64,000 nt of DNA. Origin: an uncultured Enterobacteriaceae bacterium (GTDB taxonomy: Bacteria > Desulfobacterota > Binatia > Bin18). Within the stretch, counting starts at the first letter, position 1. Every line of letters starts with the position of its first letter. The DNA is taken from assembly GCA_964495015.1 (NCBI GenBank), contig CAZBUD010000009.1, forward strand, positions 3,371 to 67,370, read 5' to 3'. Of this stretch, positions 1 to 64,000 are shown piece after piece. Both the position numbers and the translations under genes were made by a program. A model generated the notes under the pieces. It worked only from the letters and a program-made list of their open reading frames with translations, did no database searches and was not told the DNA's origin.

Positions 1-311
1 AAACGTCCCACAGTCCGGTCTGAAACCTGACTGCCTTTCTTGGGCCCGTCAAATTTGTCCCAGACTATGCCACAGCAAAACTGCACACCGCCAACTGGAA
101 TGAAATCGAGCCCTAGGTGAGTAAAGACAGCTATCACCTGCTTGGCGATATGCGGCGTGCGTAAAATATTACAGCCCAAGTACAGCACCGTGTCATAGGC
201 GCGATCGGGCGCTTGGTGCTTCTCGATCCATGACACGTCTTCTACCTTGATCTGTAATTGCTTGAGGTCTTGAAGGCGGCGAAAGAATGCGGAGTAGTTG
301 AACTCTGACAT
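1..311 (-). CDS. Cysteine-rich CCG-domain (heterodisulfide reductase/GlpC-like) Fe-S protein, N-terminal part; runs off the left edge
   Basis: Not in the ORF track. Manual translation from ATG at 311 (GGAG RBS upstream) is open to base 1: MSEFNYSAFFRRLQDLKQ...VLYLGCNILRTP...GGVQFCCGIVWD. The YxGC and CCG motifs are typical of CCG domains. Confidence 0.65.
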   Translation of the reverse strand, partial: MSEFNYSAFFRRLQDLKQLQIKVEDVSWIEKHQAPDRAYDTVLYLGCNILRTPHIAKQVIAVFTHLGLDFIPVGGVQFCCGIVWDKFDGPKKGSQVSDRTVGR

Positions 312-358
312 ATCTTTACTCCATCAAATCATCGGTAGGGTAATTCATGCATTTCCTT

Positions 359-381
359 GGGCGAGGGTACCTCGACCCTAC
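359..381 (-). repeat. GTAG-type REP-like palindrome
   Basis: Minus strand GTAGGGTCGAGGTACCCTCGCCC: GTAG head plus imperfect hairpin, in an intergenic position. Confidence 0.5.
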
Positions 382-400
382 AATGGGCCGTGGGGTCTGT

Positions 401-1183
401 TTAATTCAGGAAAGCGGTCACTGAGAGGACAAACTCCTCAGGTTGTTCATAGGGGATCATGTGTCCTGCTTGCTCAATTTCAACAATCTCGGCAGTGGCA
501 ATCTGCTTTTTGAACTGCTCAGCGTAGACCGGCGGAATCAGGGTATCGCTCTTGCCCCACACCAGCAGCGTTGGCGCAGTTAAGCGATACAAACGTTTTG
601 AAAGCCTGCGGTTGGGGACTGGGAACAGAATTTTCCCCGCCATACTCAGACGGCGTGAGTTACCAATATAGAACTCTTTCAACGCCTCGGGGTTCTTCAG
701 ATCGAGTCCGCCGGTCAGCATGGCCTCACCTTGTGCTCGGTCATGGAACAGGTATTGCGCGAACTCATGCGGAAGAAATGAGAAGATATCCGGAATGGGA
801 TGCTCAGCTATCCACAGTCCGGCTGATGCCACGAGCACGAGCTTGGACACGTCGTTCGGGGCCAGGCTCGCCATTTCCGCCGCAATCATGCCGCCCATGG
901 AATGGCCGACAATATGCGGCTTGGAGAGGCCCAGCGCATGAACCACATCCCAGCCGTGCAGACTGAAATCCAGCATATCTTCCAACAACCCTTCGTCGGT
1001 TGATTCGCCAAAACCAGGAAATTCCGGGGCAAATACCTGGTAGTGTTCGGCCAGTTGATCGAGAAAGGGATTGTCCGGAAACAATCCGCCTGCTCCGTGC
1101 ATGAAGACCAGAGGATCGCCGCTGCCCCCTTCAAAGACCCGAACCTGTACGCCCCGTTTCGTTTTGATCATGCGGCCGTTCAT
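401..1183 (-). CDS. Alpha/beta fold hydrolase
   Basis: HGAGG oxyanion motif, GHSMGG nucleophile elbow, C-terminal GH. ATGA overlap with the upstream LLM gene. Confidence 0.9.
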   Translation of the reverse strand: MNGRMIKTKRGVQVRVFEGGSGDPLVFMHGAGGLFPDNPFLDQLAEHYQVFAPEFPGFGESTDEGLLEDMLDFSLHGWDVVHALGLSKPHIVGHSMGGMIAAEMASLAPNDVSKLVLVASAGLWIAEHPIPDIFSFLPHEFAQYLFHDRAQGEAMLTGGLDLKNPEALKEFYIGNSRRLSMAGKILFPVPNRRLSKRLYRLTAPTLLVWGKSDTLIPPVYAEQFKKQIATAEIVEIEQAGHMIPYEQPEEFVLSVTAFLN

Positions 1184-2442
1184 AGCGGTATCCGTGCGTC
1201 CTGGCGTGCCTGCTCAATGCCTTGCTCGGGCTGGAGCCGTTCATCCATAGGCTTGCACCACCAACGGTTGTCGTCCTTCCATTCTGGCCACATATCACGC
1301 AGCTGGGGCATCACTTGCTCGGCAAACAGCTTAGAGGAATAACGCGTCTTCCAGTCCGGCATATTGCCAATATGCATCAAGCAGAAAATATTGCCCACCC
1401 GGAGGCTCTTAATCAGATCTTCCATGCGTTCGCGGACCGTGGCCGGGCTGCCGGCAATGATATAACCCTCGTCGACCAGCTTTTTCCACGTTAGGTTCAG
1501 ATACTGGTTCTGCATATCTTCACTCAAAGCGCTGAGGACGTCGGCCTTAATCGTCTTGATAGTGCGATAGCCCGGCGCATCGGCAAAACCGCCGTAGACG
1601 TGCAGACAGCGGTTATAGAAATAGTGGACATGCTCAGCGTACATTTCTTCTGCTTGCTGGTCTGTGTCAGCCACACAAATAGTTTGGGCAAATGCTGCAC
1701 GGTAGGGGGATTCGTCTTTCCCGCGTACGGCCACGCGGTCCCAATAGCCGTCCATCAATTTTTTTGCGCGCAGATAGCCGTTGAAGGACAGATACGAATA
1801 GTTATAGTTGTTATCCAAGCAGAAGTCCCACGTTTCAATCGAACCGCCACCAGGGATATAAATTGGCGGGTTGGGCTTCTGAACAGGTTTCGGCCAGAGA
1901 TTCACATAACGAAGTTGGGTGTATTTCCCGTCAAAGGCAAAGGGCTCATCTTCATGCCACGCCCGCATCACGAGCTCGTGGGCCTCTGCATACTTATCGC
2001 GGGTCAAACCCGGAATCTGGCCGTAGCAATAGTTGGTGTCCATCGAAGTGCCGACCGGAAACCCGGCAATCAGCCGTCCGCCCGAGATCACGTCAAGCAT
2101 GGCGAATTCTTCGGCAACCCGAATCGGAGGATTGTACAGGGCTAGCGAGTTGCCTATCACAGCGATAGCGGCCTGGGACGTACGGCGCACTAGTCCTGCG
2201 GCAATGAGGTTCGGGGAGGGCATCAGCCCATACCCATTTTGATGGTGCTCATTCACCCCAATGGCGTCATAACCCAGGGAATCTGCATATTCGAGCTGGT
2301 CCATGTATTCATGATAGACAAAGTGACCTTTCTTCGGGTCATACAGCTTGTTCGGTATGTCCACCCAGACAGAACGGTGATCTTCTCGGAAATTATCGGG
2401 CAGGTCCGGCCAGGGCATGAGATTGAACCAGGTGAATTTCAT
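1180..2442 (-). CDS. Luciferase-like (LLM class) flavin-dependent oxidoreductase
   Basis: NEHH motif, PIRVAEEFAMLDVISGGRL, PKPVQKPNPPI, IIAGSPATV. Confidence 0.9.
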   Translation of the reverse strand: MKFTWFNLMPWPDLPDNFREDHRSVWVDIPNKLYDPKKGHFVYHEYMDQLEYADSLGYDAIGVNEHHQNGYGLMPSPNLIAAGLVRRTSQAAIAVIGNSLALYNPPIRVAEEFAMLDVISGGRLIAGFPVGTSMDTNYCYGQIPGLTRDKYAEAHELVMRAWHEDEPFAFDGKYTQLRYVNLWPKPVQKPNPPIYIPGGGSIETWDFCLDNNYNYSYLSFNGYLRAKKLMDGYWDRVAVRGKDESPYRAAFAQTICVADTDQQAEEMYAEHVHYFYNRCLHVYGGFADAPGYRTIKTIKADVLSALSEDMQNQYLNLTWKKLVDEGYIIAGSPATVRERMEDLIKSLRVGNIFCLMHIGNMPDWKTRYSSKLFAEQVMPQLRDMWPEWKDDNRWWCKPMDERLQPEQGIEQARQDARIPL

Positions 2443-2639
2443 TACTTCCTCCGTTGCGTGGGCGTATCTCTCGTTGCAGGGACGGTGTCTTTGCGGCTTT
2501 CCTCTTGTCCGAACTTATCGGAGCTTGGGCGAGAACTCTAGACCAACAAGAGGTTGGGCTGAAGGGAACGCGAAGATGGTAGGGGGGGATCCTTTAAGAC
2601 CCGCCGGCCTTTCTCCGTTAGCAGGGACGTTAAGACGAA

Positions 2640-3896
2640 TTACAGCATCTCGTAAAAGCTGCCCTCACCGGGCACAAAGAGGCGGCTGTAGAAGCGCATG
2701 GCGTAGGAGTCGGTCATACCGGCCAGGAAGTCGCAGATGACGCGTTTCCGGTCGGTTTCGTTGCCGTCGAGTACCGCTTTCTCGTAGTGCTCGCCATGAT
2801 TTTCGGGGAAGAGGCCGATGGACTCGTGGCCTTGATCGAGCACGGCAAAGAGCCGTTGCAAAACTTCTTTGCCTTTGTGTCCGAGGGTGGTCACACGTGG
2901 GTTGTGAATGACTTTATACGATTCAAACGCCTTGAGCGCTTCAATGCGGACCCGGTTGGGAAAATCGGTATCGATAAAGCCGTTGGGCTGAACGGCGACG
3001 GGGCTGGCAAACTCGTGGATCAAATCGCGAGTTAACATTTTTCGTCCTGCCCGGACTGAGCGCTGCTCAAGCCGTTCGAGCCGGTCGGCAATTTGGGCGA
3101 GCTCGGTATGGACGGTACCTTCATCGACTATGCGCTCCCAGACCGTCAGGTTGGTATTCACGTCATGCACAACCCGGGCAGGCGGCAGACGTCGTAAGTC
3201 TGCCGTCGTTAATAAACCTGCCTTGAGGCTGTCTTCCAAGTCGTGCACGGAATAGGCAATGTCGTCGGCAACATCCATGATCTGACACTCGAAGCTCCGT
3301 CTGTGGCTGTTGCCGGTGTGTTGAGTAATCGTCTCTACCAGTGCGCGGTCCCAGGCGTAGTAGCCTTTCGTCGGCCGCTGTGGAGCGCTGGCTATAGCTG
3401 CCTGGTCGATACACGTCTTATATTTGAGCACACCATCAAGGGTGTGATAGGTCAGGTTTAACCCGGCATAGTCCTCGTGTTTTTGCTCAAGATAGGTCAG
3501 GATGCGAAAGGTCTGGGCGTTGCCCTCAAAGCCACCGTGCGCACGCATAAGTGCATGCAGCGTCCGCTCTCCATTATGCCCAAAGGGTGGATGGCCCAGG
3601 TCGTGGGCTAAACACACGGCTTCGACCAAGTCCGTATCGGCCCCGAGTGCGAGGGCAATACCTTTGGCAATTTGTGCCACTTCGAGCGAATGCGTGAGCC
3701 GGGTACGAAAAAAATCACCTTCATAGATACCGAAAACCTGGGTCTTGCCTTGCAGTCGTCGAAAAGCAGCGGCATGAATAATCCGTGCCCGGTCGTGCTC
3801 AAATTCGGACCGGCAGTCGCTCTTCGCATGGCCTGGTTCCGGGGTATGGCGAAAGGCATGTGCTGTTTGGGCAGGTGTCACTGTTCCCTCTCTCAC
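2640..3896 (-). CDS. dgt: dGTP triphosphohydrolase-like HD-domain protein
   Basis: FRRLQGKTQVF, RTRLTHSLEVAQ, AHDLGHPPFGH, DDIAYSVHDLED, and C-terminal DFLAGMTD motifs. Confidence 0.9.
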   Translation of the reverse strand: MREGTVTPAQTAHAFRHTPEPGHAKSDCRSEFEHDRARIIHAAAFRRLQGKTQVFGIYEGDFFRTRLTHSLEVAQIAKGIALALGADTDLVEAVCLAHDLGHPPFGHNGERTLHALMRAHGGFEGNAQTFRILTYLEQKHEDYAGLNLTYHTLDGVLKYKTCIDQAAIASAPQRPTKGYYAWDRALVETITQHTGNSHRRSFECQIMDVADDIAYSVHDLEDSLKAGLLTTADLRRLPPARVVHDVNTNLTVWERIVDEGTVHTELAQIADRLERLEQRSVRAGRKMLTRDLIHEFASPVAVQPNGFIDTDFPNRVRIEALKAFESYKVIHNPRVTTLGHKGKEVLQRLFAVLDQGHESIGLFPENHGEHYEKAVLDGNETDRKRVICDFLAGMTDSYAMRFYSRLFVPGEGSFYEML

Positions 3897-4075
3897 TCAC
3901 AGCATAAACGAGTTCTGTTCTAGCTGGCAAGGCACTGTTCCTTTGCACACTACGGGGTGCGTGTGACAAAAGGCTGTTTAGTTGGGATGTCAGTGAAACA
4001 CACAGATAGTACCCCACGTATTGAGAGAGAGGCTCAGGCGGGGCGAATGGGCGGAAGTGAGAGTCTTTTTTCTTC

Positions 4076-4635
4076 GTGCGGAGGAGGAAGGCGTATATAC
4101 GAATTCGACAAGTCTATATTGGAGTGCTTGCGTTCATGGTTGTGGCTGGCTGGAGTGCGAGTGGTTGGGCTGGTACACGCCCGATCGACGGCAGCCGCAC
4201 GATCGAGGCCGGCTGCCGTTCGTCATTTGTCCCGGTCAGAAATCTTTTTGGAAAAGCAAATGAGGATTGTCTTACTATCATGCACAGTTATGTCAGTATC
4301 GAGCTGATTGGTTTCATAATCGACGGGAAGGGATCCAGGCTTGCCGCATTTCCAACTCTATGATTCGTGCCAGTGGGAACAGTACCTCGAGTATCGGACT
4401 GTCGGCGGGCCCTGCCAGTACTGTGAAGTGCAATACCTTGAGGGCGCATGTCGGGACCGGTTTGGGCTCGTGGGTGGGGAGTTCTGTGACGCAGAATACG
4501 GTCTTGGATACGAATGGAGTTGAGATTTCCGTCACCTGCCCGACCAATGTGTTCCAGAATACGACAACTGACAATCTTGGTACGAATCTGGTGAAATCCG
4601 GAGCCAAGTGTAATGTAGTCAATAACATGGAGTGA
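4076..4635 (+). pseudogene. Frameshifted secreted right-handed beta-helix-like protein
   Basis: ORF 4076-4363 gives a signal peptide plus DCLTIMHSYVSIELIGFIIDGKG, resembling the beta-helix N-terminal 'DCL.I...V.IDLNGF.I.G'. The Asn/Thr/Gly-rich repeats continue in another frame (4267-4635). Confidence 0.5.
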
Positions 4636-4756
4636 CTTCTGCAGCGCTTTTCTGTGGCTGACAGCTCAAGTCTAGTGTAGGGGGCATACGGAGGAAGCGT
4701 CGGCGCGCTGGCGCTTTGGAGGAGTGCTAGCCCCATGGTAGTGGTAGAGGTGCAGG

Positions 4757-5137
4757 ATGAGGAGGATGAAGAGACCCGTGTGGTTACCGGGCGCATGCAT
4801 GCTCTGGTTTGTCCTTTTTGTCGGTTGTAGCGCCCCGCAGCGGACGCCGGCCCAGGCTGTCAACGACCCGTTTTTCGCCCAGGCTCCGCCATGGGACGCG
4901 TCGGTCATGCAGCGGAGTGAAATCCTATCACAGCAAGAAACTGACGCGTAGGGTAATAATACAGATGTGTGCGGTAATAGTGCCGACGCGCCCGGCGTTA
5001 GCGCACCCGCGCTCGGAATGGTGGCGATGGAGGAAGAGGAATCCACCCTCGAAAAGGGTTGCAACATCGTCATCACTTCCGTTGCAGTCGGGGCCTCGCT
5101 CGAGAATTTATTCCTGCTGCCGCTACTCATTCCATAA
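4757..5137 (+). pseudogene. Small lipoprotein-like ORF interrupted by one in-frame TAG (4949-4951)
   Basis: GAGGAGG RBS and lipobox FVGC. The frame stays open after the TAG to TAA at 5135-5137, ending in a hydrophobic tail. Confidence 0.45.
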
Positions 5138-5254
5138 AGTTCAGACCGAGTCATAGGGCCTCGGTAGCGGCGTGTCCCGTCTAGAACTGTGCCCGCCCGT
5201 TCCTGCTTCGACGGAGCTGACCACGAACGGCTCTTGTCCGCAGTCTCTCGTTTT

Positions 5255-5332
5255 GTTCTCCCTGAGCCTTTCGACTCCGCTCAAGAGGGGGTTGTCGAAG
5301 CCTGTCATGAGCAAAGCCGAAAGGGGGAACGG
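5255..5332. repeat. Degenerate intergenic palindromic repeat (CCTGAGC...TCGA...CTCA type)
   Basis: GTTCTCCCTGAGCCTTTCGACTCCGCTCAAG...GTCGAAG...GGGGAAC with nested inverted repeats. Confidence 0.4.
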
Positions 5333-5414
5333 CACCAACATGGAGCATACTTTTTAGGTATGCAGTGGCAAAGAGGGCCTGCCTATGCTCTAATCGCGGC
5401 CCGAGGAGGCTGGT

Positions 5415-6578
5415 ATGGAAACGCTCAAGGATCAAACCGCGATTGTTGGAATCGGACACACCGAGTACTCGAAAGATTCGGGCCGAAGCGAAATGAGTCT
5501 TGCGGTCGAGTCAATCCGGAATGCCATTAACGATGCAGGGCTCAAGCCCGGCGACATCGACGGTATCGCAAAATTCAGCATGGATAACAACGATCCGGTC
5601 GATATCGCGGCCAATCTCGGCATTCCGGCCCTACGATTTTACGGCGAAGCCCCGTATGGCGGTGGCGGTGGTCCGGTGGGGTCGATTATGCTCGGAGCAA
5701 TGGCTGTGGCAACCGGTATGGCAAACTGTGTCATTGCTTTTCGGGCCATGAATGAACGCTCCGGACGTGGGACCCCACGTTTTGGGCGTGCGGCTGTTCG
5801 CAAAGGCGTGGCAGGCGTCGGGGCCTATCTCGACCCGTACGGGCTGTTCAGCCCGGCCCAAATGGTGGCCCTAGCCGCACGACGGCATATGCATTTGTAC
5901 GGCACCAAGAGTGAACATTTCGGTGCGATCTCGGTTGCGTGTCGGACGCATGCACAGACGAATCCTAATGCTATCATGCGTGGCCGTCCGATTACACTGG
6001 AAGATCATCAAAGCTCACGTATTATCGCCGACCCGCTCCATTTGCTGGACTGTTGCTTGGAAACTGATGGCGGTGCGGCTGTGGTGATTACCTCTACCGA
6101 GCGCGCAAAAGATTGCAAACACACACCGATTTCTATTATGAGCGGAGCCTTTGGGGCTGGTGAATGGAATACTCAGCGTGTGGTCAAAAACGTTGAGAAA
6201 CCGGAAACGGAGTCGACCATAGCCGGCAAGGCTCTTTTTGCCCGTGCGGGCATTACGCACGGCGATGTGGACGTGTGTTTTATTTACGATCACTTTACCC
6301 CCCTGGTCTTAATGGCAATCGAAGAGCTGGGCTTTTGTCAGCGTGGAGAAGGGGGAGCGTTTGTCTCAGACGGTAAATTGCTGTGGCCGAACGGCTCTTT
6401 GCCACTCAACACCAGTGGTGGCAATCTATCCGAAGGCTATATCCATGGCATGGAGAATGTGGTTGAAGCCGTGCGGCAACTCCGAGGACAGGCCATCAAC
6501 CAAGTTGAGGATGCGGAGATTGCCTTTGTCTCCTCGGGCAACGGAGTGCCGACCACGGCTATGCTGCTGCATCGCTAA
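5415..6578 (+). CDS. Thiolase-superfamily SCP-x/lipid-transfer-protein type enzyme (Ltp2-like, probable aldolase)
   Basis: AIVGIGHTEYSKDSGRSE, CCLETDGGAAVV, YDHFTP, LNTSGGNLSEGYIHG. No nucleophilic Cys in the GGGGG loop. Confidence 0.85.
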   Translation: METLKDQTAIVGIGHTEYSKDSGRSEMSLAVESIRNAINDAGLKPGDIDGIAKFSMDNNDPVDIAANLGIPALRFYGEAPYGGGGGPVGSIMLGAMAVATGMANCVIAFRAMNERSGRGTPRFGRAAVRKGVAGVGAYLDPYGLFSPAQMVALAARRHMHLYGTKSEHFGAISVACRTHAQTNPNAIMRGRPITLEDHQSSRIIADPLHLLDCCLETDGGAAVVITSTERAKDCKHTPISIMSGAFGAGEWNTQRVVKNVEKPETESTIAGKALFARAGITHGDVDVCFIYDHFTPLVLMAIEELGFCQRGEGGAFVSDGKLLWPNGSLPLNTSGGNLSEGYIHGMENVVEAVRQLRGQAINQVEDAEIAFVSSGNGVPTTAMLLHR

Positions 6579-6772
6579 CGTGTCGCCTCTGCTCGTTTCT
6601 GGTAGCCGTCGCACTCCAGAACCGGCAAGCGCGGATATTTGGGATAGTCTTCTTCCATTTTGGAGCGTCCGCAATAATAAAAGCGAGACCCCTTGCCGCT
6701 GACGATTTCACGTGTATGCCTGCACGAGGTACAGAGTCCCGTTTCAAACGAAGGTAGATGCTGTTCAGTCAT
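6575..6772 (-). CDS. Small conserved-looking 4-Cys protein (65 aa), possibly zinc-binding
   Basis: MTEQHLPSFETGLCTSCRH...SRFYYC...YPKYPRLPVLECDGY. ATG at 6772 preferred over the 6877 start in the track. Confidence 0.6.
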   Translation of the reverse strand: MTEQHLPSFETGLCTSCRHTREIVSGKGSRFYYCGRSKMEEDYPKYPRLPVLECDGYQKRAEATR

Positions 6773-6920
6773 CTCAAGATGCGGCTGTGGTGCGGGGATA
6801 AGAATCTCCGCGTGTTCGCCTCGGCCTCTATTCCTCTCGACAACAAGCTTATTAAACGAATAGGCCAAAGGACACAACGGTTGTGACGTCTATCCTGTTT
6901 CGGAAGGAAAGGAGGCCAGC

Positions 6921-7379
6921 ATGGCAGCCCGCATAGTGGAATATGGCGATGTGAAATCCCTGGTTGGTCAAGAACTCGGCACTTCGGATTGGCATCTTGT
7001 CACCCAAGGGGAAATTAATACATTTGCTGCTGCGACCCACGATCATCAATGGATACACATTGATGTCGAGCGAGCGAAAAAGGAGTCGCCGTTCGGAGGG
7101 CCGGTCGCGCATGGGTATTATACGCTTTCGCTTGCACCGTATTTCTTGGACCAAATCTGGGCAGTCCAAGGGATTAAGATGGGTGTGAATTATGGACTGA
7201 ATAAATTGCGCTTCCCTTCTCCTGTGCCCGTCGGGAAAAAAGTCCGGGCGCATGCTACGCTCAACAACGTGGAAGATGTGACCGGCGGCATCCAAGTGAC
7301 GGTCGGACTCACGTTTGAGGTCGAAGGGGGCAGTAAGCCGGCCTGCGTGGCCGAAGGCGTGTATCGCTTCTACGCATAG
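6921..7379 (+). CDS. MaoC/NodN-family dehydratase
   Basis: GGAGG RBS; DHQWIH (D-x4-H dyad), VAHGYYTLSL, NYGLNKLRFPSPV. Confidence 0.9.
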   Translation: MAARIVEYGDVKSLVGQELGTSDWHLVTQGEINTFAAATHDHQWIHIDVERAKKESPFGGPVAHGYYTLSLAPYFLDQIWAVQGIKMGVNYGLNKLRFPSPVPVGKKVRAHATLNNVEDVTGGIQVTVGLTFEVEGGSKPACVAEGVYRFYA

Positions 7380-7399
7380 AGAAGGTTTTGGACATGCGT

Positions 7400-7437
7400 A
7401 AGCCCGAGGGCATGCGGCGCTCTCCGGCTTTTTGTTA
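7400..7437 (+). terminator. Probable rho-independent terminator
   Basis: AAGCCCGAGGGC...GCTCTCCGGCTT hairpin followed by TTTGTT, just after the MaoC stop. Confidence 0.55.
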
Positions 7438-7695
7438 TTCGGTCGTTTCAGATTCTGGCGGCGCGTCGGGTCTATCGGCTGTCGGTGTATCCGCCTCAGG
7501 CTCTTGTCCCCGAGTAGTCCCGGCTGAGGACTGTTGGAGTGCGGCTTTTGTCCTGTCGTCAATCTTGCCTGTCTCGGAGAGCCCTAGATCACGTTGAAAT
7601 TGTTGCAGTGCGTCTCGCGTCCGGCCTCCCATAAGACCATCCGGAGGACCAGGGTTATAGCCTTGTTTAAGGAGAGCTTCCTGCGCCCATTTCAC
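7435..7695 (-). CDS. Peptidoglycan-binding domain protein; N-terminal lipoprotein signal apparently disrupted
   Basis: AQEALLKQGYNPGPPDGLMGGRTRDALQQFQRDLGLSETG matches PG_binding_1. The frame extends upstream to FLFSC-TAKALPPPP but is closed by TGA, and the ATG near 7804 is out of frame. Confidence 0.65.
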   Translation of the reverse strand: MKWAQEALLKQGYNPGPPDGLMGGRTRDALQQFQRDLGLSETGKIDDRTKAALQQSSAGTTRGQEPEADTPTADRPDAPPESETTE

Positions 7696-7860
7696 CTCCG
7701 GGCTCGGCTTTTGCGGTGGGGGCGGGAGTGCCTTGGCCGTACAGGAGAAAAGAAAAATATTCCGTCAAGAAATATTCGTCTGGGGCTAATCGCTTTCGGA
7801 ACATTTCGTTAAGTCGATTTGTTTTGGAAAGTAGAAAGCCGCAAAGAGATGATTGTGGTT

Positions 7861-8985
7861 TCAGATTTCCGGCCGTAAGCGCTGAGCATATTTGCGATAC
7901 AAACCACGGAACTGGTGATAGGTAAGTCCTAGTTGCTCAGCTGTTTTGCGTTGGTTATAGCGTGTTTTCTTGAGGGCGCGTTCGAGCAGCAGGCATTCGA
8001 AATCTTGTACCGATTCAACAAATGGTTTGTCCGCTCGGGGAAGAGGAAGGCCAAGTTCGCTTTTGCCAGGCGCTTTTTTTATGGATGTCTGATGTAAAGA
8101 ATCAGACCTGTCTGGGGTGGAGAAAGAAAACGGTGACTGAAACGGATCAGTCACGATATCGGAACCGCGGATAGTTACGCTATTCGCGCGGTACACTGAT
8201 CGCTCGACAACGTTCTTTAATTCTCGGATATTCCCTGGCCACTGGTACTGTTCAAGAGTAATGAGTGCCTGCTCGCTGAAACGGGGGACGTTGTCTTTCC
8301 CCAGCTCAAACGCCATACGAGCGGCAAAGTGATTTGCTAAGAGAAAAATATCCTCACGCCGTTCCCGCAAGGGGGGAAGGAAAAGGACCTCAAAAGAGAG
8401 TCGGTCAAGCAAATCGGCCTTAAAGCGGCCCTGGATTGCCAGGGCTTTGAGATCGGCATTGGTCGCACCGATAATTTGGACATTCACCGAGATCGGCTGC
8501 GAACTTCCCACCCGCTCAAAGCTACCATATTCAACTGCGCGAAGAATTTTCTCTTGGGATTCAGGTGGTATTTGACCAATTTCGTCCAGAAACAGGCTAC
8601 CGCCGTTGGCTGTCTCAAAACGGCCCAGGCGCCGTCGGGTTGCGCCAGTAAAAGCGCCTTCTTCATGGCCGAACAACTCCGCTTCAATAAGCGCAGGCGA
8701 CAACGCTGCACAGTTCAGGGTAACAAACGGTCCTTGCCAACGCGCAGAGAGGTAGTGCAGTCGGGACGCGGCCAGCTCCTTTCCTGTCCCGCGTTCGCCC
8801 ATGAGCAAGACCGACCGGTTGACCTGAGCGACTTGAGAGAGCTGCTCTTGGAATTCTAAGAAGGCTTCGGACTGGCCGAGCGCCTCCATTTGATTGAATG
8901 GCGGATTTTCCGAGAGATCTGTCTGATTCTTCAAAAGTGAATCCGGGAGTAACGGGTGGTCTTTTTGAGTGGGATTTTTCGCCAT
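7861..8985 (-). CDS. pspF: Phage shock protein sigma54 activator PspF (true start may be nearer 8889)
   Basis: GERGTGKE Walker [38 protein letters not shown]-terminal HTH. Divergent from pspA. Confidence 0.92.
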
Positions 8986-9088
8986 TTCTTGGTTTTTATA
9001 GCCTAGGAACTGTTTGAAAAACTATACCCCAGTTTCTTGCATATTTACAAGGGCCTAAAAGAAATGGACTTTTTTACTTTCCAACAAT

Positions 9089-9104
9089 TGGCACGCCGCC
9101 TGCT
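9089..9104 (+). promoter_or_regulatory. Sigma54 -24/-12 promoter of pspABC
   Basis: TGGCACGCCGCCTGCT with exact GG-N10-GC spacing, 37 bp upstream of pspA and opposite pspF. Confidence 0.85.
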
Positions 9105-9140
9105 AATACCTGACTGAAGACTACACAAAGGAGAGACAGG

Positions 9141-9824
9141 ATGGGAATTTTTACACGAGTCCGCGACATCATTAGTGCGAATCTCAACGCCATGCTGGAT
9201 AAAGCCGAAGATCCAGAGAAACTCATTCGACTCATGATTAAGGAGATGGAGGATACCCTCGTTGAGATCAAGGCCTCGTGTGCCGGAGTTATGGCCGCGA
9301 AAAAGAAAATCCAGCGAGACTGCACGACGGTCGAAACGCGGGTGACGCTATGGGACGAGAAGGCCCAACTTGCTGTGGACAGGGACCGCGAAGACCTTGC
9401 GCGCGAGGCACTTGTGGAAAAGCGGCGCTATGCCGAACGCGCTGCCAGCCTCCGAAAAGAATTGGCCGAGTGCGAGGGGTTGGTGAACCAATACCAGGAA
9501 GACCTTGCTCAACTCGAGGATAAGCTCGGGGCCGTACGCGAGAAGCAGCGCTTGCTCGTCCAGCGTCATATTCATGCCCACAAGCGCAAGCGGGCTCAGG
9601 ACGAGTTGCGTCGGCTCGATAGCTCGGATGCCTTTATACGGTTTGAACAATTTGAAAATCGAATCGAACGCATGGAGTCTGAAGCGGATTTGGTGAATCC
9701 CATTCGTCAACACTCCCTTGACGAGGAGTTTGCTCGTCTAGAAGGCGATGAGGACATCGAAAAAGAGTTGGAAGCCCTCAAAGTCGCTGTCACAAAAAAG
9801 ACCGGCGATATATCGCAGATATAA
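9141..9824 (+). CDS. pspA: Phage shock protein A
   Basis: MGIFTRVRDIISANLNAMLDKAEDPEKLIRLMIKEMEDTLVE; coiled-coil throughout. Confidence 0.95.
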   Translation: MGIFTRVRDIISANLNAMLDKAEDPEKLIRLMIKEMEDTLVEIKASCAGVMAAKKKIQRDCTTVETRVTLWDEKAQLAVDRDREDLAREALVEKRRYAERAASLRKELAECEGLVNQYQEDLAQLEDKLGAVREKQRLLVQRHIHAHKRKRAQDELRRLDSSDAFIRFEQFENRIERMESEADLVNPIRQHSLDEEFARLEGDEDIEKELEALKVAVTKKTGDISQI

Positions 9825-9865
9825 AGACGCACCAAGAGTGCATTATTATGGAGTGAATCTACGTT

Positions 9866-10126
9866 ATGGATGCTCAAATAGGCGCCGGGGTACTCGCAAT
9901 TATACTTATCTTTGGCTCTTTTTTTGTCGCTGTGATCGGCGGACTGGCGCTTGCGGGTTGGGCGATATGGAGAAAAACTGCGCCTAAACAGGGACACCTT
10001 GCGCAGGCTGACGAAGCGCAAATGATCCAAGAGTTGTATCAGGGCTTATTGCGGATGGAAGAGCGAGTGGAGACATTAGAAAGCCTGTTACTTGACCAAG
10101 AAAGAAAAGGGAAAGGGAGCCAATGA
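9866..10126 (+). CDS. pspB: Phage shock protein B-like membrane protein
   Basis: N-terminal TM helix and MEERVETLESLL motif, located between pspA and pspC. Confidence 0.75.
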   Translation: MDAQIGAGVLAIILIFGSFFVAVIGGLALAGWAIWRKTAPKQGHLAQADEAQMIQELYQGLLRMEERVETLESLLLDQERKGKGSQ

Positions 10127-10503
10127 CTTCGGTAGAACGTCCAGCAGGTTTATATCGATCCCGAGACGGCATGATTCTCGGTGTGTGTAAGGGCAGCGCC
10201 GACTATCTCGATTTTTCGCTCTTTTGGACGCGTATGCTTGCCGTCCTGTTCTTTATCTTTTCCGGCTTCTGGCCTATCGGCGGTCTCTATCTGCTTGCCG
10301 CTCTGGTCATGAAACCTAAGCCTGTCGTGCCGTTTGAAAGTACGGGTGAACGAGAATTTTATGACGCCTACGTTAATTCTCGCGGGCTCGCTCTGCATCG
10401 TTTGAAACGTACCTTTGATAATCTTGATCGTCGTATCCGACGCATGGAAGATGCGGTGACCAATCGCGAGTACGATTGGGAGCAGCGTTTGCACAAGTCA
10501 TAA
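10123..10503 (+). CDS. pspC: Phage shock protein C
   Basis: LYRSRDGMILGVCKG...RML PspC domain and RIRRMEDAVT tail; ATGA overlap with pspB. Confidence 0.9.
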   Translation: MTSVERPAGLYRSRDGMILGVCKGSADYLDFSLFWTRMLAVLFFIFSGFWPIGGLYLLAALVMKPKPVVPFESTGEREFYDAYVNSRGLALHRLKRTFDNLDRRIRRMEDAVTNREYDWEQRLHKS

Positions 10504-10604
10504 GCCCACCGGAAAAGCATAGGCTCCGCCACCCTTCACATACCTCCGTCTTGTCCCTTCGACCGAATGACTATTTTCGCAGGTCTGACCCAACGAGGAC
10601 CGTC

Positions 10605-10624
10605 CTTCCCGTGTAGACGGGAAT
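10605..10624. repeat. Short palindrome of (A/C)TTCCC-N8-GGGAAT form
   Basis: CTTCCC GTGTAGAC GGGAAT, intergenic; same geometry as dRS3-type repeats. Confidence 0.4.
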
Positions 10625-10731
10625 CCGAGGGCCAGCCCAGCTCCCTCCGGTAGCAGAGCGATCAAATGCCAGGTAAATAGTGCGGAAGGGCAAAAGAGGT
10701 CGTTGCCCTGTCGAGCATAAGGAGGGGGATC

Positions 10732-12675
10732 ATGACACTTCGACGCAGCACGACGTTCGCTTGCAGGCGGAAAGCTGGCTGGACAACAGTCGGACTAACC
10801 ACATTAGTCACGCTTGCCATAATTCTTACTGGCTTCATATGCACCCCAAGTTGGGCAATGACACCAACGGGGCAGAAGCCTGATGGCCAAGCGCTGTATG
10901 AGAGCCACTGCGCCAAATGCCACGGCGGGAAATCCACCCGCGCCGCGCGGCTTGAGATTTTACACCGATTGCCTGCCGAGTTTATATTACATTCGTTGGA
11001 ACTCGGGAAAATGAAATTCCAAGGCGTCATACGTAGCAACGAAGAGCGCCGGGCCATTTCTGAATGGGTGACAGGTAAGAAACTCAAACCGGAATCCGCG
11101 ACGGATGAAACCGTAGCCGGATTTTGTGCAGGCGCCCCGGGCGAGTTCTCGGTCGAAGAAGGTGCTCCGCAATGGAACGGCTGGGGCGTGGATGCGGTGA
11201 ACAGCCGGTTTCAGCCTACGAAACACGCCGGTATCAGCGCGGATCAAGTGCCAAAGCTGAAAGTGAAATGGGTCTTTGGCTTGCCCATGGACTACCAAAC
11301 CTCACAGCCGACAGTTGTTGGTGGACGAGTCTTTGTCGGCACTATGAAGGGCCGAGTCTATTCGATTGATGCCAAGACCGGCTGTCTGTACTGGTCGATG
11401 AAACCAAAATCAGGCGTTCGCTCGACTTTGGTCATCGGCCAACTACCCGGCTCAAATCCGCCCCGATATGTTGTCTATTTTGGAGATTCAGAGGCTCGGA
11501 TGTATGCTCTAGACGCCGGAACGGGAAGAGAGCTGTGGCAGACGCGCGTTGACGATCATCCTATGGCGCGTATTACCGGCACGCCCAAGCTGCACGGCAA
11601 TCGTTTGTATGTCCCGATTACGGCGTTAGAGGAAGCGGCTGGGGCGGATGCGGATTATGAGTGTTGTACCTTCCGTGGCACGCTCGTGGCCATGAACCCA
11701 ATTAACGGTAAGACGGTTTGGACGACGTATACCATTCCAGATGCCCCAGCCCCGTTTCGAAAAAATAGAGTTGGCACGCAACTCTGGGGGCCGTCAGGCG
11801 CGTCAGTCTGGTCATCTCCGACGCTCGACCTTGAACGTGGCAGAATGTATGTCACGACAGGTGATAACTATTCTGACCCGGCCTCGCTTACAAGCGATGC
11901 CATGATGGCCTTTGATCTGCGGACCGGGAAATTCCTGTGGTCGCAGCAATTCACACCGAATGATGCTTTTAATATCGGTTGCGAGACTGCGGATGACACA
12001 AACTGCCCGGAAGCCGATGGCCCGGATTTGGACTTTGGCTCTTCATCAATTCTCGCCAAGCTGCCGAATGGCAAACGTATTTTGCTTGCGGGTCAGAAGT
12101 CCGGGGTGGTACATGCCGTTGATCCTGATCGTGACGGTGAGATCCTGTGGCAACAGCGCATCGGAAAGGGCGGCCTGATCGGTGGAATCCAATGGGGCCC
12201 GGCTGCTGATGCAAAGACGCTCTATGTTGCCTTATCAGACATTGGCGTGGAGACCCACAAAGATGAAGATTTGGGCTGGACGACCACGCTGAACACCAGC
12301 GTTGGCGGGGGGATGTTTGCGTATGACATCGAAACGGGTGAGCAGAAATGGTATACACCGCCCCCCGGCTGTGGTGATCGTAAAGCGTGCAGCCCGGCCC
12401 AGTCGGCGGCAATCTCCGTCATCCCTGGGGTGGTCTTCTCTGGTTCGGTGGACGGCCATTTGCGCGCCTACTCAACATCGGATGGGACGGTGGTATGGGA
12501 TTATAACGCGGACCAAGAATATGAGAGCACGAATGGGATAAAGACAAGAGGAGGCTCGTTTGACGGTCCAGGTCCCACGATTGTCGACGGGATGGTGTAC
12601 GTGAATTCCGGGTATGGCTATTGGGGCGGCATGCCGGGCAATGCGCTTATGGCTTTCTCGGTGGATGAAGAATAG
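10732..12675 (+). CDS. Secreted quinohemoprotein dehydrogenase (N-terminal cytochrome c + PQQ beta-propeller; PVA dehydrogenase/lupanine hydroxylase-like), copy 1
   Basis: Signal peptide, CAKCH heme motif, W-docking PQQ repeats, YECCTFRG vicinal Cys pair, GPDLDFGSS; strong RBS. Confidence 0.88.
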   Translation: MTLRRSTTFACRRKAGWTTVGLTTLVTLAIILTGFICTPSWAMTPTGQKPDGQALYESHCAKCHGGKSTRAARLEILHRLPAEFILHSLELGKMKFQGVIRSNEERRAISEWVTGKKLKPESATDETVAGFCAGAPGEFSVEEGAPQWNGWGVDAVNSRFQPTKHAGISADQVPKLKVKWVFGLPMDYQTSQPTVVGGRVFVGTMKGRVYSIDAKTGCLYWSMKPKSGVRSTLVIGQLPGSNPPRYVVYFGDSEARMYALDAGTGRELWQTRVDDHPMARITGTPKLHGNRLYVPITALEEAAGADADYECCTFRGTLVAMNPINGKTVWTTYTIPDAPAPFRKNRVGTQLWGPSGASVWSSPTLDLERGRMYVTTGDNYSDPASLTSDAMMAFDLRTGKFLWSQQFTPNDAFNIGCETADDTNCPEADGPDLDFGSSSILAKLPNGKRILLAGQKSGVVHAVDPDRDGEILWQQRIGKGGLIGGIQWGPAADAKTLYVALSDIGVETHKDEDLGWTTTLNTSVGGGMFAYDIETGEQKWYTPPPGCGDRKACSPAQSAAISVIPGVVFSGSVDGHLRAYSTSDGTVVWDYNADQEYESTNGIKTRGGSFDGPGPTIVDGMVYVNSGYGYWGGMPGNALMAFSVDEE

Positions 12676-12679
12676 TAAA

Positions 12680-12756
12680 GAGGGTGGGTGGGTCTTTCAG
12701 ACCCACCAGCTTTCAGTGGGTGACGCTTCGCTCCCACCCACCCGACGAAATAAGGA
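12680..12756. repeat. REP doublet (BIME-like) between copies 1 and 2
   Basis: GGTGGGTCTTTCAGACCCACC hairpin followed by GTGGGTGACGCTTCGCTCCCACCCACCCGACGAAA. Confidence 0.65.
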
Positions 12757-12765
12757 GGGACTGCC

Positions 12766-14682
12766 ATGGTCGTGACAGATAAGACTCATTTGAAAAGACG
12801 AGTGATAACCTCGTGGCTCACCGGAGGATGGTGCTTTGCCCTGCTAGGCTTTTTTATCCCAACGAGTTGGGCAATGGGGCCGGGAGTTACAAAGGCAGTG
12901 GACGGGGAGAAACTCTATAACCAGTATTGCGAGCAGTGTCATGAAGGCCAGGTCACACGTGCACCGCACCGTGACGTGCTGTCAAAACTGCCCGCAAATT
13001 TGGTGCTCCACTCACTCAGTGTTGGCAAGATGCGGATGCAAGGCTGGACGCGGACGATTGAGGAGCGCCGCGCCATGTCTGAATGGATCACCGGCAAGAA
13101 AATCAAGGAAACAGATGAGACCGTTGGCGGATTTTGTGCCGACGCGCCAGGCGAGTTTTCTGTTGCAGACGGCGCTCCGCAGTGGAACGGCTGGGGTGTA
13201 GACAACACAAATAGTCGCTTCCAGTCGGCCGAGAATGCTGGGATACCAGCCGACAAGGTACAGAATCTCAAAGTTAAATGGGTGTTTGGGTTGCCTATGG
13301 ATTTTCGTGCCTCTCAGCCTACGGTTGTTGGCGGTCGCGTCTTTGTCGGTTCACTGCAGGGTCGTATTTATTCGCTCGATGCCAAAACTGGTTGCTTGTA
13401 CTGGTCGGTGAAAACGGACGGCGGGGTGCGCTCGACCATGGTAGTTGATAGCCTACCAGGAACGAGCCCGTCCCGATTTGTTGTTTACGTGGGAGATGCC
13501 GCAGCAAATGTGTATGCGCTGGATGCACGCACCGGCAAAGAACTGTGGAAAGTAGACATTGATGATCACCCCCTAGCAACGATTACTGGCACGCCCAAAA
13601 CGCTCGGCAATCGGTTATACGTGTCCACCACAGCTCTTGAAGAACTTGCCGGCGCAGACCCCAGCTACGAATGCTGCACGTTTCGCGGCAAGATGATGGC
13701 CCTCAACCGCTTTAACGGTAAGCTGGTGTGGCGCGGGTATACGCTGGATGCTGCCAAACCAATCCGCAAGAATGCGATTGGCGTGCAGCTGTGGGGACCA
13801 TCTGGTGCGTCGATCTGGTCGTCGCCCGCGCTCGATCCGGAACGCGGCAGAATGTACGTGACCACGGGCGACAATTACTCGGACCCCGCTTCCTTGACGA
13901 GCGATGCGGTGGTGGCCTTTGATCTGCGGACAGGAGAATTCTTATGGGCCAAGCAATTCACGGCGGGCGATGCCTGGAATGCAGGCTGTGAGCTGCAGGA
14001 CGATACCAATTGTCCCGAAGCACGCGGTCCCGACTTGGATTTTGCCTCTTCGCCCATCCTGCGTATCTTACCCGATGGTAGACGGGTCATTCTGGCGGGA
14101 CAAAAGTCGGGCATGTTGCACGCCATTGACCCGGATCGGGAGGGGGAAATTCTGTGGCAGCAGCGGGTTGGGAAAGGCGGCCTCATCGGCGGTATCCAGT
14201 GGGGCTCGGCAGTGGATGCCAAACAGATCTATGTGGCTTTGTCCGATATTGGGGTCACTACGGTAAAGAATTCCGACATCGGCTTTGACACCACACTCGA
14301 CAGTAGTGTTGGCGGGGGCATGTTTGCGTATGACATCGAGACGGGGGAGCGCAAATGGTATATCCCACCGCCCGGCTGCGGCGACCGTAAACAGTGCAGT
14401 CCGGCGCAGTCTGCTGCAGTGTCGGTGATCCCCGGGGTTGTGTTCTCGGGATCTGTAGACGGCCATCTCCGTGGTTATACGACACGTAGTGGCGAGGTGG
14501 TGTGGGACTACAACGCGGACCAGGAATATGAAAGCACCAACGGTGTCAAGGCGCGTGGTGGCTCGTTCGACGGTCCGGGACCGACCATTGTCGATGGTAT
14601 GGTTTATGTGAATTCGGGCTATGGTTTTGGGGGTGGAATGGGAGGAAATGCCTTGATCGCTTTTTCCGTGAATGGCGAATAA
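12766..14682 (+). CDS. Secreted cytochrome c + PQQ quinohemoprotein dehydrogenase, copy 2
   Basis: Signal peptide, CEQCH, YECCTFRG, GPDLDFASS; colinear paralog of copy 1. Confidence 0.88.
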   Translation: MVVTDKTHLKRRVITSWLTGGWCFALLGFFIPTSWAMGPGVTKAVDGEKLYNQYCEQCHEGQVTRAPHRDVLSKLPANLVLHSLSVGKMRMQGWTRTIEERRAMSEWITGKKIKETDETVGGFCADAPGEFSVADGAPQWNGWGVDNTNSRFQSAENAGIPADKVQNLKVKWVFGLPMDFRASQPTVVGGRVFVGSLQGRIYSLDAKTGCLYWSVKTDGGVRSTMVVDSLPGTSPSRFVVYVGDAAANVYALDARTGKELWKVDIDDHPLATITGTPKTLGNRLYVSTTALEELAGADPSYECCTFRGKMMALNRFNGKLVWRGYTLDAAKPIRKNAIGVQLWGPSGASIWSSPALDPERGRMYVTTGDNYSDPASLTSDAVVAFDLRTGEFLWAKQFTAGDAWNAGCELQDDTNCPEARGPDLDFASSPILRILPDGRRVILAGQKSGMLHAIDPDREGEILWQQRVGKGGLIGGIQWGSAVDAKQIYVALSDIGVTTVKNSDIGFDTTLDSSVGGGMFAYDIETGERKWYIPPPGCGDRKQCSPAQSAAVSVIPGVVFSGSVDGHLRGYTTRSGEVVWDYNADQEYESTNGVKARGGSFDGPGPTIVDGMVYVNSGYGFGGGMGGNALIAFSVNGE

Positions 14683-14697
14683 TCATCTTTTTAGGTT

Positions 14698-14805
14698 GTA
14701 TGGGTAGGTCTCGTACCTACCCGTCTCAATTCTGAGGTAGGGAGGGTCCTGCAGACCCACCTTTATTCGGCGGGTGACGCTCTGCTTCCACCCACCCTGC
14801 GAAAC
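14698..14805. repeat. REP cluster between copies 2 and 3, homologous to 12680-12756
   Basis: GGGTAGGTCTCGTACCTACCC hairpin, then GGTAGGGAGGGTCCTGCAGACCCACC and GGGTGACGCTCTGCTTCCACCCACCCTGCGAAA. Confidence 0.65.
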
Positions 14806-14825
14806 GTCCGCTAAGGAGGTACTCC

Positions 14826-16748
14826 ATGTTCGTAAGAGATTGGGCTTGGCCTAAAAGAAAAGCTGCGAGAACAGTGCTTGGCGCGTTGTGCTTTGTGTTA
14901 GTGGGCTTGATTGTTCCGTCCGGCTGGGCCTTTTCGCCCACGAATGGGGGCGCTGACGGTGAGATGCTCTACAAAGAAAACTGCGCGCGCTGTCACGAGG
15001 GCCAAGTCAAACGCGCCCCGCATCGTCAAGTCATTCAGCGCCTGCCGGCCGATATGGTCCTGCATTCTTTGGAACTCGGCAAGATGAAGTTCCAAGGCAT
15101 GACGCGGACCACTGCGGAGCGTCGAGCCGTGTCCGAATGGATCACGGGCAAGAAGTTAAAACCGGCCTCGGCCACGGATGAAACTGTTGCTGGGTTTTGT
15201 CCTGACGCGCCGGGTGAGTTCTCCATTGAAGCAGGTGCCCCAGCGTGGAATGGCTGGGGAGTCAATAACTTCAACTCCCGTTTCCAAACTGCTGCTGATG
15301 CAGGCGTGAGTCCAGACCAAGTGCCCAACCTCAAGGTCAAATGGGTCTTTGGTTTGCCTATGGATTTCCAAACCTCGCAGCCGACGGTGATTGGTGGCCG
15401 GATTTTCGTGGGGACTATGAAGGGCCGTGTGTATTCCCTTAATGCCAAAAGCGGCTGCCTGCACTGGTCTGTCAAAACGAAGGCCGGAGTCCGCTCAACG
15501 ATGGTTGTGGATACGCTGCCCGGCACCAGCCCGGCTCGCTATGTCGTCTACGTGGGTGACGTTGAGGCCAACCTGTATGCGCTGGATGCGCAAACGGGTA
15601 AGGAGCTATGGCAAGTTAAAATTGACGACCATCCCTTGGCTCGGATCACCGCAACGCCAAAAACGCACGGCAATCGGATCTATGTCTCTGCTACTACATT
15701 CGAAGAAGTCGCGGGCGGAGATCAGCATTATGAGTGCTGCACGTTTCGTGGTTCAGTGCTGGCCCTCAATCGGTTCAATGGCAAACAAGTGTGGAAGGCG
15801 TATACCATTCCAGATCCACCCGCTCCGGTCCGTAAGAATAAGTTTGGAGTTCAGCTGTGGGGACCGTCGGGAGCCTCGGTTTGGTCCTCACCGGCCCTCG
15901 ATCTTGAACGCGGCAGAATATACGTCACCACCGGCGATAACTATTCTGATCCAGCGTCGCTTACCAGTGACGCAGTTATGGCCTTTGATCTGCGGACCGG
16001 GAAGTTTTTGTGGTCCAAACAGTTCACGCCGAACGATGCCTGGAATGTCGGTTGTGAGACGGACGACGATGCCAACTGTCCGGAGGCGCGTGGTCCGGAC
16101 CTCGACTTTGCGTCATCGCCCATCCTGCACGTTTTACCCAATGGCAGACGTATCATTCTCGCAGGACAGAAGTCTGGGGTGATGCATGCCATAGATCCGG
16201 ATCGTGATGGCGAGATTCTCTGGCAACATCGGGTTGGCAAGGGGGGACTAGCGGGGGGGATACAGTGGGGCTCGGCCGCTGATGCTAAACAGGTCTATGT
16301 CGCTCTGTCCGATATTGGCCTCAAGACTGTAGAGAACTCAGATGCGGGCTGGGCCACGACCCTGGATGGCAGTGTGGGTGGCGGCATGTTTGCCATAGGG
16401 ATTGAGACTGGCGAGCGCAACTGGCATGTGCCACCTGTGGGGTGCGGAGATAAGCCTCAATGCAGTCCGGCCCAATCGGCGGCGGTAACCGCCATTCCGG
16501 GGGTTGTCTTTTCCGGCTCGGAAGACGGCCATTTGCGTGGCTATGCCACTGGTACCGGCGAAGTCGTGTGGGATTACGATGCCGATCAGGAATATGAAAG
16601 CATCAATGGCATTAAGACGAAGGGCGGCTCGTTCGATGGTCCGGGACCAACGATTGTAGACGGTATGATGTATGTCAATTCTGGCTACGGTTTTTGGGGA
16701 GGAATGTCGGGGAACGCGTTGATCGCATTCTCGGTGAATGGCGAGTAA
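14826..16748 (+). CDS. Secreted cytochrome c + PQQ quinohemoprotein dehydrogenase, copy 3
   Basis: Signal peptide, CARCH, YECCTFRG, GPDLDFASS; colinear paralog. Confidence 0.88.
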   Translation: MFVRDWAWPKRKAARTVLGALCFVLVGLIVPSGWAFSPTNGGADGEMLYKENCARCHEGQVKRAPHRQVIQRLPADMVLHSLELGKMKFQGMTRTTAERRAVSEWITGKKLKPASATDETVAGFCPDAPGEFSIEAGAPAWNGWGVNNFNSRFQTAADAGVSPDQVPNLKVKWVFGLPMDFQTSQPTVIGGRIFVGTMKGRVYSLNAKSGCLHWSVKTKAGVRSTMVVDTLPGTSPARYVVYVGDVEANLYALDAQTGKELWQVKIDDHPLARITATPKTHGNRIYVSATTFEEVAGGDQHYECCTFRGSVLALNRFNGKQVWKAYTIPDPPAPVRKNKFGVQLWGPSGASVWSSPALDLERGRIYVTTGDNYSDPASLTSDAVMAFDLRTGKFLWSKQFTPNDAWNVGCETDDDANCPEARGPDLDFASSPILHVLPNGRRIILAGQKSGVMHAIDPDRDGEILWQHRVGKGGLAGGIQWGSAADAKQVYVALSDIGLKTVENSDAGWATTLDGSVGGGMFAIGIETGERNWHVPPVGCGDKPQCSPAQSAAVTAIPGVVFSGSEDGHLRGYATGTGEVVWDYDADQEYESINGIKTKGGSFDGPGPTIVDGMMYVNSGYGFWGGMSGNALIAFSVNGE

Positions 16749-16769
16749 GTTTCTGGCCTGAATATCCTC

Positions 16770-16800
16770 GTAGGGGCGACCGGCGGGTCGCCCCTTTTTG
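16770..16800 (+). terminator. REP-derived hairpin with T-tract; likely terminator of the dehydrogenase array
   Basis: GT-AGGGGCGACC-GGCG-GGTCGCCCCT-TTTTG, a perfect 10-bp stem. Confidence 0.7.
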
Positions 16801-16892
16801 TTGCGGCAACATTGAATTTTATATATCTGCCTCTGAGTCCGTGCGCGGTCTTCCTTCTGGGGCATGCTCTGGCTTATTGTCCTGTCCTGCTC

Positions 16893-17531
16893 TCACGGTA
16901 CCGGAAGCGTGGCTAATTCAGTCGCAAGGTCAGCCGAAAGCTGCTGAAGAATCTCTTGAAGATTCCTACTCATGGCCTCCGCCACGGCAGCTGGGTTGCG
17001 CTGGGTTGCTTGCTGGGTTGCGGTATAGGTCTCAAACCAAAATGGGGACGCATTGCGAGAGCGGCTGAGCCAGACGTCGATGGTCAGGACTGCCTGCCAA
17101 GACAGTGCCTGATCTATCTCCTCACACTGACGTACGACGCCCCCGAGCCGCATATCGGCCGGGGCATCCGGAGTCGGATAGACCGTGCTGAAGAGGTGGG
17201 ATTGCTGCAACGCGCGGCGTGTCAGCGTTGTCACCATGTCGGCGGGCTTCGAGACCCAGCGATGGTAATGGTAGAAATCTACCTGGTAGGGCGAGGAGCG
17301 ATAGACAATGCGATCTCGGTTATACGGTTGGTGGGCGGTAAACGGTCTCACAACCAACGAGGCTGGCGAAGTTGGTGACGCTGTGGTCTGCGCTGTAGGA
17401 GCTGAGCCGGTGGTGCGAGAGGGAAGAGACAGCGCGTAATAGTGGACCTCTTGCTTTGATTGCGCGATGCCACACCCAGCGAGGAGCATGCTCCAGAGAC
17501 TAAGGCAGAACAAGAGCTTGGTGTATGTCAT
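16893..17531 (-). CDS. PqiC-like ABC transport auxiliary lipoprotein
   Basis: Lipobox LAGC, HYYAL, RIVYR...YHYHRW; last gene of an MCE operon. Confidence 0.8.
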   Translation of the reverse strand: MTYTKLLFCLSLWSMLLAGCGIAQSKQEVHYYALSLPSRTTGSAPTAQTTASPTSPASLVVRPFTAHQPYNRDRIVYRSSPYQVDFYHYHRWVSKPADMVTTLTRRALQQSHLFSTVYPTPDAPADMRLGGVVRQCEEIDQALSWQAVLTIDVWLSRSRNASPFWFETYTATQQATQRNPAAVAEAMSRNLQEILQQLSADLATELATLPVP

Positions 17532-18475
17532 GGGTCAGGAATTTCTTTGGCTGAAACCGTTGTCCCCCAAACAATAGAAGACGGGTCATTGCGCAAGGAT
17601 GCACTCAGCTCCCTCAGTTCTTGTGAGGTATTCGATAAGTTCACCAGGAGTTGACCTACTTCTTGACGATTGTCAACAACAACGTCGTCGAGGTGGCCAG
17701 TCAGCTGGCGTACCTCATTGGCCAGCTGCGCCGTCACGGCCGCGGTCTTTCGCATCTGGTCCATTATGGCCTTGCCATCGTCATACAGATCTCCACGTAT
17801 GGTGTTAATCGCATCTGTTGCATTTTTGATCCCAACTGCTGCTTGAGCCAGGTTGTCAACCATCTCTCGTAAAGCCGTTCGCGTTTCGGGGGTTGAGACT
17901 TCATCCAGCGAGGTACGCAGGTCTTCTGCCAAGAGCGATATATTGCGCAGAAAGTTGGTGACAGCGGTCAGATTCTGCTGGCTCAAAACGCCTTGTTCAA
18001 TACGCGCGAGTGTATCAAGCAGGCGTTCCGCGATGGCGCCCGCGCGATCTTGGAACTCTTCCAGCCCACCGCGTTCGACTAGAATTTTTTCACCTGTTTC
18101 TAAACGAGGCGCGGCCCTCGATCCGCCCGTCAATTCGATATAGCGAATGCCGGTCACAAATGAGCCTATGAGATGCGCGGTCGTATCTTGGCGGATGCGG
18201 GTGCCCGGCTGTAGCGCAATCATCACCTCAGCTAGGGGGGGAGTGTCATGGGTAAGCCTGATGGCTTCGACTTTGCCGACGGTGACACCTTGATACTCCA
18301 CCACCGCGCCAGGCAAGAGGCCACTGACTGATTCTTCAAACAAGATGGCATAGTTATCGACCGACTGAAAAAAACGTGAGCCTGCCAGCCACAGCAGCGC
18401 GCCGCTAAACAGAAAGAAGCTGAGCGTAACAAACAGGCCGACCTTAAGCCGATTCTGTCCCATGCTGTTCTCCAT
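17528..18475 (-). CDS. MlaD/MCE-domain protein with helical extension (start may be the ATG at 18463)
   Basis: KVGLFV TM anchor, ESVSGLLPGAVVEYQGVTVGKV MCE motif, NDPSSIVWG tail. Confidence 0.88.
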   Translation of the reverse strand: MENSMGQNRLKVGLFVTLSFFLFSGALLWLAGSRFFQSVDNYAILFEESVSGLLPGAVVEYQGVTVGKVEAIRLTHDTPPLAEVMIALQPGTRIRQDTTAHLIGSFVTGIRYIELTGGSRAAPRLETGEKILVERGGLEEFQDRAGAIAERLLDTLARIEQGVLSQQNLTAVTNFLRNISLLAEDLRTSLDEVSTPETRTALREMVDNLAQAAVGIKNATDAINTIRGDLYDDGKAIMDQMRKTAAVTAQLANEVRQLTGHLDDVVVDNRQEVGQLLVNLSNTSQELRELSASLRNDPSSIVWGTTVSAKEIPDP

Positions 18476-19268
18476 TCACAAGTAAAGTGTCGAGCAAACC
18501 GCCTTGCAAGGTCGTTGGTCGTGGGCGGCGGTCAAAAAAAGCGCGGATGTGTGGATGATCGGTCTGCCGCACCGCATCCAGTGGACCGGCGGCAAGCACG
18601 CGTCCTGCGTCCAACATGACTGCGCGATCGGCAATCATTTGAATGCTGCCCAGCTCGTGGGTCACGATGATGATGGTCATGCTGAGTTGTTCTTTGAGCC
18701 GAAGAACTAATTCATCCAACTCCCGTGCGGTAATGGGATCGAGACCGGCAGAGAGTTCATCAAAAAGCAGCAGGGTTGGGTCCAAAGCCAGTGCGCGCGC
18801 GACTGCTGCTCGCTTTTTCATGCCTCCGCTGATTGTCGCCGGCAAGAGATGGGCCGCCCGCTCCAGGCCGACTAGGGAGAGCTTCATCCGAGCCAGCATG
18901 CGGGCGGTTTTTTGATCCGTCTTGGTGTGCTCGATAATAGGCAAGGCAATATTCTCTTCAAGAGTCATCGAATTAAAGAGTGCCCCCCCCTGAAACGACA
19001 TGCCCACATTCCGCAGAATATTTTCTCGTTCTCCTTCATTTGCTTGATGGAAATCGTGTCCGTCTATGAGGACGCGTCCGGCGGTTGGTGTCAGCAGCCC
19101 GACAATGTGACGTAAGAGTGTGGTTTTCCCGCAGCCGCTGCTGCCCAAAACGACAGTGATTTCACCGCGGTAGGCATCCAAGCTGATCCCGTCAAGGATT
19201 GTCCGGCCATCGTACTGGGCAACCAGGCCTTCAATCTGAACGTAGGGGCTGATGTCTGATGTTGGCAT
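18444..19268 (-). CDS. MlaF-like ABC ATP-binding protein
   Basis: GSSGCGKTT Walker A, ISGGMKKR signature, LLLFDE Walker B, VTHE. ATG at 19268 preferred. Confidence 0.9.
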   Translation of the reverse strand: MPTSDISPYVQIEGLVAQYDGRTILDGISLDAYRGEITVVLGSSGCGKTTLLRHIVGLLTPTAGRVLIDGHDFHQANEGERENILRNVGMSFQGGALFNSMTLEENIALPIIEHTKTDQKTARMLARMKLSLVGLERAAHLLPATISGGMKKRAAVARALALDPTLLLFDELSAGLDPITARELDELVLRLKEQLSMTIIIVTHELGSIQMIADRAVMLDAGRVLAAGPLDAVRQTDHPHIRAFFDRRPRPTTLQGGLLDTLLVNGEQHGTESA

Positions 19269-19297
19269 ACGATTTTCTGTGACCGCTGTATGATGGT

Positions 19298-20467
19298 CTA
19301 CGTCAGATAGAAGAATATCGTGGTGAACACCGCATCCGCTAAAATACACAACACGATAGAGGCAACCACAGATGCCGTGGTATTTGTCCCGACACCTTCT
19401 GCTCCACCATGCACATAAAAACCACGGTAGCAGGCAACAAGCCCAATCAGCAACGCAAAGACGAGACTTTTGACCATGCCGGTTGCCAGATCAATCATGA
19501 GCAATGCCTGCCCCGTCTGCTGTAAATAGTTCCGGCTGCCAAGGCCCAGTAACATCACGCCTATCCAGTATCCGCCGAAAACTCCGGTCAGATTCGACAG
19601 CACCGTCAAACATGGCACGGCACACAGCAAGGCGAGAATACGCGGCAGAAGGAGGAAGCGGCCCGGACTCAGGGCCATAGTTTGCATCGCGTCGATCTCT
19701 TCAGACACGACCATGGTGCCGAGCTCGGCGGTGATGGCCGAACCGCTGCGTCCAGCGACAATTATGGCGGTAATCAAAGGCGCCATCTCACGGGCCATTG
19801 AAACCGCAACGAGGTTGGCAATATAGATAGTCGCTCCAAATTGGCGCAGCTGACTGGCTGCATTGAGGGCTAAGACCGCGCCTACGAGAAAAGACAGAAA
19901 GGTGACAATGGGAACGCCGTCCACACCAATCTTGACAATTTGTTCGAAGGTTCGGTCCCATTTGATTCCTTTGCCACGCCAGGGGGCAAGAAAGAGCCAA
20001 TATGCGATTTCGCCAACCATTTCGAGCAAACGCCGGCCGGTGTTGACCGCGCTCAGCGTTTGTTCTCCCACATATTCCATAAGGGAAAGCTGCGCTGGCA
20101 ATTGTCTCGACTGATCCAGAATGCTGGCATCAAGGCCGGTAAAAGCTTGCTGGGCTTGGGCTGACAAACCAGTAAAGCGTACGGTCACTCCACGGTCTTT
20201 TCCCTGTTGTACGAGCCTGAGGAGCGCCGCGACCTCTAACCCCGCCAGGCGTGGAACCTTGCTAAGATCGAGCATATACTGTGAACCAGACGGCGCTCGT
20301 TCAACCTGGCGGGTGTGCTCGCGCACCAAGGAAAAGATCAGTGGTGACGTTTGCGATGGGCCTAGTCCGTCCTGTTCCAAAATATGTGTCGTCCTTTTCC
20401 CCGCTCGCCTCGGCCAACGGAAGCCCGGAAGCCCATGAATCAGCCTTGCCGAGGTGTGCGAACCCAT
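19298..20467 (-). CDS. MlaE-family permease with N-terminal STAS-like domain
   Basis: LDLSKVPRL...TVRFTG STAS remnant; REMAPLITAIIVAGRSGSAITAELGTM; GGAEGVG. Confidence 0.9.
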   Translation of the reverse strand: MGSHTSARLIHGLPGFRWPRRAGKRTTHILEQDGLGPSQTSPLIFSLVREHTRQVERAPSGSQYMLDLSKVPRLAGLEVAALLRLVQQGKDRGVTVRFTGLSAQAQQAFTGLDASILDQSRQLPAQLSLMEYVGEQTLSAVNTGRRLLEMVGEIAYWLFLAPWRGKGIKWDRTFEQIVKIGVDGVPIVTFLSFLVGAVLALNAASQLRQFGATIYIANLVAVSMAREMAPLITAIIVAGRSGSAITAELGTMVVSEEIDAMQTMALSPGRFLLLPRILALLCAVPCLTVLSNLTGVFGGYWIGVMLLGLGSRNYLQQTGQALLMIDLATGMVKSLVFALLIGLVACYRGFYVHGGAEGVGTNTTASVVASIVLCILADAVFTTIFFYLT

Positions 20468-20502
20468 TTCGCCTTTTTTGTCTTTTCATAGCATAACAGG
20501 AG

Positions 20503-20975
20503 ATGAGGGATGGAGTCATGATAGGAGGGGGAGGACAGCACCAGCAGGCGCGTGCCTGGATACTGCTATTCGTGTATCTGACGCTGGGCAGTTGTGGTGG
20601 GGGTGATGAGCAGAGGTCTGCCGCATCTGGTGTTGTGTCCACACATGAAGAAGAACTGTCTCGCAATGCCGAGGCTGACAAAAGAGGAGAAACGGCCGTT
20701 TCTGCGGGCCGGGTTGTTGCCAGCAGGAACCTTGGTATGATCGTATCCGGAGCGGGCAGTACTGCCGTCACCCGCTCGCTTGAAGTTCATGAAGAGCGTG
20801 TACAGGTTTCCTTGCCTCACCTGCAAGACGTGTACGAACGGGAGCGGCAGAAACAGCCGAATCTGATGGGCAGTGTGGACCTGTATTTGACCATTGAGCC
20901 AAATGGCAATGTCTCAGACTTGTGGTTCCCCAAAGCACGCGTTTCAGACGTGCGTTTCCTGGACGCCATAGCTCA
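20503..20975 (+). pseudogene. Truncated lipoprotein with AgmX/PglI (TonB-C-like) domain fragment
   Basis: Lipobox LGSC and LQDVYERE...PNLMGSVDLYLTIEPNGNVS. Similarity ends near 20970 and the ORF then runs antisense into the pepN 3' end. The end coordinate is approximate. Confidence 0.45.
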
Positions 20976-21069
20976 AAGGCCGCTCAGTCTCCAACCGTCG
21001 GCCTGGTTACCTACACCGCACGGACGCACAGCAAGTCGATGGGCCACGATAATCTCCAGCTCCCATAAG

Positions 21070-23634
21070 CTAGCATTTGCTGGGGAAATAGGTTTCCAAA
21101 CTTGCTGCTTCGCGCTGCTGACAAGCGACTGCAACCCGGAGTTTCTCCAAGTGCTGGTCCATCATTTTCCCACCCTGCGGAACCGGATGGGCGGTAAAGA
21201 AGTCTCTGACCTCAGCCTCAAGTTCGGGCGTTACCAGGGCTACAATGCCCTCGCACATACGGATAACAGAATTATCCGGAAACTTCGCCGCCATCTCGTC
21301 CCAGTGCTCTTGGAGGAAAGCCCAGGCCAGCTCGCGGCCATCGGTGTTCATCAGTAGTGAGCGCATAAGATAGGGTGCGTTTTGGGTCCGGACGTCCCCG
21401 TTCAGTGTCATGACGAGCGTCTGTTTGAGAAGATCCTGCTGCCGGAAGGCCGCCAGCGCAAACTGATAGCGCTGTTCTTCCTGTGGTGTCTTTGCCGTTT
21501 GTGAGGTCTGACGAAATTCTTCGTATACGTCTGGCCCCCCCGTATAAGCGAGAATCGAAACCAGGGAAGGGATGAGGTTGCGATCAACAGCGTTGCGATC
21601 GGCTTTATATTGCGCATACACAGTGAGCGCGTCTTCTTGTGTCGCTCGGTCGTCCCCCATCGTTCCCAAGGCTCCGAGCAGTTCTCCCCGTAACTGACTA
21701 ATGAGAGCATTCTCTCCATCTTTGGGGCTCCAGCCTAACTGCTGGGTTAGTGGACCGAGGAGGTCGCGAATCCGACGTTGCAGGGCTGGCCGCTGGGCCG
21801 GGCTCAGCAATCGATACAGGTAATGGCAAGGACCCAGAATCGCGGCCCAGACATTATGATCTGTCTCCTCACGAAACAAAGACAGCAGGTCGAGATAGGC
21901 GGTAAGCGGGGTGAGGCCAGCCTGGGCTGTAGCCCAGGTATCGCTGATGAGATTAAAGCGCTCAATCGATGAGAGCCGGGTGTGGATGTTTTCCGTTAGT
22001 TGACTGAGCATGTCTGGGCTATAACGGACGCGGTAAAATCCATGTCCACCCGCATTGACGACGGCCCAATTCGGGCTGCTGGACAATGACAGGCGGAGCT
22101 CTGTATCGCTGAGAAGGGCGGTCTGGGTTTGGACTTCACCGTTCACCTGGGCTTTGATAAAAATCGGCGCTTGCCAGTGTTTCTCGTCGTCCGTGCCGTT
22201 TTGGAGATAGTAAAACGGTTGCTGTGAGACAACGAGATCGGCACCGTCGGCCTCAACGGAAATCAAGGGATAGCCAGCCTGGAAGACCCAGGTATCCATC
22301 ATGGCCCGCACCGGCTGTTGGGTGGACTCTTCTATTGCGTCCCACAGATCGGTTGTTTCTGCACTGTCGTATTCATGCTTCTGCAGATAGCGGCTGATTC
22401 CCTTTTGAAACGCTGGCGGACCAAGATATTGTTCCAACATGCGCAGCACGGCTGCGCCTTTCTCATAGGTCAGAATGTCGAACATGGCAGCGGCCTCTTC
22501 GGGGTGTTTCACCGGGAACTCGATGGGACGGGAACTCTGGAGCCCGTCAACTTGTAACGCTGCCGCGCGGGAGACGGCAAAACTCGTCCAGCGCTGCCAT
22601 TCAGGTTTCCAATTATCGACGGCCATCATTTCCATAAAGGTGGCAAAGGCTTCATTCAGCCACAGGCCATTCCACCAGCGCATGGTGACCAGATCGCCAA
22701 ACCACATGTGCGCGTTCTCATGCGAGACCACGTCGGCAACACGTTCCAATTCACTCCGCGCGGCGGCATCCTCGTCGATGAGCAGCGCGGTTTCTCGAAA
22801 AGTGATCGCTCCCAGATTTTCCATTGCCCCGGCCGCAAAATCCGGAATAGCAATCAAGTCCAGCTTATCGCCCGGATACGGCCGTCCGTAATACTCGCTA
22901 AAAAATTGGAGAGAGGCGGCTCCAATCGCTTGCCCAAACTTCGTCAGATGCTGCTTGCCCGGTATAGAACATACACGCAGCGGCTTGCCGTCCACATAGG
23001 TTGGCTCGCTGGCCTCGAATTCTCCAACAATGAAGGCGACCAAATAGGTTGACATCTTCATGCTGTCGGCAAACACGACTTCTTTCTTCCCCGTGCCTGT
23101 TTGTGGGGTTTCGCGCACGATGGCCGCATTCGAGATAGCCGTTAGTCTTTCATCAATAACCAGTGTGACCTGGAAGACGGCTTTCAGGGCAGGCTCATCC
23201 CAACACGGAAACGCCCGTCGAGCGTCAGTTGATTCAAACTGGGTGGAAGCCAAAATGGTATCCTGACCATCGGCGTCCTTATAGCTGCTGCGGTAAAAGC
23301 CGTGCAACTTGTCATTGAGAATGCCTTCAAAAGAGATGTGGAGTTGCCACTCGCCCGGGCTGAGGACGCGCGGAAAATGCAGGACTGCCCGTTCAGCGGA
23401 CTCGTCGAAGATGGCACTCCCTTCGTCGGTGTTTCCATCTGCATCGACAATCCAGACCTTTTGGAATGTCAGTTCGCAGGCATTCAACACAATTTCTTGC
23501 GTAGGCTCTTTGACCGTGACCGTGACGCTTTCTTCGCCGGCGAATGTAAAATGTGTGAGGTCTGGGGTCAGCCGAATGGCATACCGTTCAGGGTAGGTTG
23601 TTTCAGGTAGCTTGTAGGATAGCGTCTCTGTCAT
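21070..23634 (-). CDS. pepN: M1-family aminopeptidase (aminopeptidase N/puromycin-sensitive type, ERAP1-like C-terminus)
   Basis: GAMEN and HENAH-x18-E (NEAFA) motifs, YEKG; ATG at 23634 with GGAG RBS. Confidence 0.92.
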   Translation of the reverse strand: MTETLSYKLPETTYPERYAIRLTPDLTHFTFAGEESVTVTVKEPTQEIVLNACELTFQKVWIVDADGNTDEGSAIFDESAERAVLHFPRVLSPGEWQLHISFEGILNDKLHGFYRSSYKDADGQDTILASTQFESTDARRAFPCWDEPALKAVFQVTLVIDERLTAISNAAIVRETPQTGTGKKEVVFADSMKMSTYLVAFIVGEFEASEPTYVDGKPLRVCSIPGKQHLTKFGQAIGAASLQFFSEYYGRPYPGDKLDLIAIPDFAAGAMENLGAITFRETALLIDEDAAARSELERVADVVSHENAHMWFGDLVTMRWWNGLWLNEAFATFMEMMAVDNWKPEWQRWTSFAVSRAAALQVDGLQSSRPIEFPVKHPEEAAAMFDILTYEKGAAVLRMLEQYLGPPAFQKGISRYLQKHEYDSAETTDLWDAIEESTQQPVRAMMDTWVFQAGYPLISVEADGADLVVSQQPFYYLQNGTDDEKHWQAPIFIKAQVNGEVQTQTALLSDTELRLSLSSSPNWAVVNAGGHGFYRVRYSPDMLSQLTENIHTRLSSIERFNLISDTWATAQAGLTPLTAYLDLLSLFREETDHNVWAAILGPCHYLYRLLSPAQRPALQRRIRDLLGPLTQQLGWSPKDGENALISQLRGELLGALGTMGDDRATQEDALTVYAQYKADRNAVDRNLIPSLVSILAYTGGPDVYEEFRQTSQTAKTPQEEQRYQFALAAFRQQDLLKQTLVMTLNGDVRTQNAPYLMRSLLMNTDGRELAWAFLQEHWDEMAAKFPDNSVIRMCEGIVALVTPELEAEVRDFFTAHPVPQGGKMMDQHLEKLRVAVACQQREAASLETYFPSKC

Positions 23635-23868
23635 AATGACTCCGTGGGGGCATAATGACTGTGTGGGAAAGCCTTCCGCTTTCCGCATTGCCCATTGCCC
23701 ATTGTGCTTGAGGATAGTGAAAGATTAGGGATACCAGAAGCGGTTTGTCTTTGGCAAATGGCTCCCCTCTGCCTTGTAGGGTTTCTGGAGGCTGCGGGGG
23801 GCATGCTTGTACAGCCATGATGATCGCGATATTGAAACGGAAGAGCCCATGCGCAGCACGAGGATGTT

Positions 23869-24192
23869 ATGAGCGACCAGCATGATCGTGACACAGATAT
23901 CGACCACGGCACTATTACTGAAACTGAAAAAAAAACCAAGCAGCCGCCTCTGTACAAGGTCCTGTTGCACAATGATGATTACACGACTATGGAGTTCGTT
24001 GTGTACATCCTCCAGACCGTATTCCGCCACGATGCGACCCAGGCCACACAAGTCATGCTGCACGTCCATCGTCAGGGAACTGGGGTGGCTGGTGTATACA
24101 CCTACGAAGTTGCTGAAGCGAAGGTCTCGCGTGCGGAGGGCTTAGCCCAAAAGCACGAGTTTCCTTTGAAATGCAGTATGGAAGAGGCGTAA
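23869..24192 (+). CDS. clpS: ATP-dependent Clp protease adaptor ClpS
   Basis: YKVLLHNDDYTTMEFVV, MLHVHRQG.GVAGVY..EVAE, FPLKC. Confidence 0.95.
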   Translation: MSDQHDRDTDIDHGTITETEKKTKQPPLYKVLLHNDDYTTMEFVVYILQTVFRHDATQATQVMLHVHRQGTGVAGVYTYEVAEAKVSRAEGLAQKHEFPLKCSMEEA

Positions 24193-24213
24193 CAAGCGGT
24201 AGGGAGTCCTCCA

Positions 24214-26529
24214 ATGCGAATTAGTCGGGAACTTGAGGTGACGATTAGCCTGGCGATCAACGAGGCACGCCGCCGACGGCATGAGTTTTTGTGTCTTGAG
24301 CATGTGTTGCATGCTCTGCTTTTCGACGAGACGGTAGCAGAAGTCGTTCGGCAATGCGGTGGAGATGTGAAAACCCTCCAGAACGATCTTGAGGAGTTTC
24401 TCAAGGAAAATTTAGAGTCGCTGCCTGAAGAAGCCGGCGATATCGACCCGCAGCAAACTTTGGCGTTTCATCGTGTCCTGCAACGCGCTGCATTACATGT
24501 CGAGTCTGCAAGCAAAGAAGTTGTTGAAACCCGAAATTTCTTTGTGGCGTTGTTTCGTGAAGACAATAGCCACGCGGTGTACTTATTGGAAAAGCAGGGC
24601 GTGACCCGGCTCGACGTGCTGAACTACATCTCGCACGGTGTCTCCAAAACACCGTCGGACGAAGAGCCTGCGCCTGGCTCTGGGCAAGGAGAAAGCTCTT
24701 CAGACGAAGAAGGTGAGCCACGTCGTGCGAAAGATCCGCTTGAGGCGTTTACCACCAACCTGGTGCAAAAGGCCAAAGATGGCAAGGTTGATCCGCTTAT
24801 CGGTAGAGAAGTCGAGCTTGAGCGGACAATCCATGTGCTGTGTCGGCGGCGTAAGAATAATCCCATCTACGTCGGGGATTCCGGGGTGGGTAAGACCGCG
24901 ATTGCAGATGGCCTTGCGCTCAAGATCTCCGAAGGCGATGTGCCCGATGTGTTAAAAGACGTCCAGATCTACTCCCTCGATATGGGCTCTGTGTTGGCGG
25001 GCACGAAGTTCCGTGGTCAGTTTGAAGAACGCCTCAAGGCGGTTCTCAAGGCCCTTGAAAAGCAGCCCGGTGCAGTGCTGTTTATTGATGAGATCCACAC
25101 CATTGTTGGTGCTGGCGCAACCAGCGGCGGATCCATGGACGCGTCGAATATTCTTAAGCCTGCACTGGCGTCCGGGACATTACGCTGTATTGGCGCCACA
25201 ACTTACCATGAGTACCGGAGTTATTTTGAACGCGATCGGGCGCTGGCACGTCGGTTCCAAAAAATCGAGGTGCAGGAGCCTAGCGTCGAAGAGGCGGTTG
25301 AGATCCTCAAGGGACTCAAGCCACATTACGAAGAGCACCACGGCGTAGAGTATACGCCTGACGCGCTCAAGGCTGCGGCCGAACTTTCGGCTAAATATAT
25401 CAACGACCGTTTTCTGCCGGATAAAGCCATCGATGTGATTGACGAGGTCGGCGCGTCTTTCCAGATTCGTCCTGCCCCAGAGGCGGACGGAAAGAAGATT
25501 ATTCACGACGCGGACGTCGAATCGATTGTGGCCAAGATCGCTCGTATACCGCCTCGCAGTGTGTCCGTTTCGGACAAGGAACGCCTGCAGAGTCTGGATG
25601 TGGATCTCAAGGGTGTCGTGTTTGGTCAGGACACGGCCATCGAAACCCTGGTTCGGGCCATCCGGCTCGCCCGGGCAGGACTAGGCCAACCCGAGAAACC
25701 GGTTGGCTCTTTCTTATTCTCAGGGCCGACCGGGGTGGGCAAAACCGAAGTCGCCAAACAGCTTGCCGAGACCATGGGGCTAGAATTCCTACGTTTCGAC
25801 ATGAGTGAGTACATGGAGAAACATACCGTGTCGCGTCTGATCGGTGCGCCTCCAGGCTATGTCGGCTTTGATCAAGGTGGACTACTGACAGAAGCGGTGA
25901 CGCGTAACCCGCATTCCGTGCTGTTGCTGGATGAGATCGAGAAGGCCCATCCTGATTTGTTCAATATCCTCTTGCAGGTCATGGACCATGCGACCCTGAC
26001 CGATAACAATGGTAAAAAGGCCGACTTTCGACATGTCATTATTATTATGACGAGTAATGCCGGGACGCGGGAAATGTCTGCCGCCGCGATTGGCTTTGGC
26101 GATATCTCGAATGAGGGTAAAGATCAGCAGGCGATAGAGAAGCTTTTTAGTCCGGAATTCCGCAACCGTTTGGATGCAACGGTTCATTTCCGTGCTTTGC
26201 CGATGCAAGCTATTGAGCGCGTGGTGGAGAAATTCGTCAGAGAACTCACCCAGCAACTCACCGAACGCAAGGTCACGATCTCGTTGACGCCTGCTGCCCG
26301 GCGCTATCTGGCAGAAAAGGGCTATGACAAGACCTTCGGCGCTCGGTCTATGGCGCGCTTGATCCAGACTGAGGTCAAGCAAGTCCTGGCGGATGAAATT
26401 TTATTTGGACAGCTCGAAGAGGGCGGAGAAGTCGAGATCGACTTGGATGACGGGAAGCTGACCTTTTCCTATGCGCCTACGGCAAGTGATAAAGAAGAGT
26501 TGGCTGAACCGGCGGAGACGGTTGAGTAA
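24214..26529 (+). CDS. clpA: ATP-dependent Clp protease ATP-binding subunit ClpA
   Basis: N-domain, two AAA modules (GDSGVGKT, GPTGVGKT), RFDMSEYME; follows clpS. Confidence 0.95.
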   Translation: MRISRELEVTISLAINEARRRRHEFLCLEHVLHALLFDETVAEVVRQCGGDVKTLQNDLEEFLKENLESLPEEAGDIDPQQTLAFHRVLQRAALHVESASKEVVETRNFFVALFREDNSHAVYLLEKQGVTRLDVLNYISHGVSKTPSDEEPAPGSGQGESSSDEEGEPRRAKDPLEAFTTNLVQKAKDGKVDPLIGREVELERTIHVLCRRRKNNPIYVGDSGVGKTAIADGLALKISEGDVPDVLKDVQIYSLDMGSVLAGTKFRGQFEERLKAVLKALEKQPGAVLFIDEIHTIVGAGATSGGSMDASNILKPALASGTLRCIGATTYHEYRSYFERDRALARRFQKIEVQEPSVEEAVEILKGLKPHYEEHHGVEYTPDALKAAAELSAKYINDRFLPDKAIDVIDEVGASFQIRPAPEADGKKIIHDADVESIVAKIARIPPRSVSVSDKERLQSLDVDLKGVVFGQDTAIETLVRAIRLARAGLGQPEKPVGSFLFSGPTGVGKTEVAKQLAETMGLEFLRFDMSEYMEKHTVSRLIGAPPGYVGFDQGGLLTEAVTRNPHSVLLLDEIEKAHPDLFNILLQVMDHATLTDNNGKKADFRHVIIIMTSNAGTREMSAAAIGFGDISNEGKDQQAIEKLFSPEFRNRLDATVHFRALPMQAIERVVEKFVRELTQQLTERKVTISLTPAARRYLAEKGYDKTFGARSMARLIQTEVKQVLADEILFGQLEEGGEVEIDLDDGKLTFSYAPTASDKEELAEPAETVE

Positions 26530-27230
26530 CCGGGGTGCCGTTGTCAATCCGCATCTTGACCGGTTCAAGAGAACTGACGCTGAATCTGTACCGCGTCGCT
26601 CGCACCAGGTAAGTCCGAGCATCCATATAGTAGCCGGAGCTGTTCACACTCAGTCCGTGAACAGGGTTGGTTTCAGCCGTAAGAATGAAGAGACCAGGGT
26701 CCTTCAGTGCTCTGAACGCGGCCTGGAAAACGTGACGGGGGTCACCGATATGTTCAAACACACCGGCGGCAACAATCACATCATACCGACCGGCTTTTGC
26801 TCCAGGAATGGGTAGATGTCTGCGACTTCTAGCTCGGTTTAGATGTTGCGCTCTGGCGCGCATCTGAGGTGATAAGCCCACACCTTCGAGGTGCTTTGCC
26901 AGCGGTCGCACGGCTTGGCCGCATAGGCCGGTACCGCAACCTAGGTCAAGAATATCGACTTTTTCTTTACAGTGTTTCCGTAATGCCGCAAGGATAATCT
27001 GCGGACACTGGTAGTGCAGACTGTCGACCAACTTCTGATCGTACGAGGCCGCGTAGTTGTCATAGTAGCGTGTAATATAGGATGCTGCTGGCTGCGCCGG
27101 GACTGCCTCTGCGCCCGTATGGGCGAGCAGCATCCTGGCACCTAAGCGATCCTCCGGCACAAGACGCAGATAGTGGCGCAGGTGAAGGCTGGCCTGTTGT
27201 AAATCATTACACGAGATGAAGAGCCTACCT
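26477..27230 (-). pseudogene. Degraded TPR + SAM-dependent methyltransferase
   Basis: LDLGCGTG motif and a TPR-like remnant upstream (LQQASLHLRHYLRL). An internal segment reads ancestral-like only in another frame that contains TAA (RNI*TELEVADIYPFLEQK). The natural stop is lost and the ORF overlaps the clpA end. Confidence 0.6.
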
Positions 27231-27404
27231 CGATTAGAGTCAATCCGGTAGTCTGTATACGCCCCATCCCCTGCGAGTCTGAATATGAGTATAGGTCATT
27301 GTCATGCTCACGTCACGGTGGCTAAGTAATTCTTGGCCGCTGGACCTCCCTTTGGTATACCTATATGCATTCCGCATGAATCCTTCCCCGAAAACGAGAA
27401 TTTG

Positions 27405-28463
27405 ATGGATTTTGGAGTCACCTTTCCGTCTCGTGTCGGAGATTTTGAACTGGTCGAACTGGCCGAACGGCTCGGCTATCGTCAAGCCTGGTTCTACGAT
27501 TCGCAGATGATCTATTCGGACGTCTATGCGACCATGGCCTTGGCCGCGTTTAAGACCTCTAAAATCCGACTTGGAACAGGTGTCGCCGTACCAACTACAC
27601 GTATGGCGCCGACAGTTGCCCACTCGATCGCAACGATTAACCAGCTTGCCCCGGGCCGTGTGGAATTGGGAGTCGGAACCGGCAACACGGCTCGTCTGAC
27701 GATGGGCCTGCGACCGATTACGCTGTCGCGCATGAAAAAAGAAGTACGCTTGATCCAAACCTTACTGGCTGGTGAGACAGGCAGCCTACAAGAAGAAGGC
27801 GAAGAGCATCCGGTTCGTTTTCTGCATCCGAGTAGAAGCTATATCAATCTGAAAGATCACATTACGGTCAGCATCTCAGCTCTCGGTCCGAAGACCTTGC
27901 AGTATTGCGGCTTGGAAGCCGACGGCCATATCACCTGGGGCATCGATTCTGACGGATTGCACACTGCGCGCTCGATCATTGACGAAGCGGCCCAGAAGCG
28001 CGGCAAAACGCCGAGTGATGTTCCCTCAAAATGCTTTTTCCCGACCGCCGTCCTCGCACCAGGCGAATCTACCACAACGCCGCGCATTATGAGTCTGGTT
28101 GCGCCGTTCATCATGAATTTCCTACACGTCCAGGTGGAATGGGGCAGCGATCTCCTGCCGCCTGTTCCCGCACTCGCCGAATGGGTTGAACGCTACAAAC
28201 GGTATGCGTCAGCGTTGCCTGCAGAATCGCGTCACCTCACCTTGCACGAAGGACATATCATTTATCCCCGTGAAGATGAGAAAGAGTTCATCGTGCCAGA
28301 GTTAGCAGACGTGGTTGCTATGATCGGTGAACCGGATGAGCTCATTGACCGTATGCACAAGCTTGAAGATGCCGGTCTGTCCCATTTTGCTTTTCAGGTC
28401 ATGGACGACGATCCGGTTCGACAGATGACGGACTTTGCGGAGAGGGTGATGGGGAAGTATTGA
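27405..28463 (+). CDS. LLM class flavin-dependent oxidoreductase (Mer-like)
   Basis: MDFGVTF...AERLGYRQAWFYDSQM, IRLGTGV, PGRVELGVGTG. Confidence 0.88.
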   Translation: MDFGVTFPSRVGDFELVELAERLGYRQAWFYDSQMIYSDVYATMALAAFKTSKIRLGTGVAVPTTRMAPTVAHSIATINQLAPGRVELGVGTGNTARLTMGLRPITLSRMKKEVRLIQTLLAGETGSLQEEGEEHPVRFLHPSRSYINLKDHITVSISALGPKTLQYCGLEADGHITWGIDSDGLHTARSIIDEAAQKRGKTPSDVPSKCFFPTAVLAPGESTTTPRIMSLVAPFIMNFLHVQVEWGSDLLPPVPALAEWVERYKRYASALPAESRHLTLHEGHIIYPREDEKEFIVPELADVVAMIGEPDELIDRMHKLEDAGLSHFAFQVMDDDPVRQMTDFAERVMGKY

Positions 28464-28490
28464 GAGGCTATCCGAATAACGCTTTCAAGG

Positions 28491-28565
28491 TGTCATATTG
28501 AGCGCAGCGAAACCACTCAACTCCACTCCTGGGGGAGAGATTCTTCGCTGCGCTCGGAACGACAG
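28491..28565. repeat. Inverted-repeat element (GAGCGCAGCGAA...TTCGCTGCGCTC), MITE/REP-like
   Basis: Perfect 12-bp IR at 28500-28511 and 28544-28555, flanked by TGTC...GACA. Confidence 0.7.
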
Positions 28566-28596
28566 AACCGGGCGCCTATGGTTAATCGGATAGGGA

Positions 28597-28863
28597 CTAA
28601 GAGGGGGCTCCTCCGCGCCATTGCCAGGATTCCCGCCCGCCCGAAGGGCTGGTGTCTACTTCCTCGTAAAGGTTCGACTTGGTTACTTTTGGGAGAAGCT
28701 GGCTCAGTGTGACCTTCTTTCTTTTTGTTGGGATGACGACAAGTTTCCCGTCTGTGACGCGAAGATCCACAAAGGTTCCCTCTGACAACTGTGTTTTCGC
28801 AGCAATCGGTTATGGAATGCGCAAGACTAAGCCGTTGCCCCACTTTTGAACTTGAACGTGCAT
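28597..28863 (-). pseudogene. mazE: MazE/AbrB-type antitoxin with internal TAA; cognate toxin reduced to its first codons
   Basis: MHVQVQKWGNGLVLRIP*PIAAKTQLSEG...TLSQLLPKVT...EVDT. A downstream overlapping ATG (28621, MARR) has no recognisable MazF body. Confidence 0.8.
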
Positions 28864-29044
28864 AAAAATCCTTCTCGCGCCAGTGTCAACAGAGAAGATA
28901 TAGTACTGGCCTCACGGGTCAACGGAACGCGTGAGCATAGAAGGGTTGATTGATTTTGTGATTCTTTATTGGCTTGGTCATGATAAAGAAGCCCCTCACT
29001 CTATCTCTCGCCCAGCGGGAGAGAGGACAAATAAAGGAGCATTT

Positions 29045-29896
29045 ATGGACATTGGCGTTTTTAGCTATAACACCGAATACTCTATGCCGGCTGATGAGCT
29101 GGCGGTCGCCTGCGAAGAGCGCGGGTATGAATCGTTATGGCTGCCAGAGCATACGCATATTCCAGCCAGCCGGGAGTCACCTTTTCCTGGTGGTGGGGAG
29201 TTACCCAAAGAATATGTCCATATGTCAGATCCCTTCATCGGACTGGCCGCTGCAGCTGCGGTGACGAAGAAAATCAAACTGGGCACAGGCATCTCTCTCG
29301 TTGTTGAACACGATCCTATAGTTCAGGCCAAGCAGGTGGCATCGCTAGATCGAATTTCGAACGGTCGCTTTCTGTTCGGGATTGGTGCGGGCTGGAATAA
29401 GGAAGAAATGCTCAATCATGGCACGCCGCCAAATCGACGTTGGAAGGTCTTGACCGAACGGATCGAGGCCATGCAGGAACTGTGGACCCAAGACGAAGCC
29501 TCGTATCACGGCGAGTTTGTGAACTTCGACCGGGTGTGGTCCTATCCCAAGCCCATGACTACACCTTATCCGCCGATTCTGCTCGGCAGTATGAGTTCGA
29601 AGATCGGACTCAAGCGTGTCGTTGAGCTGTGTGACGGCTGGATTCCGGTTGCTGCGGCGGTCGAGGATTTGCCGGGATCGATTGCCAAACTGCACGAACA
29701 CGCCAAGGAAGTCGGGCGCGATCCGCAGTCTATTCCGATCACCTGTTTTTGTACCAATGCACCAAAACCTCATATTCTGGAACGCTTTCAAAACCAGGGT
29801 GCGGTGCGTACCGTTGTTCGAATTCCAACTGAAGGACGTGATAGCGTGCTCGCCTTCTTAGATCAGTATTCAGAGATGATACAAAAATTTATTTGA
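29045..29896 (+). CDS. LLM class, probable F420-dependent oxidoreductase (Rv2161c-like)
   Basis: ESLWLPEHTHIPASRESPFP, DPFIGL, EHDPI, SNGRFLFGIGAGWN. Confidence 0.88.
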   Translation: MDIGVFSYNTEYSMPADELAVACEERGYESLWLPEHTHIPASRESPFPGGGELPKEYVHMSDPFIGLAAAAAVTKKIKLGTGISLVVEHDPIVQAKQVASLDRISNGRFLFGIGAGWNKEEMLNHGTPPNRRWKVLTERIEAMQELWTQDEASYHGEFVNFDRVWSYPKPMTTPYPPILLGSMSSKIGLKRVVELCDGWIPVAAAVEDLPGSIAKLHEHAKEVGRDPQSIPITCFCTNAPKPHILERFQNQGAVRTVVRIPTEGRDSVLAFLDQYSEMIQKFI

Positions 29897-29953
29897 TATT
29901 CTGTGTCATATTGTTATGAAGAGGACATCCTAGTCATAAGAGGGAGGGATGTT

Positions 29954-30340
29954 ATGGCCTCGTTCATGGGATCGTACGGGGGGCAGACGTACGCGCTGAT
30001 GCGCATTGTCTTGGGATTCACGTTCTTGGCTCACGGCAGCCAAAAGCTCCTAGGGTTTCCGCTACCTCCGCCAGAGGCGCCGGCGTTTGTCCTCTATACC
30101 GCAGGCACTATCGAGTTAGTCGGGGGCGCTCTCATCATGATTGGGCTGATGACAAGCTGGGCTGCGTTTATCGCCAGCGGCTTGATGGCTGCCGCTTACT
30201 GGATGATGCACGGTGGGAACGCGCTCCTGCCGATCCAAAATGGAGGCGAACTGGCCGTGGTGTACTGTTTCGCTTTTCTGTTCATCTCCGCCCACGGAGC
30301 AGGGATGTGGAGTGTGGACGCCGGGCGTAGCAGCGCGTAG
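29954..30340 (+). CDS. DoxX family membrane protein
   Basis: LMRIVLGFTFLAHGSQKL, ELVGG, NGGELAVVYCF. Confidence 0.88.
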   Translation: MASFMGSYGGQTYALMRIVLGFTFLAHGSQKLLGFPLPPPEAPAFVLYTAGTIELVGGALIMIGLMTSWAAFIASGLMAAAYWMMHGGNALLPIQNGGELAVVYCFAFLFISAHGAGMWSVDAGRSSA

Positions 30341-30393
30341 CCAGATGGTCTTGTCCTAGCGCGCTTCGGGTAACAAAGCGCGCGAGATACAAG

Positions 30394-31238
30394 ATGCCTA
30401 TGAGGGGTGGGGTTGAGGCTGGCCGAACAAAATTCTTGTGTATCGTCGGGACTGAACCTGACGATATTCACGCTGGGGTAAGCGTTGCGATCCGGTGGCC
30501 AACTGGGGCACTCGCGCAAACTACCAGGTTCTTTCAGCCGCACACACAAAACGGCACTTTCAGAGCTGTCGGCATCGGTTCCTTTGGCCCGATTGACCCA
30601 AAGCCGGACTCACTAACATTTGGCTATATCACCAGCAGGCCGTACCCATCGGCTTTGACTTCGACGTGAATGTAGCTGGCCTGGGAGAAGGCCTCTGGGG
30701 TGCAGCACATTGCTTAGACACCTTTGTATGTCTCACCTCGGTACAGGCATCGGCGGGAAGCATGGTCAACGGTGCTCGGATGCATGGCATAATGCACCCG
30801 GAAATGGGTCACCTACACGTTCCGCATGATATGCAGGCTGATCCGTTTCCGGGGCTGTGTCCCCCTCACAGCGATTGCCTTGAGGGGCTGGCCTCCGGTC
30901 CGGCGTTAGAAAAGCGATGGGGTAAGCCAGGAGAAGATCTTCCGGAAGATCTTCCGGCCTGGGAGCTTGAAGCCCACTATCTTGCTTTGGGTCTCGTCAA
31001 TATCCTAGGCGTCCTCTCACCGCAAAGTTTTGTCTTGGGTGGTGGAGTGATGGAACAATCGCACCTTCTGCCACTGATCCGGAAGAACGTTAAGCAGCCT
31101 CTCAACAACTACCTGCAGCACCCTGCCGTGCTGGAGCAGATCGGCGATTCTATTGTCCTGCCTCAATTGGGCCAGAAAGCCGGTGTTTTCGGCGCGCTTG
31201 CTCTTGCGCAAGTAACCGACCCTACCCGAGCGAAATAA
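30394..31238 (+). pseudogene. ROK family fructokinase, frameshifted and internally deleted
   Basis: GVEAGRTKF (from GGTKF), GIGSFGPID, then a second frame with HPEMGH, HSDCLEGLASG, VLGGGV. Split across 30394-30669 and 30666-31238. Confidence 0.8.
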
Positions 31239-31392
31239 TTCCTGGTATATCTGCCGGCCTCAGAGTGTGTTTAATAAGTGTGTCTGTGGCCAAAGCCCGT
31301 GCGAAAGCAGCAGGTCCAGCGTTGTCCCGAATGTACGTTTTGGACATACTCTCAAAACACGACTGTATTGGTGAAGAGGGGAGAAGGTCTCT

Positions 31393-31920
31393 ATGGCTGA
31401 GCATCTATATCCGTCGCATGTGAAAGTGGGCGAGAATCGATTCCGCGAACGGTACGGGCTCGACTTTGAGGAGTTTCAAGTCGGGCAGGTGTTCAAACAT
31501 CGTCCGGGTTTGACCATCACCCAGCAAGACAATATCGAAGACGCCTTCGACACTCTCAACCAGGCCATGATACATTTTGACGCGAACTATGCATCCAAGA
31601 CAGAATGGAAAAAGCCTTTGGTGGTCAGCACGCTGACCCTGCAGCGTCTCATTGGCATGACGTGGAAAACGTTTTTCAAAAAAATACGGATCCTGGGTTG
31701 GTCCGCTCTCAACATGACAGCTCCGGTTTTTGGCGGGGATACGCTCTACGCTGAGACGGAGATTAAGGCCAAACAGGACATTGAAGGCGATCCCTCCTGT
31801 GGCAAGCTGAGGGTTGAGACTCGAGGCACAAATCAGGATGACAAAACTGTGTGTACGATGGAATATGACATGCTGGTGTATAAGCGTGACCATGCCCCGT
31901 TTGAGCAGGCGAATTATTAG
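31393..31920 (+). CDS. MaoC-like dehydratase (FkbR2-type), copy A
   Basis: FEEFQVGQVFKHRPGLTIT, NQAMIHFD, PVFGGDTLYAE, NQDDKTVC. Confidence 0.85.
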   Translation: MAEHLYPSHVKVGENRFRERYGLDFEEFQVGQVFKHRPGLTITQQDNIEDAFDTLNQAMIHFDANYASKTEWKKPLVVSTLTLQRLIGMTWKTFFKKIRILGWSALNMTAPVFGGDTLYAETEIKAKQDIEGDPSCGKLRVETRGTNQDDKTVCTMEYDMLVYKRDHAPFEQANY

Positions 31921-31967
31921 CCGAGGCACAGCTTGCTGCGCCCCTGTATCGAAAGACGAGGGACAAA

Positions 31968-32492
31968 ATGATGAGCAATTTCTATTCACATCGTAAGCTC
32001 GCAGACAATGTTTTTATGGAAATCGCGGGTGTTGAGTTCGAAGACTTTGAAGTTGGCCAGGTCTTTGAACATCGTCCGGGACGAACGTTTACGGTTGAGG
32101 AAAACCGCCAGCATACGTTTCGGTCTGCGGATCTTTTGGCACGTAATGCAGACGCCGTGTACAACCAAAAGGTCTACGGTGGGGAAGACGTGATTAATGA
32201 GACCTTGGTGCTCAGCACCGTAACCGCTATGACGACTAAGACGTTTAACAAAGTCGTGGCTAACCTCGGCTGGACGGATGTGAAGCTTCCCACGAGAGTA
32301 AAGGCTGGAGACACGGTCTATGCCGAGTCTGAGTTGCTGGGCAAACGCGCATCGAAGTCTCGGCCGGCCCAGGCGGTTCTACATGTCCGCACCCGTGCGG
32401 TGAATCAACATGACGATGAAGTGTGTTCGTTTGAGCGTAAGCTCCTGATCTATAAACGAGGGTTAGGACCGTACGAAGACGCTGGATATTAA
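31968..32492 (+). CDS. MaoC-like dehydratase (FkbR2-type), copy B, lacking the catalytic His
   Basis: FEDFEVGQVFEHRPGRTFT, VKAGDTVYAESE, NQHDDEVCSFER. Confidence 0.82.
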   Translation: MMSNFYSHRKLADNVFMEIAGVEFEDFEVGQVFEHRPGRTFTVEENRQHTFRSADLLARNADAVYNQKVYGGEDVINETLVLSTVTAMTTKTFNKVVANLGWTDVKLPTRVKAGDTVYAESELLGKRASKSRPAQAVLHVRTRAVNQHDDEVCSFERKLLIYKRGLGPYEDAGY

Positions 32493-32519
32493 ACTCTTCC
32501 AATAACGAGGTGGCCGAGG

Positions 32520-32927
32520 ATGAACCAACTCGAAGAAGGCAAAGAACTTACTGTAGATTTTAAGAAGCTAGGTAAGGTAGCCGAAACCGCCAAGGACGTG
32601 ATCCCGGTCGTGCTGCAACACGCCGAGACTGGCGATGTCCTGTTCGTCGGATACGCTAACGATCTGGCCCTCAAAGAAACGCTCAAAACCAAGCAGGCTG
32701 TCCTCTGGTCCACGTCGCGTAACGAACTGTGGCGCAAGGGTGCGACCTCAGGCGATGTGCTCGATCTCGTTGACGTCCGGATTAATTGTGAGCAGAACTC
32801 GGTGCTCTACCGGGTGATTCCGCGTAAGCGCGGTGTGTGTCACACCAAAGACCCGGAGGGGAATGCTCGCCAAACGTGTTATTATCGCCAGGCTCTCGAC
32901 TCTGCCCAAGGCCTTGAATTCGTCTAG
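32520..32927 (+). CDS. hisI: Phosphoribosyl-AMP cyclohydrolase (divergent)
   Basis: WSTSRNELWRKGATSG, C...CH...C zinc ligands. DCDxD is replaced by NCEQN. Confidence 0.82.
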   Translation: MNQLEEGKELTVDFKKLGKVAETAKDVIPVVLQHAETGDVLFVGYANDLALKETLKTKQAVLWSTSRNELWRKGATSGDVLDLVDVRINCEQNSVLYRVIPRKRGVCHTKDPEGNARQTCYYRQALDSAQGLEFV

Positions 32928-32941
32928 GTTGATCTTGAAAG

Positions 32942-32968
32942 ATAGGCGGGGTAACCCCGCCCGTACGA
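32942..32968. repeat. REP-like palindrome
   Basis: ATAGGCGGGGGTAACCCCGCCCGTAC; a similar copy lies near 50683-50702 on the minus strand. Confidence 0.5.
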
Positions 32969-33007
32969 TTCTGCCCAGTCGCATGCACCATACGCAGGTG
33001 GTCTTGG

Positions 33008-33964
33008 TTAGGACGGGTTTAACACGCGAACCGGAGCGCCATTCAAAAAGGCTTGGATGTTTGCCACCGTCTCATCGAAGAAAATCTTATACGTCTCCGT
33101 TGTCACGTAGCCTATGTGTGGGGTGATGACCGTATTGTCTAGATTTCTTAGCGGGTGATCGAGTGCTAGCGGCTCCTCATCAAACACGTCCAAGCCTGCT
33201 CCGGCAATGATTCCTTTTTGTAGGGCCTCGATAAGCGCCGCCTCGTCTAGTATCGGTCCGCGTGAAGTGTTGATTAAATACGCCGTTGGTTTCATGTTGC
33301 CAAGCTCAGGACTCCCGATGAGGCCAGATGAACGTTTGCCCAATACTAAATGGATGGAAAGAATATCTGCGCGTGCCAGGAGGTCGTCTTTACTCACCAA
33401 GGTCACGCCGCATTCGGTGGCACGCGCCGGCGAAAGATTTTGACTCCAGGCAATTACGTCCATTTGAAATGCGTTGCCGACTTTTGCAACCTGTGCTCCT
33501 AACCGCCCCAGGCCCATGAGACCGAGTGTTTTGCCGCCGAGCCCCAGGCCCATACTCACCTGCCACTGACCGGCGCGTGTTGCCTGGTCTTCGCGTGGGA
33601 TATGCCGCAGGAGCGATAAGATAAGTCCCCAGGTGAGCTCTGCGGTTGGATACAAGACGCCGCCTGTCCCACACACCAGGACGCCGCAGTCTGTTGCTGC
33701 GCGCATATCGATGGCTGCGTTGCGCATACCTGTTGTGGTCAGGAGTTTGAGACTGGGTAGTTGTTCAAGTAAACTGCGTGGAAAGGGCGTACGCTCGCGC
33801 ATGGCCATCACAATGTCAAAATCCTCGAGACGCTGTACCACCGCGTCTTGGTCTTTCAAATGATCTTGAAAAATCTGGACTTCAACTCCGGTAGGTAGAA
33901 CAGTCCAGTCGATCATCCGCTGAGCGGCCTGTTGGTAATCATCGAGAACGGCAACGCGTGGCAT
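33008..33964 (-). CDS. D-isomer-specific 2-hydroxyacid dehydrogenase
   Basis: RVAVLDDYQ, MRERTPF, GLGRLG NAD motif, INTSRGP, TPHIGY. Confidence 0.9.
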   Translation of the reverse strand: MPRVAVLDDYQQAAQRMIDWTVLPTGVEVQIFQDHLKDQDAVVQRLEDFDIVMAMRERTPFPRSLLEQLPSLKLLTTTGMRNAAIDMRAATDCGVLVCGTGGVLYPTAELTWGLILSLLRHIPREDQATRAGQWQVSMGLGLGGKTLGLMGLGRLGAQVAKVGNAFQMDVIAWSQNLSPARATECGVTLVSKDDLLARADILSIHLVLGKRSSGLIGSPELGNMKPTAYLINTSRGPILDEAALIEALQKGIIAGAGLDVFDEEPLALDHPLRNLDNTVITPHIGYVTTETYKIFFDETVANIQAFLNGAPVRVLNPS

Positions 33965-33985
33965 AAGTGTGTCTCCGTATTACTC

Positions 33986-34972
33986 TCATTTCTGGATGCG
34001 AACGAATTTTTGCAGCACATGGCCGTCGAGTGGGATTAAGCCTTGTCTCCCTCCAGCGCTATAGTTCACCTCGCTCACGTATAAATCTCCTCGTGAGTCA
34101 GCCCAGATGCCATGTGGCGCATAGAAATTGCCGGGCTCTAACCCATGCCCACCAAAGCGGGTTTGCACCTCCCCATCCAGGGTGAGGACGGTGACACAGG
34201 CAGGAGGCTCATGTGGCGGAACGGCGGCTCCCATATCATTCGGCATACTGGCGACTTTGAAGCCGAGCTCCGCGACGAAGAGATTTTCATCTTCGTCGAT
34301 ATACAGATCGTCCGGCCGGTTTACGTGCGTCCACTCGGTGACATACTCTCCCGCGCCGGTAAAAATCTGAATGCGCGAGTTTTCACGATCGGCGACATAT
34401 ACTTGCCCGCGTCGGTCGACTGCAATCGCATGCGGTATTTTGAATTGTCCCGGACCACTGCCAGGCTCGCCCCACGAGAATTGTAAGACTCCTCCCGCAG
34501 AGAACTTGTGGACACGGGCGTTGCCATAGCCATCGGCGATGTACATATCGCCCTCTGGTGACAACGCAACATTCGTGACCATATTGAACGGACCCGATGC
34601 CTGTTGGACCGGCGTTGTCCACGCTTTAAAGCCAGTGTCGGCTGGTTTATCTTTCTCGCCGAGCGTTTTGATGAGGGTGCCATCCGGCTTAAAGATGCGG
34701 ACAGTGTGATCAAAATTATCGGCGCAGTAGATGCTGTCATCCGGACCGATAAAGATGCCGTGTGCGTTGGTAAAGACGTCTTCTCCCCAGGCGTCTAAAA
34801 ATTTGCCGTCCCGATCAAAGACAATCATAGGATGTACGCCGCGATTAAACGCATACACCCGGTCTTGTGAGTCTGTCGCCACTCCAGCGACCTCGACATA
34901 TGACCAGCCTTCCGGCAATCGTTCCCAGCCTTCGATAACTTCGTATTCTACCTTGTTTTGTCCCCGGGCCAT
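33986..34972 (-). CDS. NHL-repeat beta-propeller (peptidyl-alpha-hydroxyglycine alpha-amidating lyase family)
   Basis: Repeated NHL units: AHGIFIG, YIADGYGNARVHKF, PHAIAVD...YVADRENSRIQIF, PHGIWADSRGDLYV. Confidence 0.85.
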   Translation of the reverse strand: MARGQNKVEYEVIEGWERLPEGWSYVEVAGVATDSQDRVYAFNRGVHPMIVFDRDGKFLDAWGEDVFTNAHGIFIGPDDSIYCADNFDHTVRIFKPDGTLIKTLGEKDKPADTGFKAWTTPVQQASGPFNMVTNVALSPEGDMYIADGYGNARVHKFSAGGVLQFSWGEPGSGPGQFKIPHAIAVDRRGQVYVADRENSRIQIFTGAGEYVTEWTHVNRPDDLYIDEDENLFVAELGFKVASMPNDMGAAVPPHEPPACVTVLTLDGEVQTRFGGHGLEPGNFYAPHGIWADSRGDLYVSEVNYSAGGRQGLIPLDGHVLQKFVRIQK

Positions 34973-34984
34973 GTTTCCCTTCCT

Positions 34985-35431
34985 TTACGAAACCCGTTTA
35001 TCGAGCTGCACTACGATGCCGTCGGGATCTTTAAACAAGATTGTCATGACTTTGCCCCCCGGCTCTTCGCCATAGGTGACGCTATCAAAGGTTGTGGGCG
35101 GCATGACGATAGGCACACCGGCTGCTTGTACTTTCTCGAACGTCTCTTCGAGGTCATCCACCCAAAAGGCAAAATGGTGAATGCCGACTTGATTGAGATT
35201 AATTGCCTCCCCCGAAATAGGATGATTCTCGGACAGCACAATAAAAGTAGCATCTGGCCCGTCTTCCCAGCGCAGATAAACGCCGTGGCGCGGCTTAGGG
35301 AGCGCGCCGCCTGGATTTTCCTTGGGATCGTCGAGGGTGACCTTGAGGCCCAGGAGGTCTCGGTAAAATTTGAGTGACTGCTCCATATTGCTCACCCCAA
35401 GAGCGATATGTGACGTGCTACGAATTTTCAT
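34985..35431 (-). CDS. VOC/glyoxalase family protein
   Basis: SHIALGVSNMEQSLKFYRDLLG, HHFAFWVDD, FKDPDG. ATG at 35431 with GGAG RBS. Confidence 0.88.
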   Translation of the reverse strand: MKIRSTSHIALGVSNMEQSLKFYRDLLGLKVTLDDPKENPGGALPKPRHGVYLRWEDGPDATFIVLSENHPISGEAINLNQVGIHHFAFWVDDLEETFEKVQAAGVPIVMPPTTFDSVTYGEEPGGKVMTILFKDPDGIVVQLDKRVS

Positions 35432-35459
35432 ATTCTCCCTCCTTAGTGCTAAAGCGCTC

Positions 35460-36239
35460 TCATCTGCCCGTCCAATTGGGTTCACGTTTCTCAAGAAACG
35501 CACGTAACCCTTCCTGTTGGTCTGCTGACACGAAACACTCGGTCGCAGCTTCATTTTCGACCATAATTGCTGTGTCAATGTCAACGTTTCGGTTACGGGC
35601 AAAACATTGCTTGACTTGGGCTACGGCAATCGGCCCACGGTGCGCCAGTTTGTTAACCAGGGCCTGGACAGTTTCGTCGAGTGCTTCTGGTGTCACACAA
35701 GAATTGATCAGCCCGATCCGCTCGGCTTCAGCTGCATCGATAATATCACCCGTCATGCCGAGCTCTTTGGCTTTTGTTTCACCGATCAAACGGGGCAAAA
35801 TATGTGTCGCACCATCGGTCATGGGTTGATTGATGTTGACCTCGGCCGAGCCTATGCGTGCTGCTGCTGAGGCAATCCGGAAATCACATACGAGCGTCAA
35901 CTCAAAGCCTGCCCCAACGGTAATACCATTAATGGCTGCTATCGTCGGCTTCGGTAACGTGCGAACAAACGACCAGACTTGTGTCAGCTCGTTCAGAAAA
36001 GTTCGAAAGTCTTCCAGGCGTGCGTCCCGCATAACCTTGATATCGGCGCCAGCACAAAACCCGCGTCCCGCCCCAGTAAAGACGATAGCGCGAACGCTTG
36101 CGTCCGCTTGGCCAACTTCGCACGCTTGCTTCAGACTCCCGACGAGAGACGGCGAGATGGCATTCAGCACGCTTGGTCTATTCAGGGTGATCCACGCCGC
36201 ATAACCACGCTTTTCGTACAGCAGATCTTGTAGCTCCAT
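35460..36239 (-). CDS. Enoyl-CoA hydratase/isomerase
   Basis: ITLNRP, FCAGADI, GAGFELTLVCD, AFLEKREPNW. Confidence 0.9.
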   Translation of the reverse strand: MELQDLLYEKRGYAAWITLNRPSVLNAISPSLVGSLKQACEVGQADASVRAIVFTGAGRGFCAGADIKVMRDARLEDFRTFLNELTQVWSFVRTLPKPTIAAINGITVGAGFELTLVCDFRIASAAARIGSAEVNINQPMTDGATHILPRLIGETKAKELGMTGDIIDAAEAERIGLINSCVTPEALDETVQALVNKLAHRGPIAVAQVKQCFARNRNVDIDTAIMVENEAATECFVSADQQEGLRAFLEKREPNWTGR

Positions 36240-36329
36240 GATCGTCCCTCCTCGAGGAGAACATGACACGCCGGACTTCAAATTGCCAGGCTTCGTTCGA
36301 TAGCCTAGGGCGTGAGTGGAGGATGACGT

Positions 36330-37802
36330 TTAGCTGTGAGGCGTTTGCTGGGCTTGACGAATCAACGCCTCTTTGCGCTCGTGTAGACTGCGCTCTAGAC
36401 CAATACGATAGTCATGCGGATCATTCAATTTCCTGACCGTAGCTGGAAGCTGAGCGAGTTGTGTTTGCGTACGTCCCCGTATCTGTGCCAAGCTCGGTTC
36501 CGTGTAAACGGCTTTGCCGGTGCGAAATACGGGCACGAGCAGGTCGGTCCAAGCGGCCTGTGCTGAGATAGTGTGGCTCTGGGTTGGATCTTCAAGATTC
36601 ACCGCCGAACAGGACGCCGGAATCCCGTATTCCTTGTCATAGATGACGTCCTCAAGGAATTCCAGAGCATGATACCGTCGGACCTGCAGAATGCCGGGAT
36701 TGTTCACTTTCTCCGCATCTTCGGAGAGTTTGATCTTCTCTTGCCATTTCCCGCGGGAGTCACGAATAGCGGTTAATTTATACACGCCACCTAAGGCTGG
36801 CTGGTCATATGCGGTAACTAAATTCGTTCCTACGCCCCAGACATTGATCGTCGCGCCCTGGGCCTTTAGCTGCTCGATTGCGCGCTCGTCCAGGTCATTG
36901 CTGCCAACGATATTGGCATTCTGAAAGCCTGCCTCATCCAGAATTTTACGCGCCTCAATACTGAGCTGAGAAAAGTCCCCCGAGTCGAGCCGTATGCCGA
37001 CCATTTCATGGCCTCGTTTGCGCAGCCAGTGACCGACCTGAGCAGCTTTGCGTACGCCTTCGAGTGTGTTGTACGTATCGACTAAAAAGATACAGTTATT
37101 CGGCATGGCCTCGGCATAGGCTTGAAACGATTCAAGTTCATCTGCAAAGGCCATAACCCAACTATGCGCGTGCGTTCCACGCACGGGAATGCCGAACAAC
37201 TTCCCAGCCAGGACATTCGACGTTGCCGCACAACCGCCGATATAGGCGGCGCGACTTGCGGCTAAGGCTCCGTCAATACCTTGGGCACGCCGCAGGCCGA
37301 ATTCGAGGATGGGGTCGCCTTTGGTGGCTAAGCACACGCGGGCGGCCTTGGTCGCAATCAAAGTTTGAAAGTTGATTAAGTTCAGCAGGACGGTCTCGAT
37401 AAGCTGGCACTGGAGAATTGGACCTTGAACACGTATCAGAGGCTCGTGCGCAAAGACTACTGTGCCTTCAGGGATCGCATCAACATGACAGCTGAATCGA
37501 AGGGCTTGCAGATAGTCGAGAAAGGCAGGGTCAAATAATGACTTGTCATCTGCTCCCGTGAGATCAGCCAGATAGGCGGTGTCTTCCGCATCAAAACGAA
37601 AACGGTCAAGCAGATCGAGCGCGTAACTCAGTCCACACGCGATACTAAATCCGCCCTGAAAGGGGTTCTGGCGAAAGAAGAGATGGAACACGGCCTCTTT
37701 ATCCGCCATGTCTGACTTCCAGTAGCCGTACGCCATGGTGAGCTGGTAGAGGTCGGTCAGCAAAGCGAGGGAGTGATTGTACAGCTCAGACGGGATGCGC
37801 AT
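36330..37802 (-). CDS. pncB: Nicotinate phosphoribosyltransferase
   Basis: [45 protein letters not shown]. Confidence 0.93.
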
Positions 37803-37939
37803 ACGGTTGCTCTTATGAGTCAGAGTGTATGCAAAGTCATGCAGGACGGAAAGAGGGCGAGTGGGCTATGGCCGAGACGATACGGGCAGATGAGAGGGAT
37901 AGAGAGGCTCTCAGTGCGAAAGCCTCTCTCCTGTAAGTG

Positions 37940-39511
37940 CTATTCGAGATTAGCCTCAATCAGGACAGGTCCGGGGGTCCTGAAGGCATATTGGAGGGCG
38001 TCGTTCAGCTCGTGTGCGCTATGCACAGCGCGCCCCTCCACGCCAAAGCCTTCGGCCAGCTTCACAAAGCCGATTTCCGGTTTGTCCAAGCTTGTTAGCG
38101 ACAGGCTGGCATCCCCTGGTGTCATCTTGGCACGTTCCATTTCCCAACGCAGGATCGAGTAAGCACGATTCTTACATATAATACTCGTCACGTTTTGTTT
38201 CTCGCGAGCCATGGTCCACAGAGACTGTATCGTATAGAGCGATGAGCCATCGCCTTCGAGACAAATTGTTGGACGATCCGGTTCTGCCGCTGCTGCACCA
38301 ACTGCACACGGAAGACCCTGACCAATAGAACCACCGGTGAGGGCCATATAGGTAAACGGCGGCGCCCCACCTGCCATACCGTGGTAGGCAAACCCCGCAG
38401 TTGCGCCTTCATCCATCACAATCGCCCCTTCGGGTTGGGCAGCTGCAAGCGCCTGACACATATTGGCCGCAGTCAGTGGGCCGGTCGGGGGCTCCGGGCG
38501 TGGCTGTTCAGGCGCCTGGCGGACCGGAGGCGCATCCAGGGCGTCTGCTGCAGCCATGAGGGCTGTAGCTGGATCAACGCTGGGGCTACACAGCTGGATG
38601 ATGTCTGCGTCTTCCGCGCACAAGCTGCTGCGTGTATTGGGATAGCCAAAAAACGCAACTGGCTCATGCGCGCCGGCTAAGATGATTTTTTTGTATGGCT
38701 CTAAAAGCTGGCACGCAGGCTCAGGCGGGTAGGGAATTTTATCCGGAGAGATCAAGCCTATGCCGCGATCCTGAATGGGCGGAAAAGTCGGCGTGAGGAC
38801 ACGGCAGCCGGTCGCCCGCTGGATGCGGTCCGCTGCCTGCAAGCCCGCGGTTCGGAGTGCACTGCCACTCAGTACCAGAGCTGCCAGACCCGAACGCAGC
38901 GCTTTGGCTGCTTGTTCAGTCTCGTCAACACGCGGAGGCGTAGACTCAGCAATCGTAGGCTTCTCCGGCTTGGCATTGACCGTGGCCCATTGCATATCCC
39001 CTGGTAGAATCAGCGTCGTTGGTCCGGTTGGCAATTGCGCCGCGCGGGCGATGACCTCAGCCATATCTTGGCCGACCGTCTCAGGTCTTTTTGAGGTAAG
39101 CACGAACTGTGACATGGGCTGGGCCAGCGTAGCAATATCCGCCGTCAGCGGTGCGTTGGCTGCAATATGCCACGTAGCATGTTCACCCACGATGGAGACC
39201 ACGGGCGAATGTGCTTTGCGCGCGTTGTGCAAATTCGCCTGTCCATTCGCTAGCCCTGGCCCTAAATGCAGCAAGGCGAGCGCCGGTCGTCCGCTGATGC
39301 GCGCATAGCCGTCCGCCGCGCCCGTACACACCCCTTCAAATACGGCCAAGACTGAACGGATGCTCGGGCAACGGTCCAACGCTTGAACCAGATAGAGTTC
39401 GGTCGTACCAGGATTCGCAAAGCACACGTCGATGCCGGCGGCGGCAGCGGTCTGAATGGCGAGCTCCGCGCCGGTTAGTGGTTCGGCAACTGTTTGTGAC
39501 TCCATCGTCAT
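37940..39511 (-). CDS. Thiamine-diphosphate-dependent enzyme (acetolactate synthase large subunit-like)
   Basis: FANPGTTE, EGVCTGAADGY, GDGSSLY...N TPP motif. Confidence 0.88.
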   Translation of the reverse strand: MTMESQTVAEPLTGAELAIQTAAAAGIDVCFANPGTTELYLVQALDRCPSIRSVLAVFEGVCTGAADGYARISGRPALALLHLGPGLANGQANLHNARKAHSPVVSIVGEHATWHIAANAPLTADIATLAQPMSQFVLTSKRPETVGQDMAEVIARAAQLPTGPTTLILPGDMQWATVNAKPEKPTIAESTPPRVDETEQAAKALRSGLAALVLSGSALRTAGLQAADRIQRATGCRVLTPTFPPIQDRGIGLISPDKIPYPPEPACQLLEPYKKIILAGAHEPVAFFGYPNTRSSLCAEDADIIQLCSPSVDPATALMAAADALDAPPVRQAPEQPRPEPPTGPLTAANMCQALAAAQPEGAIVMDEGATAGFAYHGMAGGAPPFTYMALTGGSIGQGLPCAVGAAAAEPDRPTICLEGDGSSLYTIQSLWTMAREKQNVTSIICKNRAYSILRWEMERAKMTPGDASLSLTSLDKPEIGFVKLAEGFGVEGRAVHSAHELNDALQYAFRTPGPVLIEANLE

Positions 39512-39548
39512 ACGGTATTCTCTCCTTGCTTACGTCTGCACATTAGCT

Positions 39549-40400
39549 CTAGGGACGAGTTTCTCGGATCTCGTTCAGAATGGGCTCTACAAACTTAATA
39601 CAGCGCTCGGGATCTTCACTCATCGGAAAGTGGCCTAACCCTTGCATGGTCTGATATTTGGCGCCCTTGATCCGTTCCGCCAACTCAAATGACTGCTCAG
39701 GCGTGCTGGCCCAGTCATATTCGCCGGTCAGCAGATAAACGCCCACTTTGGAGGTGTCGATTTGCTGGGCTGTTTCCCGCAAGTCGTGATCGACCGAGTA
39801 GTAGTATAAGTCGCCTTTAAAAACCGGCGGTGCGCCTTGGCTATACACCCACACGGTCTCGCGGCGATATTTCTCAGGAGCGGTTGGGGCCATAAGCCCG
39901 TACATTGACATGGACTTAAAAGCATTGCTGACTCTGGGGTGATTCCACACATCCCGCCAACCACCGGGAGTGTAGAGTGCGGCCTCAAGACCGATGACGG
40001 CCCGGAATTCATCCGGATAGTGCAGGGCCAGATCGACGGCCAGATGTCCGCCGATCGAGCTGCCCATATATATAGGACGATCAAGTTCGAGCGCCTTACT
40101 CAGGCTGACGGGAATCTGCATCAAGAAATCTTTGGTTAGCTTGTACTCTTCCTTCCACCATTCTTTTTCTGAGGGAGGGAGCGACTTGGCATGATAGGGC
40201 AGATCATACGAGATCATGCGAAAATTTTGTGTCAGGCGTTCGTGTTCCAGAAAATGCCGCCACTGTCTGCCATCCGCTCCTGCGGTGTGATGACACAGGA
40301 CGGGTATGCCTGAGCCGCTCTCTTCAAAGTACAGACGATATTCAACCTCATCGATACTGAGATACACATAGCGTCCAACTGCCTTATCAAAACGTGCCAT
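39549..40400 (-). CDS. Alpha/beta fold hydrolase
   Basis: HTAGADGRQW, GSSIGG nucleophile elbow, GHFPMSE. Confidence 0.88.
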   Translation of the reverse strand: MARFDKAVGRYVYLSIDEVEYRLYFEESGSGIPVLCHHTAGADGRQWRHFLEHERLTQNFRMISYDLPYHAKSLPPSEKEWWKEEYKLTKDFLMQIPVSLSKALELDRPIYMGSSIGGHLAVDLALHYPDEFRAVIGLEAALYTPGGWRDVWNHPRVSNAFKSMSMYGLMAPTAPEKYRRETVWVYSQGAPPVFKGDLYYYSVDHDLRETAQQIDTSKVGVYLLTGEYDWASTPEQSFELAERIKGAKYQTMQGLGHFPMSEDPERCIKFVEPILNEIRETRP

Positions 40401-40429
40401 GCTCCAGGCCTCCGGTCGGTGGTATGCGG

Positions 40430-40819
40430 CTAGACGTTATGCGTCACTTCGCGCATGACATCAAAAAAGCGGCGGATGGCCGGGTAGTAGGCGTACATCT
40501 TTTCCAGGTCGCCGCCCACTTTAAACCCGTGATGGACCGTTGCTCCCCACAGATCGAGATAGAACGGTTTCGGCACAAGTTGGAGGAATTTATCCCATTG
40601 CTCAGCCGGAGCGTGGATTTGGATGTCGGATGGCACGAGCAGGTCAAAATCCTGGTAGCCCCGCTCAATTTCCGTGACCTGGCCGTTTTGAATCCGAATG
40701 AGGAGGGCGCTATTGCCCATATCAAGCTTCAGGTTGGTATTCCAAAACCGCGCTGTCAGCTGAAACTCAGGGTCGTTGTTGAGTGCTTTTTGCAGGTGCG
40801 TGGTACGGCTCGTGTTCAT
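40430..40819 (-). CDS. Hypothetical protein, SCP2-like fold possible
   Basis: GGAGG RBS; ALNNDPEF...W pattern; co-oriented with the hydrolase. Confidence 0.6.
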   Translation of the reverse strand: MNTSRTTHLQKALNNDPEFQLTARFWNTNLKLDMGNSALLIRIQNGQVTEIERGYQDFDLLVPSDIQIHAPAEQWDKFLQLVPKPFYLDLWGATVHHGFKVGGDLEKMYAYYPAIRRFFDVMREVTHNV

Positions 40820-41265
40820 ATCCGACCCTCCTCTTCTTACGGCTACTTGCGGCTAGTCGTGTAGACTCCGAAGCCGCGTGCTCCGAGCCTCTGTGTCATA
40901 CCACAAGGCGAGACGGCAGTCAGCCAAGGTTTCGCACACGTTACGGAAGCCTTGCCAGACCTAGGTAAATCCTGGGTTTGCCTGTCTTTGTGTTGCTCTC
41001 TATTTCTCATCATTCGCATAGTAGAACGCTTCCTCTTGACCACAGCACTGGACAGGTCACTCAGGCTGCAGACTCCACGAGCGGTAGGATTTCAGAACCG
41101 TGGGTTCAACTCCCAGGAGGGGGCCCGCACCTGACGCATGCTCCCCCTACAAGCCCAGCCTGACTGTGCCGCGATGCGCTCTCGTATTTCCCTTACTCGG
41201 CTTGACTCTCGTCCCAAAATCACATGAACTGTCACAAGTTCTATCTCTATAACAAGGAGGCCAGC

Positions 41266-42111
41266 ATGCGACTAGGTGTAGTGATGTTTGCAACCGATTA
41301 CGCCATTCGGCCGGACGACTTTGCGAAAGAATGTGAGGACCGGGGGTTCGAATCGGTGTGGTTTCCGGAACACACCCATATTCCCGCTAGCCGCAAGAGC
41401 CCGTTTCCGGGTGGCGGCGATTTGCCCAAAGACTATTGGCATACGCATGACTTGTTTACCTCGCTCATGGCTGCGGCGGCCGCGACCAAGACGATCAAGG
41501 TCGGCAGCGGCATTTGTCTGGTCATCGAGCACGACCCGATTAAGCTGGCGAAGGAAGTCGCCACGGTGGACCAACTGTCCAACGGCCGGCTGCTGTTCGG
41601 CATTGGTGGGGGCTGGAACGCGGAGGAGATGGAAAACCACGGCACGCCGTTTAACCGGCGCTGGAGAGTCCTACGCGAAAAAATCGAGGCCATGAAAGTT
41701 ATATGGTCGGAAGAAGAGGCCGAATATCACGGCGAGTTTGTCAATTTTGACCCGATCTGGTCTCATCCCAAACCGTTGCAAAAACCGCATCCGCCGATTC
41801 TGCTCGGCTCACATACTGAGAGCGGCTTGAATCGCATCGCTAAGTATTGTGACGGCTGGCTTCCCATTGGTGCGATGATGCCCGACTTCAAAGCCTCGAT
41901 CGGGGACCTGCGCGCGCGCGTGGAAAAGGTCGGTCGCACGGCGTCGGACATTGGCGTGTCAAGCTTTATGGCCCCAGCCGAGGAACCGGTGCTCCAACAG
42001 TATCAGGAGATGGGCGTTGAACGTGCCATCTTTGGCGTACCGTCCGAAGGCCGCGACAAAGTTCTTCCTATTCTGGATAACTACGCGAAGCTGATTCCTG
42101 AGATGGCCTAG
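41266..42111 (+). CDS. LLM class, probable F420-dependent oxidoreductase (paralog of 29045-29896)
   Basis: ESVWFPEHTHIPASRKSPFP, EHDPI, SNGRLLFGIGGGWN; AAGGAGG RBS. Confidence 0.88.
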   Translation: MRLGVVMFATDYAIRPDDFAKECEDRGFESVWFPEHTHIPASRKSPFPGGGDLPKDYWHTHDLFTSLMAAAAATKTIKVGSGICLVIEHDPIKLAKEVATVDQLSNGRLLFGIGGGWNAEEMENHGTPFNRRWRVLREKIEAMKVIWSEEEAEYHGEFVNFDPIWSHPKPLQKPHPPILLGSHTESGLNRIAKYCDGWLPIGAMMPDFKASIGDLRARVEKVGRTASDIGVSSFMAPAEEPVLQQYQEMGVERAIFGVPSEGRDKVLPILDNYAKLIPEMA

Positions 42112-42132
42112 CCGCGGAGTCGCCGAACCAGG

Positions 42133-42167
42133 TCGTGGGCTTGTTAGCCTCAATGGCAAGCCCACGA
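42133..42167. terminator. Perfect 11-bp inverted repeat after the LLM gene (terminator or REP-like)
   Basis: TCGTGGGCTTG-N13-CAAGCCCACGA. Confidence 0.5.
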
Positions 42168-42253
42168 GATCATCCCCGCTCCCAGCTCGCCCGAAGATTG
42201 CACTTTCCCCTCCACCGGAGGCCGGGGAGGGGGTGCTGGAGGTTGAGATTGAG

Positions 42254-42957
42254 ATGAGTACAGACCACATTGTTTAGTCGTGGGAGTTGGGCCGAGTTTA
42301 GGCATGGGCTGCGTGCGTCGATTTGCTGCGGGCGGCTATCGGGTGTCGATGATCGCCCGACATACGGGTCGGCTGGAGTCGTGGGCTGACGAAGTTCCCG
42401 AGAGCGCGGGTTATCCAACCGACGTATCCGATGCGGATGGCTTTCGCGAGACGCTGCGGCGCATCGTTGTCGAGCGTGGGCTACCGGAAGTCGTTGTGTA
42501 TAACGCGGCCCGGGCCACGTTTGGCCATTATCGTGACATCAGCCTGGATGATTTTGAGACCAACTTCCGCATCAACACAGGCGGCCTGCTGGTACTGGCG
42601 CAAGAGCTGGCACCGGCTATGGTCGAGCGCGGGTCCGGGGGCCTTATGGTCACCGGCAACACCGGGGCGCTCCGCGGCGCGCCGAGTTTTGTAGGCTGGT
42701 CGCCTACCAAGGCCGGGCAGCGTATCTTGGCTGAATGCCTGGCTCGCGAGCTGGGGCCGAGCGGTGTTCATGTTGCGTATATCGTGGTGGACGCGCTGAT
42801 CGACATGCCGTTCGCACGCCGTCGTTTTGGCGATAAACCCAAGGACTTTTTCGCCCAGCCTGCGGACATCGCGGAAACCATTTTTCAGACCGCACAACAG
42901 CCCAAATCTGCCTGGTCGTTCCTGGTCGAGCTACGCCCGTTTGGCGAGCACTGGTAG
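42254..42957 (+). pseudogene. Short-chain dehydrogenase with an apparent 1-base deletion just after the start codon
   Basis: The ATG at 42254 is out of frame with RPHCLVVGVGPSLG (first Rossmann strand). The rest is intact: VVVYNA, TGNTGALRG, WSPTK. Confidence 0.6.
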
Positions 42958-43095
42958 GCGTAGCCGACGCCCTAGAAGGGGACGTTGCGGAGAAATGAGG
43001 GTTACCCATCGGTCGCGATTGAGAGTCCAGGATCGCGTAAGAGATGATAAAATGACTGATCTCAGTCAAAGAAATCCAAGACAGCTTACATCGGT

Positions 43096-43314
43096 ATGAA
43101 AACACTCCTTCTTGTCTTGGTCCTGGCCGTTATCGTGCTTTCCTTTGCTACAGCTCGCTTTTCGCAGGATGCCCAGGCGCCCGGCGCAGAACAGGGCAGT
43201 ATGGCGTGGCATCGGCAAGTAGAGCAGCAGCATCGACATGAGCGCTATTTTCATGAGTTGATGGAGCAGGCTATTCGACAGCTTGAAGAACCGCGGCGCC
43301 TGAATGACAACTAG
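43096..43314 (+). CDS. Small secreted hypothetical protein
   Basis: Clear signal peptide (MKTLLLVLVLAVIVLSFATA) followed by a Q/H/E-rich helix. Confidence 0.5.
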   Translation: MKTLLLVLVLAVIVLSFATARFSQDAQAPGAEQGSMAWHRQVEQQHRHERYFHELMEQAIRQLEEPRRLNDN

Positions 43315-43356
43315 TCCCGCCGCAAATGAGATTATCTGTGAGGATAAGAACCGCCT

Positions 43357-44766
43357 CTAACCTTTGGGCTTTGTCATATCCGCAGGCCGGACCCACTCGT
43401 CAAACTGCTCGGGGCTGAGATGTCCAAGAGACAGGGCTGCCTCGCGCAGACTGTTACCATCTTTATGCGCTTTCTTGGCGATCTCAGCCGCTTTCTCATA
43501 GCCGATGTGCGGGTTGAGCGCTGTTACGATCATCAAGGAGTCGCGCAGGTGTTCCTCAATCCGGGGCGTATTGGGTTCGATGCCCACCGCGCAGTGATCA
43601 TTAAACGCGCCGCAGGCGTCTGCAATCAGTTGCACGGATTCAAGTAGATTATGCACCATAACCGGCTTGAAGACATTGAGCTGAAAATTGCCCTGCGAGC
43701 CGCCAAAGGCTACGGCGGCGTCATTGCCGAACACCTGTACCGCTACCATGGTCATGGCCTCGGACTGGGTCGGGTTCACCTTGCCCGGCATGATGGATGA
43801 GCCCGGCTCATTCTCCGGGATCAGAATCTCGCCTATCCCGGCCCGCGGCCCGGAAGCCAACCAACGCACGTCATTTGCAATCTTCATTAGCGCCCCCGCA
43901 AGGGTACGTAATGAGGCACTCGCTGTGACCATCGAGTCATGTGCAGACAGTGCCGCAAATTTATTAGGCGCTGACATAAACGCACGGCCTGTCTCTGCCG
44001 CCATCTTGGCTGCGGCCAAATCCCCGAATTGGGGATGCGCGTTCAAACCAGTCCCCACGGCAGTACCGCCTATGGCCAGCTCACACAGACTCGGAATGGT
44101 GCGCCGGACGTCGGCCAGAGCCCCGTCGAGTTGGGCCACCCAGCCGCTGATTTCTTGGCCTAAGGTAATCGGCGTGGCGTCCTGCAGATGGGTGCGTCCG
44201 ACTTTGACCACATTTTGAAACTGTTCCGCCTTCGTGTGGAGTGTATCGCGCAGCCGGATGATTGCAGGAAGTAGCACGTCTTCGAGCTGCTCGACGGCGG
44301 CGATGTGCATAGCGGTGGGAAAGGTATCGTTGGAGCTTTGGCCCCGATTGACGTCGTCATTGGGGTGAATCGGTTTTTTTGACCCCATCTCGCCCCCGGC
44401 CAGCTGAATGGCTCGGTTAGAGATGACTTCGTTGGAGTTCATATTCGTCTGCGTGCCTGAGCCGGTCTGAAAGACGACTAATGGAAAGTGATCATCGAGC
44501 TGTCCGGAGATGACCTCGTCCGCAGCCTGAACGATAAGATCGACTTTTTCTTGGGGCAGCTGCCCGAGTTCTCCATTGGCCAGCGCGGCGCCTTTTTTGA
44601 GCACGCCCAGGGCGCGGATAAGGGGCCGGGTGAATCGAAAGCGCTCTACTCCAATCGGAAAATTGTTACGCGAGCGTTCGGTTTGCGCTCCCCAATAGCG
44701 GTTGGCTGCTACTTCAATGGCTCCCATACTGTCCGTTTCTGTTCGGGTCCGTGTTTGGTCACTCAT
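43357..44766 (-). CDS. fumC: Fumarate hydratase class II
   Basis: [39 protein letters not shown] signature; start at 44766 after AGGAGG. Confidence 0.96.
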
Positions 44767-45173
44767 CAAGCTCCTCCTGCGTAATATTTGTCTTTGTCGG
44801 TGTTCAACTGCCAGCGCGGGCCGCTGATAGTTAGGATACCCGCTGCCGGCAAGTTCCTTACCACGCTTGGAATCTCCCGCCAAGACGGTCCCCCGCCCTA
44901 AGACGGTATGGCACCTCACTCTCAGCCTGGCTAGACAGATTTGGTAGATTTTGGCAGATTATCTCGGATACGCTGTCTTTAAGACTTCTATTATAAAAGG
45001 TAATGCAGACACCGTTGACATCTCATAAATTTTTATCTCCTTACCACGAAAGGAATTATTTGAGAAATGAGGACGTTGCTCGGGTGTAATGTAATCCGGG
45101 GGTAGGATCTGAAAGCTGTTTTCCCGTTCGTTTCGGTTTTGCCTTTTTTTAACGTTTTCTATTGTTAGAGATC

Positions 45174-46076
45174 ATGCACATTGAAACCCTCAAAGTCTTC
45201 TGTGATTTGGTTGAAACGGAGAGTTTTTCACTAGCGGCATCGAAGAACTTTATTACCCAATCTGCTGTTAGTCAGCAGATCCGCAACCTCGAAGAGCACT
45301 ACAACCGGGAACTAGTCGAGCGTTCGAGGGGATACATCAGGCTGACCCAGGCCGGAGAAGCGTTGTACGAGGCTAGTCGTGAGATCATCCTAAGTTTTCG
45401 GGAGATGGGAGAGAGCCTTCAGTCCCTCTCGCATTCGGTAGCCGGCACAGTGCGCGTGGCCACAGTGTATAGCGTCGGATTGTATGAGCTTTCTTCTCCT
45501 CTCAAAAGATATCTGCAGACCTTCCCGGAGGCTGAGGTTCACCTCGAATACACCCGTGTCAACAAGATTTACGAGGCTGTGAGTCGAGGAGATATTGACC
45601 TGGGCATAGTCGCTTATCCTCGCAGACGGTCACAGATTCAGGTCACGCTCTTTCGCAAAGATCGTCTCGTGTTGGTCTGTGCCCCACAACATCCTTTTGC
45701 CCGATTGAAACGCCTCGCGATTAAGCGCTTGGATGGGGAGAAGTTTATTGGTTTCGAGCGTGATATTCCTACCCGCCGAGCACTGGACAGGATTTTCCGC
45801 CAGCACCGTGTCAAGGTGCAATACATCGCCGAGATGGACAATATTGAAACCATTAAACGGGTCGTCGAGATTGGGTCGGGCCTTTCTATTGTGCCAGAAC
45901 TAAGCATTGTCCAGGAGGCCAAAAACGAAACCCTCAAGGCGATCCAATTCGCGGATGAGGTCGTGATGCGGCCGCTGGGGATTATCTCCAAGCGAAACCG
46001 GCGTTTCACGCCCGCGGTACAGGAGTTCGTCAACTTCTTGAAGGTAGAGTCCCAGCCAGGGGTAGCACAAGAGTGA
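45174..46076 (+). CDS. LysR family transcriptional regulator
   Basis: SFSLAA...ITQSAVSQQIRNLE HTH and substrate-binding domain; divergent from fumC. Confidence 0.92.
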   Translation: MHIETLKVFCDLVETESFSLAASKNFITQSAVSQQIRNLEEHYNRELVERSRGYIRLTQAGEALYEASREIILSFREMGESLQSLSHSVAGTVRVATVYSVGLYELSSPLKRYLQTFPEAEVHLEYTRVNKIYEAVSRGDIDLGIVAYPRRRSQIQVTLFRKDRLVLVCAPQHPFARLKRLAIKRLDGEKFIGFERDIPTRRALDRIFRQHRVKVQYIAEMDNIETIKRVVEIGSGLSIVPELSIVQEAKNETLKAIQFADEVVMRPLGIISKRNRRFTPAVQEFVNFLKVESQPGVAQE

Positions 46077-46353
46077 AACCAGGAGCTCCAAACCACGCTG
46101 TAATCCCGCGTCAGGGTTTAGCTCTTCGCTGACAAACGGACGATAGAGACCCGCCCGCATGCAGCCGACAGCTTTCCGTGATGCCGCTTTCTCACGGCGT
46201 GTCTATAGTGGCTCCGCCTTTATCGGGCTAGACAGGCTTGGCAAATTTTGGCACTTTACCTCTACTCTACTTTCGGACGATAGAAAAGCATTGCAACGTG
46301 GTCTTCGTCTGTCCCACTACCCTGACACTACATGGCCATTTGGAGCATAAGGT

Positions 46354-47301
46354 ATGGCACGTAAGAAAATTGTCCTGATCGGCGCGGGTAACATTGGTGG
46401 CACACTCGCTCACCTGTGTGCCCTTAAAGGGCTCGGAGATGTAGTCCTGTACGACGTGATTGACGGATTGCCTCAGGGTAAGGCTTTGGATCTTCTAGAA
46501 GCCGGGCCGATCGAGGGTTATGACGTTAACCTCATTGGGACTACGAGTTATACAGAAATTCAGGATGCCGACGTCTGTATTGTGACCGCTGGGCTTGCGC
46601 GCAAGCCAGGCATGAGCCGAGACGACCTGCTTGGCATCAACTGTAAAATCATGCGGGAGGTTTCGGAGAACATTGCAAAATATGCTCCCAATAGTTTTCT
46701 CATAGTTATTACCAACCCGCTCGACGCAATGGTGACGTTGGCCAAGCGGGTCACGGGGTTTCCCAAGAACCGGGTCGTTGGCCAAGCCGGGGTGCTCGAC
46801 TCGTCGCGCTATCGGACGTTCATCGCCCAAGAGCTGAACGCGTCCGTCCGCAACGTCACGGCTATGGTCTTAGGTGGGCACGGCGATGATATGGTGCCGG
46901 TGCGCAGCTATTGCCAGGTGGCCGGTATCGCGATCGAGCGGCTGATCTCAGCCGAACGCCTCAAGGAGATTGAGAATCGAGTGCGTCAAGCTGGAGGGGA
47001 AATCGTGGCGCTGCTCAAGACCGGCTCGGCATTCTATTCTCCTGCTTCGGCAGCGATTCAGATGACTGAGGCGTACCTGTACGACAAGAAGCAGATTCTG
47101 CCCTGCGCCGCCTACCTCGAAGGAGAGTACGGGATTGAGGGCGTGTATTTTGGCGTGCCAGTGAGCATCGGCGCCGGGGGTGTTGAGCGGGTTGTGGACA
47201 TTGCGTTGAGTAATAAAGAGAAGCAAGCGATGCAGCTGTCGGTTAGTCACGTACGGGAGCTGGTCGCAGCAATGGACAACGTGTTGGCGCAAAGCACATA
47301 A
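46354..47301 (+). CDS. mdh: Malate dehydrogenase (LDH-like type)
   Basis: [43 protein letters not shown]. Confidence 0.95.
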
Positions 47302-47384
47302 GCTTTGTGAGACAGAGAGGCGGAGACACAGACGTCGGGACTCTGTCTCTATACTTAATCTTATGAAGAGGAAGAATTGTACCC

Positions 47385-49130
47385 GTGCATGACATACTCA
47401 TTATAGGGGGAGGAGGAGCAGGACTCCGCGCTGCCATCGCCGCCGCCGAGATCAACCCTCAGCTTGACATCGCGCTTGTCTCTAAAGTCTACCCGATGCG
47501 GAGCCATACCGTTGCGGCTGAGGGCGGGACGGCTGCCGTCATTAAAGAGAATGACAGCCTGGAAGACCATATTAACGATACGATTACTGGCTCCGACTGG
47601 ATGGCGGACCAGGATGCGGTCGAGCTCTTTGTCAACGAAGCCCCAGCCGAGCTCATCCAATTGGAGCACTGGGGGTGCCCCTGGAGCCGCGAGCCCGACG
47701 GCCGTATCGCCGTACGCCCGTTTGGCGGGATGCGGATCGAGCGGACCTGGTTTGCTGCCGACAAGACCGGTTTCCACCTGCTTCACGCGCTGTTCCAAAC
47801 GTCCCTCAAATACACCACAATCACGCGCTATGACGAGTATTTTGCTACTACATTACTAGTGGAAAACGGCCGATGCCAGGGAGTGACGGCTGTTGAGCTG
47901 CGAAGCGGTATGGTGCAGCCAGTTCTCGCCAAGGCAGTTATTATGTGTACAGGCGGGGGTGGCCGGATCTTTCCTTTTACGACCAACGGTGCCATCAAGA
48001 CCGGCGATGGCATGGCCTTGGCCTACCGGGCTGGAGTGCCGCTCAAAGACATGGAGTTCGTCCAGTACCATCCTACCGGCTTGCCAGGGACAGGGATTCT
48101 GATCACGGAGGCCGCTCGTGGCGAGGGGGGAATTCTCGTCAATAAGAACGGCTACCGCTACCTACAGGACTACGGTCTCGGCAAGCCGCTCGATGTGAAT
48201 GACCCGAACCATCCACAGAAACGGGCGATGGAGCTCGGTCCACGGGACAAGCTGTCCCAGTGTTTTGTCAAAGAGCATGACAAGGGTAACACGATACCGG
48301 GACCGCACGGTGACGTGGTTTATCTCGACATCCGTCATCTGGGGGAGCAAAAGATCGACAAGAAGATTCCCTTTGTACGCGAGCTGTCAAAGAACTATGC
48401 AGGCATCGACCCAGTGTATGAGCCCATTCCGGTCCGTCCGGTGGTGCACTATATGATGGGTGGGATCCATACAGATATCGAGACGGCGACTCCACTGCCG
48501 GGCTTTTTCGCCGCTGGCGAGTGCGCGTGTGTCAGCATCAATGGGGCCAACCGGCTTGGCTCAAACTCGCTCACCGAGCTGTTGGTGTTTGGCGCCCGGG
48601 CCGGCCGTGCCGCCGCAGCGTTTGTGCAAGAGCAGCCAGCGTGTGACACACCGGCCCTCGAGGCCCAAGCCAAAGACGAGCAAGCGCGCATCCAAAAGCA
48701 GTTCATCAATAAGACGGATGGCACCGAGCGTATCGCCAGCCTACGCACAGAGATGACGGCGACCATGGAGGCAGGTGCCGGCATGTATCGCACCGAGGCG
48801 TCGCTTAAAGAGACGTGTAACAAGGTGTTGGAGCTGAAGGAGCGATTTGGCAATATCACCCTTGATGATCACAGTTTGACATTTAACACCGAGTTGACCG
48901 CAGCGCTGGAGCTGGAATGCATGCTCGACGTGGCTGAGACTGTTGTCTATTCTGCTTTAGCGCGGACAGAATCGCGCGGCTCTCATCAGCGCACTGATTA
49001 CCCCAAGCGTGATGACGACAAGTTCCTGGCCCACTCCTTGGCGCACCGCACAGATGGTCCGCCACGCATCGAGTATCTAGATGTCGTGATCACCCGCTGG
49101 CCCCCTGCTGAACGAAAGTATGGAGATTAG
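47385..49130 (+). CDS. frdA: Fumarate reductase/succinate dehydrogenase flavoprotein
   Basis: [17 protein letters not shown] covalent-FAD His motif, [21 protein letters not shown]. Confidence 0.93.
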
Positions 49131-49132
49131 TC

Positions 49133-49879
49133 ATGGCTGAGCCCAGCATCACGCTCGAGGTTTTCCGGTACCGGCCAGAGATCGAGCAAGAACCGACCTT
49201 CCAGACCTATACTGCGCCGTACCGCGAGGATTGGGTTGTCCTGGATGCGCTCAACTATCTTAAGGATGAGGTGGACGGCAGTTTATCCTACCGCTGGTCT
49301 TGCCGTATGGGCGTGTGCGGCAGCTGTGGCATGATGGTCAATGGCGAGCCGAAGCTCAGCTGCGCTGCCTTCCTCAAAGACTACTACCCAGCGCCGATTC
49401 GTGTGGAACCGCTGGCGAATTTTCCGGTCGAGCGTGACCTAGTCATCAATATGGATGACTTCATGCACAAGCTCAAGGACGTTCAGCCCTGGATCATCCG
49501 CGACCAAGAGAAACCAGTTTCTGAGGGTGAATATTTGCAGAGCCCAGCCGAACTCGCCACCTATAAACAGTTCAGCATGTGTATCAATTGCATGCTGTGC
49601 TACGCTGCCTGCCCCGTGTATGGACTCGACTCCTCCTTTATTGGCCCGGCGGCGATAGCCCTGGCCCAGCGCTACAACCTCGACTCGCGTGATCAGGGCC
49701 AGGATGGGAGGCGAGGGGTGATCTCCCAGCATGAAGGGGTGTGGCAATGCACCTTTGTGAGTGAGTGTTCTGTAGTCTGTCCCAAGGACGTGGACCCTGC
49801 TGGTGCAATCCAGCAGGCCAAGGCTTCCGGAGCGATTGACTGGTTCAAGTCTGTGCTCATGCCGAGGGGATCGCAATGA
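49133..49879 (+). CDS. frdB: Fumarate reductase iron-sulfur subunit
   Basis: [34 protein letters not shown]. Confidence 0.93.
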
Positions 49880-50265
49880 GAGAACCGTATCGACGTCCGA
49901 TATCCTCTACGACGTGGTGGCTAAACAAGCGGACTTATGTGCTCTTCATGCTACGAGAGCTGACCAGTGTATTGATTGCTGCCTTTTTAGTCGTGTACCT
50001 GATCCAGCTTGCCCAGCTTGCGCAGGGGGCCGAGGCCTATACGGCATTTGTCGAGCGGCTGGCCTCACCAGGCTGGATTATTTTTCATCTCCTTATCTTC
50101 ATTGCCGCGCTGTACCACAGCATCACCTGGTTCAACCTGACGCCACAAGTTATCATCGTGCGGCGGGGAGAAGAGCAGGTCCCGCCAATCTTTATCGCTG
50201 GCTCCCACTATGTTGCGTGGCTGGCTATCTCGGTTGTTATCGTGTGGATCGTCGTGGGGAACTGA
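49876..50265 (+). CDS. frdC: Fumarate reductase membrane anchor C
   Basis: WW...Y..FMLRELT and [14 protein letters not shown]. coli FrdC-like. Confidence 0.85.
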
Positions 50266-50269
50266 AGAC

Positions 50270-50617
50270 ATGCCAAAGTCGGGTGAAGCCTTTTGGTGGT
50301 CCCTCTTTTCGGCCGGGGGGATGGTCGCCGCCCTCCTCGTGCCCGTTCATATTTTGCTGAGTGGGATAGCGGCTCCCTTGGGCTGGGTATCAACAGAGGC
50401 GTTTGGGAATCAGATGCAGGCTTTGGTCTCGCATCCGCTGACCAAGATATACCTGTTCGTTCTTTTCTCTCTGACTTTTTTCCACTGTGTGCACCGCATC
50501 CGGCACGTCCTGTATGATACGGGTTTAAGGGAATATCAGACGTCTATTGCGGTTATCTGCTATGGGGCGGCTGTTATTGGTACGGTCGTAACTATCTTCA
50601 TCCTGTTGGCGATTTGA
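50270..50617 (+). CDS. frdD: Fumarate reductase membrane anchor D
   Basis: EAFWWSLFSAGGMVAAL, HRIRH; ATG at 50270. Confidence 0.85.
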   Translation: MPKSGEAFWWSLFSAGGMVAALLVPVHILLSGIAAPLGWVSTEAFGNQMQALVSHPLTKIYLFVLFSLTFFHCVHRIRHVLYDTGLREYQTSIAVICYGAAVIGTVVTIFILLAI

Positions 50618-50723
50618 GTGATGGGTCGCGGCCGACCACTAGGGCGTACAGACCGAGCGCTCGCGTACGAACTTCCCCATCGGGGTTAGCCCCCGCCTAT
50701 GTCAGCCCCAAACAGTATGATCA

Positions 50724-50756
50724 GTAGGTCCGACCAGGAGATATGGCCGGACCTAC
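50724..50756. repeat. GTAG-type REP palindrome
   Basis: GTAGGTCCG-N15-CGGACCTAC, a perfect 9-bp IR. Confidence 0.65.
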
Positions 50757-50808
50757 GGTAACACTTTGCTGCCAATAGTAATGAGCTGTTGATCTACACA
50801 ATCACTCG

Positions 50809-51111
50809 TCACACCGGCAATTTGGTCATCAGTTGTAGGGTTTCATCTTCAACACATTCTTCGATCACAGGGATCCATTTCTGGAATTCGGGGTCCTGAG
50901 ACGCGATTTCCAAGGTGGTCTGGACTGCGTTGGCATCGGGAATCTCCCAGACATCAACGACGGTGTTCAAGCGACCAATAACGCTGAAATAACTTCCGTG
51001 CAGCTTCCAACCGCCGTGCTTTTCCACAAGCGGTACAATGCCGCTGAGCATTTCCGTAAACTTCTGCACCTTGCCCGCCCGCAGTTTGATGTGTGCAAAC
51101 ATGAACGCCAT
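50809..51111 (-). CDS. NIPSNAP-like dimeric alpha/beta barrel protein
   Basis: IKLRAGKVQKF...GWKLHGSY...GRLNTVVDVWEI pattern; GAGG RBS. Confidence 0.7.
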   Translation of the reverse strand: MAFMFAHIKLRAGKVQKFTEMLSGIVPLVEKHGGWKLHGSYFSVIGRLNTVVDVWEIPDANAVQTTLEIASQDPEFQKWIPVIEECVEDETLQLMTKLPV

Positions 51112-51337
51112 AGTACTAGCCTCCTCGATAAAATAGATTCTCAGACTAGGGAAACGTAGCGCAAAGGGCGGAGCGCGGTCAAGGTTTTTTTGGTCAAATC
51201 ATTATTATTCTAGGTCAGTGTCCTTCCTGCGTTGCGCACGGAGAGGATTTACCGATTAACCCTCAAGTCGTCAGGCAATCGTAGCCATGGTCTGCGAAGA
51301 GAGCAAAAAAGTAGCACTCATGAACGGGGGGACTAGT

Positions 51338-52093
51338 ATGGATTTAGGTCTTACAGAAAAGAAAGCGATCGTCACGGGCGGTAGCCGAGGTATTGGGCGC
51401 GCTATCGCCGATCTTTTTGTGGATGAAGGTGTGTCCCTTGCGATCTGTGCTCGTAAAGCTGCAGGGCTGCAGGAGGCAGAAAACGAGCTCAAAGCTAAGG
51501 GTGTGTCAGTCTTCTCGAAAGCTGTCGATGTCAGCAAAGCAGATGACTACAAGTCCTTTATTACTGAGGCGGCCGAAGCGCTGGGTGGTTTAGATATCTT
51601 TGTCCAGAACGTCAGCGCGATGGTCGGCCGGGACGAGAAAGGTTGGGAGCGTAGCTTTCAGATTGATATGATGGGTGCCGTACGCGGAGTTGAGGCCGTG
51701 CAGCCGTTCTTAGAAAAGTCCAAAGCTGGCAGCGTTATTTTTATCGGTACGACAGCGGCCATTGAAAACTTTGGTCCACCCAATTCGTATGGCGCACTCA
51801 AAGCCGCATTACTCGCCTACACCAACGACCTCGGCCAGGCGCTTGCTCATAAAGGTGTTCGGGTCAATACTGTCTCACCCGGCTCCATCTATTTTGAAGG
51901 CGGTACCTGGGACCGGGTGGAAAAGAGTATGCCGGACTATTTTGAGCGGGTGCGTAAGTCTATTCCGTTTGGTCGTTTTGGGAAGCCGGACGAAGTGGCC
52001 CGTGTAGTGGCCTTTATGTCCAGCTCAGCTGCGGGCTGGGTAACAGGGACCAACATCATTGTTGACGGCGGGCAGCATAAAGGGGTGGACTGA
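51338..52093 (+). CDS. Short-chain dehydrogenase/reductase
   Basis: IVTGGSRGIG, YGALK, NTVSPG, GTNIIVDGG. Confidence 0.92.
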   Translation: MDLGLTEKKAIVTGGSRGIGRAIADLFVDEGVSLAICARKAAGLQEAENELKAKGVSVFSKAVDVSKADDYKSFITEAAEALGGLDIFVQNVSAMVGRDEKGWERSFQIDMMGAVRGVEAVQPFLEKSKAGSVIFIGTTAAIENFGPPNSYGALKAALLAYTNDLGQALAHKGVRVNTVSPGSIYFEGGTWDRVEKSMPDYFERVRKSIPFGRFGKPDEVARVVAFMSSSAAGWVTGTNIIVDGGQHKGVD

Positions 52094-52190
52094 GAATTTC
52101 GATGTGTGTGGGTGCGCGTCATCCTGAGGAGCCGTGTGAATAAGAATCTCTTCGTCTTCTACGCCTGAGAAATTTTTCACCTTCGGAGCT

Positions 52191-52224
52191 GGGTGTCGGG
52201 GCACGCTGTGCTAACCCGACCTAC
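52191..52224 (-). repeat. GTAG-type REP palindrome
   Basis: Minus strand GTAGGTCGGGTTAGCACAGCGTGCCCCGAC. Confidence 0.6.
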
Positions 52225-52259
52225 GGGATTGGCCTAACTTGAGGCAGATGGTGAGGGCT

Positions 52260-52478
52260 CTAATTACGATCAGCCCAGTTTTTTCCCTCTTGGAGGGCAT
52301 AATCGTCTGCTTCTTCTTCACTGGTAAACGTCCGTTCGCTTTCACGGAGCGGAAAAAATTCATCGACGATCCCATCGATCAACCGAAAGACCCGTGCTGC
52401 TGGCTTCCACTCATCCGTATCAAGCTGTTTTGATCGCGGCTCAATGTAAAAGCCTTCATATTCTTCGGTGTCACGCAT
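52260..52478 (-). CDS. Small acidic hypothetical protein (72 aa) downstream of the selenoprotein
   Basis: MRDTEEYEGFYIEPRS...WKP...FTSEEEADDYALQEGKNWAD. Protein-like composition, co-oriented, 49 bp after the Grx stop. Confidence 0.6.
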   Translation of the reverse strand: MRDTEEYEGFYIEPRSKQLDTDEWKPAARVFRLIDGIVDEFFPLRESERTFTSEEEADDYALQEGKNWADRN

Positions 52479-52527
52479 ATTGAGACTTCTTTCTTTCTAG
52501 GGATGAGAATTGAGGGGGTTATGAGGC

Positions 52528-52764
52528 CTAAAGCCCCAACAGTTCCAGGAGCTTCGCCTTATTAAAGCCAACAATGACTTCCTCGTCGAAGATAATTACC
52601 GGTAGATGCCCCCGGCCTGCGAGTTGTTGGAGGCGTTCTTGGGCCGCAGTGTCTGTCGTCACGTCGTAGGCTGTGAAATCGATTCCTGCTTGCGAAAGAA
52701 ACTCTTCCGCCGCTTTGCACGGGGCTCAGGTTGGTGTGGAGTACACTGCGCAGCGTTTGTCCAA
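52528..52764 (-). CDS. Glutaredoxin/NrdH-like selenoprotein with UxxC motif (78 aa; TGA at 52726-52728 read as Sec)
   Basis: AGAGGT RBS + TTG start. MDKRCAVYSTPT-U-APCKAAEEFLSQAGIDFTAYDVTTDTAAQERLQQLAGRGHLPVIIFDEEVIVGFNKAKLLELLGL* reads in a single frame, has the thioredoxin-fold cis-Pro (LPV) and IVGF, and has a SECIS-like hairpin after the TGA. Confidence 0.85.
52685..52725 (-). promoter_or_regulatory. Bacterial SECIS element
   Basis: After the UGA: upper stem GCGGAAGA/UCUUUCGC (8 bp) with apical loop GUU, whose G lies 23 nt from the UGA. Lower stem CC(G)UGC/GCAGG. Confidence 0.75.
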
Positions 52765-52782
52765 AGGCTACCTCTTGATCGT

Positions 52783-54033
52783 TTATCGGGTACCTAGAAG
52801 AGGTATCCCTACGTCTGTGTCTATTATCGTTAAGCAGCTTCTGCGGTCAAGAAGTACACCCCGTGATAAAAACTTTGCTCCCGCTGGATCCAACTCCAGA
52901 TGCAGCGCTTTCAGACCGCGAAGAATAAAGCCAGGCGTATGAGTGAGGTCATTTTTGTCGGCGGGGAGACGAATATTCTGGGGTCGTGTGGGCAGCGTCT
53001 CAAAAGCAATCTGTGCATCTAAACGGGCAAGCGTCGCACCTAGGTAGTAATGAACGCCCTCGCCTAAGGCCAAGTTATCTTTAGCATTGGCGCGCCGGAT
53101 ATCGGAATGATCCTCTCATGGAAACTGTTCCGTGTCGACTTTTTCCGTGCGAGACAGTCCTTGGACTGAAGATTCGATACGCAGTGCCCGCTCGATATAG
53201 CTCGGCATGAGGGAATGATCTGCCCGGAGTGCCTGCATTTGTTCCGGGTGTTGAAGCGGCAGGAGCAGGGCGCTGGCGATGACACTAGTTGTTGTCTCGT
53301 TTCCAGCAACAAGAATTTGGCTCAGAATATTGAGCATCTCACCAGCGTCGAGCGGAGTCTCTCCTTCGAGTTGGCCGTTGATCAAATCGGTGAGTAAATC
53401 ATCATGCAGAACCGTTCGTCGCTCCTCAAACTTGTCTGCAAAATAGTGCTGGAATTCGACCATGCTGTACGCACACTCAATCTCCCGCTCAAGGCTAATC
53501 GTCCGCCAGAGAGGGCGACGGCATCATCTGACCAGCGCTTAAAATCCGGTAGATCTGCACGGCTCACGGCCCAGGCGTCGGCAATAACGGTGAGCAGCAC
53601 GGGGGCTGCAAACTGCTCAATGAGTTCAACCTTACCGTCCTCAATGAAGCAATCAATCAAATCATTGGCAATTGTACAAATACTTGGCTCTAGTTCCGCA
53701 ACGCGCCGAGGCGTAAAGGCATTGTTCACGAGCACACGATTCCGACGGTGCGCCGGCGGTCGTTGGTAAGCAGCCTAGCCACCGGCAGCCAACCTTGCTT
53801 GAGAATCTCCACAACTTCCTGTGGTGGGTTGGCTCTGACCCCTGGGCCCGTTTTTGAGGGGGGCGTCTCCGTATCATGCACAGTTTTTTTTATGTCTTCG
53901 TGTGTAGTGACAATAAAGAAAACCATACCCGGCACCTGATACATGGATGCCTCAGTGCGCATGGCTGTATAGAATGGGAGGGACACTCAATTCTTTCGGG
54001 CGCAGACGGATTAAACTGTGCTACTGCCGACGT
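52783..54033 (-). pseudogene. Cytochrome P450 pseudogene (multiple frameshifts)
   Basis: Fragments in several frames: PFYTAMRTEA, NNAFTPRRV, AGNETT (I-helix), ERALRIES (ExxR), GEGVHYYLGA (FGxGxHxC with Cys to Tyr). The apparent start is ACG at 54033 behind a GAGGT RBS. Confidence 0.85.
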
Positions 54034-54167
54034 GCTACTGACCTCGTATCAATGGAAGTCGCTGTTCGGTTTTTAGTGCCTGGATGTGTGGAGAATGGCA
54101 AGCTGCGTGTGCTGAGTTTGATCGGTGTCCTTGGCCTGGTCGGCCATCCTCAGTATCATCAGAAAGT

Positions 54168-57100
54168 ATGAATCGAATCTCCGTTCGTTTACTCAGTCTT
54201 TTTGCCCTTTTGTCTCTTCTCTCACCTCCCTCATCGCCGGCGTTCCCAGAACAGCTCCCTGGCAAAGAGAAATCTATCCAAAGCCCTCATGTCCACGGGG
54301 TTGCAGCTACGAAGGCGGAGGAGTCTCATGCTTGGAAAGAAGCCGTCTTGCTGACCGATATTCGCCAGGTCACGTTCGCTGGAAGGCGGGCTGGGGAGGG
54401 ATATTTCAGCCCAGATGGATCTCAGCTTATTTTTCAGAGTGAACGCACAGCGGGTAATCCTTTTTTTCAGATCTACCGTATGAAATTGCCAGACGGCAAA
54501 ACGCACAGAATCTCGCCTGGAACAGGTAAGACAACCTGTGCCTGGTTCCATCCCCTTAAACAAAAAGTACTCTTCGCTTCAACGCACGAAGACCCGGATG
54601 CGCAGAAAAAGCAGCAAAGCGAGATCGAACGACGTGCCTCAGGAGAGAAGCGCCGGTATGAATGGGACTTTGACGAACACTACGACCTGTTTGAAGCAGA
54701 TGTTAACGGACAGAATCTGCGTAACCTGACTCAAACGAAAGGTTATGATGCCGAAGGGTCTTGGTCGCCGAACGGGCAACTCATCGTCTTTACCTCAAAT
54801 CGGCATGCTTATACGCAAAGCCTGTCTGGTGAAGATCAGAAGCGTTTTGCCCAAGATCCTTCGTCTCAGATGGACGTCTATCTCATGCGGCTCATGCCAG
54901 GCGACGGCCTAGGACTACGCCGCCTGACGACTGCCCCAGGGTATGATGGCGGGCCTTTTTTCAGTCCAGATGGAAAACGTATTGTGTGGCGACGCTTCTC
55001 ACCCAGCGGTGCACAGGCAGAGGTCTGGACGATGCGTATCGACGGGACGGACAAAAAACAGATCACTCGTCTGGATGCGATGTCGTGGGCTCCCTATTTT
55101 CATCCATCCGGCGACTATCTGATCTTTACGACGAATCTGCATGGTTTTGATAATTTTGAGTTATACATTGTTGGTAGACAGGGCCAGGCTGACCCTGTTC
55201 GTGTCACTCATACAAAGGGCTTTGACGGGCTACCTGTCTTTGCTCCGGACGGAAAACGGCTGGCGTGGACCAGTAGTCGGACGGCGGACAAAAAAGCCCA
55301 GATTTTCTTTGCCGACTGGAACGATGCCGAAGCGCGTTGTTTGCTTGGACTTGAGACCCGAGCTTCGGATCAGGCTGCTGCTGAATCGACGTCAGCGATT
55401 CGGACGTGTGAATTGCGCCGTACCGTTGCCGATCTAGCCTCAGAGAAAATGGCAGGCCGATTGACGGGCACAGAAGGAGAAAGGCTCGCAACCGAGTACG
55501 CCGCCGCTATCCTCGAAAGATATGGCCTCGAACCAGCCGGAGATAACGGCACGTTTTTTCAGTCTTTTGAGTTCACGGCTGGAGTATCCCTTGGCCGAGG
55601 GAATGTCCTGATACGACAGACCGATTCGAACCAAGAAGGACAAGTTAGCTATCAGATTGGAACAGACTGGCGACCGCTTACGTTCTCCAAGATTGGTGCC
55701 TTTGATCGAGCAGAAGTGGTCTTTGCTGGCTACGGCATTGTCGCTCCAGCAACGGAGGCATACGAGGAGTACGATTCTTTTATTCATCTGGATGTGACGG
55801 ATAAATGGGTGCTTGCATTCCGCTATCTACCGGAAGGCATAGACGCCAAATACCGCCAGCATCTCAACCGTCACGCCAGCTTGCGCTATAAAGCCATGGT
55901 CGCTCGAGACCGTGGCGCGCGCGGTCTCATTATTGTCAGCGGTCCGAATACCAAAGTCAAAGACCAATTGGTCAAACTGTCCTTCGACGCATCCCTTGCA
56001 GGAACGAGCATTGCCGCACTATCCATCACAGATGTACTTGCACAGGAGTGGCTCGGTCACGCTGGAAAGTCGCTCAAAGATCTGCAAACTGCTCTTGATA
56101 CAGGGCAGCCGACGGCCGGATTCCCCATAACAAGCCTGGGGATTGGAGCCACTATTGATATTCATCAAGAGAAACGAAATGGACGGAATGTACTCGCACG
56201 TTTGTCTACTCGCACAGATCCATCAGCGACTGGCATGGTCGTTGTTGGTGCTCATATCGATCATCTTGGAAACGGCGTAGGAGTTGGATCGCTGGCGCGT
56301 GAGGAGGAAAAGGGGCAGATCCATTACGGCGCGGATGACAATGCGTCGGGGGTGGCCGCCGTGCTGGGGATTGCTAAAGCTCTTGCGCTGGAGCAGGCGA
56401 AAGGGGAGGGCGCCATCAAAGGCGGCCGCAGCCTCAAACGAGACCTCCTGTTTGCCCTCTGGTCTGGGGAAGAAATGGGTTTGCTCGGATCGAGTCATTT
56501 CACCAAGACCTTTGGCCAAACCGGAAAAGCGCCTGAGAGGCTCTCTCCTGATGTTGTGGCCTATCTCAACTTGGATATGGTTGGCCGATTTGATAAGGCT
56601 CTGGTTCTCCAGGGAGTAGGCTCAAGCTCAATTTGGCCGAGCGCGATTGAGCGCCACAATGCGCCTATCGGCCTCCCTTTGACCTTGCACAACGACAGCT
56701 ATCTGCCGACGGATGCGACGGCGTTTTATCTCAAGGGAGTCCCTATTTTAAATGCGTTTACCGGTGGGCATGCGGAGTATCACTCTCCACGCGATACGGT
56801 GGAGAAGCTCAACTATCCTGGCCTTACAAAAATCACGCAACTGATGGCGGGGTTGATCCGATCAGTAGCAAACCGCGAAGAAGTGCCCGACTATATAGAG
56901 ATGGGGAAGCCCCATGGCCCTGTTGGCCGGGTTCGTCTACGTGCCTACCTGGGAACGATTCCGGACTACACCCAAGGGGATGTCACTGGCGTACAACTCT
57001 CTGGTGTGGCAAAAGGAGGACCCGCGGATTTGGCTGGGGTCCGAGGCGGTGATATTGTCGTGACGTTGACGGGCAAGACGGTGGAAAATATTTATGATTA

Positions 57101-57206
57101 CACGTATGTCGTCGATAGTTTGAAAATTGGTGAGCCGGTTGGCATTGCTGTGTTAAGGAATGGTCGGCGGGTCGAATTGACTATTGCGCCTGCGTCGCGG
57201 GAATAA
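54168..57206 (+). CDS. Secreted M28 peptidase with TolB-like PD40 repeats, PA and PDZ domains
   Basis: Signal peptide; GEGYFSPDG/DGGPFFSPDG repeats; GAHIDH, GADDNASG, GEEMG, NLDMVG, YHSPRD; C-terminal YLGTIPDY...GGPA PDZ. Confidence 0.9.
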   Translation: MNRISVRLLSLFALLSLLSPPSSPAFPEQLPGKEKSIQSPHVHGVAATKAEESHAWKEAVLLTDIRQVTFAGRRAGEGYFSPDGSQLIFQSERTAGNPFFQIYRMKLPDGKTHRISPGTGKTTCAWFHPLKQKVLFASTHEDPDAQKKQQSEIERRASGEKRRYEWDFDEHYDLFEADVNGQNLRNLTQTKGYDAEGSWSPNGQLIVFTSNRHAYTQSLSGEDQKRFAQDPSSQMDVYLMRLMPGDGLGLRRLTTAPGYDGGPFFSPDGKRIVWRRFSPSGAQAEVWTMRIDGTDKKQITRLDAMSWAPYFHPSGDYLIFTTNLHGFDNFELYIVGRQGQADPVRVTHTKGFDGLPVFAPDGKRLAWTSSRTADKKAQIFFADWNDAEARCLLGLETRASDQAAAESTSAIRTCELRRTVADLASEKMAGRLTGTEGERLATEYAAAILERYGLEPAGDNGTFFQSFEFTAGVSLGRGNVLIRQTDSNQEGQVSYQIGTDWRPLTFSKIGAFDRAEVVFAGYGIVAPATEAYEEYDSFIHLDVTDKWVLAFRYLPEGIDAKYRQHLNRHASLRYKAMVARDRGARGLIIVSGPNTKVKDQLVKLSFDASLAGTSIAALSITDVLAQEWLGHAGKSLKDLQTALDTGQPTAGFPITSLGIGATIDIHQEKRNGRNVLARLSTRTDPSATGMVVVGAHIDHLGNGVGVGSLAREEEKGQIHYGADDNASGVAAVLGIAKALALEQAKGEGAIKGGRSLKRDLLFALWSGEEMGLLGSSHFTKTFGQTGKAPERLSPDVVAYLNLDMVGRFDKALVLQGVGSSSIWPSAIERHNAPIGLPLTLHNDSYLPTDATAFYLKGVPILNAFTGGHAEYHSPRDTVEKLNYPGLTKITQLMAGLIRSVANREEVPDYIEMGKPHGPVGRVRLRAYLGTIPDYTQGDVTGVQLSGVAKGGPADLAGVRGGDIVVTLTGKTVENIYDYTYVVDSLKIGEPVGIAVLRNGRRVELTIAPASRE

Positions 57207-58562
57207 ATGGGCCGCACATTAAATCCCAAAAGTATTCAGATTTCTACTCACTCCCATAGGACGCTGAGATTTTTACCTGCTCTATTTACTGGCCTTCTCC
57301 CTCTTTTTATACTTTGCTCTTCATTTTTTCTGACAAACAGCGAAGCCAGTGATCGCCCGCTTGCGTGGATCGGTTTGGGACCAGGAGGACAATCCGTAGT
57401 TCGGACGGTAACGACGGAAGACGTTTGCCCTGATCTGCGTGTTGAGACACAGCCCTACCCAATGCAGATACGCTCTCATCCGGCATCGTCATCGTTCTCG
57501 ATCTTGATCTGTGAAATTCTCCTACCAAGTCATACGACTCTCGTAACAGTTGAGGGTGTGTTGCTCTCCCTGCCGAAATTCCTGCCCGAGAAGCTAGTTA
57601 TTCTTGGCGACACGGGCTGTCGAGTCCAAAACAGATTTGCCCAAGCCTGCAATGATCCTGACGCGTGGCCGTTTGCACGGATAGCACAAAGTGCTGCCGC
57701 TTGGCAGCCGGACCTTGTCATTCACCTGGGCGACTACTTCTATCGTGACTCGCCATGCCCGATTGGGAATGTCTCTTGCGCCGGTAGTCCGTGGGGCGAC
57801 AATTGGGAGGTGGCTCAAGCCGACTTTTTCTCTCCAGCACGACCCTTGTTACAAGCCGCGCCCTGGATATTCGTACGGGGAAATCATGAAGCCTGTGGTC
57901 GGAGTGGGGAGGCTTGGTTTCGTTTGCTCGATCCGCGACCTCTGCGTGAACAATGTACCGACGAGACCCAACCGTATGTTGTGCCATTCGGAGAACGCGA
58001 CCTCTTCGTACTGGATACTATGAATGCTCACGATAGTGTGCCCCTGCCAGATAGCGTCGCCTACTTTGTACAGCAGTTTGTTACGTTGGCGGAGCAAAGC
58101 GAAAGACCGGCCTGGCTCCTCTCTCATAAACCGGTGTGGGCGTTCGGTTTCCTGGGACAAGAGCACGGAGTCGATAAGCTTTTTCGGACCAATCCAACAC
58201 TTCAGGCTGCTGCCCAGCAGTCTTTCGCGCCGACAATTGAATTGATTCTTTCAGGCCATCTCCACGCGGTCGAGTTTTTGCAGTTTGCCCAAGGTAAGCC
58301 GCTCCAGTTTGTTATTGGCAATGGCGGAACCTTTCTCGATCCGCCCCTCAGCATGTCTGTGGTAGGAATGGAAATAGCAGACCGGCAGGTTACTGGCGCG
58401 GAAGTACTCGCTGAGTTTGGATATGTAACCCTGGAACGTGATGGGGGAGGCTGGATACTGATCCCACGCGATGTGCATGGGGCTGCGCAGAAAGTCTGTC
58501 AGCTCAATAATGAAGGCCTGACGTGTACTCCTCCGGACCAAGCAGCTCGCCTACGTCAGTGA
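57207..58562 (+). CDS. Secreted calcineurin-like metallophosphoesterase
   Basis: GDTGC, HLGDY, RGNHE, SHKP, SGHLH motifs; N-terminal hydrophobic segment. Confidence 0.85.
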   Translation: MGRTLNPKSIQISTHSHRTLRFLPALFTGLLPLFILCSSFFLTNSEASDRPLAWIGLGPGGQSVVRTVTTEDVCPDLRVETQPYPMQIRSHPASSSFSILICEILLPSHTTLVTVEGVLLSLPKFLPEKLVILGDTGCRVQNRFAQACNDPDAWPFARIAQSAAAWQPDLVIHLGDYFYRDSPCPIGNVSCAGSPWGDNWEVAQADFFSPARPLLQAAPWIFVRGNHEACGRSGEAWFRLLDPRPLREQCTDETQPYVVPFGERDLFVLDTMNAHDSVPLPDSVAYFVQQFVTLAEQSERPAWLLSHKPVWAFGFLGQEHGVDKLFRTNPTLQAAAQQSFAPTIELILSGHLHAVEFLQFAQGKPLQFVIGNGGTFLDPPLSMSVVGMEIADRQVTGAEVLAEFGYVTLERDGGGWILIPRDVHGAAQKVCQLNNEGLTCTPPDQAARLRQ

Positions 58563-59283
58563 CCACAATATCGGCGCCGTTTTCCTTGAGCAAATCCCCG
58601 TGGCCTCGGCGATCCACCCCGACAACTAAACCAAAGTTGCCGGCGCGACCTGACTGGACTCCTGATATAGCATCTTCAATAACGACCGCGCGTGATGGCT
58701 GAACGTCAAGTTTTTGGGCTGCGGCAAGGAACAAGTCAGGCGCCGGCTTGCCTGCGAGATGTTCCTGAGCAGCGACGTTTCCATCAACCCGGACGTCAAG
58801 CAGCCCAACAATCCCCGCAGATTGTAAAACCAACTCGCAATTAGCGCTCGGCGTGACGACTGCGGTTTTCATTCCGATCTGTCGGACATACCGGGCTAGG
58901 GCGACCGTACCGGGGAAAGCCTCGACGCCATCGGCGGCAATGACTTGGTTGACTACGGCGTTCTTGCGATTGCCTAGTCCACAGATGGTTTCCCAGTCGG
59001 CGAGGGCGGCTGGGCTGCCTTCCTGCAAAGATATATGGCGCGATTCTAGAAAAGTGCGTACCCCGTCATAGAGTGATTTCCCGTCAACGTAGAGATTATA
59101 ATCGGTCTGAATGTCAAAAGACCGGAATGGGAGGTGCTGAGCTTCGGCACGGTGGCTGAGGAAGGTATCGAACATTTGCTTCCAGCACGCTGCATGGATT
59201 TTCGCTGTCGCGGTCAGGACCCCGTCAAGATCAAAGAGGACCGCATCAAATCGGTCTGGGGTAATGGGCTTGAAATAACTCAT
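58504..59283 (-). CDS. HAD hydrolase, beta-phosphoglucomutase family
   Basis: FDLDGVLT, KPAPDLF, EDAISG, VVGVDR. Confidence 0.88.
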   Translation of the reverse strand: MSYFKPITPDRFDAVLFDLDGVLTATAKIHAACWKQMFDTFLSHRAEAQHLPFRSFDIQTDYNLYVDGKSLYDGVRTFLESRHISLQEGSPAALADWETICGLGNRKNAVVNQVIAADGVEAFPGTVALARYVRQIGMKTAVVTPSANCELVLQSAGIVGLLDVRVDGNVAAQEHLAGKPAPDLFLAAAQKLDVQPSRAVVIEDAISGVQSGRAGNFGLVVGVDRRGHGDLLKENGADIVVTDVGELLGPEEYTSGLHY

Positions 59284-59563
59284 ACTATGATGCTTCTGCC
59301 GACTATCCGCTCTCCATCCGGTCTTAGAAGAAACCAACGTATCATACTTATGATTCGATTGTTACTCGAATATGTCATCCATATTTTATAGTGGAGATAT
59401 TTCATGACGTTAGGGCGTTCCATGGTTTGTCTCCACTCATCGTAAGCCGTTGTTTCTTCATCGTTTTTGTTGCTCCTGCCCTGCATGTATTTATTTTGAA
59501 CTAAATAACAGCCCAAACGTTTGTGTATCTAAACGTGGGAATTGGTGTGCAAAGGAGTGTCGT

Positions 59564-59778
59564 ATGTACAAATGCATTATCACAGCCGTTGTTGTCGCAA
59601 ACGTGTTTTTCTTGCCTGTTTCGAGCTGGGCGTGGGGCGGACACCATGGTGGTAACCATGGTCATGGATTATGAGTATGGTTACCACCATACCTGCGGGG
59701 ACGTTAGGGGTTGTAACCGGTGCCTTACCTGGTAGTGCGCTCTCACGACCCGCCCCTCAGCCGGCTCCTGCCAGACAT
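59564..59778 (+). pseudogene. Remnant of a small secreted Gly/His-rich protein
   Basis: MYKCIITAVVVANVFFLPVSSWA-WGGHHGGNHGHG, then a stop; continues in a shifted frame as GTLGVVTGALPGSALSRPAP. Confidence 0.4.
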
Positions 59779-60015
59779 ATGAAAGGTAGCTGCCTGTGCG
59801 GGAAGTGCGTATTCGAACTAAAAGGAACCATCAGTGCAGTCGGAAAGTCCCATTGTTCTAAATGCCGCAAGGTCTCAGGCGCTGGTTCGAATGCCTTTCA
59901 CTGGACTTGACGAAGATCTGGGTGTAGGTATCGCTGGTCACATTTGGGTGTGTGGGAAGACGACCTGGGGTATAATAGGTGATGATGCTCCGCAGTTCCC
60001 GGAGAACGCTCCTTT
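59779..60015 (+). pseudogene. GFA (glutathione-dependent formaldehyde-activating) family remnant with internal deletion
   Basis: MKGSCLCG...HCSKCRKVSG N-terminus, then in another frame HIWV.GK..W.IIGDDAPQFPE C-terminus. Confidence 0.65.
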
Positions 60016-61394
60016 AATGCCGTATCGACCAAGTCGTTCAACCCGGGCGCTTGGGGGAGAACCTAAGCCTTCTTTCTTCACAAGCAGACGCCGGGTGGAT
60101 TAGCGTCGGCAGCAGGAGAGTCTGCTTCTGTCCTCATCTCATCTATTCGCACTCGTGTCTGTCCCGCTCGGCCTTTTTTTGGTGGAATCGTACTGATCGG
60201 CATTGGGGATCTGTTTCTGGCCGTTCGTGAGATGACACTCAATAGCAGGGATAGTGTCAATTCCGACGCGGGATGGTTAAAGCACGACTATACCGGGCTA
60301 CGCGTTGTGGGCTAGCTTCTTATCGTCTCCGGATTCCTGACCGTGCTTGGTGGGATAGTCGTGGCCGTCTTCGCTGCCTTGTCGCCGTAGCCTTCTGAAG
60401 CGTGGGCGTTTTCAGCCCTGACTCTCTCAGAAAATTTATGATGGGCATTCTCGACTGATCGGGTGGATTCACCTGGGACTATCACGCGCAGTCTCAGTTG
60501 AGGAAACAGCAATGTTATGTGTTTTTAATATGTTACGGGCTCTGTGAAATAAGGAATGGGTTGGCGCGGCCCTTGCCCTACTCCTCAACATCGCGCGTAG
60601 CGCGGTTGACGGTCGAATACATTTGGAAATGGAGTTGCTTACGCCATGCGCCTGAACATTCTTCTTCTTGTGCGTATGAGTGGCCTTACTCTGGTTGCTG
60701 TTCCTCTGGTGAAAGGAGCGCAAAAGGCTGCTCCCCTCACTCCCTCTGCTGACCCTCTTGTTCGGACTCAAGCGGGAGTCTGCAGTTGAGCAGCCTATTA
60801 CCTTTTCTCGAGATGATGCGAATGTTGTCGTATTTCATCCGAACGGAGACATTATTCACCCAGGCAGAAAAGCGACCAACGACCAGGAGATCGTCCAGGC
60901 TTTGCAGGAGCTGCTCTCTCTCCCCGTGCCGAATGGCTCAATGATTTCTAATCGTCTGTGTAATAAAAGGGGAAGGACGAGCGGCAGAGTCGCGTCTCAC
61001 AGGCCGGCGTCAACCCTTACGGCTCTTTTAGTGTACGCCCATAGCATCGGTCCCGCTTCACTATTTCTTTAATTCTTTCCTGTCGGCTTCTGATCTCGTC
61101 CCCAACAATGAGAAAAGTGCTGTGAAAGGCACATGTTGCCGCCGTCTTAGGGGGATGAGCTCTTTTCATCATGATGGTGGTGTGGTAGGGCTTAGCCTTC
61201 TGTACTGCTTTGTACGGCGTCGAACAGGAGCAGGATACTGGGGAGAAGGGACTGTCTTACACTTATGGGTCACAGACCCTATTAGTGAGACACCGCGAAT
61301 GCGTTCAGACTGACATTTCCACGGCTTGAACCGGACCTCTGGGCTACGACATTGTAGCGTCTTGAGTCCGGACAAGAAGAAAGGAGGCACTATA

Positions 61395-62186
61395 TTGGCA
61401 GACACACAATGGAAGGAAGAGACATTGCGGGTTGGTGATGATGAACTCACGGTTGTACAGGCCGGCTCTGGAAGTCCTTTAATCGTTCTGCATGAAGAAC
61501 TTGGTCATCCTGGCATTACCCGCTGGCACGAGGAAATGGCCCGGGATCATACGGTCATGATCACGCTCTTGCCGGGATTTGGACGGAGTCCGCGTGTTGA
61601 ATGGGTGCGGGATGTGCGTGACATGGCCGGCCTGTTTGGACGTATCCTCAGAGAGCACAATCTTGCGCCAGCAAATGTCATCGGCTTCTCGCTGGGAGGC
61701 TGGATTGCCGCTGAAATGGCGGCCTGTAATGCGGCACAGTTACGGCGTCTGGTTTTAGTCGCGCCACTCGGGATTCGCCCACCCGAGGGAGATATCTGCG
61801 ATATGTTTCAGGTCACGGCAAAGGCGTATCTGGATACCAGCGTGCACAATATTGAAGGTACGCCGGAGTTCGCAAAACTGTATGGCGGAGAGCCTAACCC
61901 GGAACAGTTCGAAGCCTGGGAAGACGCCCGAGCAGAAAGTGCGCGTATTGCCTGGGTCCCGTATATGTTTAACCCGAGCTTAGGCCCCCTGCTAGAATGC
62001 AGTGATAAAGTCCAGACTTTGATTATGTGGGGTAAAGAGGACTACATCGCGCCGGTGAGCTCGGCTGAGGTCTACCATAGGTCGATCGCCGGATCGGAAC
62101 TGGTGGTTCTCGACGGGTGTGGCCACCGTCCCGAGGTTGAGCAAGCGGATGCGTTTGTTGCCAAGGTTCGCAGCTTCCTGGCGTAA
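61395..62186 (+). CDS. Alpha/beta fold hydrolase
   Basis: AGGAGG RBS + TTG at 61395; LHEELG, GFSLGG elbow, GHRPE. Confidence 0.85.
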   Translation: MADTQWKEETLRVGDDELTVVQAGSGSPLIVLHEELGHPGITRWHEEMARDHTVMITLLPGFGRSPRVEWVRDVRDMAGLFGRILREHNLAPANVIGFSLGGWIAAEMAACNAAQLRRLVLVAPLGIRPPEGDICDMFQVTAKAYLDTSVHNIEGTPEFAKLYGGEPNPEQFEAWEDARAESARIAWVPYMFNPSLGPLLECSDKVQTLIMWGKEDYIAPVSSAEVYHRSIAGSELVVLDGCGHRPEVEQADAFVAKVRSFLA

Positions 62187-62189
62187 AGA

Positions 62190-62480
62190 ACCCTGTGCCC
62201 GATCGTCCGACTGAAGGTTGATGCCCGGGCCAGCGGGGAAGGGGTGGAAATTCGAGTTGAGGATACGGGAATTGATATCCCCAAAGATCCGCTCTCAGCG
62301 ATTTTCGAGCCTTTTCGGCAGCTTGAAAATGTGTCCACACGACGTTTTAACGGGACGGGGTTGGGCCTCCATATCGTCAAACGGTTGCTCGACCTCGTCG
62401 GAGGACAGGTCACGGTAGAATGCGAAGTCGGACGCGGTTCGGCCTTCTGGGTCTGGGCGCCGACCGGATACAATAAAATC
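62190..62480 (+). pseudogene. Orphan HATPase_c fragment of a histidine kinase
   Basis: VEDTGIDIP (G1), IFEPFRQ (F), GTGLGLHIVKRL (G2), GRGSAF. No HisKA or N box upstream. The end coordinate is approximate. Confidence 0.7.
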
Positions 62481-62537
62481 GGCCAAAACGATACGGAAGA
62501 TACGAACGTATCCTCCCAGGAGCAAAAATTATCGACA

Positions 62538-63689
62538 TTACCGGTAGGACGTGTATTCCCGACCGAAGGCTTCCCTGGCGACAATGCCCTTCATAATCTC
62601 TGGGGTTCCGTCCCCGATTTCGAGCCCGACGACATCCCGCCAGCGCTGTTCTAGCGGGACGTCCATATTGTAGCCGTAATGGCCGTGCAAGATCATGCAG
62701 GCGTGAATGGCTTCGGCTGACACCTTGGGACCCAGCCATTTGGACATAGCTGCCTCTTTGGTGTGCTTGAGGCCCTGGTCCTTTAACCACAAACATTTAT
62801 ATGACACCAAGCGTGCGGATTCGAGCATGGTCAAATACTCGGCGACTTGAAACGCCACCCCCTCGAACGTAGCCAGAGGCTTGCCAAAGACCTTCCTGCC
62901 CTTGGTGTACTCAATCGTTTCATCAATGGACTGCTGCGCGGCGCCAACGCAGGCCAGGCCAATGATTGCGCGGTTGAAATCAAAGGCGACCATAGCCTGA
63001 TAAAAACCTTTGCCTTCTTCTCCGAGCAGGTTGCGGGCGGGAATGCGCACGCCGTCAAAAAATAATGAGCCGCGTTGGGTCAAACGTTCCCCTGGAGTCT
63101 GGTACACCTGGCGGGTCAGACCTGGCGCATCAAGCGGCACGAGAAAGGCGGACACGCCGCGTGCGCCGGTGTCTCCGGTCCGTGCAAAGACAATGCAGGC
63201 ATCGGCATAGCCGGCAAACGTAATCGAGGCTTTCTCTCCGCTGATGATATAGTCGTCGCCTATTTTTTCTGCACGAGTTATGATATTCGCAGCATCTGAG
63301 CCTGCGTTTGGCTCAGTCAAACCAAAGGCAATAATAGCATCGCCGGTGGCGTGTTGGGTCAACCATTCCGCCTGCACCTCGGGCTGGGCATGATCCGCTA
63401 ACAGCTCCGAGGCAATGAGGCCGAGTTGGATATATAAACTATAGTTAAAATCTCCCCGCGACAGTTCTTCGGTCATCAGCCCGCAGGTGACGTAGTCGGC
63501 CATCAGCCCGCCGAATTTCTCTGGCACGCGCAAGCCCAATATCCCCAATTGAGCGGCTTCCTTAATGAGTACGCGCGGAATCTTCTCGCCGCGATCCCAG
63601 CGGTGGTAGTTGGGTGCGAGTTTATCTTTGGCGTATTGCCGTAGGGTTTGTTGCAGCAAGAGCTGCTCTTCGGTGAAGGTAAAGTCCAT
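62538..63689 (-). CDS. Acyl-CoA dehydrogenase (cyclohexanecarboxyl-CoA dehydrogenase-like)
   Basis: MDFTFTEEQ, FGLTEPNAGSDA, ISGEKASIT, FGKPL..FEGV, RDVVGLEIGDGT. Confidence 0.9.
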   Translation of the reverse strand: MDFTFTEEQLLLQQTLRQYAKDKLAPNYHRWDRGEKIPRVLIKEAAQLGILGLRVPEKFGGLMADYVTCGLMTEELSRGDFNYSLYIQLGLIASELLADHAQPEVQAEWLTQHATGDAIIAFGLTEPNAGSDAANIITRAEKIGDDYIISGEKASITFAGYADACIVFARTGDTGARGVSAFLVPLDAPGLTRQVYQTPGERLTQRGSLFFDGVRIPARNLLGEEGKGFYQAMVAFDFNRAIIGLACVGAAQQSIDETIEYTKGRKVFGKPLATFEGVAFQVAEYLTMLESARLVSYKCLWLKDQGLKHTKEAAMSKWLGPKVSAEAIHACMILHGHYGYNMDVPLEQRWRDVVGLEIGDGTPEIMKGIVAREAFGREYTSYR

Positions 63690-63700
63690 ACCCAGTATCC

Positions 63701-64000
63701 TTATGAATTAGACCGCCGCAAGAAAGAGGCAGGCAGGAGACGGATTGCACGTTTGAGGCGCCCGGTCTGAAAGAGCAGAACCACGAGCGTGATCCAGAAC
63801 ACGTGCACCCCGATAGCCGCTACCCAAAGAAACCAGGCCAGCTTTTGAAAGACGGCAGCCAGCAGAATAAAGATCGAATAATCGCGGCTGACCAAGCTGG
63901 AAATCATCTTTTCGAGGAGCTGGTTTTGCCACGCCGTCGACTGTTCCCCGAGTGTGTCGGTTTTCTGTGCGATCAGGACGCAGGGAAAAGAAAAAACGGT
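63701..64000 (-). CDS. C-terminal part of a membrane protein, probably CDP-alcohol phosphatidyltransferase family; runs off the right edge
   Basis: The frame is open from base 64000: ...LEKMISSLVSRDYSIFILLAAVFQKLAWFLWVAAIG. The RD-hydrophobic tail pattern fits this family. Confidence 0.5.
   Translation of the reverse strand, partial: TVFSFPCVLIAQKTDTLGEQSTAWQNQLLEKMISSLVSRDYSIFILLAAVFQKLAWFLWVAAIGVHVFWITLVVLLFQTGRLKRAIRLLPASFLRRSNS

Follow-up and report, generated by a model that had tools for sequence, protein, structure and literature searches.

Glutaredoxins (Grx) in which selenocysteine (Sec, U) takes the first place of the redox motif, giving UxxC, are a kind of selenoprotein known since 2004–2005. 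A survey of the Sargasso Sea recorded 10 sequences of this type (COG0695/PF00462; PMC1088965), others were reported from Geobacter sulfurreducens, Alkaliphilus metalliredigenes, and Moorella thermoacetica (PMC1794560), and a 2026 review lists the UxxC glutaredoxin among the selenoprotein families with experimental support (PMC13188914). The described protein that most resembles the one considered here is cGrx1 of Clostridium (Alkaliphilus) oremlandii OhILAs (PDB 7c10/7c12; Kim et al. 2011, as represented in PMC13188914 and PMC7642778), a protein that natively contains Sec, in a U(or C)PXC motif; it was crystallized with Cys in place of Sec, and was proposed to be the reductant of a selenoprotein MsrA (PMC7642778). 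Related folds are found in Cys proteins, namely BC3987 of Bacillus cereus (3zij) and the NrdH-redoxins (1h75, 4fiw), with the motifs CPPC and CVQC. Both BC3987 and the NrdH-redoxins are reduced by thioredoxin reductase.

An earlier note, made from the letters of a 64,000-nucleotide stretch of DNA from an uncultured Binatia lineage (the window, part of contig C9 in an assembly of 4.37 Mb, 106 contigs, and 54% GC), had claimed a genuine selenoprotein of the glutaredoxin type. We consider it very likely that the window holds a genuine Sec-encoding gene for a small glutaredoxin-like oxidoreductase with Sec as its nucleophile; the claim is supported by a conserved TGA, a SECIS hairpin, homologs with Cys, selection on the coding sequence, and the Sec machinery of the genome. 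The glutaredoxins of the surveys and the window gene are alike in having UxxC within a Grx domain and a SECIS inside the coding sequence, directly after the UGA and with an apical G. This likeness is drawn from the family description; the surveys (PMC1088965, PMC1794560) do not name the Binatia clade and predate the Binatia genomes. The window gene shows all the sequence-level traits of the family (Grx fold, aligned UGA, consensus SECIS), its genome has the Sec-decoding trait, and on its sequence we assign it to the known UxxC glutaredoxin selenoprotein family, in which it was previously uncounted. Because this family is established, the finding is less novel than the earlier note implied. A literature search for Binatia or Binatota together with selenocysteine returned nothing relevant, an absence that is weak evidence.

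The Gene and Its Predicted Product

The features of the gene, all on the minus strand, are as follows.

52776..52771, minus strand: Shine–Dalgarno sequence AAGAGG, read from the sequence, 6 nt upstream of the TTG start
52528..52764, minus strand: coding sequence of the predicted 78-aa glutaredoxin-like selenoprotein, with TTG start, UGA as Sec codon 13, and TAG stop
52764..52762, minus strand: TTG start codon (ATG in all relatives examined)
52728..52726, minus strand: UGA selenocysteine codon, residue 13, first position of U-A-P-C
52717..52719, minus strand: TGC codon of the resolving Cys16, read from the sequence and its translation
52710..52692, minus strand: predicted bacterial SECIS hairpin GCGGAAGA-GUU-UCUUUCGC, 8-bp stem, loop GUU at 52702..52700
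52530..52528, minus strand: TAG stop at the end of the frame, the TGA being the one in-frame stop codon before it

With the TGA read as U, the translation is MDKRCAVYSTPT-U-APCKAAEEFLSQAG...LLGL, 78 aa long, and in full MDKRCAVYSTPT-U-APCKAAEEFLSQAGIDFTAYDVTTDTAAQERLQQLAGRGHLPVIIFDEEVIVGFNKAKLLELLGL. The coordinates, the Shine–Dalgarno sequence, and the frame are as first proposed, and codon 13 does open the redox motif, U-A-P-C. AAGAGG is also kept in the close relatives L020–L022, and besides the in-frame TGA there are no frameshifts or further stops in the window gene. Under the standard code, the list of open reading frames offers just a GTG-started piece of 44 aa downstream of the TGA, which lacks both strand beta1 and the redox motif.

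Family scores were computed with U scored as C. Pfam Glutaredoxin (PF00462) matches the product at 56.1 bits against a cut-off of 22.9 (E 4.3e-15). The best NCBIfam match is the YruB family (TIGR02196), whose 74.1 bits lie below the cut-off of 88.55, so that the protein resembles this family only and membership was rejected. Also rejected were Uxx-star (NF041212 and NF041211/NF041114/NF047338; 54.9 bits vs. a cut-off of 66), which needs Sec three residues from the C-terminus (U-x-x-stop), whereas here Sec is residue 13 of 78 and the end reads ...ELLGL, and the NrdH-redoxins (TIGR02194; 44.8 bits vs. 85.75), from which the product is set apart by the motif UAPC, without CVQC or nrdEF linkage.

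An AF2 model built from an alignment of eight sequences has a mean pLDDT of 83 and a topology beta-alpha-beta-alpha-beta-beta-alpha (E5-9, H14-25, E30-34, H39-47, E56-59, E62-65, H69-76); as modeled, this is the minimal glutaredoxin fold, and residue 13 immediately precedes the helix 14-25. All top Foldseek matches are Grx or NrdH proteins, the best being PDB 7c10, "dithiol cGrx1" (phmmer E 8.6e-15; TM 0.86/0.89, rmsd 1.5 A, 43% identity), followed by BC3987 and NrdH-redoxins. The window protein and cGrx1 share a Grx fold of about 78–84 aa, Sec13, the resolving Cys16 within U-x-x-C, the absence of the GG/TVP glutathione-site motifs, and KEFLS after the redox motif. They differ in the motif itself, U-P-x-C in cGrx1 but U-A-P-C in the window (U-G-P-C in relatives), and in their hosts, an anaerobic Firmicute and an uncultured Binatia lineage, respectively. 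An in-frame stop was sought in the MsrA of the genome and none was found, so the "tandem Sec" pairing of Grx1 and MsrA in C. oremlandii is not evident here.

BC3987 and the NrdH-redoxins have the same minimal Grx fold (TM 0.78–0.87) and the same length and, like the window protein, lack glutathione-binding motifs; they differ from it in being Cys proteins. In place of the TVP and GG of classical glutaredoxins, the window protein reads LPV and VGFNK, while a second Grx of the genome carries TVPQIFIGDESIGGF. Since the TVP/GG motifs are absent and the protein resembles NrdH, BC3987, and cGrx1, a reductant of the thioredoxin-reductase type appears more likely than glutathione. The genome encodes a TrxB-like gene (340 bits).

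Distribution of the UGA Codon among Relatives

When 151 Binatia genomes were searched in six frames, 24 distinct TGA-bearing homologs besides the window gene were found. They come from several families of Binatia, range from 88% to about 40% identity, and carry one TGA each, at the identical codon and within the pattern xxP[T/G]-U-xPC. Upstream of the TGA these homologs retain, in frame, the VxVY of strand beta1, and downstream of it the remainder of the fold. These sequences place the gene in a putative Sec-using clade spread through the class. A scan of contigs likewise gave three Binatia MAG contigs, at 83–88% identity, with a TGA at the Sec codon.

Cys stands exactly at the Sec position in the archaeal homolog L023 (44% identity; YSTPTCPWC), so that U-A-P-C aligns to C-P-W-C there and to C-P-H-C in PDB 7c10; PDB 3zij and 4tr0 have Cys at this position as well. 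The earlier note had proposed to look for relatives with aligned TGA and for relatives with Cys, and both kinds were found. The ordinary GrxC paralogs in these genomes have CPYC or CGFC, with no in-frame TGA at the motif.

A search of protein databases returned truncated calls only, six of 62 aa starting MAKEFLSQAG and one of 47 aa. All of these start after the TGA and are without the active site. In each of the contigs that encode them, the frame can be followed upstream across a TGA at the Sec codon to an ATG start, with the motif STPT-TGA-GPC, or GPY in one species. The expectation that pipelines would truncate the gene is borne out, as every protein record found for the gene and its orthologs is a 62- or 47-aa fragment.

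That gene callers begin after the TGA would suit an ordinary nonsense mutation or an assembly error, the gene being a pseudogene whose product, if any, is the short downstream frame. We regard this as exceedingly improbable: The TGA is shared by 24 independent assemblies down to about 40% identity, the 12 codons upstream of it are in frame and conserved, the next start available in the window is a GTG that would give only 44 aa without beta1 and redox motif, and the sequence past the TGA is under purifying selection (see below). A nonsense mutation had been expected to leave close relatives that all carry TGC or TGT here and lack the hairpin; instead, 24 relatives have both the TGA and the hairpin.

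Cys16 is conserved in all TGA-bearing homologs with the exception of one species represented by three contigs (L015–L017; ERZ24894577/ERZ25072176 contigs), in which codon 16 has changed from TGC to TAC, giving U-G-P-Y. Judged by its sequence, this ortholog without a resolving Cys is a "mono-selenol" version of the protein.

One ortholog from the same genus (L034; G142:C1:3760469-3760702) has TGG (Trp) at the Sec codon, STPTWGPC, in an otherwise open gene, and also F-to-L and D-to-A changes at conserved positions; it may reflect a one-step loss of Sec use or be an inactivated copy.

A SECIS Hairpin Supported by Covariation

Folding of the 69 nt from the UGA places the start of the GUU loop 23 nt after the UGA, and the hairpin alone has a free energy of -8.1 kcal/mol; its 3' arm codes for the invariant peptide E-F-L-S. 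Compared with shuffled sequence, the 69-nt stretch does not fold better (z = +1.18). Single-sequence thermodynamics would therefore not pick out the hairpin, and the case rests on comparative evidence.

For the comparison, 25 distinct sequences of the Sec type were aligned without gaps over the 48 nt from the UGA on. Columns 19–26 form a helix with columns 30–37, with standard pairs in 99.5% of the 200 cells. At pair 20–36, 13 sequences have C-G and 11 have A-U; at pair 23–33, 19 have A-U and 5 have U-A; and pairs 22–34 and 24–32 alternate between A-U and G-U. None of 500 shuffles matched the observed pairing or covariation score, and when the partner was slid by 1 to 3 columns either way, pairing fell to 40–77% with essentially no double changes. 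RNAalifold on the 25 homologs returns exactly the 8-bp helix and nothing else. The covarying positions join the second position of a K/E/M/V codon to the synonymous third position of a Leu codon (CTT or CTA), and an Ala/Glu codon (GCG or GAG) to the synonymous third position of a Ser codon (TCG or TCT). All the sequences have G27 and U28 in the loop, followed by U or A as its third base.

The consensus for bacterial SECIS elements has a loop of 3–9 nt, a stem of 4–16 bp, a G in the first two loop positions that is usually followed by G or U, a distance of 16–37 nt from the UGA, and an MFE of -7.5 kcal/mol or below (PMC13188914). The hairpin agrees with all four rules, with a loop of 3 nt in which G is followed by U, a stem of 8 bp, a spacing of 23 nt, and -8.1 kcal/mol. 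The 8-bp stem, the G-first GUU loop, and the 23-nt distance had been read correctly from the single sequence. The "lower stem beneath" of that first reading did not survive: It is seen just in the single-sequence MFE structure, is absent from the RNAalifold consensus, which gives the 8-bp helix alone, and was rejected.

As the aligned sequences are related, independent compensatory events are probably few (two to three). Part of the conservation of the hairpin could also be at the protein level, because KEFL occurs in the Cys homologs 7c10 and 3zij as well. A scan of 52400-52900 against Rfam with E values up to 10 gave no SECIS family and one chance sRNA match (17 bits); we know of no Rfam model for this SECIS element.

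Sec-Decoding Machinery of the Genome

The earlier note had predicted selA, selB, selC, and selD in the organism and would have abandoned the selenoprotein without selA, selB, or selC; the full set is present. SelA is encoded at C10:55499-56830 (586 bits), and ARAGORN places a tRNA-Sec with anticodon tca at C10:56883-56978, ~50 nt from selA; the tRNA is also recognized by Rfam RF01852 (67 bits vs. a threshold of 47). SelB lies on C97 and includes the C-terminal part (337 + 41 bits over cut-off, 379 bits summed), and selD on C6 scores 304 bits. The selD match (G000:C6:70540-71454) sits inside an open frame of 762 aa, so SelD may be joined to a further domain. The selB model also has an EF-Tu-like match (G000:C32:47281-48471, minus strand; 200 bits) near a contig end, with one TGA in the aligned stretch, which may just be the alignment running past a stop codon.

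If decoding follows the mechanism established in bacteria, the hairpin in the mRNA, 23 nt past the UGA, would present its G-U loop to SelB.GTP.Sec-tRNA(Sec), the tRNA having presumably been charged via SelD and SelA, and the ribosome at UGA codon 13 would insert Sec rather than terminate. According to the model and to homology, Sec13 would then stand at the N-terminus of helix alpha1 in the Grx fold. There it could attack a substrate disulfide, sulfenate, or selenenylsulfide, and Cys16 could resolve the intermediate into an intramolecular Se–S bond, which would then be re-reduced.

The TGG of L034 counts against the Sec-gene reading, and would be in keeping with near-cognate or suppressor decoding that puts in Trp or Cys at the UGA. 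Such decoding seems to us very improbable, though a shade less so than a nonsense mutation. Trp at the first position of CxxC would abolish the redox chemistry, homologs have Cys and not Trp at the aligned position, and the genome has the full Sec machinery together with a SECIS that fits the model. Moreover, the orthologs L015–L019 end in TGA, so UGA is still a terminator in this lineage and in orthologs of this very gene.

Selection and State of the Window Copy

Ratios of dN to dS were calculated by the method of Nei and Gojobori; the 11 codons upstream of the UGA are too few for a stable estimate.

Downstream of the UGA: dN/dS 0.09–0.23
Whole gene: dN/dS 0.09–0.27
Window copy vs. nearest relatives: dN/dS 0.23–0.27
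Nearest relatives vs. one another: dN/dS 0.20

These ratios indicate purifying selection downstream of the TGA, in place of the raised dN/dS that the earlier note had named as a sign against Sec. As the 0.23–0.27 of the window copy is close to the 0.20 between its relatives, there is no detectable relaxation of selection.

Two features of the window copy count against the reading as a functional Sec gene. It starts with TTG, whereas every relative has ATG, and it carries substitutions at positions that the clade otherwise conserves (G14A, P49A, and V59F), having UAPC for the consensus UGPC, LAGRG for LPGRV, and IIFD for IIVD. Together with a P450 remnant directly upstream, in a neighborhood rich in pseudogenes, this could mean that the family consists of genuine selenoproteins while the window copy itself is weakened or decaying. 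We give this a small chance, larger than that of the other two alternatives. TTG is a normal bacterial start, and the Shine–Dalgarno sequence and its spacing are intact, as are the UGA, Cys16, the cis-Pro (LPV), and the whole SECIS helix; frameshifts and extra stops are absent, and the dN/dS against the closest relatives is near that among those relatives.

Significance for Binatia

Described members of the Binatia are largely aerobic methylotrophs or alkane degraders. We see about an even chance that the class is an unrecognized selenium-dependent lineage with class-wide small redox selenoproteins, the YruB/cGrx1-like Sec-Grx and a second GrxC with U-G-F-C, in which Sec would be ancestral and nearly fixed, the SECIS would freeze E-F-L-S-Q in helix alpha1, and Sec use would now and then be given up, through a TGA-to-TGG change (L034) or when the resolving Cys is lost (U-G-P-Y, L015–L017).

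As the public records are fragments that miss the active site, annotation under-calls the redox and selenium biology of the Binatia. The main practical value of the present analysis is in mending the systematic truncation of these genes in Binatia, as the alignment and the hairpin allow correct annotation and could seed a family model. It leaves unchanged what is known of Sec decoding and of the nature of Sec-glutaredoxins. What it adds is a well-supported clade of Sec-Grx proteins, from a candidate phylum on which the selenoproteome papers searched are silent. The SECIS also offers a clean natural example of arms that covary through synonymous and non-synonymous codon positions.

Gene Neighborhood

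In members of the genus the genes are arranged as M28/PD40/PDZ protease, Grx, an ORF of 72 aa, and NIPSNAP; the neighbors of the window gene are the M28/PDZ protease, the 72-aa ORF, an SDR, and NIPSNAP, with no ribonucleotide reductase genes adjoining. Clustering of the neighboring ORFs across 20 loci found no Msr, Prx, Nrd, or reductase and no conserved functional partner, the only recurrent neighbors being a divergent M28-type peptidase and an opposite-strand SDR, both of which also adjoin the Sec-Grx in more distant families. The gene context gives no substrate, because no redox partner recurs nearby.

The M28 peptidase stands divergently beside the Sec-Grx in the window genus and in families about 42% identical (L042, L045, L049, L050); in the window (54084-57206) it also carries fused PD40 repeats and a PDZ domain. 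The opposite-strand SDR lies downstream in five loci, with no evident functional link. Between protease and Grx, the window has 1.2 kb of a cytochrome P450 remnant (52783-53986, minus strand) in at least four overlapping frames, of which PF00067 matches only the piece 53116-53463 (29 bits). It is absent in the close relative L021, in which the gap between protease and Grx is about 136 nt, and looks like a decayed insertion or pseudogene. The 72-aa ORF (MRDTEEYEGFYIEPRSK...; 52260-52478, minus strand) begins 50 nt downstream of the Grx gene. It has 76–96% identity in every genus member examined, more than the Grx, belongs to no Pfam family, and is not beside the Grx in more distant families.

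A Putative Second Glutaredoxin Selenoprotein

The genome encodes a second putative glutaredoxin selenoprotein at G000:C27:15788-16009 (minus strand), MKPITVYSSDY-U-GFCSAAKALLTRKG...TVPQIFIGDESIGGF. It is of the classical GrxC type, with U-G-F-C and the glutathione-site motifs present. The UGA is followed after 13 nt by a hairpin, CAGCAAA-GGC-UUUGCUG, whose loop lies at 20 nt and which has -5.6 kcal/mol when folded alone. Many members of the genus have one TGA in this paralog, and one genome of the same genus (G007) has CGFC, with Cys in the place of Sec (L051). Just upstream of the C27 Grx lies a frame resembling a pyridine-nucleotide disulfide oxidoreductase.
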